Positions 1-64,000 of a stretch of DNA of 64,000 nt are shown one piece after another; the stretch's first letter is position 1; the number at the start of each line of letters is the position of its first letter. A program made the position numbers and the translations under genes. The DNA comes from Escherichia phage arall. The notes beneath the pieces are model-generated. The model was not told the origin of the DNA. It worked only from the letters and a program-made list of their open reading frames with translations, and made no database searches. The stretch lies in the sequence record MN850584.1; one strand, 5' to 3'.

Positions 1-7
1 CGAAGCC

Positions 8-349
8 ATGTCTGAACGTATTTTAGAACTAGAAGATTTGTGTGGAGAGGCTTATCAAGTGGTTGGTGCGCTGGCTTGTGAAGCACAAATGTTTGAAACT
101 TCAGAACAAGTTTCACATATGTTAGATAATTTGAGTGAATGTAAAATGATTCATGATGATGTATTGCCATTTTGTTGCAATGTTAACAAAACAGAGCAAA
201 CACAAGATTCAGAAACAGTTTATGTTCCGCTAATGTGTGTTCCAGATCATCTAAAAGGTGTATTCTCTTGTAAATGGTCGCTGTTGAGCGTTACTAATTG
301 TGGTGAAAACTATTCTGCCAACATTGAATTGCTAAAACACGTTAAATAA
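8..349 (+). CDS. hypothetical early protein
   Basis: ORF track, 113 aa; first gene of + early block; no recognisable motif. Confidence 0.5.
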   Translation: MSERILELEDLCGEAYQVVGALACEAQMFETSEQVSHMLDNLSECKMIHDDVLPFCCNVNKTEQTQDSETVYVPLMCVPDHLKGVFSCKWSLLSVTNCGENYSANIELLKHVK

Positions 350-359
350 GGAGAGTAAT

Positions 360-764
360 ATGTGGTCTGTTAAAATCAAATATAATGCGCAGTATTATGG
401 TGGAAAGCCTTACGAAGTTGTTATTTGTGACTGTATCTCTAAAGAAGTTGCACAGCTTTGTGGCGCTGGTGTTAGTGAAGCTATGAACAAAATGCATAAC
501 TCTACTGTGCGTTACCTGGATCAAGATATTCCAGAAGATGTAAATGACTATGCTTACGAAATTATTTACAGTGAAGGTAAAAAGCTCTCTATTGAAGATG
601 CACTTAAAGCACTACCTGCTATGTGCAACCCGACACCAGAAGCAGTTAAAGAGATTTTACCAGAATCCAACCCCGATGAATATGCCTCTATGGTTGCTTC
701 AGATATGTGGAATCTCTGTCGAGAAACTATGATTAAAAATCTGGTGGAAATGGCGCATGAGTAA
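360..764 (+). CDS. hypothetical early protein
   Basis: 134 aa ORF; RBS GGAGAG 6 nt upstream of ATG. Confidence 0.6.
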   Translation: MWSVKIKYNAQYYGGKPYEVVICDCISKEVAQLCGAGVSEAMNKMHNSTVRYLDQDIPEDVNDYAYEIIYSEGKKLSIEDALKALPAMCNPTPEAVKEILPESNPDEYASMVASDMWNLCRETMIKNLVEMAHE

Positions 765-975
765 AACGCACTTTATACATCCGTTTGATCCAAAGAACAA
801 GGCGGTTATACACCGCCGTTGGACTGAAACGCGCATTACAAAATGTCCTGTGCCAGCAGCACAGGAATATAACAAAACATATAAAGCAGAATTTGTGGAG
901 TACACCTTTGTAAATAACAAAGGGAAGGAGGTTTATGTTCCAGAATACTGCCTTTGGATAAAATGGGAGGAATAA
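757..975 (+). CDS. hypothetical protein
   Basis: 72 aa ORF, start overlaps upstream stop (operon-style coupling). Confidence 0.5.
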   Translation: MSKTHFIHPFDPKNKAVIHRRWTETRITKCPVPAAQEYNKTYKAEFVEYTFVNNKGKEVYVPEYCLWIKWEE

Positions 976-1142
976 TGCAAACATTTTTTATCGACAAGTT
1001 TAATAAAAATATGAACACGTGGATGGCAACATTCACTATGCAATTTGCGTCATTTAAAGAGGCTCAAGAATGGTGCGATCAGCACAAGGATTTTGATTTT
1101 TACTATCAAATTAATACAAATCTTTCTCCAGAGGATAAATAA
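954..1142 (+). CDS. hypothetical protein
   Basis: 62 aa ORF; RBS GGGAGGAA upstream. Confidence 0.5.
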   Translation: MDKMGGIMQTFFIDKFNKNMNTWMATFTMQFASFKEAQEWCDQHKDFDFYYQINTNLSPEDK

Positions 1143-1143
1143 T

Positions 1144-1488
1144 ATGTTGGCTGATATTGAAATCCTTATGTACCGCCAAGGTATGATCAAAATGTGGCTG
1201 GATTCTTTTAGCAACATATACTGCACAGTGCGATCAGCAGAGGAGCGTAAAACGCTTATTTTATCTGCTATTGTTGATAAACAACGTTTCTTCAAAGAAG
1301 TTTTGCAAACAGGCTTCTCCGATGCAGGAGTAGAGATTGCAACTCTTAGTCTTGGGGTGCTGTCTTACTTGGAATCCGTTGTTTTATATGTCTTCTCTTT
1401 AGAAGAACACTTGCAATTTGAAGCATTAAAACTTATCTTAGACGCTGCAATTGACATAGAACAAAATCGAATTGATTCTTTTGAATAA
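1144..1488 (+). CDS. hypothetical protein
   Basis: ORF track 1045..1488 trimmed to in-frame ATG 1144 directly after upstream stop. Confidence 0.5.
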   Translation: MLADIEILMYRQGMIKMWLDSFSNIYCTVRSAEERKTLILSAIVDKQRFFKEVLQTGFSDAGVEIATLSLGVLSYLESVVLYVFSLEEHLQFEALKLILDAAIDIEQNRIDSFE

Positions 1489-1504
1489 AAATAAGGAGAA
1501 AACC

Positions 1505-1963
1505 ATGCAAGAGGTTAAACATTATCCACATGGTCGTAGTTTTGTAGCTGTATGGCATGTTCCTGCTCGTAATGAACTGTTTTGTGCATCTTTTCATTAC
1601 AAAGATGGACAATATTTCACCTATGACGAGACGATGGATGATTTTATCCCAGAGTGCGATCATGGGTATACACCAATGTTCTTTAAACGTATGAAAGCTC
1701 GTTTCTTCGTTACAGATGTTGATGGTGAACCTACTTGGCACATCGAAGAAGATTGGCAAGATTCTGTGGATATTAAAGAAGCCCCAGAATGGGCTACACT
1801 ACTGGTACACGTGAAAACCCCTACCCTTGACATTATGGCGTGGGTTAATCATGATGATACCCATTACCAATACATAAACAGTAGCACAGAGATTTCTGGT
1901 GAGATTATTGGTCGTTGGAAGCCTACGAATCAGGTTGCTATTGTCGGATATAAGACAGTATAA
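1505..1963 (+). CDS. hypothetical protein
   Basis: ORF track 1472..1963 trimmed to ATG 1505 preceded by AAGGAGAA. Confidence 0.6.
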   Translation: MQEVKHYPHGRSFVAVWHVPARNELFCASFHYKDGQYFTYDETMDDFIPECDHGYTPMFFKRMKARFFVTDVDGEPTWHIEEDWQDSVDIKEAPEWATLLVHVKTPTLDIMAWVNHDDTHYQYINSSTEISGEIIGRWKPTNQVAIVGYKTV

Positions 1964-1964
1964 T

Positions 1965-2159
1965 ATGAAAAGTAGCGTAGATTGGGATGATTTATCCGCT
2001 TTTGAAAAATGGTTCTTAGGTAGTGGTTGTTATGCAGATGGGGATCTCGAAAGAGATCCTTCTGGAAACTACATTATGCCATTAACCCAAGGTTTTTATG
2101 AGTGCTGGTGCGCAGCACAAAACAACGTACTGAATAAGGAGACAACACAATGCAATTAA
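1965..2159 (+). CDS. hypothetical protein
   Basis: ORF track 1899..2159 trimmed to ATG 1965 after upstream stop. Confidence 0.45.
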   Translation: MKSSVDWDDLSAFEKWFLGSGCYADGDLERDPSGNYIMPLTQGFYECWCAAQNNVLNKETTQCN

Positions 2160-2389
2160 ACATCGGACAACCAATTTTTGATGCAGATACTGGTCAATAT
2201 GCAGTGATTGTTGCTCGTATGAGCGGTGATGACTTTATTGTTTCAGAACTACTGGAATCAGATCCGCAACTGCGTGTGGTTTGTGACCTATATCTTCGAG
2301 ACGAAAGTGATCGCATTGCACTGAAAGAAGATGGTATGCTTTACTACACCTGGACTAGAGATCCTGGTGTAAAGGAGGTAGAGGTATAA
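2150..2389 (+). CDS. hypothetical protein
   Basis: 79 aa; RBS AAGGAGA upstream. Confidence 0.55.
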   Translation: MQLNIGQPIFDADTGQYAVIVARMSGDDFIVSELLESDPQLRVVCDLYLRDESDRIALKEDGMLYYTWTRDPGVKEVEV

Positions 2390-2688
2390 TGGTAAGGAAT
2401 AGGGGTTTACATAAAAGAAGACACCTTACTTACTGGCATCGCAAAGTACATGAACCTGTATCAAAGAAAGAATGGCAATACCTTCCTTATGGAAAGGAGC
2501 GAAGGAAGTATTTGTTAGCTCATTTAAGGGTACATGGTTCGCTTCCTGTTAACAGTAAGTGGCAATTGCAAACAGCTTATGACGAAGATATGAAATATCT
2601 GTTAAAGAGAGGCATTATTTGCCTTGTTAAGATAGGACGATGGAAATCTCGTCAATCTTATATCGTACTTAAACAGGAGAAACGATGA
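2389..2688 (+). CDS. hypothetical basic protein
   Basis: 99 aa, K/R-rich; RBS AAGGAGGTAGAGG upstream. Confidence 0.55.
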   Translation: MVRNRGLHKRRHLTYWHRKVHEPVSKKEWQYLPYGKERRKYLLAHLRVHGSLPVNSKWQLQTAYDEDMKYLLKRGIICLVKIGRWKSRQSYIVLKQEKR

Positions 2689-2936
2689 ATATCAAAGATG
2701 TTGTAGCATACGTAGAAGATGAAGTTAAAAACCATACAAGTTTACTGAAAGTAATGGTTGTGGTTAAAGATGGTATTGGACAAGTAAACGTACAACATGT
2801 CTTATCTGACACTGTATATAATGTGTTTGAATGTAAAGAAACACCTCATGGAGTACGTGTGGTTTATATTGATAACAATTTCAAAGAATGTGTGAGACAT
2901 ACCTTAGAAAATGAACTAAGGATCACAATCTTATGA
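2685..2936 (+). CDS. hypothetical protein
   Basis: 83 aa; RBS AGGAGAA upstream; start overlaps upstream stop. Confidence 0.55.
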   Translation: MNIKDVVAYVEDEVKNHTSLLKVMVVVKDGIGQVNVQHVLSDTVYNVFECKETPHGVRVVYIDNNFKECVRHTLENELRITIL

Positions 2937-3106
2937 GTTATTATGTTGTACCTTATGCCAATAAGTGGAGAGTAAGAGAAACTTGTTTTCTGTTCTCCTG
3001 GTGGGCTACATTCGGAGATGGCTGTGGAAATGATACAGGGAAGCCTGTAGAGTATGACACAAAAGAAGAATGTGAACAGTGGATAAAATTAACACAAAGA
3101 TGTTGA
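2933..3106 (+). CDS. small Cys/Trp-rich protein (57 aa)
   Basis: ATG overlaps stop of upstream gene (ATGA); below ORF-track size cut-off; translated by eye. Confidence 0.35.
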   Translation: MSYYVVPYANKWRVRETCFLFSWWATFGDGCGNDTGKPVEYDTKEECEQWIKLTQRC

Positions 3107-3159
3107 CACGATCTTAACTTCTTGTTAGTATCAATGTGTACTAACGATAAGGAGGGTTT

Positions 3160-3384
3160 ATGAAGTCTGTAAACAAGTTGCAACAATTTTTGTTATCAAC
3201 AGCAATCTTTTTGCTTTTGTTAATTGGTATTCTGTATGGTGCATCTAACTTATACAATCTACATAATGATGTAGAACAGAATAAAGAGAAGTGCATCATT
3301 CTAAAACACAAGAAACAAGCAGAAGATTTCTTAAAGAATAAGTGTTACAACTACATTGATTATGAGGAGACAAACAATGATTAA
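3160..3384 (+). CDS. small membrane protein
   Basis: 74 aa; hydrophobic segment LLSTAIFLLLLIGILYG; RBS AAGGAGGG upstream. Confidence 0.55.
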   Translation: MKSVNKLQQFLLSTAIFLLLLIGILYGASNLYNLHNDVEQNKEKCIILKHKKQAEDFLKNKCYNYIDYEETNND

Positions 3385-3619
3385 AGAATTAGGTATGCGA
3401 GTATACAGTGAGTGGACTCCAAGCAATGGCCCAGGAGTTGTTGCAGCTAAATGTATCAATGGTCGTATTGAGTACCTGGAAGGGTATGAAGATAATGAAG
3501 AATTAGTAGATTATGCTAAATCTTTTATTGAAGATGATACAGACTTTATTGTATTATATGATACAGGAGAGTTAGAGTATGGATATGATGGAGATGGGGA
3601 TATCTTTGAACTTCAATAA
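3377..3619 (+). CDS. hypothetical acidic protein
   Basis: ORF track 3356..3619 trimmed to ATG 3377 after GAGGAGACAAACA. Confidence 0.55.
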   Translation: MIKELGMRVYSEWTPSNGPGVVAAKCINGRIEYLEGYEDNEELVDYAKSFIEDDTDFIVLYDTGELEYGYDGDGDIFELQ

Positions 3620-3826
3620 GAGTAGTAAGTAAGGTATAAAGAGTATATAGTTAGTTATAGAGTTAGTAACATTACATATACTCTTTCCATGTATAACATG
3701 GAATATTCTCTACCTCGCTATCGCTCGGTATATAAGATTAGGGTAGCATGTTTTTTACGAAAAGTAAAACTGTTTATACCGATTGATAGCAGGTTTTTAA
3801 TAGATTCTATCTGTGAGGAGTAGAAA

Positions 3827-4045
3827 GTGTACAAATTATATAAAGGAAAAGATAAGTTTACGGGTAATACATCTGGTTTCTATGTAACACCACGCGGCGT
3901 TGCCGTATTTGATTGGATTCCTGGTACTCCAGATCGTGAAATGATCTCTCTTGTAAAACTGTCGGAACAAGAGTACACTTACGGTGACATTACAACATTC
4001 TATTCTCGTGCAGAAAATCCAAAACTGATTGCGGAGTGGGAATAA
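3827..4045 (+). CDS. hypothetical protein
   Basis: 72 aa; GTG start after GAGGAG; follows 200-bp promoter-like intergenic region. Confidence 0.5.
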   Translation: MYKLYKGKDKFTGNTSGFYVTPRGVAVFDWIPGTPDREMISLVKLSEQEYTYGDITTFYSRAENPKLIAEWE

Positions 4046-4308
4046 TGGTTACACGATATGATTTAGAGGTGTACAGCCAAGGTGCTGCTGGTCAATGTGA
4101 TATTGTACCAGATCCAGAAGGAGACTATGTTCTTCTTGCTGATTACAACAAGCTAGAAGAAAGACTTCTGGCTGTGTATGCTAAAGAGAACAAAACAATC
4201 TGTCCTTATTGCAATGGAATGGGTTGGGTGGTTGCAGATGTTGGACAAATGTATGAGTGTGTACCTTGTAAAACCACAGGCTTTATTGAAAAGGATACTG
4301 ACAAATGA
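4036..4308 (+). CDS. zinc-ribbon protein
   Basis: 90 aa; CPYCNG...CVPC two CxxC pairs. Confidence 0.55.
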   Translation: MGIMVTRYDLEVYSQGAAGQCDIVPDPEGDYVLLADYNKLEERLLAVYAKENKTICPYCNGMGWVVADVGQMYECVPCKTTGFIEKDTDK

Positions 4309-4553
4309 CTGTAGCAGATAAAATGAGAGAACTGGCAGAAAACGCAGAACTTAACAAAGCAAAGGAGAGTTTACAAAACATCTACGCGTATATTGAAAGA
4401 GCAGCTAAAGATGGAGACAGAGAAGCCGCTATATACACGCTTTATCCAACTTTTGTAAAAGTTAGTTTGGATGCTGAAGGTTTTTCAACTTTTATTGATA
4501 CAGAAACATCTCATTACGATGAAAACTTTACTCGAATAGTTATTCGATGGTAA
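4305..4553 (+). CDS. hypothetical protein
   Basis: 82 aa; start overlaps upstream stop. Confidence 0.5.
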   Translation: MTVADKMRELAENAELNKAKESLQNIYAYIERAAKDGDREAAIYTLYPTFVKVSLDAEGFSTFIDTETSHYDENFTRIVIRW

Positions 4554-4658
4554 ATTTCTGATATTTATGCGCCCTGGCTACCTGGGCGTAATAAATTCAG
4601 CTTATATTTGATCCGCGCCTTCGGCGCTTAGGCAAAGCCACGCCACATAGGAGAGTTT

Positions 4659-5069
4659 ATGTTCAAATGGTTAAAAGAGTTTCTAACATCTTTGGCAGAA
4701 CCTAAGCAAGATGTTATTAAAAGCTCTATCACAGGAAAACCGCTTGTTATAGTTACAGGCGTCTTTGGTCATGGGTTTTCTCTTAAACAAACAGACATAG
4801 GTTTACAGGGATGTTTGATTAGTTTTAGAATCACTCAATTAGGAGATAATAGACAAACAATCTTAGACCTTTTCAATGGGGAGTTTGATGATTATTTATC
4901 TAAGAGTGGTAAAGAACGTCTGATCGAACATATAAAACACCGCTATGAGCATGGTGGTTACTACTTAGATACAAAACGTAATGCACAAGGTGATCTTGAC
5001 ATAGTTCGTATAGCGTGGGATAATGAATTTAAAACTAAACTTGGTAAACTTCTGGAGGAGTTGTGGTAA
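4659..5069 (+). CDS. hypothetical protein
   Basis: 136 aa; RBS AGGAGAG upstream. Confidence 0.55.
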   Translation: MFKWLKEFLTSLAEPKQDVIKSSITGKPLVIVTGVFGHGFSLKQTDIGLQGCLISFRITQLGDNRQTILDLFNGEFDDYLSKSGKERLIEHIKHRYEHGGYYLDTKRNAQGDLDIVRIAWDNEFKTKLGKLLEELW

Positions 5070-5245
5070 ATATTAAAACAGGTGATATTGTACGTCTTGC
5101 CAGTGAAGAAATGTTAATGACTGTAATGGTATCTACCTATGATACTTGCGAAGTGGTATGGTTTGATGTTAATGAACAACTACAGAAAGCTACATTTGAT
5201 AAACGTATGCTTCGTAAAGTTGAAGAAGTGAAGGAGGAAGAATAA
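5063..5245 (+). CDS. hypothetical protein
   Basis: 60 aa; RBS GGAGGAG upstream. Confidence 0.45.
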   Translation: MVNIKTGDIVRLASEEMLMTVMVSTYDTCEVVWFDVNEQLQKATFDKRMLRKVEEVKEEE

Positions 5246-5246
5246 T

Positions 5247-5459
5247 ATGACAATGTTGCTTCGTATGTTTGTGTTTCTTATGTTCTGGATTATCGTTGGT
5301 AACGGTATTGTGTTTTTGATTTTTCCTGAAGTAATGACAGGTAATGAAAATAAGGCAGTGCCTTACATTATGCTTATCGGTTACGGTATTGGTACACTCG
5401 GATTACTGTTTGCTGACTGGTTAGTCAATACTTTGTTCTCTAAGTACAGGAACAACTAA
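5247..5459 (+). CDS. small membrane protein (two hydrophobic helices)
   Basis: 70 aa; FVFLMFWIIVGNGIVFLIF and LIGYGIGTLGLLFADWLV; RBS AAGGAGGAAGAA. Confidence 0.55.
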   Translation: MTMLLRMFVFLMFWIIVGNGIVFLIFPEVMTGNENKAVPYIMLIGYGIGTLGLLFADWLVNTLFSKYRNN

Positions 5460-5460
5460 T

Positions 5461-5733
5461 ATGTCGGAAAAATTACCTAATGTTTTCTTTTGTTTTGTAG
5501 ATTGTGTTACACAAGAAATTATAGTTGACGAAGAAGGTATGTTTACTTATTTTGCATCTGAAGAAGAGGCAAAACTGTCAGCTATGAAATGTATAAGCCA
5601 ATTGTCAGTACCTGCTGTCAACAGGTTCGGTATTGCACAGGTGTATAAAACAGTAACAGAGTTTACACCAGATCGAAAACTAACTTTTCTTAACGTTCAC
5701 TTTGTTTGTAAGTTTAGTGAACTACGACATTAA
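5461..5733 (+). CDS. hypothetical protein
   Basis: 90 aa ORF. Confidence 0.5.
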   Translation: MSEKLPNVFFCFVDCVTQEIIVDEEGMFTYFASEEEAKLSAMKCISQLSVPAVNRFGIAQVYKTVTEFTPDRKLTFLNVHFVCKFSELRH

Positions 5734-5746
5734 ATCAGGAGTGAAA

Positions 5747-6346
5747 ATGAAAGAATATTGGAGTGGTGAGAAGGGCTTACTAAAGCCAGGAATGCTTTTG
5801 CGAGTAAAGAACATGTTGATCACACAGGATTACATAATGCCTAATCCTGGGGCATTAGTAGAATTCCTTACTGCACGAGATCAACCTGGGGTTGGTGAAA
5901 TGTGGATTGTAACGTGGATATCTCTTGATGGTAAGTTGCGCGTTGCTCCTATCGACCCAAAACATTTGGAATCTCCTTACGCCAGCATTGATTCTCGGAT
6001 CATAGATTTGGCTAGAGTTTATAAGGCTAGGACTGGTGTAGAATTAGATGTAGAAATTTTAAATCAATGTATTGACTTCTTACCTGAAAAAGTGCATAAT
6101 GCACAACAAGAAGATAGCGGTTTAGAAGTTATTCTTCTGAATGATGGGATGTTCTCTGGTTTGGCATCTGTAGATTTTCCAATAACATTAAGATTGTTAC
6201 CTGGGGAATACGTACTGGATGAAACAACTATTGCTATATCCTCTAAAATTTTAGAACTCATTCCAGGTGCAAGGTGTGTTGGTGATACCTCTTCCTTGCT
6301 GTTTACTCTGAATGAAGAAGCCATTATAGTTAAAAAGGAGAAGTAA
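5747..6346 (+). CDS. hypothetical protein
   Basis: ORF track 5702..6346 trimmed to ATG 5747 after AGGAGTGAAA. Confidence 0.55.
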   Translation: MKEYWSGEKGLLKPGMLLRVKNMLITQDYIMPNPGALVEFLTARDQPGVGEMWIVTWISLDGKLRVAPIDPKHLESPYASIDSRIIDLARVYKARTGVELDVEILNQCIDFLPEKVHNAQQEDSGLEVILLNDGMFSGLASVDFPITLRLLPGEYVLDETTIAISSKILELIPGARCVGDTSSLLFTLNEEAIIVKKEK

Positions 6347-6502
6347 ATGATGACGTTTATTGTTGGTGTTGTTGTTGGTTATTTTGGTCACAAGTACCAG
6401 GATGTTATCATCGCTAAAGTTGACGAAGTAATCGAAAAATTTAAACACTAATTTTCTAAAAGGCTGTACTATTGTGCAGCCTATCTTTCAAAGGAGAGTA
6501 AA

Positions 6503-6676
6503 ATGTTCAAAGATACCAATTATAAATGTGTACATTGTGGTAAATCTTTTGGTGATCACCAAGCTAAAACATTCAATTGTCCACGAAAAGGGCGAGGTAG
6601 CTTTAAAGGTTTTAATCCATCCCACGTTTATTCTCCCAACTACGAGAAACCAGAAGAAGAAAAATTTGTAATCTGA
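6503..6676 (+). CDS. small zinc-finger-like protein (57 aa)
   Basis: ATG after AAGGAGAG; CxxC...C pattern (KCVHCGK...NCPRKG); replaces track ORF 6474..6671, which is in another frame. Confidence 0.45.
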   Translation: MFKDTNYKCVHCGKSFGDHQAKTFNCPRKGRGSFKGFNPSHVYSPNYEKPEEEKFVI

Positions 6677-6685
6677 GGAGGCAAT

Positions 6686-6973
6686 ATGGAACTAGTACAA
6701 GAAGTTTATGAAAAACTAAAAGAAGAGAATCTTGATTGGCCTGAACATGCTCTTATTGTCGTCAAAGATACTAATGGTGAAATAAAATTCTCAAGTGTAA
6801 GTGAAGACGATGTTGTTTTAAGTCCTACAGGATATTATATGAGAGGTGTTACGTGCCTATTCAACACCAAAGTGTATCCTGAAGTTAAACTTAGTTACGG
6901 TGAACCTGATCATCCAGAAATCGTTACACGTAATGAATATGAAAATTATTATTTTGCTCGTGAAAGCAAATAA
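6686..6973 (+). CDS. hypothetical protein
   Basis: 95 aa; RBS GAGGAGG upstream. Confidence 0.6.
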   Translation: MELVQEVYEKLKEENLDWPEHALIVVKDTNGEIKFSSVSEDDVVLSPTGYYMRGVTCLFNTKVYPEVKLSYGEPDHPEIVTRNEYENYYFARESK

Positions 6974-6981
6974 GGAAAGCT

Positions 6982-7305
6982 ATGCAAAAAATAAACACTG
7001 GTTCTCGTCCTAAACAGAAGCAAACAAAAGCAAGGGTATCTTATGTTGACAACTCTTGTTATAATTTCAAAAATGTTAAAGAAGTTATCATTGATGAAAA
7101 AGAAGGTTTGATTCACATTTCATCTGAACGTTTGAAAGGTAGTGTTACTCTTCGTGAGAATGTATCTATACCTATGAAAGTTGTGGCTACACTCTGTGTT
7201 GATAAACCAGATGTTGTTAACTACTATGTGTTCCGTGATAGTTGTATTTCATTACATAATAAGATTTTTAAATCTTCGCACGTTAAAACAAAACACATTG
7301 TATAA
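6982..7305 (+). CDS. hypothetical protein
   Basis: 107 aa; followed by terminator hairpin. Confidence 0.55.
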   Translation: MQKINTGSRPKQKQTKARVSYVDNSCYNFKNVKEVIIDEKEGLIHISSERLKGSVTLRENVSIPMKVVATLCVDKPDVVNYYVFRDSCISLHNKIFKSSHVKTKHIV

Positions 7306-7310
7306 CACAT

Positions 7311-7334
7311 AAACCCGCTTCGGCGGGTTTTCTT
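7311..7334 (+). terminator. rho-independent terminator
   Basis: hairpin CCCGCTTCGGCGGG followed by TTTTCTTG. Confidence 0.6.
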
Positions 7335-7379
7335 GTATGTGTGTTTTTATTTGTCTTAGCATAAACAATAGGAGGTATT

Positions 7380-7601
7380 ATGTCTGTAGTTGTAGAAGGT
7401 AGTATTGGTTTCTTAGTAGATAACCCTCACCCTTTCGTGGTTAAGGTTCATATTCAAGAAAAGGTAAGCAACAATACGTGGTTGTGCTTGTTAGATAGTA
7501 AGATACACTCTTATACAGAGGTTTATCTTCACACTTGGCAAATTGGTACGATAACAGCAGAGGATGAATTGATAATTGAACTATATGAACGAGATCTGTA
7601 G
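7380..7601 (+). CDS. hypothetical protein
   Basis: 73 aa; RBS AGGAGGT upstream. Confidence 0.55.
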   Translation: MSVVVEGSIGFLVDNPHPFVVKVHIQEKVSNNTWLCLLDSKIHSYTEVYLHTWQIGTITAEDELIIELYERDL

Positions 7602-7679
7602 ATGACTTTATTAGAGAGTATCGTAGTGTTAATCATCTTTATCATTGTTGTCATAGGATATTTTACAGAAGACTAAAAT

Positions 7680-7716
7680 AAAGCCCCTAGAATCGCTTCT
7701 AGGGGCTTTTGTTTGC
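7680..7716. terminator. bidirectional terminator between convergent + and - blocks
   Basis: hairpin GCCCCTAGAATCGCTTCTAGGGGC flanked by A-run and T-run. Confidence 0.6.
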
Positions 7717-7776
7717 ATTAGATAGGGAAACGTATTACTAAAATAAAAAGTGCGTTAGAATGCGTTACAGGAGGTT

Positions 7777-8034
7777 TTAAGAATGCATAAAATCTTCTTC
7801 AGGGCAGGTTGAGAGATAAGAGATGCACGTTGGGACAACAACAACATTATCTTTAAGGTTTGCAACCAAGCCTTTTGTGATTCCAGCCACTGCCCCGTTA
7901 ATATCTGCTTGACGGATACCAAAACCTTGTTGTGCGGATAGATAACAAAATCCCTCACCTTTCTGTTGATTATTATTGAAGTAATAAACGTAGTGCATCA
8001 TAAAATGGTCTTTAACGATTTGTTCTGTGGTCAT
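7777..8034 (-). CDS. hypothetical protein (last gene of - block)
   Basis: 85 aa; RBS AGGAG upstream on - strand. Confidence 0.5.
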   Translation of the reverse strand: MTTEQIVKDHFMMHYVYYFNNNQQKGEGFCYLSAQQGFGIRQADINGAVAGITKGLVANLKDNVVVVPTCISYLSTCPEEDFMHS

Positions 8035-8047
8035 AATATTCTCCTAT

Positions 8048-8068
8048 AAGAAAAGGGGCTTTCGCCCC
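8048..8068 (-). terminator. rho-independent terminator
   Basis: GGGGCTTTCGCCCC hairpin with U-tract on - strand; same hairpin recurs at 19344 and 32435. Confidence 0.55.
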
Positions 8069-8077
8069 TTGGTCAAG

Positions 8078-8890
8078 TTACTTAGTCAAATGATCTTCTA
8101 TCATTTTTATGAAAGCAGGATTGCTAAAAGCATCTGCTGCCTTTTCTCTGTAAACAAAGACTCCTCTATCTTCGTAAAGAAGAGTTTCTTCGTAATTAAT
8201 TCCTGGGTTAACAACAATCATTTTTGTACCCATATTAAGTGCAGGGAATAATTCCCAATTAAAATTGATAACTTGGTTTGAACATCCTACTACAACAACC
8301 AAATCTTGCATGGTCAAAGTATCAAACAAGTGAGCCATATCTGCATACAAAGGTGCAGCCTCACCAAAAAATACAACATTAGGCTTCACCCAGTTATAAT
8401 CATCTATGTTTATACTATTGTAACCAATATCTACCAGTGTTTTGTAATCTCCAGGATGCATACGGTAAACTACTTCAGGAAGATACCCGTGCACGTGAAT
8501 AACAGAATCCCTGTCCACACCTGCTCGCTCTAGTAGATCATCAACGTTTGTTGTCAAGTTTACTACTTGGTTAGGATATTCCTTAAACCACTTTGCTATT
8601 TGAATATGTGCAGCATTAGGTTGTACATCTTTAAGCTCAACACGTCTTTTGTTATAAAATTCGTGTGTTTTGGCATACAAGTCCATACCGTTCTCGTCTA
8701 CACCACCGACCACTGGAAGATCTGGAGATGTTCTCACACGATAACCTGCTTGGAAAGCTCCAATATCGCAGACCTCTTCTAAGTCATATTCTTCCCATAA
8801 GGCACGACCACTATCTGTGTCTGTTCGGAACGTTCGAATCCCACTGTCTGCACTTAAACCTGCGCCACTAACAAAAATTACTCTTCGCAT
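8078..8890 (-). CDS. Sir2-family (sirtuin-like) NAD-binding protein, no zinc-ribbon
   Basis: 270 aa; GAGLSADSGIRTFR (GAGIS/GIPxFR), TTNVDDLLERAG (TQNID-like), VIHVHG (catalytic His), VVVGCS; no CxxC pairs. Confidence 0.8.
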   Translation of the reverse strand: MRRVIFVSGAGLSADSGIRTFRTDTDSGRALWEEYDLEEVCDIGAFQAGYRVRTSPDLPVVGGVDENGMDLYAKTHEFYNKRRVELKDVQPNAAHIQIAKWFKEYPNQVVNLTTNVDDLLERAGVDRDSVIHVHGYLPEVVYRMHPGDYKTLVDIGYNSINIDDYNWVKPNVVFFGEAAPLYADMAHLFDTLTMQDLVVVVGCSNQVINFNWELFPALNMGTKMIVVNPGINYEETLLYEDRGVFVYREKAADAFSNPAFIKMIEDHLTK

Positions 8891-8901
8891 TCAATATCCT
8901 C

Positions 8902-9447
8902 TTAGTAATCATCATCCCAAGAAGATGCGTCGTAACGCTCTTCCTCTTCGAAATCCCAATTAATTTCTACTCCAAAATCTAAAAACAATTTAACAATGTT
9001 TTCTGTAGAGTAGTATTTATCATAAGCATTAGCTAGTTCCCAATACTTGTCACTCAATTTTTTATATTTAGGATCATTATAGTCATAATCTACTTTATAA
9101 CCATAATCATACATCTCTTGTTTAGCTTTAAGCATAGCTTCTGGTGTAAGAAGATTAGGGAACGGACGATTTCTTTCTTTTAACTTAGAAGCAATCCAGT
9201 TTGCAACATTCGCCACTTCACCATCTCGATTATCACCTAAACAACTTGCATAATCTCCATCTTCGTAAGTGCCTAAATCCCCACAGACCACATGTACAAT
9301 ACTTGAATACGATCCACACGTTTCACAATCTGAAAAAGTGTCTACTGTTGTAATATCAATAGATAAAACTGGTAAAGCCATAGCTTCTTTCACACAAGCC
9401 TCCTCATATAATAACATATCATCAAAACCCATATATCCTCCACACAA
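8902..9447 (-). CDS. hypothetical protein, acidic C-terminus
   Basis: 181 aa ORF. Confidence 0.55.
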   Translation of the reverse strand: MCGGYMGFDDMLLYEEACVKEAMALPVLSIDITTVDTFSDCETCGSYSSIVHVVCGDLGTYEDGDYASCLGDNRDGEVANVANWIASKLKERNRPFPNLLTPEAMLKAKQEMYDYGYKVDYDYNDPKYKKLSDKYWELANAYDKYYSTENIVKLFLDFGVEINWDFEEEERYDASSWDDDY

Positions 9448-9449
9448 AT

Positions 9450-9473
9450 AAAGCCCCTGATTGGGGCTTTGGT
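9450..9473 (-). terminator. rho-independent terminator
   Basis: hairpin AGCCCCTGATTGGGGCT with U-tract on - strand. Confidence 0.5.
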
Positions 9474-9486
9474 TAAGTTTTATGGA

Positions 9487-10098
9487 TTATACCAGACTTT
9501 TAAGGTACTTGTCAAGGGCTTCTTGATCACCTTGACAAACATAGCAACGGAAGTCTTGAGCAGAAGGTTCTTTGTCCTCGTCCCAATCCCAATAAACAGT
9601 ACCTTTATAACGTGAACCTGGGAACTCGAAATATGCCACATGAGTAATATGGTGTGGGCCACCCCAAAATTCTGTAAAAGTAAATTGAGGATACGCTGCT
9701 TTAACTGTATTCTCAAACCAAGTTTTACGATCTAATGCTTCGTTTATAAAATAAGCATGGCGTTCCATTTCATCCCAATCTTTCCAAACGCATTTTTCAT
9801 CCAGAGAAAAAACAAAATCTTCACTGTTAAAATCGTCTGTATCTGATTCCAAAATATCATAATCATGTGCACTAGGTATCCACCATCCAGCTTCTAATAG
9901 TGCTTTTGCAGGTACAAAACCTTTTTCAGCATATTGATCAAATTCTTTTACTCTACGTACAGTGCAGTATTCATCTTCACCACCAATGTCCAGCAGACAA
10001 GCACCTTTGCGTCTTGCTGCAAGACCATGTGTATCAAAAACTACAACACTACCTTCACCATCTTCACGATCTACTTGATATGCAACTTTTTGAGTCAT
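9487..10098 (-). CDS. hypothetical protein
   Basis: 203 aa ORF. Confidence 0.55.
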   Translation of the reverse strand: MTQKVAYQVDREDGEGSVVVFDTHGLAARRKGACLLDIGGEDEYCTVRRVKEFDQYAEKGFVPAKALLEAGWWIPSAHDYDILESDTDDFNSEDFVFSLDEKCVWKDWDEMERHAYFINEALDRKTWFENTVKAAYPQFTFTEFWGGPHHITHVAYFEFPGSRYKGTVYWDWDEDKEPSAQDFRCYVCQGDQEALDKYLKSLV

Positions 10099-10221
10099 AT
10101 TACCCCCAATGTATATGGGAAATTAACCAAAAGATAAATTCCCAAAAACACCAACCAAGAAAAGTTAATGGAATTATAAAAGCTATCAGAGCAGTCTTCC
10201 AGCCTTTCCACAATGTTTCCA

Positions 10222-11211
10222 CTATTCCTCCATACATTTAAGAATATGTGCAATGACAGGTATAGTCCAACCGTTGCCTAACATCTTATATGCTTGTGTG
10301 TTACTACTCACTTTAAAGTAATCATCTGGAACACCTTGTAAGCGGCAACACTCTTTAACCGTTAACTTTCTGTAATGTACGCCTTCACTCAATTTTTCAA
10401 AGGCATCTAGATATCTTCCAGGTGGAATGTAAGCTAATAGTACGTCTTTCGGCACAGTCGTGAGGCAACGAGTTTTTTCACTGTCCTGAACTTCCAAACA
10501 ATGTACCAAACGATCAGTTTTAGATGTACTACGTTTGCCATTCTCATTAATTCTACGCCCATATATTGCTGCCGGATAAAAAACCAGTTGTCTGCGACTC
10601 TTTTCAAAATACTGTTCTATATTACCACCTTTGGCATAATTTGCATCTATGCAATAAGCCTTATCTCTGTCTACAATACTATCATCTTCAATAATATCTT
10701 GCAACACTTCATTGGTAATCTCCCAGGGTTTTATTTCCCAGTTGCACCAGTATAAACGTTGTCTATTCTGTGCCGTGAAATCTGCGGAGTTAATGAATAC
10801 GGGATCAACACCTAAGTAACTTGTGATCACGTTTTCCCACTCCACTTTCATCTTAACGTTTTCAAGCATGAACTTAACATTAGGATTAAACTTTTTAATA
10901 TGTTCAAGAATTTCAACATATTCGAAGAATAGCTTAGATCGCGGATCTTGAAAGTTCAAACCCTTACCAGAAGAAGAGAAGCCTTGACACGGACTACCAC
11001 CTAACAAAAGATCAATTTCTCCCCACGGGATATCCCATTCTCTCCATTTTGTAACATCACCTAACTGAATAATATCTGGAAAATTTGCTTGGCTTTCAGC
11101 TATGGCAAATTTGTCTAATTCTGAAGCATAATATGTATCTACTTCAATACCTGCACTTTTTAGCGCAAGCATTCCTCCTGACATACCATCAAAAAGACTT
11201 AAAACTTTCAT
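10222..11211 (-). CDS. DNA (cytosine-5)-methyltransferase
   Basis: 329 aa; LFDGMSGG (motif I), GGSPCQGFS (catalytic PCQ), MLENVK (ENV). Confidence 0.85.
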   Translation of the reverse strand: MKVLSLFDGMSGGMLALKSAGIEVDTYYASELDKFAIAESQANFPDIIQLGDVTKWREWDIPWGEIDLLLGGSPCQGFSSSGKGLNFQDPRSKLFFEYVEILEHIKKFNPNVKFMLENVKMKVEWENVITSYLGVDPVFINSADFTAQNRQRLYWCNWEIKPWEITNEVLQDIIEDDSIVDRDKAYCIDANYAKGGNIEQYFEKSRRQLVFYPAAIYGRRINENGKRSTSKTDRLVHCLEVQDSEKTRCLTTVPKDVLLAYIPPGRYLDAFEKLSEGVHYRKLTVKECCRLQGVPDDYFKVSSNTQAYKMLGNGWTIPVIAHILKCMEE

Positions 11212-11213
11212 TA

Positions 11214-11624
11214 TTACTTCTTCTCCTTAACACTAGCTGGTAATTCTGCCTTGAGGCAGAAGTTTAAACGGTAAGCCTCATTCTCATTTAAAAGTACAGA
11301 TTCACACGATAACCAGAACAAGAGATCCTCAATACCAGGGCTGTTAAGCCAACAGTGCAGAAGAGAATGTTGTTCTATATCAATGTAATTTAGTAACAAG
11401 GCTTGTAAGGCGTAACTAGTTCCTGTCGTTTTTGCTTTTTCAAGGATGATATTGTGTTTACTAACAACTTTCTTCTTAAGACCAAACCATTTATTAACAA
11501 CAACAGTCTCTTCTTGTAGTTGTTTTCTTATTTTCTCACATTCTTTAACTACAATCTGCATCTTATCCACTGCTGATTGAAGTTGTTCTTTTGTTGGGTT
11601 TACAAAATAGTCACTATAGTACAT
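11214..11624 (-). CDS. hypothetical protein
   Basis: 136 aa ORF. Confidence 0.55.
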   Translation of the reverse strand: MYYSDYFVNPTKEQLQSAVDKMQIVVKECEKIRKQLQEETVVVNKWFGLKKKVVSKHNIILEKAKTTGTSYALQALLLNYIDIEQHSLLHCWLNSPGIEDLLFWLSCESVLLNENEAYRLNFCLKAELPASVKEKK

Positions 11625-11682
11625 GCTAATCTTCTCCTCTTCTGTTTTTCTGTAGTTTATTCGAAAAAACTGGTGTTGTCAA

Positions 11683-11708
11683 CAAAAAACCCGCCGAAGC
11701 GGGTTTAT
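11683..11708. terminator. terminator hairpin
   Basis: CCCGCCGAAGCGGG hairpin flanked by A-run and T-rich run. Confidence 0.5.
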
Positions 11709-11709
11709 A

Positions 11710-11967
11710 TTATTCTACAGGAACTTCTTCACCAAGAGAAACTTCTAAACGGAATGCTTTACTTTCAATACACTCACTACCTTTTAGAAAATCAAATTGC
11801 ACTATAGACTGACTTAATAGGATAGATAGAATCACATCACAATCTTCACTAGGAGCTAGATGTTTGTATTCTTCCTTCAAGGTAACATCATAAAAACATA
11901 AATCCCCTACTCCTAGTTCATCCCATCCTTCCCACGCATCTACAAAGTTAAACTCTAAACCTTTCAT
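11710..11967 (-). CDS. hypothetical protein
   Basis: 85 aa ORF. Confidence 0.5.
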   Translation of the reverse strand: MKGLEFNFVDAWEGWDELGVGDLCFYDVTLKEEYKHLAPSEDCDVILSILLSQSIVQFDFLKGSECIESKAFRLEVSLGEEVPVE

Positions 11968-12488
11968 ACAACCTCCTCGTAGTTGTTATTGTGTTTTACT
12001 GTCTCAACATACAATAAAGATTCCATCTGTAATACATTACCAGAAATAATAAACCCGTAAGCCATTTCAGATGTGTCTATATCATATGCCCCGTCTTCCG
12101 GTTTAGCAAAGTGTAAAACTATTTCATCTGGGTTTTCTTCATCCCATAGTTTAGAAATTTTCCGAACCAGAATGTTAGCTAAAATAGTTGACATTCGGGA
12201 TAAAGCTGTATCCTCGTATCTTTTAAAACCTAACCAATAGAGGTTAAGAATTTCTACTTCTTCTTGTGTTAAGTTTTTGTCTAAAGTAATCAGATCTGTA
12301 GGATACATCGTTTTTGTTGAACCTACTGTTACAAAACCTGGAGTGTTATGAAAAACAATCTTAACTTTATCACGTATAAAGTTTAAACCTTGTGCCTCAA
12401 CTATATATTGTATTGTAGGTACAATATCGTTTGTTACATCAATAAAACTATCTTTAATGACGCTTATATTATTTCTGGACAAGACCAT
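11964..12488 (-). CDS. hypothetical protein
   Basis: 174 aa ORF. Confidence 0.55.
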   Translation of the reverse strand: MVLSRNNISVIKDSFIDVTNDIVPTIQYIVEAQGLNFIRDKVKIVFHNTPGFVTVGSTKTMYPTDLITLDKNLTQEEVEILNLYWLGFKRYEDTALSRMSTILANILVRKISKLWDEENPDEIVLHFAKPEDGAYDIDTSEMAYGFIISGNVLQMESLLYVETVKHNNNYEEVV

Positions 12489-13050
12489 TCTCCTCTAAAA
12501 TAGGCTTAATAAATTCGAAAATTTGTTTTTTACTTTTATCTCGAATATTAAAACAAGGAACATTAAACTTTTTAGCCAACATCCAAGCTGTTCTTGTACC
12601 ACCTAAAGGATCTCCATTTTTATCTGTATTTGCACAAGCTAAAAGAAAACAAGATGGTTTTGGATTCTCAAGATCTCTTCCAAGAACTTGGTGGATATTT
12701 CTTTGATGTAATTTTTTAGCACCTTGAGATAATCTGTCCCAAGCTGGATGCAATTCTTTTGCATATTGCAAGGTTAGAGCATAGTTTACACTATCTGGTC
12801 TGTCAAGAACAATAACCTCTCCCTCTATTTCATTACCTTTAAACGAGAGCCAAGGGATGTATATTTCTTTCTTTGTATTGTTCCCACTATCATATACCCC
12901 GCATTCAAATGCGGAATCTGCACCTTCTGCTTTACCAGATCGCAAAATGAACCATGTAGATAACCATTTTGCAACAGATACCATAGTATCCCATTCTTCG
13001 TCTGTAATATCTCTGCTACCAACACCTGTGTAGAATAAATCGCTCATGGT
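12469..13050 (-). CDS. Rossmann-fold SLOG/DprA-like nucleotide-binding protein
   Basis: ORF track trimmed to M28 (RBS AAGGAGAA); YTGVGSR...RSGKAEGADSAF resembles the GxGxR...G(A)xGxD signature of Smf/DprA/LOG folds. Confidence 0.45.
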   Translation of the reverse strand, partial: TMSDLFYTGVGSRDITDEEWDTMVSVAKWLSTWFILRSGKAEGADSAFECGVYDSGNNTKKEIYIPWLSFKGNEIEGEVIVLDRPDSVNYALTLQYAKELHPAWDRLSQGAKKLHQRNIHQVLGRDLENPKPSCFLLACANTDKNGDPLGGTRTAWMLAKKFNVPCFNIRDKSKKQIFEFIKPILEENGLVQK

Positions 13051-13057
13051 TTTCTCC

Positions 13058-13378
13058 TTAACAAGTAATATTGGGAGTAACAATTGGATTAACAATTGGA
13101 GTAATAGGGTACGTAAACCAAGGGCTTCCAATTTCCCAAGGATAATAAGGTCTACGAGGATCGTATGGAGGAGTTACTTCAGGCTTTTTCCAAATCTCCG
13201 CTAATTGTTTCTTCCATTTATCCCTTGCTGTCTCATTATCTTCATCCAACTGTTCATCATTATCTTTTATTTCTGGTTTTGGAAATAAAAGCTCTTTGAC
13301 TAATTCAACATCTTCCGTCTCAATAGTAGTTTCTTTCGTAAGTTCTCCTACTGTTTCTTTAATTGTGATTTTATACAT
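13058..13378 (-). CDS. hypothetical Pro/Glu-rich protein
   Basis: 106 aa ORF. Confidence 0.5.
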   Translation of the reverse strand: MYKITIKETVGELTKETTIETEDVELVKELLFPKPEIKDNDEQLDEDNETARDKWKKQLAEIWKKPEVTPPYDPRRPYYPWEIGSPWFTYPITPIVNPIVTPNITC

Positions 13379-14124
13379 TAGTCCTCCTCTAAAGTAGAAT
13401 AAAATTGTAACGTATTTGAATCATCAAAATATGCAAAGGTTAAATTACCATTGAAGCAAGATCCTGTGTCCATATATACCCTATTACTGCTAATCACAGG
13501 TTTAGGAACATAAGAATGCCCGTGAAATACATAATCTACTCCTGAAACCCTAGGAAGAAGAATCCCTTCAAGTGCGCAATCTATCATATCACGATCCCAC
13601 ATTAAAGATTCTGTGAATTGAGAAACTTGCTCTTTATTCATATTCAAACAAAATGGCAAAACTTCTGTCACTGGTAAATGTTCCAAAACTGAAGGATACC
13701 CACCGTGAATAAAGCCTAGTTTCATATTACGATAATTGACAACAAGTACAACAGGTAAATCTTCTAGCATCAAAGCAAGAGCAGTTGCACCCTCTTCTCC
13801 ACACTCGTCTAGAACTGTATGGCCTCCGTTCTGAAACCAACATTCGTAATATCGTCTATCACCTTCTAACAACCCTTTAATCATCATATCTTCATGATTT
13901 CCACGAATACCATAACGATTTAGCTTTCTGGTGAATTCAACAACACAACGAAAATTCTGCTTGCCGCGATCTGTAAGATCTCCTAAAGATACAACAACAT
14001 CTTGATCTCGGATACCTAAAGTATTAACACCTTTCTGGTACAAATCAAAGCAACCATGTAAATCACCAATAATAAACAGGTCTTGATCATCTTTTACACT
14101 AATTTCTTGATATACTAACATCAA
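13378..14124 (-). CDS. Ser/Thr protein phosphatase (calcineurin-like metallophosphoesterase)
   Basis: 248 aa; GDLHGC, GDLTDRG, GNHEDM motifs. Confidence 0.85.
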   Translation of the reverse strand: MMLVYQEISVKDDQDLFIIGDLHGCFDLYQKGVNTLGIRDQDVVVSLGDLTDRGKQNFRCVVEFTRKLNRYGIRGNHEDMMIKGLLEGDRRYYECWFQNGGHTVLDECGEEGATALALMLEDLPVVLVVNYRNMKLGFIHGGYPSVLEHLPVTEVLPFCLNMNKEQVSQFTESLMWDRDMIDCALEGILLPRVSGVDYVFHGHSYVPKPVISSNRVYMDTGSCFNGNLTFAYFDDSNTLQFYSTLEED

Positions 14125-14447
14125 CTCTCCTCAAAATCCATAAGTATAAAGATATTAACTTTACCTTCTATATTATGTTCTACAACAAGATCTGCAAATT
14201 CTTTGTAGGCTTTTTCTTCTATTTGTTCAATGTGAGACGCTACATCTTTGTATATAGCGTCACCATCTACTTTAACAAGGAGGAATAGAGATCTTACTTC
14301 AATCTCTTTATTTTTACGGGGTAGAAAATCGACGGCTTCTTGTATACGCCAGCCGAGATACCCTGGAGTCCTTTGAATATCCTCCAAATGACTTTCTAAG
14401 ATTTCCCTTCCTTTGTCTATTAAAGCCTGTTCTGTCGTTATTTTCAT
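14121..14447 (-). CDS. hypothetical protein
   Basis: 108 aa ORF. Confidence 0.5.
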   Translation of the reverse strand: MKITTEQALIDKGREILESHLEDIQRTPGYLGWRIQEAVDFLPRKNKEIEVRSLFLLVKVDGDAIYKDVASHIEQIEEKAYKEFADLVVEHNIEGKVNIFILMDFEES

Positions 14448-14457
14448 CCCCTTCTCC

Positions 14458-15030
14458 TTAATGTGTTAATGAAACTGCGTAGCTAAACACAGGTTCAGAT
14501 ATTACATCGGCTACAGTAATAAAAACGTCTTCGTCTTGAGTTGTTTCTACACGACATACAGTTACACCATTCACCACGAATTCAACGCAATGTGGAATAT
14601 CTTCACAAACGAAGGTAGTGTAAGTAACACCCAAAGCATCATACAAAGATTTAACAGTGTTTGCAAGTGCCGCAGTTTCTTCTTTTTCTGAGACAATGAA
14701 TGCTGTAACAACAAGATTGTTTGCATAGTTTAGACTGTCCTCTATAGCCAATGATTTACAAGGTAGTAATGCAAAATATTTACCTGGTTTAATCAGACCT
14801 GCTTCCCATTGATTCAAAATTGCCTGGGATGGTTTAGTAATATAAAACAGATTTTCACTTGGGTTATCAATATTACTTCTGGCGATACAACGTGAAGGAT
14901 TATTATTATCAAATACATGATCAAAATCTACACAAACAGGTAAACTGAAAGGTGTGAATTTTTTACCTAATAATCCTATGGCTGATAATATGTTTGCTGT
15001 GCTTATCTTCCCGTTAAAAGCTAAACGCAT
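14458..15030 (-). CDS. hypothetical protein
   Basis: 190 aa ORF. Confidence 0.55.
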   Translation of the reverse strand: MRLAFNGKISTANILSAIGLLGKKFTPFSLPVCVDFDHVFDNNNPSRCIARSNIDNPSENLFYITKPSQAILNQWEAGLIKPGKYFALLPCKSLAIEDSLNYANNLVVTAFIVSEKEETAALANTVKSLYDALGVTYTTFVCEDIPHCVEFVVNGVTVCRVETTQDEDVFITVADVISEPVFSYAVSLTH

Positions 15031-15041
15031 ATTTAACTCCT

Positions 15042-15245
15042 TTAACTAGCAACCGTAACTTCCGAACTTTCTTCTTTCGTACTGTCTACGATATGCCTGG
15101 TGGCAATATACGAGACTTGCCAGTTACCATCTGGTGTAGTCTCAATAAGTACCCTATCTACTTCGAGAAAATGCAAAAATTCAACCATCGCTCGCTTCGA
15201 TAGGAATTGTTTTTTAACAGTCTCCTCAAAAGATTGAACTGCCAT
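15042..15245 (-). CDS. hypothetical protein
   Basis: 67 aa ORF. Confidence 0.45.
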   Translation of the reverse strand: MAVQSFEETVKKQFLSKRAMVEFLHFLEVDRVLIETTPDGNWQVSYIATRHIVDSTKEESSEVTVAS

Positions 15246-15254
15246 GTTTCCTCC

Positions 15255-15917
15255 TTATTTAATATTCAATTTTGCACAAAGACGTTGTACCGCTTTGGCA
15301 TCGAACAAACTCCCACGAATAGTTCTCTTTCCTGATTCATTCAGATGTTTTGCAATCGTCATATATGGCGTTTTACAAGCTCTGTATGCAACTAAAGAAT
15401 CTTTTAAAGAAAGCGCAAACTCTTTTGAGCGTTTTGCTTCTTCCGTTTTCGTATAATCTGTTCTTTTGTATTTAGGGTTTGCTGCACCAAGAAGCGTTCC
15501 CTTCGCTTTTGCTACTTTAAGGCTCTTCTTAACACGATCAGATATTGCACGAGCCTCTTCTTCTGCCAGAACTGCTAAAATATTTATTATCATATTTTCA
15601 GCGGAGGGCATAGTTGCTATTCGTACATTAATCATCTCTAACAAGGTTGCAACAGAAGCTGTGTTACGTCCAAGACGGTCAACCTTAGCAACAACAAGTG
15701 TAGCACCTGTTTCTTTGCAAAGATTAACAGCTTTTACAAGCTCTCTACGTTGCTTCCAATCGCCTTTACCCGAATAAAACTCTGCAAAGCTACCTACAAT
15801 AGTATAATTTTCTTGTGAATCCAGGAAGCGTTGGATATCTGCTTCCTGTGATTCTATACCATACTGGTTGCCTTGTTGTTTCTTCTTAGAAAGTCGATGA
15901 TACAGTACAAACTTCAT
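15255..15917 (-). CDS. serine recombinase (resolvase/invertase family)
   Basis: 220 aa; N-terminal YHRLSKKKQ (catalytic Ser), LVVAKVDRLGRN, ISDRVKKSLKVAKAKG; C-terminal HTH-like region. Confidence 0.75.
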   Translation of the reverse strand: MKFVLYHRLSKKKQQGNQYGIESQEADIQRFLDSQENYTIVGSFAEFYSGKGDWKQRRELVKAVNLCKETGATLVVAKVDRLGRNTASVATLLEMINVRIATMPSAENMIINILAVLAEEEARAISDRVKKSLKVAKAKGTLLGAANPKYKRTDYTKTEEAKRSKEFALSLKDSLVAYRACKTPYMTIAKHLNESGKRTIRGSLFDAKAVQRLCAKLNIK

Positions 15918-15974
15918 AATACCCTCCTGTTCTGTTACAGGAAGTATGCACTACCTTAACGTTAAAGTCAACAG

Positions 15975-16190
15975 TTAAGTAGTGGTAATATCATCTTCTT
16001 GAATATCAGGATCAACTTCTGCAAAGATAGCTTCTACAGGAATTTCTTCACCTGCTATTCTAGAAAGAAGCACTGAACCAATAGCTTTTGCGTGTTCTTC
16101 GGATTCCGCATAAACATTAGTCCCTGTGTCTTTTTTCTTAGTTTCGTTAAAATATACCAGATAGTAATTGTATGCCATTATTCTTCCCAA
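15975..16190 (-). CDS. hypothetical protein
   Basis: 71 aa ORF. Confidence 0.45.
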   Translation of the reverse strand: MGRIMAYNYYLVYFNETKKKDTGTNVYAESEEHAKAIGSVLLSRIAGEEIPVEAIFAEVDPDIQEDDITTT

Positions 16191-16429
16191 TCGTTGTTAC
16201 GAGCATTTTCAAGAACCTTGACAACTTCTGCATACTCTACAGCTAAACCAGCACACACTTCAGCTTGTTTTGCAATTGCTTGTTTAAAGAACATAGCGAT
16301 TGCAACACTCTGTGTTGTGTGAATGTTATCTGCTTTAGTTGATACGTGAAGATCAAAATCTTCTTCATCAAAGGTGAGTTCCATAGTAACAATAAATTTC
16401 TCGGTCATAAAAATGCTCCTCTTAAACAA
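16178..16429 (-). CDS. hypothetical protein
   Basis: 83 aa ORF. Confidence 0.45.
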   Translation of the reverse strand: MFKRSIFMTEKFIVTMELTFDEEDFDLHVSTKADNIHTTQSVAIAMFFKQAIAKQAEVCAGLAVEYAEVVKVLENARNNDWEE

Positions 16430-16931
16430 AATAGAAAGGTTGAGTTAAACCCAGCCTGTTTTTTGGGTCGTAGACGTACCAAGCATATGCTGTCTTATCA
16501 GTACCACCTGCAACAAAAGATGGTCGTTCAGAAAGAACAATCAAATTTGTTGGTGGATTCTGTTTATGGAATTCCCTTCGTTTAATAGACTCTAGGAAAC
16601 CAAGACGCAACAAGTATATGCAAACGTCTGCTTCTTTTAAGCTCTTTTGCAAGAACTCAAGTGCAAGTTTGAATGGGGGATTTGTGATTATAATATCCGG
16701 CTTAGTATACCATTCATGGTTAAAATAATCTTTCCCTTCTTCTAACTCACAATATTCTGATCCTTCTGGAAAATGTTGATAAATTGCAGCAGCAGCGCCT
16801 TTACACGGTTCTGCAAAAATAAAACCTTCTTCTTTAAGGTTATTAAAATCTATTACACTAAATAATGCATTTATACATTTTTGTGGAGTAGGATAGTAAT
16901 CAGTTGGTGGACGATCATACTTATTTGCCAC
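16422..16931 (-). CDS. small DNA N6-adenine methyltransferase-like protein
   Basis: 169 aa; DYYPTP and TNPPF (motif IV of amino-methyltransferases). Confidence 0.65.
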   Translation of the reverse strand: MANKYDRPPTDYYPTPQKCINALFSVIDFNNLKEEGFIFAEPCKGAAAAIYQHFPEGSEYCELEEGKDYFNHEWYTKPDIIITNPPFKLALEFLQKSLKEADVCIYLLRLGFLESIKRREFHKQNPPTNLIVLSERPSFVAGGTDKTAYAWYVYDPKNRLGLTQPFYFV

Positions 16932-17349
16932 TACTTAAAATCTCCTCTTTTGTGATTTCAGGGTCTTCTTCAAAAACCATAATATCTCTTAAGAACGTTA
17001 ATTCTTCCATAGATACTGGTATTGTATCTTCTTCTGTTTTTCGTTTACATAAATCGTCAAGAAAGTTTTTAAAGTTTTCTGACAAATCGTAAAATTTCAA
17101 CAGTTGATAATCACAGGAGGAGATCCTATCTAGTTCTAACATTCTTTCTAAGATATTTTCTGTGTTGCCATACAGCACACGAACTTCTCCGAAAGGGTTG
17201 ACTGAATATTGTGAAGTTCTGAACCATCCCTTTTTAGATACAGTGTAACGCTGTTCTGCTAAACTTTCAATAAAATTTTTAGCTCTTTTACAGTTTTGTT
17301 CTAAAGAGTAGTAGGCTTTTTCTACAAAGGTTACAGGTACTGGTAACAT
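16921..17349 (-). CDS. hypothetical protein
   Basis: 142 aa ORF. Confidence 0.5.
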   Translation of the reverse strand: MLPVPVTFVEKAYYSLEQNCKRAKNFIESLAEQRYTVSKKGWFRTSQYSVNPFGEVRVLYGNTENILERMLELDRISSCDYQLLKFYDLSENFKNFLDDLCKRKTEEDTIPVSMEELTFLRDIMVFEEDPEITKEEILSSGK

Positions 17350-17359
17350 ATCTCCTCCT

Positions 17360-17380
17360 AATAAACCCCCTTGAGGGGGT
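17360..17380 (-). terminator. rho-independent terminator
   Basis: hairpin CCCCCTTGAGGGGG with U-tract on - strand. Confidence 0.5.
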
Positions 17381-17390
17381 TTGTGTTAGA

Positions 17391-18044
17391 TTAATTATCA
17401 GAGGATACTTTATCAAGTTTTTCAGAGACTGTCAATACTTTTTCTTGTGATTCTTTCATTTCTGCTAAAATACTTTCAGCTTCATCACTATCAGGATCAC
17501 CAGTCAACAGCATACTAATTAGTTGCTCCTTGCTGAAGTTCAGAATATCTTCCGCTGTTAGTTCCAGTTGTTCTTCGATCTCTTCAATAAAAGTTTCACC
17601 ACCGGAAAAAGCATCTCGTAGTTTTGCAACTTCCATCGCTTCTTCTGGAGTTGCCCCTGCATCTAAAGCTGCTAAAGCAAAATCTGCCCCACTACCAACA
17701 GCATAATAATCTTCAGTTAAAGGATATGCTCGCGTTGGATTATTACCCTCGTGCATATAAATTTTACCGTCTGGGTGAACAACCAATGCCACAAACTCTT
17801 CATCTTCTTTATCAGGATCTGACTGGATCACCAAACCTGGGATTGTCTCTTGTGCTGCTTGGCATTGTAAGTTTTGTTCGAACCAAGAAAAGAAAGTCAG
17901 GATAGAAGACAGACGTCCTGCACCACCAACAAGGTAATCCCCAATTTTACGCACTTTCTTGAAATTTAAAGTGTCTACACGACTACCTACTGTTACTTTA
18001 CCATCAGATAGAATTTTGTTATGTGTTGCAATAATTGTTGTCAT
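17391..18044 (-). CDS. HslV-like (proteasome beta-type Ntn-hydrolase) peptidase with acidic C-terminal extension
   Basis: 217 aa; N-terminal MTTII (Thr nucleophile), KKVRKIGDYLVGGAG, GSGADFALAA parallel E. coli HslV MTTIV...KKVRR...GFAGG...GSGG. Confidence 0.6.
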   Translation of the reverse strand: MTTIIATHNKILSDGKVTVGSRVDTLNFKKVRKIGDYLVGGAGRLSSILTFFSWFEQNLQCQAAQETIPGLVIQSDPDKEDEEFVALVVHPDGKIYMHEGNNPTRAYPLTEDYYAVGSGADFALAALDAGATPEEAMEVAKLRDAFSGGETFIEEIEEQLELTAEDILNFSKEQLISMLLTGDPDSDEAESILAEMKESQEKVLTVSEKLDKVSSDN

Positions 18045-18535
18045 TGTACTTCCTCCTGTAGTGTTTTAAGGACTGCTTTACCACCGCTTACATATTTACG
18101 GAGGTAATCAATAGCTCTTAGTGTTTCTTTATCCACAAGAATTTTATTAGTTCTTGTCAATGGATGATTCAGTAAGTCACTGCAATTTCTTACTAACATA
18201 GATTTCTTGTGAAAGATACTGCTAAGAAAAAGAAGTTTAGAATCTTCTTCATCAATCAGGAGTAATTCTGAATTAGACCCAGCTACATTTATTATACACT
18301 CAAACAAGCCTTCTTGACTATCAGATAATTCCTGGTAATATTTAGTTAGCCAATCCTCTCCTTTTAACCAACTAAAAAACATCTGAACTTTTTGCAAAGT
18401 TGTCATGTTCTCTAAACGAAGAGATATTTCTTTTTCAATCTTGTCAATATAAATCTGTCTAAACTCATTCGGCTTAACTAAGCCAGCTTGATAGCATTCA
18501 TCAATACCATTGCGATCAATCTCAATTAGCGTCAT
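18041..18535 (-). CDS. hypothetical protein
   Basis: 164 aa ORF. Confidence 0.55.
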   Translation of the reverse strand: MTLIEIDRNGIDECYQAGLVKPNEFRQIYIDKIEKEISLRLENMTTLQKVQMFFSWLKGEDWLTKYYQELSDSQEGLFECIINVAGSNSELLLIDEEDSKLLFLSSIFHKKSMLVRNCSDLLNHPLTRTNKILVDKETLRAIDYLRKYVSGGKAVLKTLQEEVQ

Positions 18536-18571
18536 TTAACCTCCATAATAGGCATCCTTGCCTTGTAATTA

Positions 18572-19324
18572 TTAATATACTTCCGTGATGAACTGAGACA
18601 AACGGGAACGTTGGTTATCAGCAGTTGTCATTTCAACATAACCAATAAAATCTACAATAGCTTCCCTTTCTCCTTCTTCGTTAATAGGAACAACACGATC
18701 TAACAAATCACCTAACCCGTTAGCTCTTCGTTTAATTGCATATGTTTGATTAACATCGCCCATAATGACAATACGTGTATTAAGACCTGCTCGCTCAAGG
18801 AGAAGTTTTACTGTATTTGGTGACATAAGTTGAACTTCATCAATAAGAATAATACTGTTATCCCACGTAGCACCTAGTGCATAGTTTGGAATATTAAGTT
18901 CAATTTTGCCACTTGCAATATCGTTTTCCAATTTATTTGCAGTCATAAACTGTTGGAAAATTCTTTTAGTTGATTCGTAGTGTGCTGCTAGTTTATCAGT
19001 CTTATCTCCAGATAAGAAACCAATTTGATCATCACCTACTTCTGTCGGGTTTTTAAGGAAAATCAACTTTCTGAAATCACCAGCTTTAAGCATTTGCAAT
19101 GCTTTCCATAGTGCTGTTGTCGTTTTTCCTGTTCCTGCTGGGGCATTAACAATGGTTAAATCATTCCAAACCATGCTTCTTACAATAGCTTCTTGATTCC
19201 CAACAGGGGTAAATTCATCAAGACGGTAATCATCATTTCCTACTGCTTTAGCCGCATAACGACTGGCACGTTTGTCATCATTGGCTGCTGATTGACGACG
19301 AGCCTTTGCGGTTTTATTTCCCAT
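18572..19324 (-). CDS. phoH: PhoH-like ATPase
   Basis: 250 aa; Walker A NAPAGTGKTT; PhoH-like organisation. Confidence 0.85.
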   Translation of the reverse strand: MGNKTAKARRQSAANDDKRASRYAAKAVGNDDYRLDEFTPVGNQEAIVRSMVWNDLTIVNAPAGTGKTTTALWKALQMLKAGDFRKLIFLKNPTEVGDDQIGFLSGDKTDKLAAHYESTKRIFQQFMTANKLENDIASGKIELNIPNYALGATWDNSIILIDEVQLMSPNTVKLLLERAGLNTRIVIMGDVNQTYAIKRRANGLGDLLDRVVPINEEGEREAIVDFIGYVEMTTADNQRSRLSQFITEVY

Positions 19325-19337
19325 GTTTGCACTCCTT

Positions 19338-19358
19338 ATAAAAGGGGCTTTCGCCCCT
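19338..19358 (-). terminator. rho-independent terminator
   Basis: GGGGCTTTCGCCCC hairpin with U-tract on - strand. Confidence 0.55.
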
Positions 19359-19362
19359 TTGT

Positions 19363-19863
19363 TTAGTTATAAGCGTCTAATGTTCCAGTTTTAAGTACCT
19401 GAATTACACGCTCTGCGCGATTAGGCGTTTGGCGATACCATTTACTTTTACGTAAATTTATAGAGGCTTGAGTATAATATGAATTACTCACTAAAGTCAA
19501 GCTATTTTTGAAAGATTCTGCACCTTTCAATCCCATTTGAAATACCATATTGATAATAGCCATTTTACGATTAGGACTTACTTTATCGTAAATAGGAGAT
19601 AATATGGTACTTGAATGGATTTGTTGTATCGCTTTCTTTACGTCACTTTCAAAGATTCTTCTAGCTTCCGCTTCAGTAATAACTCCATTGGTTTTTCTAC
19701 CTACTAAGTTATCAAGAATGCGTATAGCTTCTGCTTTATCTTTGCGTTTTGTCAGAAGGTGTCCAATACCAACTGTCCAATACCCTTCGGTATCAGGATA
19801 TACAGTTAGCTTTAGTCCTTCATCAAAACGTAACATATCAAACACATCAACTACTTTAGCCAT
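19363..19863 (-). CDS. T4-type lysozyme (endolysin)
   Basis: 166 aa; MLRFDEGLKLTVYPDTEGYWTVGIGHLL parallels T4 e lysozyme N-terminus. Confidence 0.9.
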   Translation of the reverse strand: MAKVVDVFDMLRFDEGLKLTVYPDTEGYWTVGIGHLLTKRKDKAEAIRILDNLVGRKTNGVITEAEARRIFESDVKKAIQQIHSSTILSPIYDKVSPNRKMAIINMVFQMGLKGAESFKNSLTLVSNSYYTQASINLRKSKWYRQTPNRAERVIQVLKTGTLDAYN

Positions 19864-19875
19864 GTTTTCCTTATA

Positions 19876-20019
19876 TCAGTCGCCCTCCCCATGATCTAGC
19901 TCTTGAAACAGTAGGTGTTCAGGAGACATTTCACGTTTAGGCTTCGTCTTTTTAGTTTGGGACTTAAGCTCTGTTGCCAAAGCACGAGAAAAGATCTTAC
20001 GTTTCTGTTTACCTTTCAT
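19876..20019 (-). CDS. small basic protein (47 aa)
   Basis: ATG with GGAG upstream; below track cut-off; translated by eye. Confidence 0.3.
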   Translation of the reverse strand: MKGKQKRKIFSRALATELKSQTKKTKPKREMSPEHLLFQELDHGEGD

Positions 20020-20023
20020 ATTG

Positions 20024-20290
20024 TTACTCCGCAATCTGAGCCATGAATTCACGTAGTTCAGAAAAACCTCCTACGTGGGTTAGCTGTTCACCATCTTCCA
20101 CAAAAATCTGAGGAAATGTGCGTGGTAGAACACCTGTTTTCTCTAAAACCAGATTCTGAATCTGATCTAAAGAATAGTCTTCATCTAAGGTAAGATATTT
20201 AAAATCCTGTTCACGCTGTTCTAGTAGAATCTTAGCGTTAGTGCAGAAAGGACAATTTGGTTTACCGTAGATAATAAAATTCATTTTCAC
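20024..20290 (-). CDS. glutaredoxin/NrdH-like redoxin
   Basis: 88 aa; CPFC active site. Confidence 0.8.
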   Translation of the reverse strand: MKMNFIIYGKPNCPFCTNAKILLEQREQDFKYLTLDEDYSLDQIQNLVLEKTGVLPRTFPQIFVEDGEQLTHVGGFSELREFMAQIAE

Positions 20291-21117
20291 TCCTTGTTTA
20301 AAAGTATAGTTAAAGTTCTTACAATACCGCTATCAACACTTCGCGGATTTAAAGTAGGATCTGTTTTTAAATAAGATGTTGCTGGTCTGACTGCTTTGGA
20401 ATTATAGGTTGAAGCAGATACAGGATTAACTGTAACAGATAAATCTATAACAAGAAATATCTTTCGTGCAAAATCATACCAAGAAATATAATCTGCACCT
20501 GCATAGTGTACAACTTTACTATTTACACCATCTTTTACAAGTTTAAAAATTGTTTCTGCAAGATCAGGTGCATAAGTAGGACATGACAAATGATCACATA
20601 CTACATTAAATTCTTTTTGACCACCGTTGTAGCGTTCCAACATAGTTTTCAAAAAGTTATGTCCAAATTCACTATAAACAGAAGCTGTTCTGATAATAAG
20701 TGCTGTAGGACAAACTGTTTGTACTAAAGTTTCACCTAATTGTTTACTGTAACCGTAGGTGTTCAAGGGGTTTGTTTTACTATCTTCTGTGCCAGCAACA
20801 TGCCCATCAAAAACATAGTCTGTTGAAATATGTACAAACTGTATCAGTAAATCATTACATGCTTTGGCAATGTTTGTTGCACCGTATGCATTAACATTTA
20901 TACAGGTGTTAACATCTTCTTCAGCTTTATCTACTGCCGTGTAAGCCGCACAATTCACAACAACATCAGGCACGTGCTGTACAAGACTATTCATAACATC
21001 TTTAAAGTTGGTAATGTCTATATCACTTGCTTCAATCAAAATAACATCTTCGGGCGCAACTTTTGCCAAAGACTGTCCTAATTGACCTTTTGAACCAAAG
21101 ATTAAAAATTTTGTCAA
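20287..21117 (-). CDS. rmlD: dTDP-4-dehydrorhamnose reductase
   Basis: 276 aa; N-terminal Rossmann GSKGQLG; position in rml cluster. Confidence 0.75.
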   Translation of the reverse strand: MTKFLIFGSKGQLGQSLAKVAPEDVILIEASDIDITNFKDVMNSLVQHVPDVVVNCAAYTAVDKAEEDVNTCINVNAYGATNIAKACNDLLIQFVHISTDYVFDGHVAGTEDSKTNPLNTYGYSKQLGETLVQTVCPTALIIRTASVYSEFGHNFLKTMLERYNGGQKEFNVVCDHLSCPTYAPDLAETIFKLVKDGVNSKVVHYAGADYISWYDFARKIFLVIDLSVTVNPVSASTYNSKAVRPATSYLKTDPTLNPRSVDSGIVRTLTILLNKE

Positions 21118-21668
21118 AATATGATCTCCTTTAGTGTTTTGGCTTGCTGATCTTTTTGTGACAAGATAGGTTTAAAATTAATATCATTAAAGATTAAATC
21201 AAAACCCCAATCAATATTGATATCTGGATCATTCCACGCAAGACTACACTCTGAAGTCGGATCGTAATATTCTGTACATTTATATTCAAAATCAGCAATG
21301 TCACTAATCACAACAAAGCCATGAGCGAAACCAGGAGGAATCCAAAATTGTGTTTTATTCTTTTCAGATAAGAGAACACCTACCCATTCTCCAAATGTTG
21401 GACTACCAACCCTAATATCTACAGCAACATCATAAACTTCACCACGAACACAACGTACTAACTTCCCTTGTGGGTTTTTCTTTTGAAAATGAAGCCCACG
21501 TAGAACTCCTCGAATAGAACGTGAATGGTTATCTTGGACAAAGTTTTGTTTACCTATGTATTGATCATATAAAGCCTGATTAAAACTTTCTAAGAAAAAA
21601 CCACGTTCATCTCCGTAAACGTCAGGTTGAATGATCAACAAATCTTCGATTTTTGTTGCTTGAATCAT
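21114..21668 (-). CDS. rmlC: dTDP-4-dehydrorhamnose 3,5-epimerase
   Basis: 184 aa; cupin-type YGDERGFFLESF. Confidence 0.75.
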   Translation of the reverse strand: MIQATKIEDLLIIQPDVYGDERGFFLESFNQALYDQYIGKQNFVQDNHSRSIRGVLRGLHFQKKNPQGKLVRCVRGEVYDVAVDIRVGSPTFGEWVGVLLSEKNKTQFWIPPGFAHGFVVISDIADFEYKCTEYYDPTSECSLAWNDPDINIDWGFDLIFNDINFKPILSQKDQQAKTLKEIIF

Positions 21669-21680
21669 TTAATTTCCCCT

Positions 21681-22550
21681 TTATTTTAATTTAAGTAAAT
21701 ACTTACCGTAGTCTGTTTTACTTAAAACCTCTCCAGAACTTTTTACAGAGTCTAAAGTAATCCATTCATTTTTAAAAGCAATCTCTTCCAGGCATGCAAC
21801 CTTCATACCTTGTTGCTTTTCTATTGCATGAACAAATTGAGATGCTTCCATAAGACTTTCATGTGTTCCTGTATCCAGCCAAGTGAAACCTCTTCCTAGT
21901 TTACAGACACGTAAAGCCTTTTCTTTCCAGTACATCTCATTTATATCTGTAATCTCTAACTCCCCTCTAGCAGAAGGTTTAACGCTTTTAGCTTTCTGTA
22001 CAACAGAATTATCGTAAAAGTACAAGCCTGTGATTGCATAGTTGCTTTTTGGTGCTTTTGGTTTTTCTTCAATACTCACCACTGTACCTTCAGAATCAAA
22101 CTCAACAACACCAAATCTTTCAGGATCATTTACGTGATACCCAAAAATATTAGCTCCACCATTCTTTTCAATATGTTCTTTAGCAGAATCTAAAATGCTA
22201 CCAAAACTCTGACCAAAGAATAAATTATCACCTAGCACAAGTGCTACAGAATCTTCACCAATAAAGTTCTCACCAATAATAAACGCTTCTGCTAAACCTC
22301 TTGGGCTATCCTGTATTGCATACTGTAAGGAAATACCAAAAGAAGAACCATCACCTAGAAGATTTACAAAATTAATTTGATCTTCTGGTGTTGTAATTAT
22401 TAGTATTTCCCTAATTCCAGAAAGCATTAGGACAGAGAGTGGATAATAAATCATAGGCTTATCATAAATTGGTAATAGTTGTTTACTAACCCCTTTAGTA
22501 ACTGGGTAAAGTCTTGTTCCACTACCACCTGCTAAGATAATACCTTTCAT
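21681..22550 (-). CDS. rmlA: glucose-1-phosphate thymidylyltransferase
   Basis: 289 aa; [18 protein letters not shown] signature. Confidence 0.9.
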
Positions 22551-22558
22551 ACTCCTCC

Positions 22559-23548
22559 TTAAACTTTATTTTCCCACCACTCTTTGTTATCTACATACCA
22601 ATCAATGGTTGAATAAAGTTTTTCTTCAAATGTGCCTTTAGCTTTCCACCCTAATTCCTTTTCAATCTTATAAGGATTCACTTCGTATCTTAAATCATGT
22701 CCAGGTCTATCTGTAACCATTTCAATGAGGCTACAAGCATCTGTTTCAGATGGATACACCGCATCCATATAATCACAAATCATATAGATTACATCAATAT
22801 TAGTTCTAGGGTTTCTGCTCCCAATATTATATGTTTCTCCAGATTTGCCTTTAGTTACTACTAGGTGTAATGCTTCTGCGTGATCGTCAACGTATAACCA
22901 ATCTCTTACTTGAAGACCATTGCCATAAACAGGGATTGGTTTATGCATCAAGATATTTGTTATCGTTTTAGGTATTAGTTTTTCTGGATGATGATATGCT
23001 CCAAAATTATTTGAACAATTTGTTATAACTGTCGGAATACCATAAGTACGATGCCATGCTCTTACCAAATGATCGCTTGCAGCTTTAGATGCAGCATATG
23101 GACTACTTGGTTTATAAGGATTCTGTTCTGTAAACGGATAATCCCCTTCTTCCATATCACCATACACTTCATCTGTTGAAATATGATGGAACATTTTAAG
23201 ATTTGATTTATCTCCCATTAAACGAACAGCTTCTAGAAGATTAAATGTTCCAACAATATTTGAATTTATAAAAACACTCGGTGATGCTATTGAATTATCT
23301 ACGTGACTCTCTGCTGCAAGATGCATTATATAATCTGGATTAACATCTGCCACAATCTTAGCAGTTAACTGCGCATTTGTCAAGTCAACACGACAAAACT
23401 TTACATTAGGTGTTTCTGATAAATTTCTAGGGTCTGAAGCGTAACCCCATTTATCTATAACGTAAATATCATTCTTAGTATTTTTAGCCAGGAAACGAAC
23501 TACTGCACTTCCAATAAAGCCTAAACCACCTGTTACTAAGTATTTCAT
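22559..23548 (-). CDS. rmlB: dTDP-glucose 4,6-dehydratase
   Basis: 329 aa; TGGLGFIGS Rossmann, YAASKAASD (YxxxK). Confidence 0.9.
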
Positions 23549-23742
23549 TTAGTCTCCTTCCAATTATTCCCTTCAGTAAAAATAATACCTTCATAAAACA
23601 ACCATCTGGAACCTTTTTCAACAGGAACAGGAATCTCTTCTTCAGTAAAGTTATAAACCTCTCTAGCATCTTCTAAAAGTGATGCAAATGTTTTTGGACT
23701 TACTGTTACGCGAGGAGCATTGATCAGTTGATCTAGCATCAT
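23545..23742 (-). CDS. hypothetical protein
   Basis: ORF track 23545..23835 trimmed to ATGATG 23742 after GGAGGA. Confidence 0.45.
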   Translation of the reverse strand: MMLDQLINAPRVTVSPKTFASLLEDAREVYNFTEEEIPVPVEKGSRWLFYEGIIFTEGNNWKETK

Positions 23743-23755
23743 TCTACTATCCTCC

Positions 23756-24082
23756 TTACCAAACGTGTTGAGAAATAATAGTTTCCGTTTCAATGTTATA
23801 TTTTTCAAGAAGTTGTGCGTAGGCTTCTTTTGCATTCTTATTTAGTTGCTCAAGATCTACAGCTATACTTCCTTCGCCACCTTCTAAATAAATGCCATAT
23901 ATGCAATAAGATTCATCAGCATCATAGAAAGGAGAGATACGGCTTAAATCAAGACCTTCTTGTAAGAACCAATTAAAATCTCCATCAAATTCTTCTTCAA
24001 TTCTAGGATCTTCTCCTACAGCCTCTTCCCATTTATTAAAAGGTGCACCCTGTAACATACGCCATGCAATATCAACCCCCAC
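23756..24082 (-). CDS. hypothetical protein
   Basis: 108 aa; GTG start. Confidence 0.5.
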   Translation of the reverse strand: MGVDIAWRMLQGAPFNKWEEAVGEDPRIEEEFDGDFNWFLQEGLDLSRISPFYDADESYCIYGIYLEGGEGSIAVDLEQLNKNAKEAYAQLLEKYNIETETIISQHVW

Positions 24083-24218
24083 TATCTTCCTCCTCTTCTT
24101 TTTCTTCTGTATGAACGAAACCTAAGCCGTTACAATTCCAACAAGGAATAAATTGTTCCATACTAACAATAAAATTCCCAGTGCCGCCGCAGATAGGACA
24201 AATACTTACATCGTCCAT
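24072..24218 (-). CDS. small zinc-ribbon protein (48 aa)
   Basis: CPICGG...CWNCNG; below track cut-off. Confidence 0.35.
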   Translation of the reverse strand: MDDVSICPICGGTGNFIVSMEQFIPCWNCNGLGFVHTEEKEEEEDSGG

Positions 24219-24220
24219 TA

Positions 24221-24427
24221 TTAAAGCTCCTCAATCTTTTCTAACATCTGTTTTAACTCATTCTCTGTTAACAGAATTTCTGTGATACCATCATAAGTTT
24301 CTACCATCAGAGTAAAACATTTCTCTCCATCTGAACATACAAAAGCACCACCTTCATCTTCTGTTAAGTCAGAATTAATATCTACATCAACAAAATCAAT
24401 CATCTTTTTCTCCTTTGATAATTTCAA
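24221..24427 (-). CDS. hypothetical acidic protein
   Basis: 68 aa ORF. Confidence 0.45.
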   Translation of the reverse strand: MKLSKEKKMIDFVDVDINSDLTEDEGGAFVCSDGEKCFTLMVETYDGITEILLTENELKQMLEKIEEL

Positions 24428-24614
24428 ACTTGGCTACACCATTAACTATAATATGACCGCAAGACAGAACTCCTAGCCAATGATCACCATTCTTTTTTAA
24501 ACGTTTACCGTAAACATCACAGAAACCATTCTGTAATTCGGAAGCCTCGTAAGAGGCTCCCTTTTCGAAAACGTCTTTGAAGTCAGAAATTAATCCAACA
24601 CAAAGTAGTTTCAT
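24396..24614 (-). CDS. hypothetical protein
   Basis: 72 aa ORF. Confidence 0.45.
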   Translation of the reverse strand: MKLLCVGLISDFKDVFEKGASYEASELQNGFCDVYGKRLKKNGDHWLGVLSCGHIIVNGVAKFEIIKGEKDD

Positions 24615-25699
24615 TAAAAGTCTAACTCCTCGTCATCACTTACATCTTTATTTGCTGAATTCAGTTTGTAAGCTGTAATTTGGATCTCTTGTGCTGCTGC
24701 TTGAATTTGATCTGGATTTAACCAAACATCCATCCAAGGCAGTGGACTTTTCTTCGGTGCACGGAATTTGTGTTTCATTTTCAGTCTGCGATAGATAGGC
24801 GCGGCATTGAAGTAAACCCAAAGTTTGAACAACTCTGCGTTACCACCAACGATAACCCTTCCTTCACTAAACAGATAGTCACACCAATCTTCCTCTTGTC
24901 CAACTACCGTATCAAGAATTTCTGTCAGAACGTCGATATTGTCTTCGTATACTTTTCTCCAAACAGGATCTTTCAGCAGTGCATCAATAATAGCATAATC
25001 CATTTTAACGTGCAATAGTTCATCCAACATAATTTTTTGAATGAGTTTAGCTGCACCTACAAACAATTGCTGCTCTGCTAAGGCAAATGTTGCAGCAAAA
25101 GAGGAGATGAACTGAATACCTTCCAGACCGATAAGTGCAATCATTCCTTTCAGGATCAGTAGACGAAGGTTATCATCCTTCTCAATCAGACCTAGAGCAT
25201 ATTTATGTCCTGCCTCTGCCAGATCACTCATTATCTCTTCAACTATACCCATCCTCTGGAAGATTCTTTCATTCTCCATGATCTGATCGATAACTTCATT
25301 CGGATTAGGGATACACTGACGAATAATTTCAGAATATGTCAAAGCGTGTAAAACTTCCATTTCTGATTGCTTCATCATCATTGCACATGCTTCGTTGTTG
25401 CTTAAAAATGGTGCAAACAAAGTGATGATTGATTTAGCAAGTGAATCATTTTCCCATTGGAAAGATAGGTTTTTGATCATAACATCATAGTTGCTTTTAG
25501 AACAAGCTACGAAATCTTTTCGTGTCTGATCTAAGTTTACTTCGTTTTCATCCCAATCTTGCTGTTTTTGTAGTTTGTACAGACGATGCATTTCTGGGTA
25601 TGTTACGTTAATAGAATCAAAAATACCTAACTGTTCTCCCAAAAATACAGGGTAGAAACCTTCTTTGTAAGTGTCGTTGTATAAATTAATTGCTGCCAT
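24614..25699 (-). CDS. nrdB: ribonucleotide reductase small (beta) subunit
   Basis: 361 aa; class Ia R2-like, adjacent to nrdA. Confidence 0.85.
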   Translation of the reverse strand: MAAINLYNDTYKEGFYPVFLGEQLGIFDSINVTYPEMHRLYKLQKQQDWDENEVNLDQTRKDFVACSKSNYDVMIKNLSFQWENDSLAKSIITLFAPFLSNNEACAMMMKQSEMEVLHALTYSEIIRQCIPNPNEVIDQIMENERIFQRMGIVEEIMSDLAEAGHKYALGLIEKDDNLRLLILKGMIALIGLEGIQFISSFAATFALAEQQLFVGAAKLIQKIMLDELLHVKMDYAIIDALLKDPVWRKVYEDNIDVLTEILDTVVGQEEDWCDYLFSEGRVIVGGNAELFKLWVYFNAAPIYRRLKMKHKFRAPKKSPLPWMDVWLNPDQIQAAAQEIQITAYKLNSANKDVSDDEELDF

Positions 25700-26021
25700 T
25701 TAAATCCTCCACAATATCACACATTGCTTTTATTGTATCAATGTGTTCTCTCTCCATACCATTCTCTATGTAAGCCTTCTCTAATGCGTTCCATACACTC
25801 TTTGTGAGTAGTACAGTAACTTCTCCCTCATATCTTGCCCTGGTTAAAGCATACCAGGTAGCTATGGGATCATTGGAAGCCCATATTTCAACACTGGAAA
25901 ATTGAAAACCTGCAATATAATGACAACACCAATCGAATGTAAAATCTTTACTCTCTACCAGTGTATAATTTCCCCAGCGTCTTTGTGGTGTTGCCCCAGG
26001 TAATACAACTAATGTAGGCAT
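25686..26021 (-). CDS. hypothetical protein between nrdA and nrdB
   Basis: 111 aa ORF. Confidence 0.5.
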   Translation of the reverse strand: MPTLVVLPGATPQRRWGNYTLVESKDFTFDWCCHYIAGFQFSSVEIWASNDPIATWYALTRARYEGEVTVLLTKSVWNALEKAYIENGMEREHIDTIKAMCDIVEDLNGSN

Positions 26022-26029
26022 ATTCCTCC

Positions 26030-26055
26030 TTAAGAAAGGGGGACAAAGCCCCCTA
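26030..26055 (-). terminator. rho-independent terminator
   Basis: hairpin AGGGGGACAAAGCCCCCT with U-tract on - strand. Confidence 0.5.
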
Positions 26056-26061
26056 GTTTCA

Positions 26062-28326
26062 TTACATTTTACAGGCGCTACACCCCTCGTCTTCAGAATC
26101 TTCTTGAGCGAGTGAGGATGCCGATTTTGTTCTGCTATTTAGATAGTACAAAGACTTACCACCAAGTTTTGCAAACTGAAGAATATATTGCATTTCTGAT
26201 TTAATGGATAAACGACCACCTTCCATCTTAGAATAGTCAATCCACTTATCACATGATGCACCTTGATCTAAGAATTTAGTCAACAGTCCATATGCTTCAG
26301 CCATATCTTTATCTGGTGTATCCCAAGCCGATTGGTAAATATCTTTTAGTTTATCGTAGTCTGGCACAATAAACAGAACATTACCCTTTTGGCTTTGTTT
26401 ATAAACTATAGTATCACGTACAGGATACACAGAGTTAGTCGTATTACTTACAAGACTACTGGACTCATTCGGAGCAATAGCTGCTAATACACTATTTCGG
26501 ATACCACCTTGTGCAATTATATCTTGTCGTAAACCTTCCCAATCCATTTTAAGTTTAAAATTGCCAATATCGTCTACAGCTTTAGCGTAGGTATCAATAG
26601 GCAACCATCCTTCAGGCCATTTGGTTTTATGCATCCATTCTGCATTACCTTTCTCTTTTGCCAAACGAAGAGAAGCTCTTGCTAACCAATAATAATGTCT
26701 TTCTGCTAATTCGTGAATTAGTTTTTTGCCGTAAGGATCTGAATAAGTAACAAAATTACTTGCCAGATAATGTGCAAGGTTTGTAATACCTACACCGATA
26801 GACCTACGTGCTTTAGCAGTGATTTCGTTATGTTTAAACGGATACTTCATTGTTTCAATAACATTATCAATAGTCAGAACGGTATAATATGCAACATCTT
26901 CATATTCTTCTGGTGTAACACGACCAGCTACAATAGAAGACAGGAAGCATAATGCCAATTCTTGATCTTCTGTATTCTCACCTGTGAAAAGATCAGTCAT
27001 ATTGTGAAATGCTTTCGTAGGTAAGAAAATTTCTTGGCACAAGTTTGACTGGTAAATAACATCCTTAAACGGAGTATGCTTATTAGCATTATCCGCAAAG
27101 AACATATAAATACGTCCTGTCTCTGCTCTTTGTGTAATAATTTCTGCCAGAAGATCTCGTGCTTTTACAAACTTCTTCTTAATTCGTTTGCGACTAACTT
27201 TTTCATATACTTCTTCAAACTCTTCCTCGCTTTTATAAAGCGCCTCATAGAGTTCTGGTGCTTCGTCATAACTGACTAGCATCCAATCTTTACCTTTTGC
27301 TGCACGGCGCAGGAAAGCATTGTTTACTACAATAGAGTAATCAAGTTTATCTACTCGTTTTTCACTAACAGTAGTTGGATTTTTCAAACGTACCAGATCT
27401 TCAAAATCAGGTTCTAGTATTGTAAACGTTACTGTTGCACTTCCACCACGACTTGCTTGTTTTGATGCTCCAACACTTGTCTCCATCCATTTCAGATATG
27501 GTAAAAGACCACCGTGAACGATACGGTTGTTCTTAACACCTTGTCCTGTGGCACGGGTTTGAAGGTTAACACCAATACCTGCATTATTCAATGTATATTC
27601 ATGCGCAAGATAGTTAGCAATTGCTAAAGATTCTGCTGTATCGTCTGCTCTAAACAGACAACAAGAAGCACTACCTTTAATCTTAGTACGCAAAGTTGTT
27701 AAATAAGGCGATGGTAAATTAATCTTAAGATCACTTACGTAGGTATATAGACGTTTAATGTCTTCTACTCTGCGATCTTTTGGTTGAATTTCCATTACCT
27801 TCATTGCTACACCAATGAATAAAAACTGTGGTGATTCAAAAACAACATCATTGATCGCATCTTTCACAAGATACTTATCAACCATCTGGCGCAGTACGGA
27901 ATAACCATAAGTTAGGTTTTTATCGTGATTGACAATTTTACCAATCTCAATAATTTCTTCTTCTGTATAATCCATTTTTCCCCAATAGCCTTTACTTACA
28001 GACATATTGTAGAAATCCAGGAGGGAGGGGATATTGTGATATCCCCCATGAGCCTGTTTATAAATCATACCAAGAAGTAACCGACCTGCCATATCACTAT
28101 ATGCCTGATCTTTCTTATCAATACATGCTGCTATCATAGCTTTATGTAAATCACGAGTAGGCACACCGTCGTAACAACGTTTAACAGCTTCGAGTTCAAT
28201 TTCAGACCAATTTAATTTACCAGCAGCAAACTCTGACCATTTACGAAGTTTTTCTGGATTAAATTCTTCTTTCTTGCCGTTTGTTTTTGTTACATAACGG
28301 ATAGATTTGCTTAGATACTGAGTCAC
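26062..28326 (-). CDS. nrdA: ribonucleotide reductase large (alpha) subunit
   Basis: 754 aa; ATP-cone N-terminus, C-terminal Cys pair (CSACKM). Confidence 0.9.
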   Translation of the reverse strand: MTQYLSKSIRYVTKTNGKKEEFNPEKLRKWSEFAAGKLNWSEIELEAVKRCYDGVPTRDLHKAMIAACIDKKDQAYSDMAGRLLLGMIYKQAHGGYHNIPSLLDFYNMSVSKGYWGKMDYTEEEIIEIGKIVNHDKNLTYGYSVLRQMVDKYLVKDAINDVVFESPQFLFIGVAMKVMEIQPKDRRVEDIKRLYTYVSDLKINLPSPYLTTLRTKIKGSASCCLFRADDTAESLAIANYLAHEYTLNNAGIGVNLQTRATGQGVKNNRIVHGGLLPYLKWMETSVGASKQASRGGSATVTFTILEPDFEDLVRLKNPTTVSEKRVDKLDYSIVVNNAFLRRAAKGKDWMLVSYDEAPELYEALYKSEEEFEEVYEKVSRKRIKKKFVKARDLLAEIITQRAETGRIYMFFADNANKHTPFKDVIYQSNLCQEIFLPTKAFHNMTDLFTGENTEDQELALCFLSSIVAGRVTPEEYEDVAYYTVLTIDNVIETMKYPFKHNEITAKARRSIGVGITNLAHYLASNFVTYSDPYGKKLIHELAERHYYWLARASLRLAKEKGNAEWMHKTKWPEGWLPIDTYAKAVDDIGNFKLKMDWEGLRQDIIAQGGIRNSVLAAIAPNESSSLVSNTTNSVYPVRDTIVYKQSQKGNVLFIVPDYDKLKDIYQSAWDTPDKDMAEAYGLLTKFLDQGASCDKWIDYSKMEGGRLSIKSEMQYILQFAKLGGKSLYYLNSRTKSASSLAQEDSEDEGCSACKM

Positions 28327-28337
28327 TTCCTCTCCTA

Positions 28338-28598
28338 TTAATTATGCATATTTAGAACATCTACATCATAACCGCCACGCATCTCATTATATAAGCCATT
28401 TGCGTATAGAAAACCTTCAAAATGATCTATACCTTCAAAACCTTTTGCCTTTGCTTTGCGGTCTGCTTCTTGTCTTTTTGGGGATAATCTTTTAGATGTA
28501 TCAAGGATAACTGTTACATTGCAACCTAATGTTTCATCAAAATAGACTTCAATTTCACAGCCTTCATATTTATTACTTTCTGTCATTTGGCCTCTCAA
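28338..28598 (-). CDS. hypothetical protein
   Basis: 86 aa ORF. Confidence 0.5.
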   Translation of the reverse strand: MRGQMTESNKYEGCEIEVYFDETLGCNVTVILDTSKRLSPKRQEADRKAKAKGFEGIDHFEGFLYANGLYNEMRGGYDVDVLNMHN

Positions 28599-29009
28599 TT
28601 AGAATTCAGAATCATCATCTCGTGATGGATCATGTTCATTTCCGAAGTCTTCCATTTTGATATGAGAGCTACCCCAACCTGTAAAATCTTCTTCTCCAAA
28701 GTGCAAAATATCTACACCTTGATAGATTCGCTTATATTTATAGTCTTGTCGAACTGGGAAAGTATACAATGTAGTATTTGCAAACACCACACGTCGATTG
28801 TTGTTACTACGAATATTAACACCACGTTCTACTGTATAATGTCCATCGGTAGACATACCAAGCATTACTAATGCTGCTCGCAATGTAGTGTTATGATACT
28901 CGTGAGGAATTTTTCCTCCGTGTTTTTTAGCCATTTCTTTCCAGATCGGTGTAGCCTTAATGGTAGACATACTTACGGTCGCCCAAACGGTTGTATTAAT
29001 TAGTGACAT
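28599..29009 (-). CDS. hypothetical protein
   Basis: 136 aa ORF. Confidence 0.5.
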   Translation of the reverse strand: MSLINTTVWATVSMSTIKATPIWKEMAKKHGGKIPHEYHNTTLRAALVMLGMSTDGHYTVERGVNIRSNNNRRVVFANTTLYTFPVRQDYKYKRIYQGVDILHFGEEDFTGWGSSHIKMEDFGNEHDPSRDDDSEF

Positions 29010-29107
29010 AAATTCTCCTTCTCTCTTTTTAAGGAGAGCTACGCTCTCCTAACGTTAGCCTATACTACACGAATCTCAATTAAAAGTCAACTATAATTTT
29101 AAGTTGA

Positions 29108-30079
29108 TCACCATTTTGTATGGTTAGTCAAAAGTTGACGATGTTGAATCCAAGCGCAGAAGTTTCCACTCCACAAACGATGTTTACGATCCATATGTGT
29201 AATACCTTCTTCCCAAGAAGTAGGGAACGGAGGAATATTAATACCACCTTTCTGTTGTTTTAATCCTGACAAATCCATTTCTTTCATTGGCGTTGCCTGG
29301 TGTTCAAACGGAGATGCATGTACCTTTTGTCCAGACAGCAAACGAGAATAGATATCCAATGCTTTATCTTTAGTATCATTCAACTTACGATAACTTACCT
29401 GAGCGCAACAAGAAGCTGAAATAGCTTTTGCTTCCTCTTCTGTCAACATTTTCTCGTTGGAGAAGGTTTCACCCAAGAAATAACGGATCATACCAGTTTC
29501 TGGATCTCGATCACGATTAACGTAAGGTGTATGCCATTCCCCTGGGAAAAGAAGATATGGTTCAGAAGATTCATACAGTTTTTTAATTTCTTTAGCAAGA
29601 GCCTCAATAGTAGGATCTGCATCAGCATCTACACGCAACCACAAGAAGTTTTCTAGCTCTGTAGTGGTTACTACAGTCTTCATACGCTGGAATGGTTCTA
29701 GTAGGCGGTTTGCAACCTGTTTATGATAACCAGCAAGGGCAAACTCTTCTGCAAAACGTGCAGCACTTAGTGCAGCCAAGTCCCACCATTCTTTTGCAGT
29801 GTAACCTGCATCAATCAGGGCATCGTGATCTGTGCCTTTATCTTGCATACCTGGTTGGTTAGCACCAAAACGATAAGGACGTGCTGGAGATTGCCGTACC
29901 ATTTCAATTAGAGTTTTAACAGGGATAGCTCGACTTGATGCAGCATTACGAGAAAACAAACGATGCGTCATCAATTCAGAGTGAATGATTCGAGGATATT
30001 CAAGTTCAAAGGTAACAATATCCTTACCTTCAGATGTTTGAGAGTGTGCAATAATTTTTGCTGAAATAGAATCTGTCAT
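29108..30079 (-). CDS. thyX: ThyX-like flavin-dependent thymidylate synthase (divergent)
   Basis: 323 aa; THRLFSRNAASSR in place of canonical RHRx7S; FLWLRVDADA. Confidence 0.65.
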   Translation of the reverse strand: MTDSISAKIIAHSQTSEGKDIVTFELEYPRIIHSELMTHRLFSRNAASSRAIPVKTLIEMVRQSPARPYRFGANQPGMQDKGTDHDALIDAGYTAKEWWDLAALSAARFAEEFALAGYHKQVANRLLEPFQRMKTVVTTTELENFLWLRVDADADPTIEALAKEIKKLYESSEPYLLFPGEWHTPYVNRDRDPETGMIRYFLGETFSNEKMLTEEEAKAISASCCAQVSYRKLNDTKDKALDIYSRLLSGQKVHASPFEHQATPMKEMDLSGLKQQKGGINIPPFPTSWEEGITHMDRKHRLWSGNFCAWIQHRQLLTNHTKW

Positions 30080-30088
30080 TATTTCTCC

Positions 30089-30679
30089 TTAAGGTAGTAA
30101 AATACTTTCAATTTCTTCCCACTGATTATCTAAACCAGTGATAATTACATTAGGAAGTTTCTTTAACTCTTCCAAGTACGGATCTTCATAAATAGTGTTG
30201 AAATATATTTTCAACGTTTCATCTGGGAATAGGACAAGATTTTCAGCCCTATCATCAATAGTTACGTCGCAAGGCAATAAGTATTTTTCTTTTGTTGCGA
30301 AAAAACCATTACCAGATGTTCTACTAAAATCCACTTTATCTAAAGATCGTGTTACGTGTCTATATTTAGAACTAAGGTGTCCACCCTTAGTGTGGCTTGC
30401 TATAGATATATTAGCTCCATTTGCAATTATACGATGAACAACATCTGTACTATTAGGTACTACTCCCATAGTATCATATAGATGTTGGTTATCCCAAAAA
30501 GAGTAAGGATCTACACCAAATTGCTTTTTAAAATCAGGAAAATATTTCGTAATATCATAATGCACAGTCTTTTGTGTCTTATCAAACTTGATATTAGATC
30601 TACTTACCGCATTTAACCAACTCAACCATTCTATATCGGCAGGAGCTATTACTAAATCCCAATCACATACTAGACGCAT
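30089..30679 (-). CDS. HAD-family 5'(3')-deoxyribonucleotidase-like
   Basis: ORF track trimmed to M39 (RBS AGGAG); DWDLV motif I, DVTIDDRAENL. Confidence 0.5.
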   Translation of the reverse strand: MRLVCDWDLVIAPADIEWLSWLNAVSRSNIKFDKTQKTVHYDITKYFPDFKKQFGVDPYSFWDNQHLYDTMGVVPNSTDVVHRIIANGANISIASHTKGGHLSSKYRHVTRSLDKVDFSRTSGNGFFATKEKYLLPCDVTIDDRAENLVLFPDETLKIYFNTIYEDPYLEELKKLPNVIITGLDNQWEEIESILLP

Positions 30680-31226
30680 TATTTCTCCTGTTATAACATT
30701 TTCTACACATTGTTTCGTAAATGTCTTCTCCTCCAATAACAATCTGTTCTTTAGAGTCGATAAGTCTAGCATTGAAAATAGCTTTTCTTCCACATTTACA
30801 AATGCTTTTCAATTCTGTAATTGAATCTGCTATGGCTAATAACCGTTCAGAACCTTCAAACAATTCTGTAGCAAAATCTGTTTTAAGTCCATAGCAGAAT
30901 ACAGGAATATCGTAATTATCTACCACATCTCCAAGAATGTCAACCATATCTTTAGTTAGGAATTGTGATTCGTCCACAAATACTGCATCTACTGGATTTT
31001 CTTTAAGCTGTGTATAAATTTCCAGCATATCTTCTTTTGTTTTAACTGGTTTTGCTTCCTCTTTAATACCTATCCTAGAAGCAATAGCACAACCAGATCT
31101 GGTATCTAAAGCTGAAGTTAAAAGAAGAACTTTCATATTTCTTTCTTTATAGTTCCAAGCTGTTTGTAGCAGATGTGTGCTTTTACCACTGTTCATTGGA
31201 CTATATCGGAAATAAAGTTTAGCCAT
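30663..31226 (-). CDS. tdk: thymidine kinase
   Basis: 187 aa; P-loop SPMNSGKST; C-terminal Cys pairs. Confidence 0.9.
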   Translation of the reverse strand: MAKLYFRYSPMNSGKSTHLLQTAWNYKERNMKVLLLTSALDTRSGCAIASRIGIKEEAKPVKTKEDMLEIYTQLKENPVDAVFVDESQFLTKDMVDILGDVVDNYDIPVFCYGLKTDFATELFEGSERLLAIADSITELKSICKCGRKAIFNARLIDSKEQIVIGGEDIYETMCRKCYNRRNNASSM

Positions 31227-31268
31227 ATTTTCTCCTCTAACGCTCCCATTTGTGGGAGCGATAATACT

Positions 31269-31847
31269 TTATTTTTTCTCTTCGTCAAGAAGAATTTTTA
31301 CTATTTGTTTTCTTCGCTTACTTACTGTACTTTCTGGTGAAATTCCGCGCTTCGTTAGCCAATTTTTATCCTTTTTAGACTGGCATAAAGCTATCGCTTC
31401 TTTCTCCGCTTTTGCTTCCCTGAATGTCATATCGTGCTTGTCAGCATAAGCCAGGATAGCGTTACACTGCTTACAAACTACACGCAGGTCGTCTTCTGTT
31501 ACGTACAATAGGCGTGAAACAAAACTTGGGATATCTTCATAACAGGTTAATGTACCTGCTGCATTAATATGGTCTACTTGAAAGTCTTTCATACCTCCTG
31601 TATGTCCACACAATTCACATTTACAATTCCAAACCTGTTTCGGTTTGCCTGTTTTCTTATCTAAAACTATATTTCCATCTTTATCCAACCTATCCGCTTT
31701 AAATCGTACAGATTGGATCTTTTTTATCTTATTCGGGTGTCTCACCCATGCTTTCCTTAAGCAACCCCTTAAATATGTATAAAAGGCTGCTTGAGTTTTC
31801 CAAGGTGTTCCATCTCCCCAAATAACTTTAGGTTCTTTATTTTCCAA
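31269..31847 (-). CDS. HNH endonuclease-like protein
   Basis: 192 aa; CKCELCGH...DFQVDHI...CKQCN. Confidence 0.55.
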   Translation of the reverse strand: MENKEPKVIWGDGTPWKTQAAFYTYLRGCLRKAWVRHPNKIKKIQSVRFKADRLDKDGNIVLDKKTGKPKQVWNCKCELCGHTGGMKDFQVDHINAAGTLTCYEDIPSFVSRLLYVTEDDLRVVCKQCNAILAYADKHDMTFREAKAEKEAIALCQSKKDKNWLTKRGISPESTVSKRRKQIVKILLDEEKK

Positions 31848-32031
31848 TAGTGCTCACCTTTTTAGCTACATAATCTCCAGGTGGAATGTTATATTTAAAG
31901 AAAAGCATACGGTCTAAACCAGCTTTACACATGTTTTCTGGGATTGTGATTGTATATAGGAGTTTATCTCCACGTTTATTGTATATTTTATATACTTCAC
32001 CCTCTCCGTATTGTTTACCGTGAGAAGCCAT
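31837..32031 (-). CDS. hypothetical protein
   Basis: 64 aa ORF. Confidence 0.45.
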   Translation of the reverse strand: MASHGKQYGEGEVYKIYNKRGDKLLYTITIPENMCKAGLDRMLFFKYNIPPGDYVAKKVSTIGK

Positions 32032-32416
32032 CTACGCTCTCCTTCAATGTTTCAATAGCATCTGCTGCTTCAATATACTTACCTTTGTACATTGCTTTTA
32101 AAGCCTTACGAACAAGATCATCGTCTGTGTATAAATCAATTAGCTGATTAGCTAACTCAATTTTTACAGGATTTTTTAAGTTAGGGTAGGCTTCATACAA
32201 CATATTGTAATACTTATCACTTAATTCTTTTTCAATATGAATAACGTGAATCGCTTTGTTTAGGTTGATCACACGATCACCTTTGTTTCGACAAGCATAC
32301 TTAGCTAACTTAGTGAAACAAGGAGTTGCACCAATTAGATATGCAAGTTCCAAAGGTTGCATACGCATACGTTTGTAGTGATCACCATCAATTTGAATAT
32401 CCAGTGCTGTAGTCAT
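32015..32416 (-). CDS. hypothetical protein
   Basis: 133 aa ORF. Confidence 0.5.
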   Translation of the reverse strand: MTTALDIQIDGDHYKRMRMQPLELAYLIGATPCFTKLAKYACRNKGDRVINLNKAIHVIHIEKELSDKYYNMLYEAYPNLKNPVKIELANQLIDLYTDDDLVRKALKAMYKGKYIEAADAIETLKESVDGFSR

Positions 32417-32425
32417 AAATCCTCC

Positions 32426-32454
32426 AAAAATAAAGGGGCTTTCGCCCCTTTTTA
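32426..32454. terminator. terminator hairpin
   Basis: GGGGCTTTCGCCCC flanked by A-run and T-run. Confidence 0.55.
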
Positions 32455-33417
32455 TTAAATTCCAATAACAGTGTTTACACGCTTCTCTTTGCTACGCAAA
32501 TTAACACGTCCACGAGACAGGCTATTACATGATGTGCATCTTAGCACTTGGAATGTACTAACCGCTGTTGTGTAAACCTTACCAGGAACAACTTCAAGGT
32601 GCTCTTTACCGCAACGAGGACAACGAAGTTTTTCATCGTCATAGAATGCAGATACGTTAGGATGTTGTGGAATCCATGCACGAAGTTTGATGTAAAGATC
32701 TCTAAGAGAAACAACATCACCATCATTGTATGTTTGCATACGGAAGAAGGCATGTCTATCTCCTTCACAACATGCTTTCCACAAAGGAAAACCTTCATTA
32801 TCAAGTTTAAAGTTTTCTGTATCAAAATACAAACACATTTCTTTAAGCGCATTAGAAGGTAGTGCAAACTGCTTCTTAGCTGCCTTGAGTGTATCAATTA
32901 CAACATAATGTGATGGTGGCTCCATACCGTGAAAAGCAAAACGTTGGTTAATATAAGCCTTATCAAACTTAATACCATTGTGCGCGATCACAATATCTGC
33001 ATCGTCAAGTAAGTGCCAGAGATCTTGACATAATTCCCAATCATCTGTATGATCTATGTCAAACAAAGGGTAATTGCTAAGGTTCTTACCTTCTACTTCC
33101 CCTGTTTCTAAATCAGCAGATGAATAGGAAAGCAAGTAACCTCGACGAATAACTTGTTCAGGTGCAATAAAGGCTTTGAAACGTGAGAAGCTATACACAA
33201 TCTCCGGTGCTGTCTCTACGTCAATAATTTTAATTACTGGCCCACCTTTATCTTGCGGAGCACCGCGATGTGGTGAATTTACACGAGCTAAGTAATCATT
33301 TACTGTGCTCTTCTTAGTAGAACTTCCCAACACCTCTTGTGCAATCTTACGCGAAGAATAACCTTGTGCTTTCATAGATACAATCAAGGCTTTCTGTTCG
33401 TCTGTTAATTTACTCAA
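32455..33417 (-). CDS. DEDD-type 3'-5' exonuclease with N-terminal HTH and C-terminal zinc finger
   Basis: 320 aa; IKIIDVETAP (Exo I DxE), HNGIKFDKAY (Exo III), CPRCG...CTSC. Confidence 0.6.
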   Translation of the reverse strand: MSKLTDEQKALIVSMKAQGYSSRKIAQEVLGSSTKKSTVNDYLARVNSPHRGAPQDKGGPVIKIIDVETAPEIVYSFSRFKAFIAPEQVIRRGYLLSYSSADLETGEVEGKNLSNYPLFDIDHTDDWELCQDLWHLLDDADIVIAHNGIKFDKAYINQRFAFHGMEPPSHYVVIDTLKAAKKQFALPSNALKEMCLYFDTENFKLDNEGFPLWKACCEGDRHAFFRMQTYNDGDVVSLRDLYIKLRAWIPQHPNVSAFYDDEKLRCPRCGKEHLEVVPGKVYTTAVSTFQVLRCTSCNSLSRGRVNLRSKEKRVNTVIGI

Positions 33418-34448
33418 TGTTCCTCCTGCTCTGAAATATATGCTTGTAGCATACTTTCAAAAGTTGTTTCATCATTCGCCCAACGTTTCATATATACCAA
33501 CTGAAAAATTGTCTCTATCCATTCGTCAGTTGTCATCTCTACTTCTTCACCATCCCAAGAAGTAAATTTAACGCCATCTGGGAACCATTCATAATACTGA
33601 TCTTTAACTGTCTGAAAAAGTTCAGCCTGTGTTTTACATTTGGAAATAAGATTAAAGCAAGTAATATCTCCAAACTTAACATCGAAATCTTGGTAAGGTC
33701 GAATACTATCTGTCTTATCGCCCATTAGCATTTGATAAGCTAACCAGTAACTACCCCAACCCTTAACTTCTTTTTTCTTACCTTTTTCTACGATCCAGAT
33801 ATCACCAATAGATTCATCAATCAGAATAACACAAGGATTTTTATAAACACCATCCTCTTTATAAAAGTTAAAGAGTAAACTTGGTGTGTGTAAGCTATCT
33901 TTGTCGATAGATGCTACAATATGAGAAAACTTACCAGTTTCCTTGTAGGCTTTATACCCTGCATATCCATAGATTTCTAAAGCATCATCTGCCTCAATAC
34001 CAGTAACAACGTCACCGTTATGTTTTTCAACTAGATAATCTTTAGTATCTGATAATTGGATTGGTCTTAAATCTGATCGCTCTGATTTATATTCTTTTGG
34101 CATTTTGAAAGAATGCCGGAAGGTTTTTCCTACCCCGATGACACCGCAATACTTTTGAAGTTTTAGGTGATCCACCATCTGGGTTATTTTTGTCTTTGCA
34201 GCTTGAAACGTAAAAGAAATATTCTCTGGGACTATTTGAACATCTTTTATTTCAAAATCTTCTTTGGAGAACAACTTCTTACCAGCAGCTTCGCGTTGCG
34301 CGTTAAGTGCTCCTAACCATCCTCCAATATTTTTTGAAGATTTACCCCAAAAATCTGTTCTTGTTTCAAACTCTTTTACATTACCGGAAGCCTTGTGTAC
34401 AGCGTGGATTTTTCTTTGTTCTAAAGCTGAAGACGCTTGGAACGCCAC
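33414..34448 (-). CDS. 5'-3' exonuclease / flap endonuclease-like
   Basis: 344 aa; LMGDKTDSIRPY resembles H3TH LxGDxxDNIPG of FEN/5'-exonucleases. Confidence 0.55.
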   Translation of the reverse strand: MAFQASSALEQRKIHAVHKASGNVKEFETRTDFWGKSSKNIGGWLGALNAQREAAGKKLFSKEDFEIKDVQIVPENISFTFQAAKTKITQMVDHLKLQKYCGVIGVGKTFRHSFKMPKEYKSERSDLRPIQLSDTKDYLVEKHNGDVVTGIEADDALEIYGYAGYKAYKETGKFSHIVASIDKDSLHTPSLLFNFYKEDGVYKNPCVILIDESIGDIWIVEKGKKKEVKGWGSYWLAYQMLMGDKTDSIRPYQDFDVKFGDITCFNLISKCKTQAELFQTVKDQYYEWFPDGVKFTSWDGEEVEMTTDEWIETIFQLVYMKRWANDETTFESMLQAYISEQEEH

Positions 34449-34540
34449 TTGATCGTAGTCTATTGCAAGAATTGTGTTCTCGTCAACATATTTGTGCAGG
34501 TCTTCCGGTTGGATTAAAATGTAACCGCTAATATTACCTC

Positions 34541-34753
34541 CTATTCATCATCTGAACTCTCTGTTGAGAATGTTCGTGTGTAGGGACACTGACGACTTGC
34601 AGAAACCTCTATAACCTTGTCGTACATACCGTTAGAGTAAAAACAGTATTTTGTACTTCCAGAAACTTGTTCTCCAGAATTAATTAAAGTTATTTGACCA
34701 GCATAAGAATAAGAACTGATTACTAAAAGTAAACCGACAAGAAGTTTTTTCAT
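34541..34753 (-). CDS. small secreted/lipoprotein-like protein
   Basis: 70 aa; N-terminal signal-like MKKLLVGLLLVISSYSYA. Confidence 0.5.
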   Translation of the reverse strand: MKKLLVGLLLVISSYSYAGQITLINSGEQVSGSTKYCFYSNGMYDKVIEVSASRQCPYTRTFSTESSDDE

Positions 34754-34828
34754 TGGTGTGTCTCCTTAAAAGCCCACCTAACTAAGTAGGTAGGCATATT
34801 AACACATATTAAATTAGTAAGTCAAGTA

Positions 34829-35713
34829 TTATTTTTGAATAGTTGACTTAATAAGGTCTTGCATAATACCACGGATTTCATTAAAGCACAGAAGGACAGA
34901 TGCTTCAAAAGATCCTTCTTCATCGTTAAAGTATTTAGGGAATTTAATACCACTCAACTTAAATTCTTTATCAACAATAAAGTTAACGAAACCGTCATAT
35001 TCCAGGCCAATGGCAACAACGTGCTTACCATCTTCCATAAGTTCTACTGCACGAGATTCATAAAGGGATTCTTTACTCCATACAACCACACCTTCAGAAT
35101 CTTCAAGTTTAATATAATTACCAAGGGTCAGTCGTTCAGCCTCATGTTCTTCTAAGATGGTATCAAAACCTTTAATAATGGCTTCTTCGTGTACACTAAA
35201 CGGCAGAACTGGGAAAGTACCCAACACCTCACGAAGAAACACAGCAATATCTTCACTAATTTTCTTAGTACCATTAAGAACGTAGGTAATACTGTTCTCA
35301 GTGTCTACAACAACATAGTTATAGAAATCATCTGCCTCTGTTTCTGGGAGCAGAGAAAACACGATATCAGCCTCAATTGCTTTTTTACTTTCTTTATCCA
35401 AGAAGAATTCTTTAGTAGGATTTGCAGCAATAAACTCTTGTTCCATCTCTTGGAGTTTTTCATTAAGAATGCGTTTAACTTTTTTCTTGTTAACTTTCTT
35501 AACAGATTGCCCTACTTTAATAACCTCTAAACCAGAGAACACTTTTACATAGGAACCATCATCTTCAAAACGAACAAGACCAATGGTATGTGCTTGTTGA
35601 CCCTGTGCCACAACAAAATCCAGCGGTTTGTCTGTTACTGTGTTCAGTGCGGAAATAGACAGACCATCACCAGAAATCAGGGTTACGCAAGATTTGAAAT
35701 TTTTAGCAAACAT
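34829..35713 (-). CDS. hypothetical protein
   Basis: 294 aa ORF. Confidence 0.55.
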   Translation of the reverse strand: MFAKNFKSCVTLISGDGLSISALNTVTDKPLDFVVAQGQQAHTIGLVRFEDDGSYVKVFSGLEVIKVGQSVKKVNKKKVKRILNEKLQEMEQEFIAANPTKEFFLDKESKKAIEADIVFSLLPETEADDFYNYVVVDTENSITYVLNGTKKISEDIAVFLREVLGTFPVLPFSVHEEAIIKGFDTILEEHEAERLTLGNYIKLEDSEGVVVWSKESLYESRAVELMEDGKHVVAIGLEYDGFVNFIVDKEFKLSGIKFPKYFNDEEGSFEASVLLCFNEIRGIMQDLIKSTIQK

Positions 35714-35723
35714 AGTTTTCTCC

Positions 35724-36002
35724 TCAAATAATAACTACAAAATATTTTACACCATCATATTCGACAATATGATCAGGATATTTAAATCCTTTATAAGATT
35801 TACCAAACAGACTAACAGCCTCATTAGCTTTGTTTTGCGGATTACTCAGCCACTGTTCTTCTGTGTAAAACTTAAACTCTGTTCTCTTACCTTCTTTTTC
35901 TAAACCAACAATTTCCTGTGTGATATCTTCAATACCTGCATTCTTCAAGGATTTGATTACCTGACGCAAACCGTGTTTAAAGATATCTTCTGCTGTTAAC
36001 AT
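35724..36002 (-). CDS. hypothetical protein
   Basis: 92 aa ORF. Confidence 0.5.
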   Translation of the reverse strand: MLTAEDIFKHGLRQVIKSLKNAGIEDITQEIVGLEKEGKRTEFKFYTEEQWLSNPQNKANEAVSLFGKSYKGFKYPDHIVEYDGVKYFVVII

Positions 36003-36009
36003 AATACCT

Positions 36010-36034
36010 CCAATAAGCCCCCGAAGGGGCTTTA
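36010..36034. terminator. terminator hairpin
   Basis: AGCCCCCGAAGGGGCT followed by TTATTT. Confidence 0.45.
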
Positions 36035-36038
36035 TTTC

Positions 36039-36761
36039 TTAAGCAATGATTGCTGCGATATTAGGTTTAACAAAGGTAGATGGTTTCATAATTTTACCTT
36101 TGTCATCAAAGAATACGTACACCTTTTGAACTTCGTTATATACAGCATGTACCCCAGTATAAGAACCTTCTGCACGATCTTTGCTTCGCATCTCGATAGC
36201 ATCGCACTCTTTTTCAAGAGCTTCAATAATATCCTTAGTTTCCCAAATAGCCAGGAGTTGCTTCTTGGTAGGATACTTGGACTCATTGCTATTCAACACT
36301 TCACGCATAACCTTCTTCTCGTTATAAACAGAACGCACCAAAGTATCTCGTGCCATACGGGTAAGTGTAAGAGACATTAAGGCAAATTGCAAGTCATTTT
36401 CTACCATTTTATCAAATTCAATGATAACATCGTAAATGTTTTCTGCCAGAACATCTCCTGTCGGCATTTCCAGAGCTTTATCAACACCTTCTTTACCAAA
36501 GAACATAAATGCCAGGTAGGATGCTACCACAAAAATATCTGCTGCTGCATCAAGTAATTCAACGTGATCATTTTCCTGTGCTGCTGCTTGAAACTCTTTA
36601 AGTTCTTCTCGTACAAAAGAAAGTTGAGCTTCAAACATCTCTTGAGTAAATTCTGGAGTTACTCCACCGCGTGCCTTAGCATTCCAAGCAACAATTTGAT
36701 CGGCAGCTTTGATAAAGAAGCTATTGTCCACTTTTACTTGTTTGAAAAAATTCTCGATCAT
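36039..36761 (-). CDS. hypothetical protein (possibly all-alpha NTP pyrophosphohydrolase-like)
   Basis: 240 aa; EELKEF...ELLDAAADIF acidic helices. Confidence 0.4.
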   Translation of the reverse strand: MIENFFKQVKVDNSFFIKAADQIVAWNAKARGGVTPEFTQEMFEAQLSFVREELKEFQAAAQENDHVELLDAAADIFVVASYLAFMFFGKEGVDKALEMPTGDVLAENIYDVIIEFDKMVENDLQFALMSLTLTRMARDTLVRSVYNEKKVMREVLNSNESKYPTKKQLLAIWETKDIIEALEKECDAIEMRSKDRAEGSYTGVHAVYNEVQKVYVFFDDKGKIMKPSTFVKPNIAAIIA

Positions 36762-36770
36762 TGTTTCTCC

Positions 36771-36977
36771 TTATTTAAAATATTGTTCTAACAAAACACT
36801 AATGCGAACTACCGATTCGCCCATATACGCCCCAGCACAGAGGAAAACAACAAATCTACAAAAATTGCAGTACCATTTGTCCACTGGAAACGAGGCTAAC
36901 ATTATAATTGCAATAGCAATTAACATCATAAGAACTGTTACTAATACCATATTACCTCTTACTCTGCTGGTTCCCAA
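36771..36977 (-). CDS. small membrane protein
   Basis: 68 aa; hydrophobic MVLVTVLMMLIAIAIIMLASF. Confidence 0.45.
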   Translation of the reverse strand: MGTSRVRGNMVLVTVLMMLIAIAIIMLASFPVDKWYCNFCRFVVFLCAGAYMGESVVRISVLLEQYFK

Positions 36978-38074
36978 GTACCTGGAATCATCTTACGTAA
37001 ACGGACACCTGTTGGTTTCGTAGGTATTCCACCATCGGAAAACTCTTCATACTCAATCTCAACAAATTTACCAATTAACATTTCAGCATTTTCTGCTTTA
37101 CGATAGTTAATAGTTTCGTCTGAATCCTTACGCATCAGGAATTCGACTACTTTACCATTTTCCATCTCTCCTGTCAATACCCCGTCACCATTTTTATCAC
37201 GCTTTGCACTTACCACTTTAACTTCAAGCGTCTGGCGTGGTTTACGTTTAATAACATCATAAGAACGTTTATCAAATTCGTAAACACCTTTTGCATTACG
37301 ATACACCACACCTTCCGCTTTCTCACGTAGAGCTTTTGCATAGAAAGCATCAAACTGTTCTTGGTTTTCAATGTACTCTGTATGTACTACACAAATAAGT
37401 TCATCTAAACCTTTGTCTTCAACAACTTCTTTTAGAGCAGCCAAAACTTGAACCCTCTTCTCAAATGGTACAGATGCCACAGGAACATCATATACATAGT
37501 ATTTAAGAAGTGGTGTGTTAGCATTATGCTTTTTCCACGCACTATTAATTTGTTGAAGGCTAAGAACACCCAAGCCAGCAAAAACTTCACCGTCAAGAGG
37601 ATGACCAACTACTTCTTTAATAAAGGTTGGAATTTCTTCCCAGTGAGGTGGAAGTTTATATACCTCCCCAGCTTTAGATAAACATTCACCTTGCATGTTA
37701 ATCATTGAACGTAGACCATTCAATTTATATTGTGCATAACCTGGGAACAAAACACGGTCAGCATAATCTTTATAATCCTGACATTTCATGGGTGTGGAAG
37801 GAACATGGTTTTCAGCTTCCTCTTTTGTTTTATAGTACCCATTCTTAAGTTGCTTTGTCCATTTGGCAAGAGCTTCTATTTCAGCTTGTTCTTCTGCTGT
37901 TGTTTCATTTGAGCGACCAATATTTTTAGGTTCTGCCGTATAAGATTTGCTAGTGATCTTTCCACCTAATTGACCATGAGCAACAGTTACAACACTACCT
38001 TCGGTATAGACTGACCACTGTCTAATTTTACCTGTAGAAGTTTTACCATATAATGTAGGATTAGTTTGTTTCAT
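36959..38074 (-). CDS. ATP-dependent polynucleotide ligase (probable DNA ligase)
   Basis: ORF track trimmed to ATG 38074 (RBS GGAGG); motif I KLNGLR, DGEV, EGVVYR, KRKP. Confidence 0.65.
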   Translation of the reverse strand: MKQTNPTLYGKTSTGKIRQWSVYTEGSVVTVAHGQLGGKITSKSYTAEPKNIGRSNETTAEEQAEIEALAKWTKQLKNGYYKTKEEAENHVPSTPMKCQDYKDYADRVLFPGYAQYKLNGLRSMINMQGECLSKAGEVYKLPPHWEEIPTFIKEVVGHPLDGEVFAGLGVLSLQQINSAWKKHNANTPLLKYYVYDVPVASVPFEKRVQVLAALKEVVEDKGLDELICVVHTEYIENQEQFDAFYAKALREKAEGVVYRNAKGVYEFDKRSYDVIKRKPRQTLEVKVVSAKRDKNGDGVLTGEMENGKVVEFLMRKDSDETINYRKAENAEMLIGKFVEIEYEEFSDGGIPTKPTGVRLRKMIPGTWEPAE

Positions 38075-38264
38075 CTTTAACCTCCAGTTGCGAAAGAACC
38101 CATTTAGCCATTTCAATTTCACCGTGTAGTCTGCCTAGTTCATAGGCATCATCAATATTACCACCAGTGTAATCATCCACCATAAAGTAAGGATCTTCAC
38201 TACTGTTAGGCGCGTTTGCAATTCTCGTTAGTTCTTCAATAAATGTCATAGTTAACCTTACCAA
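38061..38264 (-). CDS. hypothetical protein
   Basis: 67 aa ORF. Confidence 0.45.
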   Translation of the reverse strand: MVRLTMTFIEELTRIANAPNSSEDPYFMVDDYTGGNIDDAYELGRLHGEIEMAKWVLSQLEVKDETN

Positions 38265-38482
38265 TTATACACAAGAGTTTGAATTTGTTCCATCAAATCT
38301 TCAAGATCTGTATCAACATATTCAGAAGATGTTGCCATAAAGTATGTAATCATTGTGAACCCTTCCGAAGAAAGGGCATCAAGGATATCATTAAACATAT
38401 CTTCCATTTCAGTATTCTCACCAAATGAGAATAACATTTGTTGATCTTCGCTTACACCTTTAACATAGATAGCTGTACTCAT
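38258..38482 (-). CDS. hypothetical acidic protein
   Basis: 74 aa ORF. Confidence 0.45.
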   Translation of the reverse strand: MSTAIYVKGVSEDQQMLFSFGENTEMEDMFNDILDALSSEGFTMITYFMATSSEYVDTDLEDLMEQIQTLVYNW

Positions 38483-38485
38483 ATA

Positions 38486-38806
38486 TTAATCCTTAAGACG
38501 TTCATTTAAATCTGCAATAACATCACCTAAATCTTCACATTCCAGCGTTAACTCTGAAACTTGTCCACTCAAATAAGAAACTTCTTCGTTTAGATCTGAA
38601 ATAATGTTTTCTAATGAATCTACTTGGTCATCATATGCACGTTTTGTTTCTTCAAGTTCTTCCGTAAGATCATTAATCAAACGGAGCAAAGATAAGATAT
38701 AGCCGTCTCCTGTCTCGTTCCTCCACTCACTTCCATAGCGATAAATAATAATTTTACCATCATCGACTACTGTAAAATACTTACCTTTACCAGAATAAAT
38801 TTCCAT
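38486..38806 (-). CDS. coiled-coil protein
   Basis: 106 aa; heptad-like acidic helix. Confidence 0.5.
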   Translation of the reverse strand: MEIYSGKGKYFTVVDDGKIIIYRYGSEWRNETGDGYILSLLRLINDLTEELEETKRAYDDQVDSLENIISDLNEEVSYLSGQVSELTLECEDLGDVIADLNERLKD

Positions 38807-38815
38807 AAATTCTCC

Positions 38816-39220
38816 TTATTGTAGCTTAAGTGAACTGCGAAGACGTTTCTCTTGCTGATCACGAATATGTTGTGGAACCTCATGAATTGAGTCGTTACCG
38901 TGCCTATTTTCAACAACTAAAGAGATAACTTGATAACCAAACTCTTCAGCAAGAGTTAAATAAGGTTTAAGTTCTTTCTCTGTGGTTGAAGTGTTAGAGA
39001 CAATAATCTTTTTAATATTAGATGCCATAGCATCACGAACAATACTCTGACACCATGCGTGGGCTTTACCTACATTTTCTGGCTTCCAATCGTAAACACC
39101 CCTTTCTGTGTAATGGTATTGATCTGCCTCACAGATAGGCCAATAACCTTCAGAAATAATTTCTGCTACTGTAGATTTACCTGCACCTGAAACACCACGT
39201 AAAATGATAAGTTGTTTCAT
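38816..39220 (-). CDS. polynucleotide 5'-kinase (T4 Pnk kinase-domain-like)
   Basis: 134 aa; ILRGVSGAGKST P-loop, IIVSNTSTT, EFGYQV parallel T4 Pnk ILTIGCPGSGKST/VIISDTN/EYGWKV. Confidence 0.7.
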   Translation of the reverse strand: MKQLIILRGVSGAGKSTVAEIISEGYWPICEADQYHYTERGVYDWKPENVGKAHAWCQSIVRDAMASNIKKIIVSNTSTTEKELKPYLTLAEEFGYQVISLVVENRHGNDSIHEVPQHIRDQQEKRLRSSLKLQ

Positions 39221-40153
39221 TTAGCCTCCAAAGAAGTTTTCTATTTCTTTACGTCGCTCTTGTGGAGCTAGAGCAGCCCATTGAACCTTCGTAAAATTAT
39301 TTCGAAGCCATTCTATCAAAGTATAATATTCTTCGTCAACAATTTGTTTAGCATTATTTGGGTTGTCCCAAATCATATCCCACTTCTTATTACCACCACG
39401 CATAAGGAACTTCTTAGCAAGATAGTATGGTGACTTAATTTTTAAGAGTAAGTTAAACGGGTAGTTTGTTTCACGAACAACAAAGCCTTCGTGTCTACAA
39501 TGTTTAGACATTTCAACAACATCTGAAAATTTAATCATCGGATAAACTTCAGGACGTTTAAATTTTGTAATAGATGCAATCCCATCAAGAACACCTTCAG
39601 GTAACATGAAACTTGTCCCATCAAGATTTTGAATTCTTGCTCCAATTAAGTATGCGCCTGGTTCTTCTTCGACAATATGTGGATCAGAAGGATCACAGAT
39701 TTCAAAAAGGAAAGTTGCTTTTGCACTTTCTGTCCACTTAATGAAATACTCTATGTCATCACACTCGGAAACAATACGGTTCTTGGCAATAGTTGCAAAG
39801 TCTGACTCTAGGCTCCCTGTTGTTGATACAACAAGTTTCCCTTTGTACACACCTACAGATGCCATAAAACCGTTTACTTTACGGACAGCATCTACAAATT
39901 CATCTCCTGGAAGATCTGTACCATTCTCAAAACGATTAAAGATTTTAGTAAAAGGCCAAATAACAATATTATCTTCTGAGTCAACAACCAACCCACGACA
40001 ATCTAAAAGTCGTTTGTCAACGTTCCACAAGTTATCCCAGAATACATTGTTTTTGTATTTAAGTACAGCAAGACCAGCATACTCTCCAGATTTAACTTCT
40101 TTTTTATGCACTAAACCTTTTGCAATCAGGTCATCACAATTGAACTTAGCCAC
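39221..40153 (-). CDS. RNA ligase-like nucleotidyltransferase
   Basis: 310 aa; motif I RKVNGF (KxNG), HEGFVVRE, LLKIKSP. Confidence 0.6.
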   Translation of the reverse strand: MAKFNCDDLIAKGLVHKKEVKSGEYAGLAVLKYKNNVFWDNLWNVDKRLLDCRGLVVDSEDNIVIWPFTKIFNRFENGTDLPGDEFVDAVRKVNGFMASVGVYKGKLVVSTTGSLESDFATIAKNRIVSECDDIEYFIKWTESAKATFLFEICDPSDPHIVEEEPGAYLIGARIQNLDGTSFMLPEGVLDGIASITKFKRPEVYPMIKFSDVVEMSKHCRHEGFVVRETNYPFNLLLKIKSPYYLAKKFLMRGGNKKWDMIWDNPNNAKQIVDEEYYTLIEWLRNNFTKVQWAALAPQERRKEIENFFGG

Positions 40154-40154
40154 C

Positions 40155-40706
40155 TTAATCTCCTTTGATTATCTTATGATGGTCTACAACAATAATATCA
40201 CGCTTATCCATAATAGAGATGATTTCGTCAAAATGCAAGATTTTCCCGTGTGCATCCCAACCAACATCCAACATTTTCCCATACAAATGATCAGGGAATG
40301 ATCCGTGAGAGTGTCCGTGTAGCATGATTGATCCATGCCCTTGTTTATTCCAGGCAGCCATAGGGTAATGACTTAAGACGAAGAACAATTTCTGATATTT
40401 CACTTCGTCATAATACACAACTTCTCCATACTCTGCAAGCACTTTTCTGTGTTTACTGTAATCATGGTTCCCAACACAGTAAGTAATATCCCCTTGGAGA
40501 CGGGAAGCAATCTTACGGGTATCTTCTTCAGTCCCGAAACAGAAGTCCCCAAGATGGTACATCTTTACTCCTGGTGTTGTGGCACATTTATTCCATGCTT
40601 CGATCAGTGCTTCTGTCATATGCTCCATATCTTCCCACGGGCGATATTCAGGAGCAAACTCTCGGATACGTTTGTGCATAAAATGCAAATCACTTGTAAT
40701 AAACAT
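40155..40706 (-). CDS. calcineurin-like metallophosphoesterase
   Basis: 183 aa; SDLHFMH, GDFCFG, GNHDY, GHSHG. Confidence 0.8.
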   Translation of the reverse strand: MFITSDLHFMHKRIREFAPEYRPWEDMEHMTEALIEAWNKCATTPGVKMYHLGDFCFGTEEDTRKIASRLQGDITYCVGNHDYSKHRKVLAEYGEVVYYDEVKYQKLFFVLSHYPMAAWNKQGHGSIMLHGHSHGSFPDHLYGKMLDVGWDAHGKILHFDEIISIMDKRDIIVVDHHKIIKGD

Positions 40707-41065
40707 TAGTATAATCCCTCGCTGAATAGTTCACTGTTGTGACCATTTCTTTCGTAGTTAATTTGTTTGGCGTTATCTGCAATGACATAAGCATCTTTGC
40801 GACTCCACCAGTTATAATACTGATCAATAAACCCTTGATTATCAGGTAAGCAAAACAGTTTATCGATCAATCCTGCATCTTTTAAAACATTAAGTTGTGC
40901 AGATAGTACAGGATTTGCATGCCTAACACAAGGAATAATTAACTCTTCACCATTGTTAAGAATATACTTGTTCGCAGCGCAGACTATAACACGTTGAGCA
41001 TAGTGATCCTCACCAATCCAAGTGAGAGGTTGGTAACAAATATCATGTTGATTAGTAGCGCACAT
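40706..41065 (-). CDS. hypothetical protein
   Basis: ORF track start (TTG 41068) moved to adjacent ATG. Confidence 0.5.
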   Translation of the reverse strand: MCATNQHDICYQPLTWIGEDHYAQRVIVCAANKYILNNGEELIIPCVRHANPVLSAQLNVLKDAGLIDKLFCLPDNQGFIDQYYNWWSRKDAYVIADNAKQINYERNGHNSELFSEGLY

Positions 41066-41214
41066 CAATTTTCTCCATACTCTTTTAGTCTATCAGCTAA
41101 AAAACTGTAATCAGGAAGTAAAAGATCATTACTCGTATCGCTCCAATTTTCTTCCTCTCTATAGATAAAATGCCCTTCATCCTCTTCTTGCTCTGACCAG
41201 ACTGAGTAATGCAT
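41065..41214 (-). CDS. small acidic protein (49 aa)
   Basis: ATGA overlap with downstream gene; below track cut-off. Confidence 0.3.
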   Translation of the reverse strand: MHYSVWSEQEEDEGHFIYREEENWSDTSNDLLLPDYSFLADRLKEYGEN

Positions 41215-41223
41215 AACACCTAC

Positions 41224-41598
41224 TTAATAGTTAACACGTTTAATTTCAACACCATAGGATGCAATAAAATTTTCCTTAGCTAACATATATTTACCAGCAG
41301 CAGAAGGATTTGATGTATGAACATAGATAGTTTTAAGAGCATCCCATTCACCTGCGTACAACATACATTCTACGTCTAAGAACGCATGATATCCTTCTTG
41401 ATCTTCTCCAAGATCATTATCGAAGTGTATCTCTGAAATATTATTGAAATTATCTTCATCTGAAACAAAAGATGACCAATCCCCAAAAGATTTTAACCAA
41501 ATGGCATCCTCATAACCATAATCTTTAGGATCTCTTAAATCGTCTAACCAAAGAATTTTAGCCACTATCAACCCCCTTCCTGTTTCTCTTCTTTCCAA
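41224..41598 (-). CDS. hypothetical protein
   Basis: 124 aa ORF. Confidence 0.55.
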   Translation of the reverse strand: MERRETGRGLIVAKILWLDDLRDPKDYGYEDAIWLKSFGDWSSFVSDEDNFNNISEIHFDNDLGEDQEGYHAFLDVECMLYAGEWDALKTIYVHTSNPSAAGKYMLAKENFIASYGVEIKRVNY

Positions 41599-41759
41599 GT
41601 TTTACCTTTATCTACCAATTGCTTAGAAACAGCAAATCTTTCTCCATTGACATAAAACAGATAAAGAATAAAGGATTTTCCTATAGTTACAGTATCTACT
41701 ACTTCTGCACGCTTTACACCTTGCATGTATTTGGCTTTACCTGAATAAATAAGGAACAT
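41568..41759 (-). CDS. hypothetical protein
   Basis: 63 aa ORF. Confidence 0.4.
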   Translation of the reverse strand: MFLIYSGKAKYMQGVKRAEVVDTVTIGKSFILYLFYVNGERFAVSKQLVDKGKTWKEEKQEGG

Positions 41760-42037
41760 TATTTATTCCTTTTGTTGTTGATCACATCTAAAGCTGTGTA
41801 AGGTTTGTTTGTACCACTGTATTCAAGAATAATTGGTGCATGTTCATAGACAAACTCAAAAGTACCATACACAGAATCTGCAACTGAAATAAGCATTTCA
41901 GTGCCTTCATCGTTCTTAATTAATGAAAACCTTGCCCCTGGTTTATTGAGCACTTCATATTTCTTACCTACTGTCAGCAAACCTGAATACCATTCATTTT
42001 GCACAACAGACAAACACTTCAGGTAGGTTTTTCTCAT
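41759..42037 (-). CDS. hypothetical protein
   Basis: 92 aa ORF. Confidence 0.5.
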   Translation of the reverse strand: MRKTYLKCLSVVQNEWYSGLLTVGKKYEVLNKPGARFSLIKNDEGTEMLISVADSVYGTFEFVYEHAPIILEYSGTNKPYTALDVINNKRNK

Positions 42038-42375
42038 TTCTTTTTGCTCCTTCTTTTAGGCTTCTCATATAAACCTAACACAGCCGACTCTTTTGCACAA
42101 ATAGGAACTGATTTCATTCCTCGTTTTTTAGCTTCTGGTAGATTCAAAACCCACCAGCCAAACCAATACAATTCATCTTCTGTGAAAGGATCTGCCATAG
42201 GATCTGCTTCACGTTCTTCAAATTTAGCAAGAGCTTCTTCTATCTTTTCTATTGGAGTATCAAAGACAAAAGCCTCTGTGTCAAATTTTTGTTTCTTAGG
42301 AGCGGCCTTTGCCGCCCCATCTTTAGATGCGTGCTTTGTTACGGATCGCTTCTTCGGTGTTTTCGCCATCAACAA
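42034..42375 (-). CDS. lysine-rich basic protein (possible DNA-binding)
   Basis: 113 aa; KKRSVTKHASKDGAAKAAPKKQK and KPKRRSKKK tails. Confidence 0.5.
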   Translation of the reverse strand: MLMAKTPKKRSVTKHASKDGAAKAAPKKQKFDTEAFVFDTPIEKIEEALAKFEEREADPMADPFTEDELYWFGWWVLNLPEAKKRGMKSVPICAKESAVLGLYEKPKRRSKKK

Positions 42376-42562
42376 CCTCCATACGGTGTAAGAAATCTTG
42401 CTGGAATCGCCAATACTGTTGACCAGTCCTTACATCTTCGTAGATCACAACAGGATCAAATACTTTAGATACACCCGCTGGTTTAGGAAAGCCAACTACA
42501 CGATATAAACCACCTTTGCTAATACAAGAATATGTTACATCAGTTAAAATTTCTTTTTTCAT
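42323..42562 (-). CDS. hypothetical protein
   Basis: 79 aa ORF; 3' end overlaps next gene. Confidence 0.4.
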   Translation of the reverse strand: MKKEILTDVTYSCISKGGLYRVVGFPKPAGVSKVFDPVVIYEDVRTGQQYWRFQQDFLHRMEVVDGENTEEAIRNKARI

Positions 42563-42756
42563 TTTTTAATAAACTCCAAAACAGGTACGTGATCAGCAGT
42601 CAAAGTTACACAATTGTAACTTACCTTTTCAACTTCAGAGAATGCTTCAACCCAAAGTAAGAAATTCTCTTTAGCTTCTTCATAATTCAATGTTGACTTA
42701 ACAACATGGAACTCACCAAGAATTACTCTATAGATTGTTTGCATAGTTTGATTCAT
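42559..42756 (-). CDS. hypothetical protein
   Basis: 65 aa ORF. Confidence 0.45.
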   Translation of the reverse strand: MNQTMQTIYRVILGEFHVVKSTLNYEEAKENFLLWVEAFSEVEKVSYNCVTLTADHVPVLEFIKK

Positions 42757-42822
42757 TTATTTTTCCTTTGTTTAGAATGTGTTAAACAATCGCAAATGCT
42801 TGTGACGCACTTTGTGATCCCA

Positions 42823-43191
42823 CTAATTAACGTCAGCACTATGATTGTTGAGAGTATAGGATACTCCATCGCCCAAGTCAACATGAATCTCAACTCCTAA
42901 CTGTCTTTCTAATGGTAAACGTTTTGAGAATTGATAATTACAAAGTTTGCAATCTAAGTCAAGCAACTCATGTTTGCTTAAGCCTGGAATGATAACTTTG
43001 CTTCCCACTGTCCACTCAATACCTTCAAAGTTATCTCTTCTTTTCAAAATGTCAAGTAAGAAGATGATTTGTTGCCATTCCGTAGACAAGTCTTCTTCAT
43101 AGAACGCAGAACAAAAAGTTTTATCATCGTAGAAAGCATACATTATGCTTCCATCTATTGTTTCACTTCTAACGTAGCGTGTGACCCTCAT
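42823..43191 (-). CDS. hypothetical protein (first gene of - block)
   Basis: 122 aa; RBS AGGAGGG upstream. Confidence 0.55.
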   Translation of the reverse strand: MRVTRYVRSETIDGSIMYAFYDDKTFCSAFYEEDLSTEWQQIIFLLDILKRRDNFEGIEWTVGSKVIIPGLSKHELLDLDCKLCNYQFSKRLPLERQLGVEIHVDLGDGVSYTLNNHSADVN

Positions 43192-43532
43192 TATTCCCTC
43201 CTATACGGCTCTGTAACGAGCTAATGGCCTTTAAGATATGCAATCACCTTACCTCACAGTAAAACTCGTTACAATCGTTTTTAGGAGGTTTAGGTTGTAC
43301 TTAAAAATAATCTAAAAAGGTGTTGACAAACGCAAAAAAGTATGCTACCCTAACCCCCGAAAAACGCCGAGCGCAGCGAGGGGGTGTTATCTAATCTTGT
43401 GATACATGATCTAACAGACAACTGAGTAGTCTACATATAGCACTATGTTATGTCTATAATACTAACATACATGCTCTATACTAACAATAGATTCTTTATT
43501 AATTTTATTATTAATTAAATAATAAATATCTA

Positions 43533-43561
43533 TTGACTTTAGATCTATCTGTATGTAGAGT
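43533..43561 (+). promoter_or_regulatory. sigma70-like promoter (TTGACT-N17-TAGAGT)
   Basis: -35/-10 hexamers with 17-nt spacer downstream of AT-rich UP-like region. Confidence 0.45.
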
Positions 43562-43600
43562 AGAAAACATAAAGTCCGAACTCAACTAAGGAGATAAACA

Positions 43601-44494
43601 ATGAAAGTTAGTATTCTACATGGTGTTGACTGTTATGTTACTGATGTAGACGTTAAAGTCTTTACATTCTCTGGTGGAGAACAACATGTTCAACTAGATA
43701 CGAATCTATCAGGTTTCAATCATGCTACAGACAGAATCTTACTCTCTTTAGAAGTAAGATCTGCTAAAGACTTGATGACTTTGGTTATGACTAAGAATGC
43801 ATTGGACAATATGCTATATCATAAACCATATTGTGTTGATTTGCTCATGTTGTATGTGCCATATGCACGACAAGACAGAGTGTGTGAACCTGGGGAAGCA
43901 TTCGGAGTTAAAGCATTTGCTTCTATAATTAATTCATTAAATTTCTCACGTGTTATCGTTGCTGATCCACATAGTGATGTTACTCCAGCGGTGTTTGACA
44001 GACTCTGTGTAATACCTCAAGAAGAGATTGCTTACGAAACTTTAAAGTGGAAGTTACGTATGGAGAATTTTGCTCTTGTTAGTCCTGATGGTGGTGCTCT
44101 TAAGAAAATATTTAAATTATCTAAGAAAATGTCTTTAGATGTGTTCTGTGCAGAGAAGGTTAGAGATACTGCAACAGGTGCTATTGTTCGTACAGACATT
44201 TCTGTACAGGATTTCAATAAGCGTAACCTGATGATCGTAGATGATATCTGTGACGGCGGTAGAACTTTTATTGAATTGGCTAAAGTGCTACGTGCTCGTA
44301 ACGCAGGTAAGATTGAGTTATATGTTACACACGGTATCTTTTCTAAAGGTCTTAAAGAGTTAAGTGAGCACTTTGACTGCATTCATTCTCTTAATGTGTG
44401 GGAAGATAACATCCAAGAAGATTCCGGTGTTCTTGTTAAGAATCAGTCAGATTTGCAACAACAAATTGTATCTCCATACGTGTGGAATTTTTAA
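43601..44494 (+). CDS. PRPP-synthetase-like phosphoribosyl pyrophosphokinase (candidate ADP-ribose pyrophosphokinase, Adps-like)
   Basis: 297 aa; VPYARQDR, VSPDGGALKK, IVDDICDGGRT motifs; RBS AAGGAGA. Confidence 0.8.
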   Translation: MKVSILHGVDCYVTDVDVKVFTFSGGEQHVQLDTNLSGFNHATDRILLSLEVRSAKDLMTLVMTKNALDNMLYHKPYCVDLLMLYVPYARQDRVCEPGEAFGVKAFASIINSLNFSRVIVADPHSDVTPAVFDRLCVIPQEEIAYETLKWKLRMENFALVSPDGGALKKIFKLSKKMSLDVFCAEKVRDTATGAIVRTDISVQDFNKRNLMIVDDICDGGRTFIELAKVLRARNAGKIELYVTHGIFSKGLKELSEHFDCIHSLNVWEDNIQEDSGVLVKNQSDLQQQIVSPYVWNF

Positions 44495-44504
44495 ATAATA
44501 AGTG

Positions 44505-44533
44505 TTGACAATAGGGAGTATGCTTAGTAAGAT
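44505..44533 (+). promoter_or_regulatory. sigma70-like promoter (TTGACA-N17-TAAGAT)
   Basis: consensus -35 with 17-nt spacer. Confidence 0.45.
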
Positions 44534-44565
44534 ACTCCCACACTAACAAACAAGGAGACATAACT

Positions 44566-46299
44566 ATGAATATTTTTGCACCTTTTGCTACTGATTGGTA
44601 TAAACCTGGTCACAAGCAGATGTACAACCAAAATACAAAACTCATTTTCTCTAATTTAACTCCTCGTAATGATAAAAACTTTGCACACTATGCAGATCGT
44701 GAAGCACGTGGTGTAATTGTTTTAGGTATTCGTCGAGCAGTTACTGATGCTCTTGTAACTATGTGGGATAGCTTCTTTAAAATGTCTCGTAGTGCAGCAG
44801 TAAATAAGTTTTATCGTATGTCTAAAAATGCATTAGGTGCTTCTTCTCCTTCTGCTGAATGTTGGGGAGAATTGCACGATTTAGGTTATCTTCCGCTGGA
44901 AGTTCGATCTCTGCCAGAAGGTGTTTTGTGTCCTATTGGTGTTCCTGTGTTTACTGTGCATAATACTTTAGAAAAATTCTTTTGGTTAACTAACTATGTG
45001 GAAACACTATTGTCAGATGAAACTTGGAAGACAATGACTAATGCTACAGCAGCTTTTCAGTATAAGCGTATTGCTATGGCATATGCGATGGCAACGTGTG
45101 ATAATATTGATCACGTTAACTTCCAGTGTCATGATTTTAGCCTACGTGGTTTAAGTAATATTGAAGATGGTTATAAGAGTGGTATCGCTCATTTGGCATC
45201 GTTCACAGGCACAGATAATATTCTGGCTATTGAAACTGTGCATGATTATTATGGTATTGATTATGATCAGTTTGTTGCAGGTTCTATTCCGGCAACAGAA
45301 CATTCAGTAGCAACGACTAACATTGGAGCTATTGTTGAAGATCTGAAGAAACATTTCCCACATCTTAAAGATGATGTTGATGGGCTTCGTTATGTAGCAG
45401 AGAAAGAGTTTCTTCGCCGCTATATTGAAGAAATTGTTCCAGAAGGTTTTTGTTCATATGTAGCAGATTCTTATGATTACTGGGCTGTCTTGACTCGCAT
45501 TCTGGTAGAATTGAAAGAGTCCATTATGTCACGAAATGGTCGTCTTGTTATTCGTCCAGATTCAGGAGATCCGGTTAAAGTTGTTGCAGGATACAATGTT
45601 GAATCTTTTGCTAACTATGAAGACCTTTTAAATAATGGTATTGCTACAGCCACTGAAGTAGTTCATTTGGCTGATGTTAATAAGTATTACAATGTTCTTC
45701 AGGATTGCAGTGTTGCTGATTGTATTGATGAAACTTATGAGATTCCTTATTGTGAAGCAGTAGGTTCTATTCAAATCCTTTGGGAAGTGTTTGGTGGTAC
45801 TATCAACCGAAAAGGCTACAAGGTTCTTGATCAGCACATCGGTATGATTTATGGTGATTCTATTACTGTTGAACGAGAACACGAGATCTTACGCCGACTG
45901 AAGAAGAAAGGTTTTGCAGCTTCCAATATTGTATTTGGTGTTGGTAGTTATACTTATCAGTTCAATACACGAGATACTTTTGGTTTTGCTGTTAAAGCAA
46001 CAGGTAGTATCATCGGTGAACACGAAATTTTGGTAAGTAAGGAGCCTAAAACTGATCCTGGTAAACGCTCTGCAAAAGGTTTTATTAAGGTTGTTAAGGA
46101 TACAAATGGTAAACTTTCTCTTGTGGATAATCTTTCTTTTAAAGATATTCAAGATGAAGACAATGAGTTAAAAGTTATCTTCAGGGATGGTACGGTTATT
46201 ACACCACAAGTAGAAGGACGTGATGAAACATTTACTGATATCCGCAACCGTGTTGATGTAGAGGTTCTTCGTACTATGGGAACCATCCAGGTTGACTAA
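44566..46299 (+). CDS. nicotinamide phosphoribosyltransferase-like (NadV/NAMPT family; candidate Namat)
   Basis: 577 aa; N-terminal FATDWYKPGHKQMY and overall NAMPT-like organisation; RBS AAGGAGA. Confidence 0.8.
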   Translation: MNIFAPFATDWYKPGHKQMYNQNTKLIFSNLTPRNDKNFAHYADREARGVIVLGIRRAVTDALVTMWDSFFKMSRSAAVNKFYRMSKNALGASSPSAECWGELHDLGYLPLEVRSLPEGVLCPIGVPVFTVHNTLEKFFWLTNYVETLLSDETWKTMTNATAAFQYKRIAMAYAMATCDNIDHVNFQCHDFSLRGLSNIEDGYKSGIAHLASFTGTDNILAIETVHDYYGIDYDQFVAGSIPATEHSVATTNIGAIVEDLKKHFPHLKDDVDGLRYVAEKEFLRRYIEEIVPEGFCSYVADSYDYWAVLTRILVELKESIMSRNGRLVIRPDSGDPVKVVAGYNVESFANYEDLLNNGIATATEVVHLADVNKYYNVLQDCSVADCIDETYEIPYCEAVGSIQILWEVFGGTINRKGYKVLDQHIGMIYGDSITVEREHEILRRLKKKGFAASNIVFGVGSYTYQFNTRDTFGFAVKATGSIIGEHEILVSKEPKTDPGKRSAKGFIKVVKDTNGKLSLVDNLSFKDIQDEDNELKVIFRDGTVITPQVEGRDETFTDIRNRVDVEVLRTMGTIQVD

Positions 46300-46370
46300 A
46301 TAAAAACTTCGTGATAAGATTAAGGTAAGGAGAGCCTGCAACTGCCCTGGATGGGCTTCACGAAGGATTT

Positions 46371-46592
46371 ATGAAACAACATAATTTTTATTTTCGTTGC
46401 CGAGCCTGTAACAGACACTTGACTAATCATTCCCGTAGAGACAGGAATGGTAATATTCAAGAGTCGGATCTATGCTCGATTTGTACAAGTTTGGCATTCG
46501 ACGACAGTCCCGAAAGGGTTTATCAACATCAAAGTGTAACTGATCTTCTTCTAAATTACACAGCACCAGAGGAGGAATTAGATTTCACATAA
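46371..46592 (+). CDS. zinc-ribbon protein
   Basis: 73 aa; CRACN...CSIC. Confidence 0.5.
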   Translation: MKQHNFYFRCRACNRHLTNHSRRDRNGNIQESDLCSICTSLAFDDSPERVYQHQSVTDLLLNYTAPEEELDFT

Positions 46593-46605
46593 TTAAGGAA
46601 ACAGT

Positions 46606-46716
46606 ATGTCTACAGAAATTATTTTTGGCTTATCTGTTTTTATTGCTATTGTATCTTTTGTATGCGGTTATACATTAGGGTACAGATCAAGAAAAAATAT
46701 TGTAAAAACTAGTTGA
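46606..46716 (+). CDS. small membrane protein (36 aa)
   Basis: RBS AAGGAAACAG; hydrophobic IIFGLSVFIAIVSFVCGY; below track cut-off. Confidence 0.3.
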   Translation: MSTEIIFGLSVFIAIVSFVCGYTLGYRSRKNIVKTS

Positions 46717-46742
46717 CAACATAGCTAGTTATTTGCTAAGAT
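46713..46742 (+). promoter_or_regulatory. sigma70-like promoter (TTGACA-N18-TAAGAT)
   Basis: hexamers upstream of gene at 46772. Confidence 0.4.
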
Positions 46743-46771
46743 AAGCACAAGTTAAACAAAAGGAGAAAACT

Positions 46772-47038
46772 ATGACAGAAAAGACTTATGGTAAAGAATT
46801 GATTGAGAAGCACGTATTGATTGATAATAAAGGTGGAGCAATCTTTATTTTTGAACCTGAATCAGTTCTTACTGAAAACGAAAATGGTAGCGTTAGCCTT
46901 AAAACAGAAAGTTTGGTAATTGACTTCCTTGCTCTTCTGGATGAAATGGGGCTTCCTCACGAAGAAGAAGCAGCTATTGCTTTGATTGCAGTTCTTCTGG
47001 AGAAACGCGAAGCTGGTGAAATGACCCAGTATGCTTAA
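46772..47038 (+). CDS. hypothetical protein
   Basis: 88 aa; RBS AAGGAGAAAA. Confidence 0.55.
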   Translation: MTEKTYGKELIEKHVLIDNKGGAIFIFEPESVLTENENGSVSLKTESLVIDFLALLDEMGLPHEEEAAIALIAVLLEKREAGEMTQYA

Positions 47039-47045
47039 TATTCAA

Positions 47046-47121
47046 GGTTCCATAGCTCACTGACGAGAGCGCACACCTCATAAGTGTCGAGGGCAGGGAT
47101 TGTAACCCTGGGGAACCACCA
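47046..47121 (+). tRNA. tRNA-Met/Ile2 (anticodon CAT), non-canonical T-loop ATTGTAA
   Basis: hand-folded cloverleaf: acceptor GGTTCCA/GGGAACC (one A.G), D-arm GCTC-ACTGACGA-GAGC, anticodon loop CTCATAA, T-stem CAGGG/CCCTG, CCA encoded. Confidence 0.55.
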
Positions 47122-47152
47122 TTTAAAAGGAGGTGCTATGCATCTCCTATAT

Positions 47153-47238
47153 GCAAGTGTGGTGGAATTGGTGATACACATTGTGCTTAAAACGCAACGC
47201 TTAAATGCTTGAGGGTTCGAATCCCTCCACTTGCACCA
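47153..47238 (+). tRNA. tRNA-Leu (anticodon TAA)
   Basis: acceptor GCAAGTG/CACTTGC, anticodon loop CTTAAAA, long variable arm, T-loop TTCGAAT, CCA encoded. Confidence 0.75.
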
Positions 47239-47240
47239 AC

Positions 47241-47346
47241 GCCTAGTAGGGTATTTGGTAATTCCGAGGCCATCAAAGCCTGAAAAATATGTTAGACCGC
47301 TTTGTCTAACTAAATACGAAATATGGTTCGATTCCATAACTAGGCT
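47241..47346 (+). other. atypical over-long tRNA-like gene (106 nt)
   Basis: perfect 7-bp acceptor GCCTAGT/ACTAGGC and canonical T-arm TATGG-TTCGATT-CCATA, but about 30 nt too much between them, including a 7-bp hairpin GTTAGAC-CGCTTT-GTCTAAC. Confidence 0.35.
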
Positions 47347-47379
47347 TCAATTTAAATAGTAATTTTAGTAAAAAATATC

Positions 47380-47408
47380 TTGACATTTACTTAGTTTTTT
47401 GTTATAGT
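47380..47408 (+). promoter_or_regulatory. sigma70 consensus promoter (TTGACA-N17-TATAGT)
   Basis: near-consensus hexamers ending 12 nt upstream of tRNA-like gene at 47420. Confidence 0.55.
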
Positions 47409-47419
47409 CGTTATGAAAA

Positions 47420-47501
47420 CGGGGTGTATCTCACCTGACTTCTAATCAGGCGTTAACCGAGTAATTGGAGTATGCAGGTTCGAATCCTGTCACCCCGGCC
47501 A
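47420..47501 (+). other. atypical tRNA-like gene with anticodon hairpin TCT (Arg-type) and no recognisable D-arm
   Basis: perfect acceptor CGGGGTG/CACCCCG + CCA, T-arm GCAGG-TTCGAAT-CCTGT, anticodon arm CCTGA-CTTCTAA-TCAGG; only 7 nt (TATCTCA) where D-arm should be; 23-nt variable region with GNRA-capped stem. Confidence 0.4.
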
Positions 47502-47519
47502 AAAAGTTTTAAAAACTAC

Positions 47520-47549
47520 TTGACAAGCAAGATAGTTTTATGTTAGATT
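47520..47549 (+). promoter_or_regulatory. sigma70-like promoter (TTGACA-N17/18-TTAGAT)
   Basis: hexamers upstream of tRNA-Ser. Confidence 0.4.
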
Positions 47550-47564
47550 TAAAGTATGATAACT

Positions 47565-47654
47565 GGAAGGTAGGGCGCAGCGGTGCGCAACCAGGTTTGA
47601 ACCCTGGCCCATTGTAGCGATACGGTGATGGTTCGACTCCATTATCTTCCTCCA
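47565..47654 (+). tRNA. tRNA-Ser (anticodon TGA)
   Basis: acceptor GGAAGGT/ATCTTCC, anticodon arm CCAGG-TTTGAAC-CCTGG, long variable arm, T-loop TTCGACT, CCA. Confidence 0.7.
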
Positions 47655-47660
47655 AATTCA

Positions 47661-47825
47661 ATGAGTGATTTTATGAATTATAAAACTATTGGACAGGTTG
47701 TTACCGGAGTTAAGATTGTAAATAATAAAGTTGTTTATGAGTATTCTAATCTTCAACAATCTGAAGATGGTAAGAATATTCGTATGGTAAAAGCAGAACA
47801 AAAAGATTCCGGTTGTTTTGAATAA
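47661..47825 (+). CDS. small hypothetical protein inside tRNA cluster
   Basis: ORF track 47625..47825 trimmed to first ATG after tRNA-Ser 3' end; no clear RBS. Confidence 0.3.
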   Translation: MSDFMNYKTIGQVVTGVKIVNNKVVYEYSNLQQSEDGKNIRMVKAEQKDSGCFE

Positions 47826-47833
47826 TTAAGAAC

Positions 47834-47919
47834 GGTAGATTGGTGAAATGGTAGCCACAACAGTTTGCTAAACTGTCGTCGGAAACGGCGTGTAGGTTCA
47901 AGTCCTACATCTACCGCCA
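47834..47919 (+). tRNA. tRNA-Ser (anticodon GCT)
   Basis: acceptor GGTAGAT/ATCTACC, anticodon loop TTGCTAA, long variable arm, T-loop TTCAAGT, CCA. Confidence 0.7.
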
Positions 47920-48054
47920 AGTTATCTTTAATGTAGCTTGTAATCTTACTTTAGCAGAGTAAATCTTCGGCAAGTGGCGGTAACCACTTTACCGATACCC
48001 CAATACTTCATAGCTAAGTGCCGCAAACACTGGCTATTTTAAAGATAATTTTAT

Positions 48055-48129
48055 ACATCGTTAGCCAAGCGGTAAGGCACTTGACTTTTAATCAAGGGAG
48101 CGAAGGTTCGAATCCTTCACGATGTACCA
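48055..48129 (+). tRNA. tRNA-Lys (anticodon TTT)
   Basis: acceptor ACATCGT/ACGATGT, D-arm GCC-AAGCGGTAA-GGC, anticodon loop CTTTTAA, T-loop TTCGAAT, CCA. Confidence 0.75.
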
Positions 48130-48134
48130 AACAC

Positions 48135-48221
48135 GTAGGTATCGCATAGCGGCAATTGCTGGAGACTGTAAATCTCCTGCCCTTCTGGGCTTCGTTGGTT
48201 CGAGTCCAACTACCTGCACCA
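48135..48221 (+). tRNA. tRNA-Tyr (anticodon GTA)
   Basis: acceptor GTAGGTA/TACCTGC (U2.G71), anticodon arm GGAGA-CTGTAAA-TCTCC, long variable arm, T-loop TTCGAGT, CCA. Confidence 0.7.
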
Positions 48222-48228
48222 AATTAAA

Positions 48229-48313
48229 GATGGATTGGCCTAGTGGTTGGGCGACGGACTGTTAATCCGTGAACGAAAGTTCTAGCAAGGTTCAAATCCT
48301 TGATCCATCGCCA
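48229..48313 (+). tRNA. class-II (long variable arm) tRNA with anticodon GTT (Asn codons) in a Ser/Tyr-like body
   Basis: acceptor GATGGAT/ATCCATC, 3-bp D-stem GCC/GGC, anticodon arm ACGGA-CTGTTAA-TCCGT, 15-nt variable arm GAACGAAAGTTCTAG, T-loop TTCAAAT, CCA. Confidence 0.5.
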
Positions 48314-48320
48314 GAATTAT

Positions 48321-48397
48321 GGACTTGTAGAGTTAAGGTAAAACCCCAGTCGCCAAGAGGCTTCTGGAATTGCAGGTATCGAATCCTGTCGAGTCCA
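48321..48397 (+). pseudogene. degenerate tRNA-like element (possible tRNA pseudogene)
   Basis: acceptor-like GGACTTG/CGAGTCC and T-arm-like GCAGG-TATCGAAT-CCTGT (8-nt loop); no D-arm or anticodon arm found. Confidence 0.3.
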
Positions 48398-48403
48398 AGT
48401 ATT

Positions 48404-48478
48404 GCTCCTATCGTATAACGGCTATTACGGTTGCCTTGTAAGCAACTTATCAGGGTTCGAGTCCTTGTGGGAGCACCA
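48404..48478 (+). tRNA. tRNA-Thr (anticodon TGT)
   Basis: acceptor GCTCCTA/TGGGAGC, anticodon arm GTTGC-CTTGTAA-GCAAC, T-loop TTCGAGT, CCA. Confidence 0.75.
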
Positions 48479-48495
48479 ATTTTAACTCTAAAGGA

Positions 48496-48825
48496 GTGTA
48501 TGTGACAGAAAAAGAGTTAGAGAAATATTTTAATATCAATGTTTTCGATGGTTTTGATGATATTGAAGATGTTGAAAGATATTATGAAGTAGAGTTAGAT
48601 AAGGATAACATTGTAATTCTTTCTGCCACTTATGATTGTGCATATTATGAAGGTGAATCTCACGTTTATTTTTATGATATGAAAACATCTTTGTTTTATG
48701 AAGTACACGCATATCATTGTTCTTGTTATGGTTTAGAAGGTCAGTGGGAACCTGAAGAAATAGGTGATTTGGATTTTACTATTGCATATCTAAACAGACG
48801 TGGTGCATCTACTATTTTAAAATAA
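48496..48825 (+). CDS. hypothetical acidic protein inside tRNA cluster
   Basis: 109 aa; GTG start at RBS AAGGAG (alternative GTG 48502). Confidence 0.5.
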   Translation: MYVTEKELEKYFNINVFDGFDDIEDVERYYEVELDKDNIVILSATYDCAYYEGESHVYFYDMKTSLFYEVHAYHCSCYGLEGQWEPEEIGDLDFTIAYLNRRGASTILK

Positions 48826-48839
48826 ATATCAAAAGCCTC

Positions 48840-48869
48840 TTGACAAAGTGGCTAATAATATGTTAGAGT
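48840..48869 (+). promoter_or_regulatory. sigma70-like promoter (TTGACA-N18-TAGAGT)
   Basis: hexamers upstream of tRNA-Gly. Confidence 0.4.
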
Positions 48870-48880
48870 AATATTGTTAA

Positions 48881-48955
48881 GCGGGTATAGTGTTAATTGT
48901 AGCATATGAGGTTTCCACCCTCCAGGTGCAGGTTCAAGTCCTGTTACTCGCTCCA
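48881..48955 (+). tRNA. tRNA-Gly (anticodon TCC)
   Basis: acceptor GCGGGTA/TACTCGC, anticodon loop TTTCCAC, T-loop TTCAAGT, CCA. Confidence 0.65.
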
Positions 48956-49302
48956 AGATTATTTAAATGGAATCGCTAGAGAAAATTTCTCTTTTCGCTC
49001 ATGGTTTTCTCCTTCAAACTCTAGCGGTTCTTTTTAAGTGATTTTTAGTTTATTGGAGATTCACTGCCTTAGTATGAGCTAAAATCGAGGAGCCATCGAA
49101 CTGTCTGATTAATGATTTGCGAATCATTATAGTTTTAAGACCCCGGCAGTTTTATGGTGTACCTCTTGAATGTGAATGATGACGGGTTTATGGTTATCCT
49201 GGTCGTTAAATATCCAAAAACCTATGTTCCCCTTGATGGCTTGCGCAGGCAATGCCAATAAGTCCTGCATTTTCATTTAAAAGAGAATTTATAATGGAAA
49301 AA

Positions 49303-49380
49303 GATGAACTTAAGTATGCTAAGCCTCTGGCTTCTGCTGCACGAAAAGCAGTTCGTCACTTTGTGGTAACACTGAAGTAA
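49303..49380 (+). CDS. very small ORF (25 aa) in structured noncoding stretch
   Basis: ATG 9 nt after AAGAGAA; MEKDELKYAKPLASAARKAVRHFVVTLK; speculative. Confidence 0.2.
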   Translation, partial: DELKYAKPLASAARKAVRHFVVTLK

Positions 49381-49385
49381 TTTAT

Positions 49386-49460
49386 TGGAGATTAGCCTAG
49401 TGGGAAGGCAACGGCCTTTGAAGTCGTGATGACTAGGTTCGATTCCTAGATCTCCAGCCA
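49386..49460 (+). tRNA. tRNA-Gln (anticodon TTG)
   Basis: acceptor TGGAGAT/ATCTCCA (U1-A72), anticodon arm ACGGC-CTTTGAA-GTCGT, T-loop TTCGATT, CCA. Confidence 0.75.
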
Positions 49461-49467
49461 AGATTTA

Positions 49468-49543
49468 CAGTGCGTAGCGCAGTTGGTAGCGTGGGAGCTT
49501 TGGATGCTTCGGGTCGCAGGTTCGAGTCCTGCCGCACTGACCA
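49468..49543 (+). tRNA. tRNA-Pro (anticodon TGG)
   Basis: acceptor CAGTGCG/CGCACTG (C1-G72), anticodon loop TTTGGAT, T-loop TTCGAGT, CCA. Confidence 0.75.
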
Positions 49544-49548
49544 AATTT

Positions 49549-49623
49549 GCAGAGATAGCTGAGACGGATTAGTGCTACCCTGAAAAGGTAGAAAGGATGG
49601 ATCGTTACCATCTCTCTGCACCA
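49549..49623 (+). tRNA. tRNA-Phe (anticodon GAA), non-canonical T-loop ATCGTTA
   Basis: acceptor GCAGAGA/TCTCTGC, anticodon arm CTACC-CTGAAAA-GGTAG, T-stem GATGG/CCATC, CCA. Confidence 0.6.
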
Positions 49624-49700
49624 AATAACACCATCCAAGGAGTAGACTTGGTTAACTGTCAATAGCACATTGAGGCTTCTTACAGTGGTGTACTTATTAT

Positions 49701-49785
49701 GGCTAAGTGGTGGAATGGTATACACGATACGCTTAGAACGTATTGCCCCAAGGGATTGTGAGTTCGAGTCTCACCTTAGCTACCA
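49701..49785 (+). tRNA. tRNA-Leu (anticodon TAG)
   Basis: acceptor GGCTAAG/CTTAGCT, anticodon arm ATACG-CTTAGAA-CGTAT, long variable arm, T-loop TTCGAGT, CCA. Confidence 0.7.
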
Positions 49786-49800
49786 AATTATTACAGATTG

Positions 49801-49879
49801 TGCGGGATAGAGGAGTCTGGTCGTCCTCGCCAGTTTCATATGCTGGAGATCATCGGTTCAAATCCGATTCCCGCCTCCA
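49801..49879 (+). tRNA. tRNA-Met/Ile2 (anticodon CAT)
   Basis: acceptor TGCGGGA/TCCCGCC (1-72 mismatch), D-arm GAGG/CCTC, anticodon arm CCAGT-TTCATAT-GCTGG, T-loop TTCAAAT, CCA. Confidence 0.6.
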
Positions 49880-49956
49880 ATAAATACCTCCCTTCTGGTG
49901 TAATGATTAAATTGCATTGACACTTCAAGGAACTCATAGCCGGGTAGATTTAAAAG

Positions 49957-50020
49957 AGTATGGTACTCAATATGGCTCCAAACCATAGATCAAGGGGTTC
50001 GATTCCTCACCTTGCTGCCA
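49957..50020 (+). other. short (64 nt) tRNA-like gene with anticodon hairpin CCA (Trp-type), no D-arm
   Basis: anticodon arm TATGG-CTCCAAA-CCATA, T-arm AGGGG-TTCGATT-CCTCA, 3' CCTTGCT-G-CCA pairs with AGTATGG (6/7); only 7 nt (TACTCAA) in D-arm position. Confidence 0.35.
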
Positions 50021-50025
50021 ATTAT

Positions 50026-50101
50026 TGTGGTATCGTACAGATGGTTAGTACACTCGACCGATAATCGAGAAACAACGGTTCGACTCCGTTTACCACGACC
50101 A
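50026..50101 (+). tRNA. tRNA-Ile (anticodon GAT)
   Basis: acceptor TGTGGTA/TACCACG, D-arm GTAC/GTAC, anticodon arm CTCGA-CCGATAA-TCGAG (C33), T-loop TTCGACT, CCA. Confidence 0.65.
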
Positions 50102-50213
50102 AACTCCGTGCCAGCGGTGTCTTCGAAGAACAAGCCTAGTTCCTTCTGAGATGGAGGGGTGCGACTCCTTAACGCACATACCACTACTACTAAATACTTA
50201 TCAGGAGATATTA

Positions 50214-50482
50214 TGTATACTTTAAAAGTAATTCGCAAGTTTCCTCAAGAAGAGGAAGTAAGAATTTATAACACCGTACCCTTCGTAGTAAATGAAGAAG
50301 AATTCTTTTATTGCTTAGAAGATGAAGTAATTATTCAATATCATTGGGAAGGTTACGACAGACAAGATGGTGTTGTAGCTTCTGTGCTTGCTGGTGATAG
50401 AGTGTTATTCATTCACAAGACTGAATCAGCATATCTAATGAATGATAAAGGACAAACTGTTAAAGTAATTAACAGACTATAA
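50214..50482 (+). CDS. hypothetical protein
   Basis: ORF track 50159..50482 trimmed to ATG 50214 after AGGAG. Confidence 0.55.
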
Positions 50483-50494
50483 AGAATTTTATAA

Positions 50495-50520
50495 AAGCCT
50501 CCTTTTTGGAGGTTTTTATT
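50495..50520 (+). terminator. rho-independent terminator
   Basis: hairpin GCCTCC-TTTTT-GGAGGT followed by TTTTTATT. Confidence 0.65.
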
Positions 50521-50587
50521 ATCTATAAAATAAAGATCTTTACAAAACGTATAAAATATGTTATCCTTAAGTAAGGAGGTGCATATT

Positions 50588-50878
50588 ATGCCTAAATTGA
50601 AAAGAGGTCGAGGTAGACCTACAGCCGAAATGCAACAGATTTATGCTATGGATGCTGCACAGGCGCAAGTAAAAGAAATTTTTGCTGGTCGTTATTTAGA
50701 TGCTATGCGTTACATTGCAGATCTTGTTGTAGATGAAAAGGCTTCTGCTAATATTAAGTTGACTGCTTCTAAGATCATCAAAGAACAAGTAGAAGAATGG
50801 CTGGAAGAACATTATGAATCTATGGAAGAAGAAGATATTCTTCCAGAAAATTCTCCCCCTCAAAAAATCGTTATCTAA
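50588..50878 (+). CDS. hypothetical DNA-binding-like protein (KRGRGRP motif)
   Basis: ORF track 50558..50878 trimmed to ATG 50588 after GGAGGTG; AT-hook-like PKLKRGRGRPT. Confidence 0.5.
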   Translation: MPKLKRGRGRPTAEMQQIYAMDAAQAQVKEIFAGRYLDAMRYIADLVVDEKASANIKLTASKIIKEQVEEWLEEHYESMEEEDILPENSPPQKIVI

Positions 50879-50924
50879 TTCTCCTCTCTTGGGAACTTTG
50901 TTCCCCCTCTCCTTGTTAATTAAC

Positions 50925-50957
50925 ACCCCTCTCCGAAAGGTTAGGGGGTTTTTTATT
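50925..50957 (+). terminator. rho-independent terminator
   Basis: hairpin CCCCTCT...AGGGGG followed by TTTTTTATTTT. Confidence 0.55.
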
Positions 50958-51016
50958 TTATACCTATTGCTTTTATATGTGTTTTTATGATATGATTAAT
51001 ACAGGAGGACTATAAA

Positions 51017-51190
51017 ATGAGAAACTATGTAGCTAAACACGATTTTAATAGGGCTTCTTATCACAGAGATAAGAAGAACAGTTATTCGCGTAAATGGGAT
51101 CTGGAGGAAGAGTTAGACTATGATTACAGAAGAACAATGGAAGGAGATTTTGGAGAATGCACAACCGATGGTAGTGAAGAAGATAGTTAA
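51017..51190 (+). CDS. small hypothetical protein (57 aa)
   Basis: ATG after CAGGAGG; below track cut-off; alternative overlapping ORF at 51119. Confidence 0.3.
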   Translation: MRNYVAKHDFNRASYHRDKKNSYSRKWDLEEELDYDYRRTMEGDFGECTTDGSEEDS

Positions 51191-51225
51191 TAATTCACCA
51201 AATCTGCCTAAAGTAAAATTTAAAG

Positions 51226-51657
51226 ATGATGATACTGACTATGTTAATAAACCTACTGAAGAATAAATGGGTTAGGTATTTTGTTCTTATTATAGCACTG
51301 TTTGGTGGTTTGTATGTTGGTTTAAACAAATTACACGATGACGTGTATGCACAAGGCTACAACGCAGGTGTTGCTAAACAAGAACAAATATTACAACAAA
51401 ACCAAATTAAAGCAAAACAGCAATTCGATATCTTACAAGCAAAAGCAGATTCAGAAAGATCTAAATTGAATGAAAAAATTCATTCATTAACGAAAGAAAG
51501 AAATGATCTTCTTACACAACTGGATAAGAAGAGTAATAACATAACACAAGAGAGAATAGATTATGCGAAAACATCTTCTGGCGCTATGTCTTGTTTTAGC
51601 CCTAATGATGACGGGTTGCGCATCATCAACAACAGCTTCCCAGCCTCTACTGATTGA
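51226..51657 (+). CDS. i-spanin (Rz-like) candidate
   Basis: 143 aa; N-terminal TM WVRYFVLIIALFGGLYVGL then coiled-coil; overlapped by lipoprotein ORF. Confidence 0.55.
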   Translation: MMILTMLINLLKNKWVRYFVLIIALFGGLYVGLNKLHDDVYAQGYNAGVAKQEQILQQNQIKAKQQFDILQAKADSERSKLNEKIHSLTKERNDLLTQLDKKSNNITQERIDYAKTSSGAMSCFSPNDDGLRIINNSFPASTD

Positions 51658-51892
51658 GCAGTGTAAAGCTGTAGCAACACAACAAATAAAAGCCCCTGAT
51701 TCTGTCAGTATGGAAAAACCATCTACCCCTGTTTTATATACCCCTAATCAAATAAAGAAAGGAGTTACAAGATCAGAGGTAGTTGATAATCAAACTTTAA
51801 ACAACACTTTGTGGGAAAAAGATAGGATAAAACTTATCAGTTTACAAAACTATATTAAAACATTACAAAGCGAAGGAATAATTTCTAATTAG
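51563..51892 (+). CDS. o-spanin (Rz1-like) lipoprotein candidate
   Basis: 109 aa; signal/lipobox-like LALMMTGC; starts inside Rz-like ORF in another frame. Confidence 0.5.
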   Translation: MRKHLLALCLVLALMMTGCASSTTASQPLLIEQCKAVATQQIKAPDSVSMEKPSTPVLYTPNQIKKGVTRSEVVDNQTLNNTLWEKDRIKLISLQNYIKTLQSEGIISN

Positions 51893-51900
51893 GAGGAGAT

Positions 51901-64000: not shown

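What the first reader, a model, noticed from the sequence alone, without database searches (positions are those of the whole stretch)
47420..47501. tRNA-like genes with perfect acceptor, anticodon and T arms but no D-arm (also 49957..50020)
Two elements in the cluster have textbook acceptor stems, 5-bp/7-nt anticodon hairpins (TCT and CCA) and canonical TTCGA T-loops with encoded CCA, yet only about 7 nt (TATCTCA / TACTCAA) where the 16-18 nt D-arm belongs. The first also has a 23-nt variable region capped by a GNRA loop. D-armless tRNAs are known from animal mitochondria, not phages. Alternatives are pseudogenes, decoys for tRNA-targeting defenses, or a hand-folding error.
Basis: seen in the sequence. 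Interest (0 to 1): 0.6.

Follow-up and report, generated by a model that had tools for sequence, protein, structure and literature searches.

The report
Phage tRNAs with rewired cores
Two unannotated genes in this phi92-like coliphage belong to widespread, phage-only families of arginine and tryptophan tRNAs whose inner core is wired differently from the standard cloverleaf, which matters because bacterial-type tRNAs are generally thought to follow that one cloverleaf fold.

Summary
The window is a phi92-like coliphage (Justusliebigvirus).

**Element 1 (47420-47501, anticodon UCU)** is real as described.
- It has 7-bp acceptor, anticodon and T arms, and no D hairpin. Rfam tRNA scores it 38.6 bits; ARAGORN misses it.
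- It is not simply D-armless. Across 53 distinct relatives from very different phages, CUC (47430-32) pairs with GAG (47459-61) in every sequence, using all four Watson-Crick pair types.
- This helix is followed by a D-loop-like strand, UAAUUGGAGUAU.
- Every family member carries an arginine anticodon.

**Element 2** was read in the wrong register. The gene is 49938-50020.
- A covarying 3-bp helix joins the long 5' connector to the variable region.
- G73 and CCA are present throughout the family.

Both families are essentially confined to phages.

The best reading is functional tRNA-Arg and tRNA-Trp with non-canonical cores. Expression and charging are inferred, not shown. I found no published description.

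The parts
47380..47408 (+). sigma-70-like promoter TTGACA-17-TATAGT with a TG extension, 11 nt upstream of element 1
   Evidence: It is the best promoter match in the region, 11 of 12 positions. Its function is inferred.
47420..47426 (+). Element 1: acceptor stem, 5' strand (CGGGGUG)
   Evidence: It pairs with 47491-47497. In the family, 98.9% of cells are paired and all 7 pairs show double changes.
47427..47429 (+). Element 1: UAU connector (U8, A9, and a U proposed to sit opposite U47462)
   Evidence: Invariant in 53 of 53 sequences, but my extraction filter required TAT here. The 3D role is inferred.
47430..47432 (+). Element 1: helix X, 5' strand (CUC), taking the place of the D-stem 3' strand
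   Evidence: Columns 11-13 pair with columns 42-40 in 53 of 53 sequences. Pair 12-41 is UA 33, GC 11, AU 7, CG 2. It ranks 5th among all column pairs in the mutual-information scan.
47433..47433 (+). Element 1: A opposite C47458, a non-Watson-Crick layer analogous to 26-44
Evidence: Columns 14-39 covary as A.C (31) versus C.A (10).
47434..47450 (+). Element 1: anticodon arm CCUGA-CUUCUAA-UCAGG, anticodon UCU at 47441-47443
   Evidence: 94.3% of cells paired, and all 5 pairs show double changes. Family anticodons are UCU 48, UCG 2, CCU 2, ACG 1.
47451..47458 (+). Element 1: conserved linker or bulge CGUUAACC
   Evidence: C32, U34, A36 and A37 are invariant in A1. Its role is unknown.
47459..47461 (+). 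Element 1: helix X, 3' strand (GAG), taking the place of the D-stem 5' strand
47462..47473 (+). Element 1: D-loop-like single strand UAAUUGGAGUAU (proposed U13, A14, A15, U16, U17, G18, G19, A20 ... A21, U48)
   Evidence: It is also kept in all true members found with a 5'-only search anchor. GGA is kept in the diverged members L180, L205 and L100. The numbering is inferred.
47474..47490 (+). Element 1: T arm GCAGG-UUCGAAU-CCUGU
   Evidence: 98.9% of cells paired. The loop was part of the search anchor.
47491..47501 (+). Element 1: acceptor 3' strand CACCCCG, then G73, then encoded CCA
   Evidence: In the family the discriminator is G 24, A 24, U 4, C 1, and CCA is encoded in 30 of 53.
49938..49945 (+). 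Element 2: acceptor stem, 5' strand, 8 nt (AGCCGGGU).
   Evidence: It pairs with 50009-50016. Pairs 3-80, 6-77 and 8-75 covary; the 8th pair is UA 15, UG 4, AU 3, CG 1, GC 1 with none unpaired. RNAalifold finds the stem independently.
49947..49949 (+). Element 2: helix Y, 5' strand (GAU)
   Evidence: It pairs with 49989-49991. Pair 11-56 is CG 8, GC 7, AU 6, UA 2, and it is the top covarying pair of the whole alignment.
49950..49955 (+). Element 2: extra connector loop UUAAAA (family consensus YUWAA)
49956..49968 (+). Element 2: short D arm GAGU-AUGGU-ACUC, with GG in the loop
   Evidence: The stem covaries (GAGC/GCUC, UCAC/GUGA, GGGU/ACCC and others). RNAalifold predicts it.
49971..49987 (+). 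Element 2: anticodon arm UAUGG-CUCCAAA-CCAUA, anticodon CCA at 49978-49980
   Evidence: 92.5% of cells paired, and 4 of 5 pairs show double changes.
49989..49991 (+). Element 2: helix Y, 3' strand (AUC)
49994..50008 (+). Element 2: T arm with a 4-bp stem, GGGG-UUCGAUU-CCUC
   Evidence: 100% of cells paired. A fifth pair is unpaired in 21 of 24 sequences.
50009..50020 (+). Element 2: acceptor 3' strand ACCUUGCU, then G73, then encoded CCA
   Evidence: G73 in 24 of 24, CCA in 22 of 24, A1-U72 in 21 of 24.

Best explanation
Both loci are genuine phage tRNA genes with a non-canonical core. Element 1 is a tRNA-Arg(UCU) and element 2 is a tRNA-Trp(CCA).

Element 1 (82 nt, 47420-47501)
- It keeps the acceptor/T-arm minihelix (7+5 bp), which is the part RNase P, the CCA enzyme and EF-Tu use. 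It also keeps a standard anticodon arm.
- The D domain is re-threaded.
  - The strand right after U8-A9 (U-CUC-A) runs straight into the anticodon stem, as residues 22-26 do in a normal tRNA.
  - Its partner (C-GAG-U) comes after the anticodon arm.
  - That partner is followed by AAUUGGAGUA-U, which reads like D-loop residues A14, R15, G18, G19, A20, A21 and then U48, entering the T stem.
- The net effect resembles a circular permutation of residues 10-47, cut in the D-loop.
- The stack has ten layers (U.U, 3 bp, A.C, 5 bp), the same number as D stem + 26 + anticodon stem. An L-shape of normal dimensions is therefore plausible.
- It would be charged by host ArgRS (C35, U36/G36, an A after GG). 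It would read AGA/AGG, which the phage uses heavily and E. coli serves poorly.

Element 2 (83 nt, 49938-50020)
- It has an 8/4 acceptor/T branch and a short D hairpin.
- An extra 3-bp helix between the lengthened 5' connector and the variable region closes off the D and anticodon arms.

Shown versus inferred
- Shown: the secondary structures, their conservation, covariation, the link between anticodon and identity, and restriction to phages.
- Inferred: transcription, processing, charging, decoding and the 3D equivalences.
- Also inferred: the selective reason. My guess is escape from host nucleases or enzymes that recognise the normal tRNA core.
For: Element 1
- Rfam tRNA hit at 38.6 bits with the D arm deleted.
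- 232 GenBank phage records carry it over at least 80% of its length. They span Justusliebigvirus, Felixounavirus, Kuravirus, Asteriusvirus, Vequintavirinae and Streptomyces phages.
- The flanks are unrelated while the 81-82-nt element is kept.
- The full structure is 94.2% paired, with covariation score 0.740 against 0.184 for shuffles and at most 0.15 for slid partners. Helix X is paired in 159 of 159 cells, with 29 double changes.
- In an unbiased mutual-information scan, pair 12-41 sits among the acceptor and anticodon pairs.
- The search anchor contained no anticodon, yet all 53 members have Arg anticodons from two codon boxes.
- In tRNA-rich contigs the element usually supplies an Arg anticodon that the canonical Arg tRNAs of the same cluster lack (L021, L041, L089, L077).
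- The window has no other tRNA-Arg or tRNA-Trp.
- AGA is 27% of Arg codons in the window's long ORFs.
- A strong promoter lies 11 nt upstream.
- The canonical T5-type tRNA-Arg(UCU) shares the acceptor and T-arm sequences.

Element 2
- The structure is 91.5% paired, covariation score 0.761 against 0.191 for shuffles.
- The top mutual-information pair of the whole alignment is in helix Y.
- G73, A1-U72 and CCA match the TrpRS identity set (identity rules are from established knowledge).
- The same 8/4+Y scaffold occurs with GCA+U73 and UCC+U73. In these the discriminator matches what Cys and Gly identity requires.

Both elements
- They are nearly absent from cellular genomes. There were 4 hits, all on short metagenome-assembled contigs with phage-like tRNA arrays, and none in 5,426 E. 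coli genomes.
- E. coli HisRS, EF-Tu and the ribosome accept an engineered tRNA lacking the D arm (PMC11551756).
Against: - There is no expression, processing, modification or aminoacylation data for either RNA.
- Helices X and Y are only 3 bp. RNAalifold does not predict them, so they rest on covariation alone.
- Much of the D-loop-like motif and the T-loop was part of the first search anchor. The 5'-anchored control covers only CUC-type members.
- The window's element 2 has a C-U mismatch and a G-U pair in the middle of its acceptor stem. No convincing promoter lies directly upstream.
- One contig (L079) carries both a canonical and a rewired tRNA-Arg(UCU), so the rewired form is not always a simple gap-filler.
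- One 8/4+Y member with a UUU anticodon has U73 rather than the A73 expected for Lys.
- The 3D equivalences cannot be tested with these tools.
Confidence: 0.65

Rival explanations
1. These are structured tRNA mimics that are not used in translation. They could be decoys that soak up host anticodon nucleases or other tRNA-binding defence or modification proteins. Alternatively they could be processing or regulatory elements within the tRNA cluster transcript.
For: - The anticodon loop is the most conserved part: CUUCUAA in 44 of 53 members.
- Phage tRNAs are known to counter tRNA-cleaving defences such as PtuAB, AriB and P2-OLD (PMC12445682; PMC11555353).
- Retron Eco2 cuts host tRNA-Arg, among others (PMC12916289).
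- L079 carries a canonical tRNA-Arg(UCU) alongside the rewired one.
- Some irregular 8/4 tRNAs studied by Mukai et al. were charged but not used in translation, or were not charged at all (PMC5389517).
- The cluster lies next to NAD-salvage genes, which may serve counter-defence.
Against: - A decoy for one nuclease would keep a single anticodon loop. Here the scaffold carries UCU, CCU, UCG and ACG, which share only arginine identity.
- In the 8/4+Y class the discriminator changes with the anticodon as aminoacyl-tRNA synthetase rules require: G73 with Trp, U73 with Cys and Gly.
- The 12-bp acceptor/T branch, the discriminator and the frequently encoded CCA are all maintained. None of these is needed for an anticodon-loop decoy.
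- The elements fill anticodon gaps in phage tRNA sets.
Confidence: 0.22
2. These are truly D-armless tRNAs of the mitochondrial type: a floppy connector replaces the D arm, and element 1 has a GNRA-capped extra arm.
For: - The single-sequence MFE fold of 47420-47501 reproduces this model exactly.
- The Rfam alignment deletes the D arm in both elements.
Against: - The GNRA hairpin is 70.6% paired with one double change. It is mutually exclusive with helix X, which is paired in 53 of 53 sequences.
- The acceptor register proposed for element 2 pairs at chance level (53.6%), and a D hairpin exists there.
Confidence: 0.05
3. These are decaying tRNA pseudogenes or gene fragments left by deletions in the cluster.
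For: - Default tRNA finders fail on both.
- The Rfam score of element 2 is below threshold.
- The window's element 2 has acceptor mismatches.
- tRNA fragments are common in prokaryotic genomes (bioRxiv 10.1101/2022.07.05.498093, listed).
Against: - Element 1's length is fixed at 81-82 nt. Element 2's family varies over a narrow range, 80-86 nt.
- Both show many compensatory changes and are conserved across unrelated phage families with unrelated flanks.
- The novel helices covary.
- Anticodons are restricted to one amino acid.
Confidence: 0.02

Closest known systems
Canonical phage tRNA-Arg(UCU), e.g. T5-type (Escherichia phage DT571/2, tRNA-Arg(UCU))
   Same: The acceptor stem is nearly identical (CGGGGUG / CACCYCG). 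U8-A9, the anticodon loop CUUCUAA, the T arm GCAGG-UUCGAAU-CCUGU, G73 and CCA are shared. The presumed role is also the same: supplying the AGA/AGG decoder.
   Different: The T5 tRNA has an ordinary D hairpin (GUCU-AAGGGAG-AGGC) and a 5-nt variable loop. Element 1 has no D hairpin. Its D-stem-like helix is formed across the anticodon arm, and the D-loop-like strand lies 3' of that arm.
D-armless metazoan mitochondrial tRNAs (e.g. tRNA-Ser(AGY/UCU); reviewed in PMC7609411) and the engineered 'mini HisT' in E. coli (PMC11551756)
   Same: There is no hairpin between the acceptor and anticodon stems, and the anticodon branch is extended. The mini HisT work shows that bacterial HisRS, EF-Tu and ribosomes can use such a tRNA.
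   Different: - The mitochondrial forms are shortened. They lack the D-loop/T-loop contact and have degenerate T-loops.
- Element 1 is full length (82 nt) and has a canonical T-loop.
- It also has a covarying replacement helix and a GG-containing strand that could make the elbow contact.
- It is encoded by viruses of bacteria.
(8/4) tRNAs and allo-tRNAs (Mukai et al. 2017, PMC5389517)
   Same: Element 2 has the 8-bp acceptor plus 4-bp T stem (12 bp in all). That paper reports this branch for tRNA-Ser and tRNA-His of some phages. It also reports an '(8/4) tRNA with an extra loop (E-loop)' from soil metatranscriptomes.
   Different: - The reported 8/4 species are Ser, His, Cys and Sec types. The allo-tRNA and SelC* groups have long V-arms, and allo-tRNAs have tRNA-Sec-like D arms.
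- Trp is not mentioned in that paper.
- Element 2 has a 6-nt variable region, a 4-5-bp D stem with a 3-5-nt loop, a 10-nt connector and the extra helix Y.
- I could not check whether their E-loop corresponds to this connector loop, because the figure and supplement are not held.
Permuted tRNA genes of Cyanidioschyzon merolae and other algae (from my own knowledge: Soma et al. 2007)
   Same: The idea that tRNA segments can be encoded in a circularly permuted order.
   Different: - In those genes the whole gene is permuted at the acceptor ends. It is processed through a circular intermediate into a mature tRNA of canonical connectivity.
- Here the 5' and 3' ends are normal.
- The altered order is internal and would persist in the mature RNA.

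Membership tests
Canonical cloverleaf tRNA (Rfam RF00005) | Score at or above the curated gathering threshold (29 bits) | tested here: inconclusive
   Element 1 scores 38.6 bits and passes. Element 2 scores 22.9 bits and fails, and the match is in a wrong register.
Canonical cloverleaf tRNA (Rfam RF00005) | D-arm hairpin placed two nucleotides after a 7-bp acceptor stem | tested here: not met
   Element 1 has no hairpin there: 15 model positions are replaced by 4 nt, and a long-range helix X takes its place. Element 2 has a D hairpin, but it lies 10 nt after an 8-bp acceptor.
Canonical cloverleaf tRNA (Rfam RF00005) | 5-bp anticodon stem with a 7-nt loop, and a T arm with a UUCRANY loop | tested here: met
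   Both elements have them. The T stem is 5 bp in element 1 and 4 bp in element 2.
D-armless (mitochondrial-type) tRNA | No D-stem pairing at all: a short unpaired connector replaces the arm | tested here: not met
   Helix X is paired in 53 of 53 sequences and covaries. Element 2 has a covarying D hairpin.
D-armless (mitochondrial-type) tRNA | Encoded in metazoan mitochondrial genomes, usually shortened and with a degenerate T-loop | tested here: not met
   These are genes of tailed phages. They are 82-83 nt long with canonical UUCGA T-loops.
(8/4) tRNAs (Mukai et al. 2017) | 8-bp acceptor stem plus 4-bp T stem | tested here: met
   This applies to element 2 only. The 8th pair covaries with no sequence unpaired. 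The would-be fifth T pair is unpaired in 21 of 24.
(8/4) allo-tRNA subgroup | Long variable arm and a tRNA-Sec-like long D stem with a tetraloop | tested here: not met
   The variable region is 5-7 nt. The D stem is 3-5 bp with a 3-9-nt loop.
tRNA-Arg (substrate of bacterial ArgRS) | C35 with U36 or G36 (identity rule from established knowledge) | tested here: met
   53 of 53 family members qualify: UCU 48, UCG 2, CCU 2, ACG 1.
tRNA-Arg (substrate of bacterial ArgRS) | A20 in the D-loop; actual arginylation | not testable with these tools
   An A follows GG in every member, including diverged ones. However, it sits in a relocated strand. Charging needs an experiment.
tRNA-Trp (substrate of bacterial TrpRS) | CCA anticodon, G73 and A1-U72 (identity rule from established knowledge) | tested here: met
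   G73 is present in 24 of 24 and A1-U72 in 21 of 24. The CCA anticodon was part of my selection filter, so it is not independent evidence. Charging was not tested.
Permuted tRNA genes (algal type) | The 3' half is encoded upstream of the 5' half, and the mature tRNA has canonical connectivity | tested here: not met
   The acceptor 5' and 3' strands are in normal order at the ends of both elements.
tRNA pseudogene or fragment | Loss of pairing, variable truncation, no compensatory change | tested here: not met
   Element 1's family is fixed at 81-82 nt and element 2's ranges 80-86 nt. Both are 92-94% paired with abundant double changes.

The most novel reading that the evidence does not exclude
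Tailed phages have evolved at least two classes of fully functional tRNAs whose core topology differs from the universal cloverleaf, and they spread them horizontally.
- One class is an Arg-specific scaffold. Its D/anticodon domain is in effect circularly permuted, with a three-way junction in place of the four-way junction.
- The other is an 8/4 scaffold with an extra closing helix, used for Trp, Cys, Gly and other amino acids.

Both would still fold into a working L-shape that host synthetases, EF-Tu and ribosomes accept. Both would be selected because they are invisible to host defences or turnover enzymes that recognise the normal tRNA core.
Probability: 0.45. Interest if true: 0.9.

Novelty: new variant of a known kind. 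Interest (0 to 1): 0.8.

Why it matters
[quoted passage not shown] The only exceptions reported in the papers I read are the shifted 8/4 and 9/3 branches (PMC5389517). A natural, widespread tRNA used in E. coli and Streptomyces infections that has no D hairpin, only a re-threaded D domain, would be a new tRNA architecture.
- **It raises testable questions.** One can ask how ArgRS (which reads A20), RNase P, EF-Tu, the ribosome and D-loop or position-8 modification enzymes cope with a different core.
- **It may point to a selective pressure.** One can also ask whether phages use such cores to escape tRNA-directed immunity.
- **It has practical consequences.**
  - Standard annotation misses or mislabels these genes. 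Examples are 'tRNA-OTHER', 'tRNA-Val(aac)' and spurious short ORFs.
  - Phage tRNA repertoires and codon-supply analyses are therefore biased.
  - The scaffolds could serve as orthogonal tRNA chassis.

Tried and rejected
**Structural models rejected**
3. A fourth Watson-Crick pair in helix X (columns 14-39) is unpaired in 42 of 53 sequences. It behaves as an A.C / C.A layer instead.
4. RNAalifold consensus folding does not return the 3-bp helices X and Y, so they cannot be claimed on energy grounds.

**Searches that found little or nothing**
5. ARAGORN in default mode finds neither element. On a few relatives it gives over-long 91-96-nt 'tRNA-Arg' calls.
6. No Rfam family other than generic tRNA matches.
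7. Nine literature searches found nothing on phage tRNAs without a D arm, permuted D stems or phi92 tRNAs. A tenth attempt was rejected for a syntax error.
8. The supplement of Mukai et al. is not held, so the 'E-loop' could not be compared.

**Other points**
9. The promoter idea for element 2 fails. TTGACA at 49917-22 is 22 nt from TAGATT, which is too far, and the scan lists no promoter there.
10. A first, narrow IMG/VR pattern for element 2 gave mostly chance hits.
11. I did not use the protein-oriented tools, because nothing here is protein-coding.
Full report
**Source and setting**

The window is 99.7% identical over this region to Escherichia phage AV123. It is 96-98% identical to phi92 and other Justusliebigvirus phages. 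ARAGORN finds 15 tRNA genes between 47046 and 50101. None is at the two loci in question, and none is for Arg or Trp. Neither locus is annotated in AV123 or phi92. In AV123 the cluster follows genes for PRPP synthetase and nicotinamide phosphoribosyltransferase.

**Element 1: checking the observation**

- The sequence at 47420-47501 reads CGGGGUG UAU CUC A CCUGA CUUCUAA UCAGG CGUUAACC GAG UAAUUGGAGUAU GCAGG UUCGAAU CCUGU CACCCCG G CCA.
- Rfam's tRNA model matches it above threshold: 38.6 bits against a gathering score of 29, E 7e-6 for the 3.4-kb region. It does so by deleting the D arm (15 positions replaced by 4 nt) and inserting 20 nt before the T arm.

**Element 1 belongs to a large family**

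- A sensitive blastn search found the element over at least 80% of its length in 232 GenBank phage records.
- The hosts are unrelated groups: Felixounavirus, Kuravirus, the jumbo phage PBECO4, Mydovirus and other Vequintavirinae, a 110-kb Klebsiella phage (annotated 'tRNA-OTHER') and Streptomyces phage Yaboi (annotated 'tRNA-Val(aac)').
Flanking sequences are unrelated, while an element of fixed length (81-82 nt) is kept.
- I aligned 53 distinct members (A1).

**What the family shows**

- Acceptor, anticodon and T stems are full of compensatory changes.
- The three bases after the invariant UAU (columns 11-13; CUC in the window) pair with three bases in the supposed variable region (columns 42-40; GAG) in 53 of 53 sequences.
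  - Pair 12-41 is UA 33, GC 11, AU 7, CG 2.
  - Pair 13-40 is CG 45, GC 4, UA 4.
- At least ten different helix sequences occur: CUC/GAG, CGC/GCG, CAC/GUG, CGU/ACG, CCC/GGG, CAG/CUG, CGG/CCG, UCC/GGA, CUU/AAG and CAU/AUG.
- An all-against-all mutual-information scan, made without any structural assumption, ranks 12-41 fifth of all column pairs, among the acceptor and anticodon pairs. It also shows that columns 14-39 covary as A.C versus C.A.
It is only 70.6% paired, with one double change. It is therefore rejected.
Helix X rests on covariation, not on energy.

**Reading the anatomy (inference)**

- The strand U-CUC-A runs directly into the 5' strand of the anticodon stem, as residues 22-26 do in a normal tRNA.
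- The partner strand C-GAG-U runs away from the anticodon stem, as 44 and 10-13 do.
- It continues as AAUUGGAGUA-U into the T stem. This reads like A14, R15, Y16, Y17, G18, G19, A20 ... A21, then U48.
- Counting U.U, three pairs, A.C and five anticodon-stem pairs gives ten stacked layers. That equals D stem + 26.44 + anticodon stem in a normal tRNA.
- The molecule therefore looks like a tRNA whose residues 10-47 are circularly permuted at the D-loop. This turns the four-way junction into a three-way junction and keeps the parts that make the elbow.
- I cannot test the three-dimensional claim with these tools.
- The GGAGUAU and T-loop columns were part of my first search anchor.
  - A second scan anchored only on the 5' half recovered members that all keep GAGUAAnnGGAGUAU.
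  - Three diverged members found later keep GGA.

**Evidence that element 1 is a working tRNA-Arg**

- The first anchor contained no anticodon, yet all 53 members carry arginine anticodons: UCU 48, UCG 2, CCU 2, ACG 1. These share only C35 and U/G36, the ArgRS identity bases (established knowledge).
- In contigs with large tRNA arrays, the element usually supplies an Arg anticodon that the canonical Arg tRNAs of the same array lack. One contig, L079, has both a canonical and a rewired UCU species.
- The window has no other tRNA-Arg.
- AGA makes up 27% of Arg codons (11.5 per 1000) in the window's long ORFs. From my own knowledge it is rare in E. coli.
- The best sigma-70-type promoter of the region (TTGACA-17-TATAGT with TG, 11 of 12) ends 11 nt upstream.
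- The canonical tRNA-Arg(UCU) of T5-type phages shares element 1's acceptor and T-arm sequences almost exactly, but it has a normal D arm. This suggests the two forms are related by replacement of the central part.
- The family is phage-specific.
  - One exact-pattern scan of 185,579 species genomes gave four true members. All were on short metagenome-assembled contigs with phage-like tRNA arrays.
  - 5,426 complete E. coli genomes gave no match.

**Element 2: the register was wrong**

There is a U-U mismatch in the acceptor and an A-A mismatch in the T stem.
- Relatives from Klebsiella, Citrobacter, Pectobacterium and Hafnia phages, from a GenBank record labelled Listeria phage LPML1, and from IMG/VR show that GAGU-AUGGU-ACUC (49956-49968) is a covarying hairpin with GG in its loop. 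It is a short D arm.
- The strand that pairs with the 3' acceptor strand lies further upstream, AGCCGGGU at 49938-49945.
- On 24 distinct sequences (A2) the corrected structure is 91.5% paired, with covariation score 0.761 against 0.191 for shuffles.
  - The acceptor has eight pairs. The eighth is UA 15, UG 4, AU 3, CG 1, GC 1, with none unpaired.
  - The T stem has four pairs. A fifth would be unpaired in 21 of 24.
- RNAalifold and the single-sequence fold independently give the 8-bp acceptor, the D hairpin and the 4-bp T stem.

**Element 2 has an extra helix**

- Between the acceptor and the D stem there are ten nucleotides (A GAU UUAAAA) instead of two.
- Positions 2-4 of this connector pair with three bases of the variable region (AUC, 49989-49991).
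  - Pair 11-56 is CG 8, GC 7, AU 6, UA 2.
  - Pair 10-57 is GC 15, AU 7, UA 1.
  - Pair 12-55 is UA 13, CG 5, with 5 unpaired.
- Pair 11-56 is the single strongest covarying pair in the whole alignment.
- Helix Y thus closes off the D and anticodon arms.
- Identity features fit tryptophan: G73 in 24 of 24, A1-U72 in 21 of 24, CCA encoded in 22 of 24 (rules from established knowledge). The CCA anticodon itself was my selection filter.
- A covariance model of this family finds members in contigs fetched for element 1. Both odd tRNAs co-occur in Justusliebigvirus, in Felixounavirus (L004: 402-483 and 684-766) and in one further group.
- The same 8/4+Y scaffold also occurs with GCA and U73 (two contigs), UCC and U73, and UUU. 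For Cys and Gly the discriminator is the one their synthetases need. This argues for real charging.
- Weak points for the window's copy are a conserved C-U mismatch at pair 4 of the acceptor and the lack of a convincing promoter directly upstream.

**Comparison with what is known**

- Nine literature searches found no description of phage tRNAs lacking a D hairpin or with a relocated D domain.
[quoted passage not shown] It also shows that E. coli HisRS, EF-Tu and the ribosome accept an engineered D-armless tRNA, with PNPase-dependent degradation as the barrier (PMC11551756).
- Mukai et al. described 8/4 tRNA-Ser and tRNA-His in some phages, and an 8/4 tRNA with an unexplained 'extra loop' in soil metatranscriptomes (PMC5389517). 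Element 2 shares the 8/4 branch and may be related to the latter. I could not check this.
- Mitochondrial D-armless tRNAs share only the absence of a hairpin (PMC7609411).
- Algal permuted tRNA genes mature into normal tRNAs (my own knowledge).
- Phage tRNAs are known to replace host tRNAs cut by defence nucleases, and to resist those nucleases through small structural changes (PMC12445682; PMC11555353). Retron Eco2 cuts host tRNA-Arg, among others (PMC12916289). This makes escape from core-recognising enzymes a reasonable, untested motive.

**Verdict**

- Both loci are members of conserved, phage-restricted tRNA families with non-canonical cores. I am about 90% confident in the secondary structures as described.
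- That they are charged and decode AGA/AGG and UGG is the best-supported reading, at about 65%.
- A non-translating mimic or decoy remains possible, at about 20%.
- Pseudogenes are excluded for practical purposes.
- I rate this a new variant of a known kind, of high interest to tRNA and phage biologists. The caveat is that nothing has been shown experimentally, and an earlier description outside the searched library cannot be ruled out.

Noticed in passing
window 47241-47346: A third unannotated tRNA-like sequence.
- It has a perfect 7-bp acceptor (GCCUAGU/ACUAGGC), a canonical T arm (UAUGG-UUCGAUU-CCAUA) and a D-like region with GG.
- It has a 4-bp stem with loop CAUCAAA (a possible UCA anticodon, with A at position 33) and a 7-bp hairpin in a roughly 39-nt variable region.
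- It ends in UCA rather than CCA.
- ARAGORN and Rfam both miss it. The fold z-score is -3.24.
   Followed up: partly
window 48320-48397: A tRNA-like RNA. It has acceptor GGACUUG/CGAGUCC and a T arm whose loop has 8 nt (UAUCGAAU). The body shows no recognisable 7-nt anticodon loop. The fold z-score is -3.41. It has no Rfam or ARAGORN hit.
   Followed up: partly
window 47046-47121: ARAGORN calls a tRNA-Met(CAU) here, but the Rfam tRNA model does not match it even at E<=10. Its T-loop reads AUUGUAA. The phi92 record labels it 'hypothetical tRNA'.
   Followed up: no
L271 11056-11137; L209 1905-1986; L258 6576-6654; L241 814-896: The 8/4 plus helix-Y architecture of element 2 also occurs with other anticodons. 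These are GCA with U73 (Cys-like, two contigs), UCC with U73 (Gly-like) and UUU. It is therefore a general phage scaffold, not one specific to Trp.
   Followed up: partly
L217, L232, L250, L251, L265, L248 (IMG/VR): A further subfamily of phage tRNA-Trp(CCA). It has the same T arm but a 7-bp acceptor and a long variable hairpin, for example GUC-GUUU-GAC.
   Followed up: no
L224, L274, L187, L258, L283, L285, L199, L266 (element-2 family): Several members have a mismatch (often C.A) at the loop-closing pair of the anticodon stem. This leaves a 4-bp stem. A 2026 paper links 4-bp anticodon stems in tRNA-Trp(CCA) to UGA reading (PMC13092985, abstract listed). The window's own copy has 5 bp.
   Followed up: no
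L012 395-473 (Streptomyces phage Yaboi); L007 401-482 (Klebsiella phage Roth37); L009 451-540 (Proteus phage Mydo): Public records mislabel element-1 family members. Labels include 'tRNA-Val(aac)' and 'tRNA-OTHER'. In other records a small hypothetical ORF with a ribosome-binding site is laid over the element.
   Followed up: yes
L079 1522-1598 and about 1611-1692: One IMG/VR contig carries a canonical tRNA-Arg(UCU) right next to a rewired one. The two forms are therefore not always alternatives.
   Followed up: partly
window 47380-47408, 47520-47549, 48840-48869: Three near-consensus sigma-70-type promoters (TTGACA, 17-18 nt, TAKAKT, each with a TG extension) lie inside the tRNA cluster. They precede element 1, tRNA-Ser(UGA) and tRNA-Gly.
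   Followed up: partly
upstream of the cluster (AV123 138460-141158; roughly window 43560-46260): Genes annotated as ribose-phosphate pyrophosphokinase and nicotinamide phosphoribosyltransferase (NAD salvage) lie immediately before the tRNA cluster.
   Followed up: no

Follow-up and report, generated by a model that had tools for sequence, protein, structure and literature searches.

What does the spacer between the tRNA-Gly and tRNA-Gln genes of Escherichia phage arall encode, an RNA belonging to the phage itself or something else? We addressed this question in a 64,000-nt stretch of the phage genome (sequence record MN850584.1; hereafter the window), which represents a phi92-like Justusliebigvirus (Stephanstirmvirinae) and whose spacer region is 99% identical to that of phi92 and other members of the genus. 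The original prediction, made from the sequence alone, described a structured noncoding stretch of 340 bp between the two tRNA genes that might encode a small stable RNA or a regulatory leader. ARAGORN placed both genes where they had been predicted (Table 1), and the spacer between them is 430 bp rather than 340 bp long. It lies in a cluster of ~15 plus-strand tRNA genes (ARAGORN and Rfam), with a promoter-like site at 48840-48869 upstream of the spacer within the tRNA transcription unit. The longest plus-strand ORFs in the spacer encode 43, 42 and 35 aa, in agreement with the claim that none exceeds 60 aa, and a scan for intrinsic terminators found none in 48956-49385. All three predicted hairpins are present in the sequence. 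The first had been given as a 9-bp inverted repeat, while CGCTAGAG/CTCTAGCG is 8 bp long and forms the core of a 12-13-bp inner stem (48969-48981/49019-49031); the AATGATT-TGCG-AATCATT hairpin was located at 49111-49128, and GCAGG at 49245-49249 and CCTGC at 49264-49268, with ATTTTCATTT after the latter. The small ORF thought to have 25 codons has 28.

The fold of the entire spacer was only moderately more stable than expected (z = -2.35, 2 of 100 shuffles equally stable). In the Rfam/Infernal scan that had been proposed as a check, no family other than tRNA matched the spacer: the gathering score of Rfam release 15 was reached by tRNAs only, and the three other matches within 48700-49700 at E up to 10 were at chance level (10.7-15.8 bits against thresholds of 34-86). 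Neither ARAGORN nor Rfam found a tRNA-like domain in the spacer. In the literature searched, we found no account of the insertion described below, of the first hairpin or of structure in the T-even rIII-30.9 intergenic region, and no transcriptome for Stephanstirmvirinae. From the comparisons that follow, we concluded that the spacer is very probably a composite, in which a native hairpin (hairpin (a), 48957-49043) is followed by a fragment of T-even phage DNA (insert (b), 49049-49393) that is likely a tolerated passenger.

Table 1. Features of the tRNA-Gly/tRNA-Gln spacer and its borders, in window positions
Feature	Position	Strand	Basis or remark
tRNA-Gly(UCC)	48881-48955	+	Left spacer boundary; ARAGORN; Rfam tRNA model, 51.9 bits
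Native hairpin (a)	48957-49043	+	25-bp interrupted stem, ~37-nt apical loop
Near-invariant loop core TTTTCGCTCATGGTTTTCTCCTTC	48992-49015	+	Invariant alignment columns
Left 13-bp repeat copy TTTATTGGAGATT	49049-49061	+	Hybrid junction: native spacer on the left, T-even DNA on the right
T-even rIII-30.9 intergenic region with 30.9 ribosome-binding site and ATG (49294-49296)	49062-49297	+	AR1/RB27 alignment
T-even structured RNA element	49087-49165	+	Long-range stem around AATGATT-TGCG-AATCATT (49111-49128)
GCAGG...CCTGC hairpin with ATTTTCATTT	49245-49278	+	Just upstream of the T-even 30.9 ribosome-binding site
Chimeric 28-codon ORF MEKDELKYAKPLASAARKAVRHFVVTLK	49294-49380	+	30.9 start codon in frame with the last 27 codons of rIII
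Right 13-bp repeat copy TTTATTGGAGATT	49381-49393	+	Spans the end of the tRNA-Gln leader (last 5 nt) and the start of tRNA-Gln (first 8 nt)
tRNA-Gln(UUG)	49386-49460	+	Right spacer boundary, putative recombination target; ARAGORN; Rfam tRNA model, 61.4 bits

Origin of the DNA between the 13-bp repeats

The original prediction had missed a perfect 13-bp direct repeat, TTTATTGGAGATT, whose two copies bracket a 331-bp insertion polymorphism (unit of 331/332 bp, span 49049-49393). The Gly-Gln spacer is 100 bp long and free of the insert in phage alia and most other relatives, and the extra DNA amounts to 331 bp in the window and phi92 and to 375 bp in the A150 group. Most relatives, such as alia, matched our query as two pieces spanning 370 bp rather than 701 bp, and the full query was covered by 16 records only. 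Insert carriers thus made up ~16 of the 61 Justusliebigvirus records, with about three quarters lacking the insert. The tRNA-Gln gene is intact because of the right repeat copy. Neither a second copy in the window nor a second site in any carrier was found, and neither 5,426 E. coli genomes nor plasmids contained the insert unit.

Queried alone, the insert matched more than 600 T4-like phage records at the rIII/30.9 locus with 95-99% identity. Alignment with RB51 and AR1 revealed that it is circularly permuted relative to the T-even sequences. In T-evens, the last 83 nt of rIII and its TAA are directly followed by TTTATTGGAGATT, then by the intergenic region and by ATGG at the start of 30.9; in the window, TTTATTGGAGATT is followed by the intergenic region, ATGG joined to AAAAAGATG, the rIII tail with its TAA, a further TTTATTGGAGATT and tRNA-Gln. 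The internal junction, ATAATGG/AAAAAGATG, falls within a GG (49296-49297) that is common to ...CAGGAAAAAG in rIII and ...ATGGCAAAAC in 30.9. When the permutation was undone, the phi92 copy was identical to Tequatrovirus AR1 and RB27 at 332 of 332 positions, and the window copy differed from them by two substitutions, at 49074 and 49237. A 100-nt junction probe matched contiguously in Justusliebigvirus only and as two separated pieces in T-evens, and a 23-mer across the junction was found in two viral contigs that both belong to Justusliebigvirus and was absent from the metagenome contigs.

In every T-even compared, the rIII tail belongs to a complete gene of 82 aa; since the patch is also missing from most Justusliebigvirus records, the transfer would have run from a T-even phage to Justusliebigvirus. 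Donor and recipient belong to unrelated myovirus groups, Straboviridae and Stephanstirmvirinae, respectively. The T-even origin of the insert is well supported by these alignments, from which the dominant feature of the spacer is a recent, permuted T-even patch that appears to have recombined at the 5' edge of tRNA-Gln. Most of the spacer is therefore not a native small-RNA gene, being T-even DNA pasted in with its halves swapped. The proposal of a small stable RNA thus fits the first ~90 nt of the spacer, occupied by hairpin (a), and fails for the remaining ~330 bp; for 49049-49380, both a regulatory leader and a native RNA gene are refuted by the presence/absence polymorphism together with the T-even identity.

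The scar is unusually informative, in that its 13-bp and 2-bp junctions and the permutation point to a circular, duplicated or template-switching intermediate. Because the fragment is circularly permuted, its formation would have required an intermediate in circular or tandemly duplicated form, or else several template switches, and because the donor has the 13-mer at the matching position, the repeat represents shared homology and not a target-site duplication. We propose that, during a mixed infection, a T-even segment was circularised or tandemly duplicated through illegitimate joining at a GG(N)AAAA microhomology and then recombined with a phi92-like genome at the 13-bp identity TTTATTGGAGATT. 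This would yield a Campbell-type product in the order repeat, intergenic region, rIII tail and repeat, with an intact tRNA-Gln, which could later have spread among Justusliebigvirus lineages by homologous recombination, one lineage recombining again with other T-evens. A single crossover with a 331-bp circle, a double crossover with a tandem-duplicated T-even and break repair with two template switches would be equivalent routes, and the sequence fits all three equally. The viral contigs, metagenome contigs and phage collection that were searched contained no T-even with the predicted tandem duplication or junction. A separate idea, that T-evens retain a decayed tRNA at this locus, was rejected, as 549 of 2000 shuffles scored as high as the T-even/tRNA-Gln similarity beyond the 13-mer, which is not significant.

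Mosaicism in virulent phages arises by illegitimate or short-homology recombination, including the T4-type tandem duplications at microhomologies. The insert resembles such cases as a discrete, polymorphic foreign patch that is nearly identical to its donor and has junctions at 13-bp and 2-bp identities, but differs from the usual ones in the unrelatedness of donor and recipient, in the circular permutation and in carrying no complete gene. The type of event is thus ordinary, and the scar is unusually clear and slightly unusual. The arrangement of repeat, insert and repeat, with the repeat overlapping a tRNA gene that is reconstituted, also recalls Campbell-type integration at tRNA genes. Unlike the integration of temperate phages or islands, however, it involves no integrase, the repeat lies at the 5' end of the tRNA rather than at the 3' end typical of att sites, the 331 bp are non-mobile DNA, and both genomes are those of lytic phages.

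Contents and history of the insert

Positions 49062-49293 are 99-100% identical to the T-even rIII-30.9 intergenic region, which is strongly conserved across Tequatrovirus, Mosigvirus and Gaprivervirus and is noncoding, as judged by 1-nt indels among the genera. The fusion ORF that begins at its right end carries residues 56-82 of the 82 residues of RIII, a tail that is better conserved across genera than any other part of RIII. Its descent from rIII follows from the identity of 83-84 nt of 49297-49380 to the 3' end of the AR1/RB27 gene. In a profile comparison, the product aligned with positions 60-86 of the 86 positions of PHROG 1457 (lysis inhibition accessory protein; E = 7.6e-12), covering the C-terminal profile end only, with no end-to-end match to the full-length RIII of ~82 aa. 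The phi92 record annotates gp113 as a 42-aa 'rIII lysis inhibition accessory protein' that starts at an upstream ATG (window position 49252). This ATG is not supported as a start, since the two ATGs are separated by a 1-nt indel in Mosigvirus, and the propagated annotation can be corrected: gp113 is a 27-codon rIII fragment on a foreign start codon.

The structured element within the intergenic region (49087-49165) folded at -24.5 kcal/mol (z = -2.44). Its T-even consensus structure, evaluated by RNAalifold and pair counting, comprised 25 pairs with 99.5% of cells paired and 4 compensatory pairs, a value reached by 1 of 500 shuffles, with slid controls giving at most 1. The AU-rich stem of AATGATT-TGCG-AATCATT argues against an intrinsic terminator. 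The GCAGG/CCTGC hairpin does not vary among the T-even genera sampled, which leaves covariation uninformative for it, and the scan called no terminator there. Neither a sigma-70 promoter nor a terminator passed the scan anywhere in the insert; one promoter candidate, TTGAAT-17-TATGGT, was discarded as it is split by insertions in other T-evens. The T-even intergenic region had no match in Rfam, and its 44-bp and 155-bp insertion variants contained no tRNA-like or known RNA genes. As to the conservation check proposed originally, the insert hairpins are kept in T-evens, but the insert itself is absent from most close relatives of the window; the hairpins are conserved as part of a structured T-even intergenic RNA and not because they serve this tRNA operon. 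Together with hairpin (a), the element brings to two the covariation-backed structured RNAs absent from Rfam, one a hairpin of Stephanstirmvirinae tRNA clusters and the other located between rIII and 30.9 of T-evens.

The insert retains the covariation-supported stem-loops of the T-even rIII-30.9 region; unlike that region, it is placed within a tRNA operon, has lost its connection to rIII and 30.9 and has first signs of decay. By our reading of the alignments, both window-specific substitutions (49074 and 49237) are in positions that are paired in T-evens, and these, together with a frameshift in the A150 group, hint that constraint is relaxed in the recipient. The insert is most likely carried as a tolerated passenger that would be co-transcribed with the tRNAs, and we infer that it is neither a functional small-RNA gene nor a regulatory leader of the tRNA operon.

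Copies of the insert in the window, in phi92, in PD06 and in a metagenomic contig are separated by 0-3 substitutions per 345 nt, against a divergence of 1-5% in the 2-kb flanks; between phi92 and PD06, for example, there are no differences in 345 nt of insert and 54 in 1914 and 59 in 1716 nt of flanks. Since its divergence is far below that of the flanks, the insert is much younger than its backgrounds. Carriers are no closer to each other in their flanks than to non-carriers, and by these comparisons the insert appears to have either moved between backgrounds by homologous recombination or been repeatedly homogenised against T-evens. With the 100% identity found in phi92, this amounts to a very recent DNA exchange between two unrelated groups of virulent coliphages, both of which are present in phage-therapy collections. 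The A150 group, consisting of 'Campylobacter phage' records that are marked UNVERIFIED and belong taxonomically to Justusliebigvirus, has the same permuted junction but with a PST-type 44-bp insertion and ime09/slur02-type variants inside, and these foreign T-even alleles indicate later gene conversion from different T-even partners. A 1-nt deletion alters the frame of the fusion ORF in this group, where sequencing error is possible in view of the UNVERIFIED status. The persistence of the insert and its spread over diverged backgrounds could also mean a benefit.

Native hairpin upstream of the insert

The first 94 nt of the spacer, folded as RNA, gave -27.3 kcal/mol (z = -4.39), and none of 200 shuffles was equally stable. 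The outer stem of hairpin (a) pairs 48957-48967 with 49033-49043 and the inner stem pairs 48969-48981 with 49019-49031. The hairpin was found in all Justusliebigvirus, with or without the insert, as well as in Phapecoctavirus (phAPEC8 and ESCO5), Klebsiella phages (KP13-26 and FKP3), Citrobacter phage Tr1 and an uncultured metagenomic contig. For covariation, 7 distinct sequences representing 5 Stephanstirmvirinae lineages were compared in an unfitted MAFFT alignment. Over the 25 pairs, 97.6% of cells were paired and 9 pairs had changed on both sides, which none of 500 shuffles reached and for which slid controls gave at most 2; the conservation and covariation proposed originally as a check were thus borne out for this hairpin. 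A manual count of the pair table gave ~25 G·U cells on the plus strand against 2 on the minus strand, and this bias indicates that the folded molecule is the plus-strand (tRNA-strand) RNA.

A covariance model built on the hairpin found one copy per genome, always ending within a few nt of the 5' end of the next tRNA. In Justusliebigvirus and Phapecoctavirus this tRNA is tRNA-Gln, and in the other genomes it is a tRNA-Glu of 87-89 nt; in the window, this adjacency is interrupted by the T-even insertion. No paralogues were found in the window or in the retrieved loci, and no Rfam family matched the hairpin. It is followed by U-runs as a terminator would be, but its loop is ~37 nt long and the tRNAs downstream lack a separate promoter. 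A 24-aa plus-strand ORF at 48967-49041 was rejected, with no PHROG match and, in Tr1, a missing start codon and a stop codon.

It is well supported that hairpin (a) is an uncharacterised conserved RNA hairpin. Its ancestral place would be directly upstream of the next tRNA, and it would be co-transcribed with the tRNAs and freed or cut during precursor processing, with RNase P acting at its 3' side and a 25-bp stem that would suit RNase III. It is presumably a processed RNA, and the likeliest roles are that of an element for processing or stabilising the tRNA precursor or that of a small RNA derived from the spacer and displaying the invariant loop.

Within the loop, the 18-mer CTCATGGTTTTCTCCTTC is identical in all lineages, and its reverse complement is AAGGAGAAAACCATG, which in the window is the most frequent combination of ribosome-binding site and ATG; the same motif stands at the real gene starts at 1493 (+) and 13059 (-). 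The best antisense candidate in the window, a 20-nt perfect complement to the ribosome-binding site of a dprA-like gene (13040-13059), was dismissed as a conserved target, since Klebsiella phage FKP3 and Phapecoctavirus ESCO5 have the invariant loop but do not conserve the site. No core E. coli target was found; the only match, of 23 nt (E = 2), is to an accessory gene present in 512 of 5426 genomes. A minus-strand mini-ORF starting from the ribosome-binding site and ATG of the loop was likewise rejected because its products vary between lineages (MSEKRNFL, MSEKRKFSNIPV, MSKRESFLATLY and others) and also because the G·U bias indicates the plus strand.

Spacers of E. coli tRNA operons are a known source of small RNAs, such as the 3'ETS of leuZ, which sponges other small RNAs. 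Hairpin (a) is similar in lying in the transcribed spacer of a tRNA precursor and in having a conserved single-stranded loop that could pair with RNAs, but differs from it in that the best candidate for the loop, the dprA-like site, is not conserved and a core E. coli target is lacking. A bolder proposal is that hairpin (a) represents a new class of phage small RNA released from the tRNA precursor, whose loop, antisense to Shine-Dalgarno-AUG sequences, would bind initiation regions or a conserved protein to tune translation, and that, separately, the T-even patch is kept since the RIII-tail peptide or the RNA structure hinders competing T-evens; we consider this combined proposal unlikely.

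Alternative readings of the spacer

The whole spacer could instead be a native small stable RNA or regulatory leader comparable to the species 1 and 2 RNAs of T4. Its hairpins are indeed real, the first being strongly backed by covariation, no ORF in it is conserved, and it lies in the tRNA transcription unit downstream of the promoter-like site at 48840-48869. Hairpin (a) also resembles T4 rnaC and rnaD, which adjoin tRNA-Arg, as a structured non-tRNA RNA between same-strand tRNA genes whose ends would be definable by tRNA-processing enzymes. It is, however, a simple 25-bp stem with a large invariant loop and without the tRNA-like T-arm. A blastn search of the spacer for homology to rnaC/rnaD returned chance matches of 7-8 nt only (E of at least 1.6), and the covariance model of hairpin (a) scored at most 14 bits across the T4 tRNA region. 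Given this dissimilarity, the lack of an Rfam match or a tRNA-like domain and that about three quarters of the stretch is T-even DNA missing from most close relatives, a native RNA spanning the whole spacer is improbable. It is similarly doubtful that the captured T-even module is functional, in the sense that the RIII-tail peptide disrupts lysis inhibition or the RIII-S1-RegB circuit of T-evens, or that the RNA acts as a decoy, to the advantage of the carrier in mixed infection. The motif cleaved by RegB is GGAG, and the ribosome-binding sites of this phage are of the AAGGAG type. RegB cuts inside the Shine-Dalgarno sequence of T4 early mRNAs, and RIII binds ribosomal protein S1 and blocks RegB activation (PMC9409239). 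The fusion is exactly in frame with the 30.9 ribosome-binding site kept, the retained tail is RIII's most conserved part, and the insert has spread over diverged backgrounds and been kept homogeneous with T-even alleles. Against this, a join would be in frame by accident in one of three cases, the A150 lineage has a frameshift in the ORF, both of the two window-specific substitutions disrupt T-even base pairs, most Justusliebigvirus do without the insert, and binding of the T holin or S1 by a 27-residue tail is purely hypothetical.

The preferred reading of a native hairpin followed by a T-even passenger was also weighed against two explanations in which the insert would not be the product of phage recombination. 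A perfect 13-bp flanking repeat, a presence/absence polymorphism and a site at a tRNA gene would be compatible with a mobile element that is autonomous (a miniature transposon or a tRNA-Gln intron, for example), with the repeat as a target-site duplication. We regard this as very unlikely, as the 13-mer occurs once at the homologous place in the donor and once in the empty recipient site, the insert is a permuted piece of an ordinary T-even gene and intergenic sequence, it occupies one insertion site, E. coli genomes, plasmids and the rest of the window being free of further copies, and it has neither an intron or ribozyme match in Rfam nor an ORF for a transposase or endonuclease. An assembly or contamination artefact, in which T-even reads were chimerically joined to a phi92-like assembly, might be suspected given that T-evens are often co-isolated and match the patch at nearly 100% identity, but it is extremely improbable: a chimera would not yield a precise permutation with an intact tRNA-Gln, and the same permuted junction and repeat-bounded site recur in 16 records covering about a dozen separately named phages (among them phi92, PD06, PD114, PD211, muut, AV123, SD2, ESCO9, phiWec187 and the A150 group) and also in a metagenomic viral contig.

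Likely promoter and recombination in the tRNA cluster

A strong sigma-70-like site lies immediately 5' of tRNA-Gly, matches at 10 of 12 positions and is likely the promoter driving the Gly-to-Ile half of the cluster (see the table below). The candidate in the tRNA-Leu/tRNA-Ser spacer scored 38.6 bits with the Rfam tRNA model (gathering score 29), was not called as a tRNA by ARAGORN and may be an additional or degenerate tRNA gene. We compared the flanks in window 47400-50900 with L001, L002, L003, L013, L022 and L028, which are loci of related phages. The ranking of the phages by distance differed between the left and right flanks; phi92, for example, was nearest to A150 in the left flank and far from it in the right. 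These conflicting rankings indicate that Justusliebigvirus phages often recombine with one another inside the tRNA cluster.

Coordinates of features in the window and in loci of related phages
Feature	Location	Strand	Description
Sigma-70-like site	window 48840-48869	+	TTGACA, 18-nt spacer, TAGAGT, TG upstream
Candidate tRNA	window 47420-47498	+	tRNA-Leu/tRNA-Ser spacer; Rfam tRNA model
phi92 gp113	L001 2954-3082 = window 49252-49380		42-aa 'lysis inhibition; accessory protein' (RefSeq and GenBank)
tRNA-Glu(UUC)	L006 695-783; L007 692-780; L027 3667-3754		Klebsiella, Citrobacter and metagenomic relatives
Hairpin loop	window 48994-49013	+
DprA-like gene start	window 13040-13059	-	ribosome-binding site and first codons; ATG 13046

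T-even-derived DNA and its annotation

The noncoding rIII-30.9 intergenic region of T-even phages (L035-L046), the counterpart of window 49062-49293, was more conserved than the adjacent rIII codons in three T-even genera, and its structure was backed by covariation; no Rfam family was found for it. Directly 3' of CTTGAATGT is a hot spot carrying 0, 44 or ~155 additional bp depending on the phage. The gp113 ORF of phi92, the label of which has been propagated to PD06 and SD2, is a gene fragment joined to foreign upstream sequence and not a RIII homologue. In MG065639.1 (L003) and its sister records A145, C3 and A110a, the T-even insert is a mosaic built from other T-even alleles. These UNVERIFIED records are labelled 'Campylobacter phage', and the host label is doubtful because the genomes are those of Justusliebigvirus, nearly identical to coliphages.

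Surroundings and loop of the native hairpin

The loop of the conserved hairpin in the tRNA-Gly/tRNA-Gln spacer is perfectly complementary over 20 nt to the start of the DprA-like gene. Since the ribosome-binding site of this gene differs in the hairpin-carrying phages FKP3 and ESCO5, the match is probably a coincidence arising from a common consensus. Immediately 3' of the hairpin, the Klebsiella, Citrobacter and metagenomic relatives carry a tRNA-Glu(UUC) of 87-89 nt, unusually long for tRNA-Glu, which is absent from E. coli Justusliebigvirus and phAPEC8.
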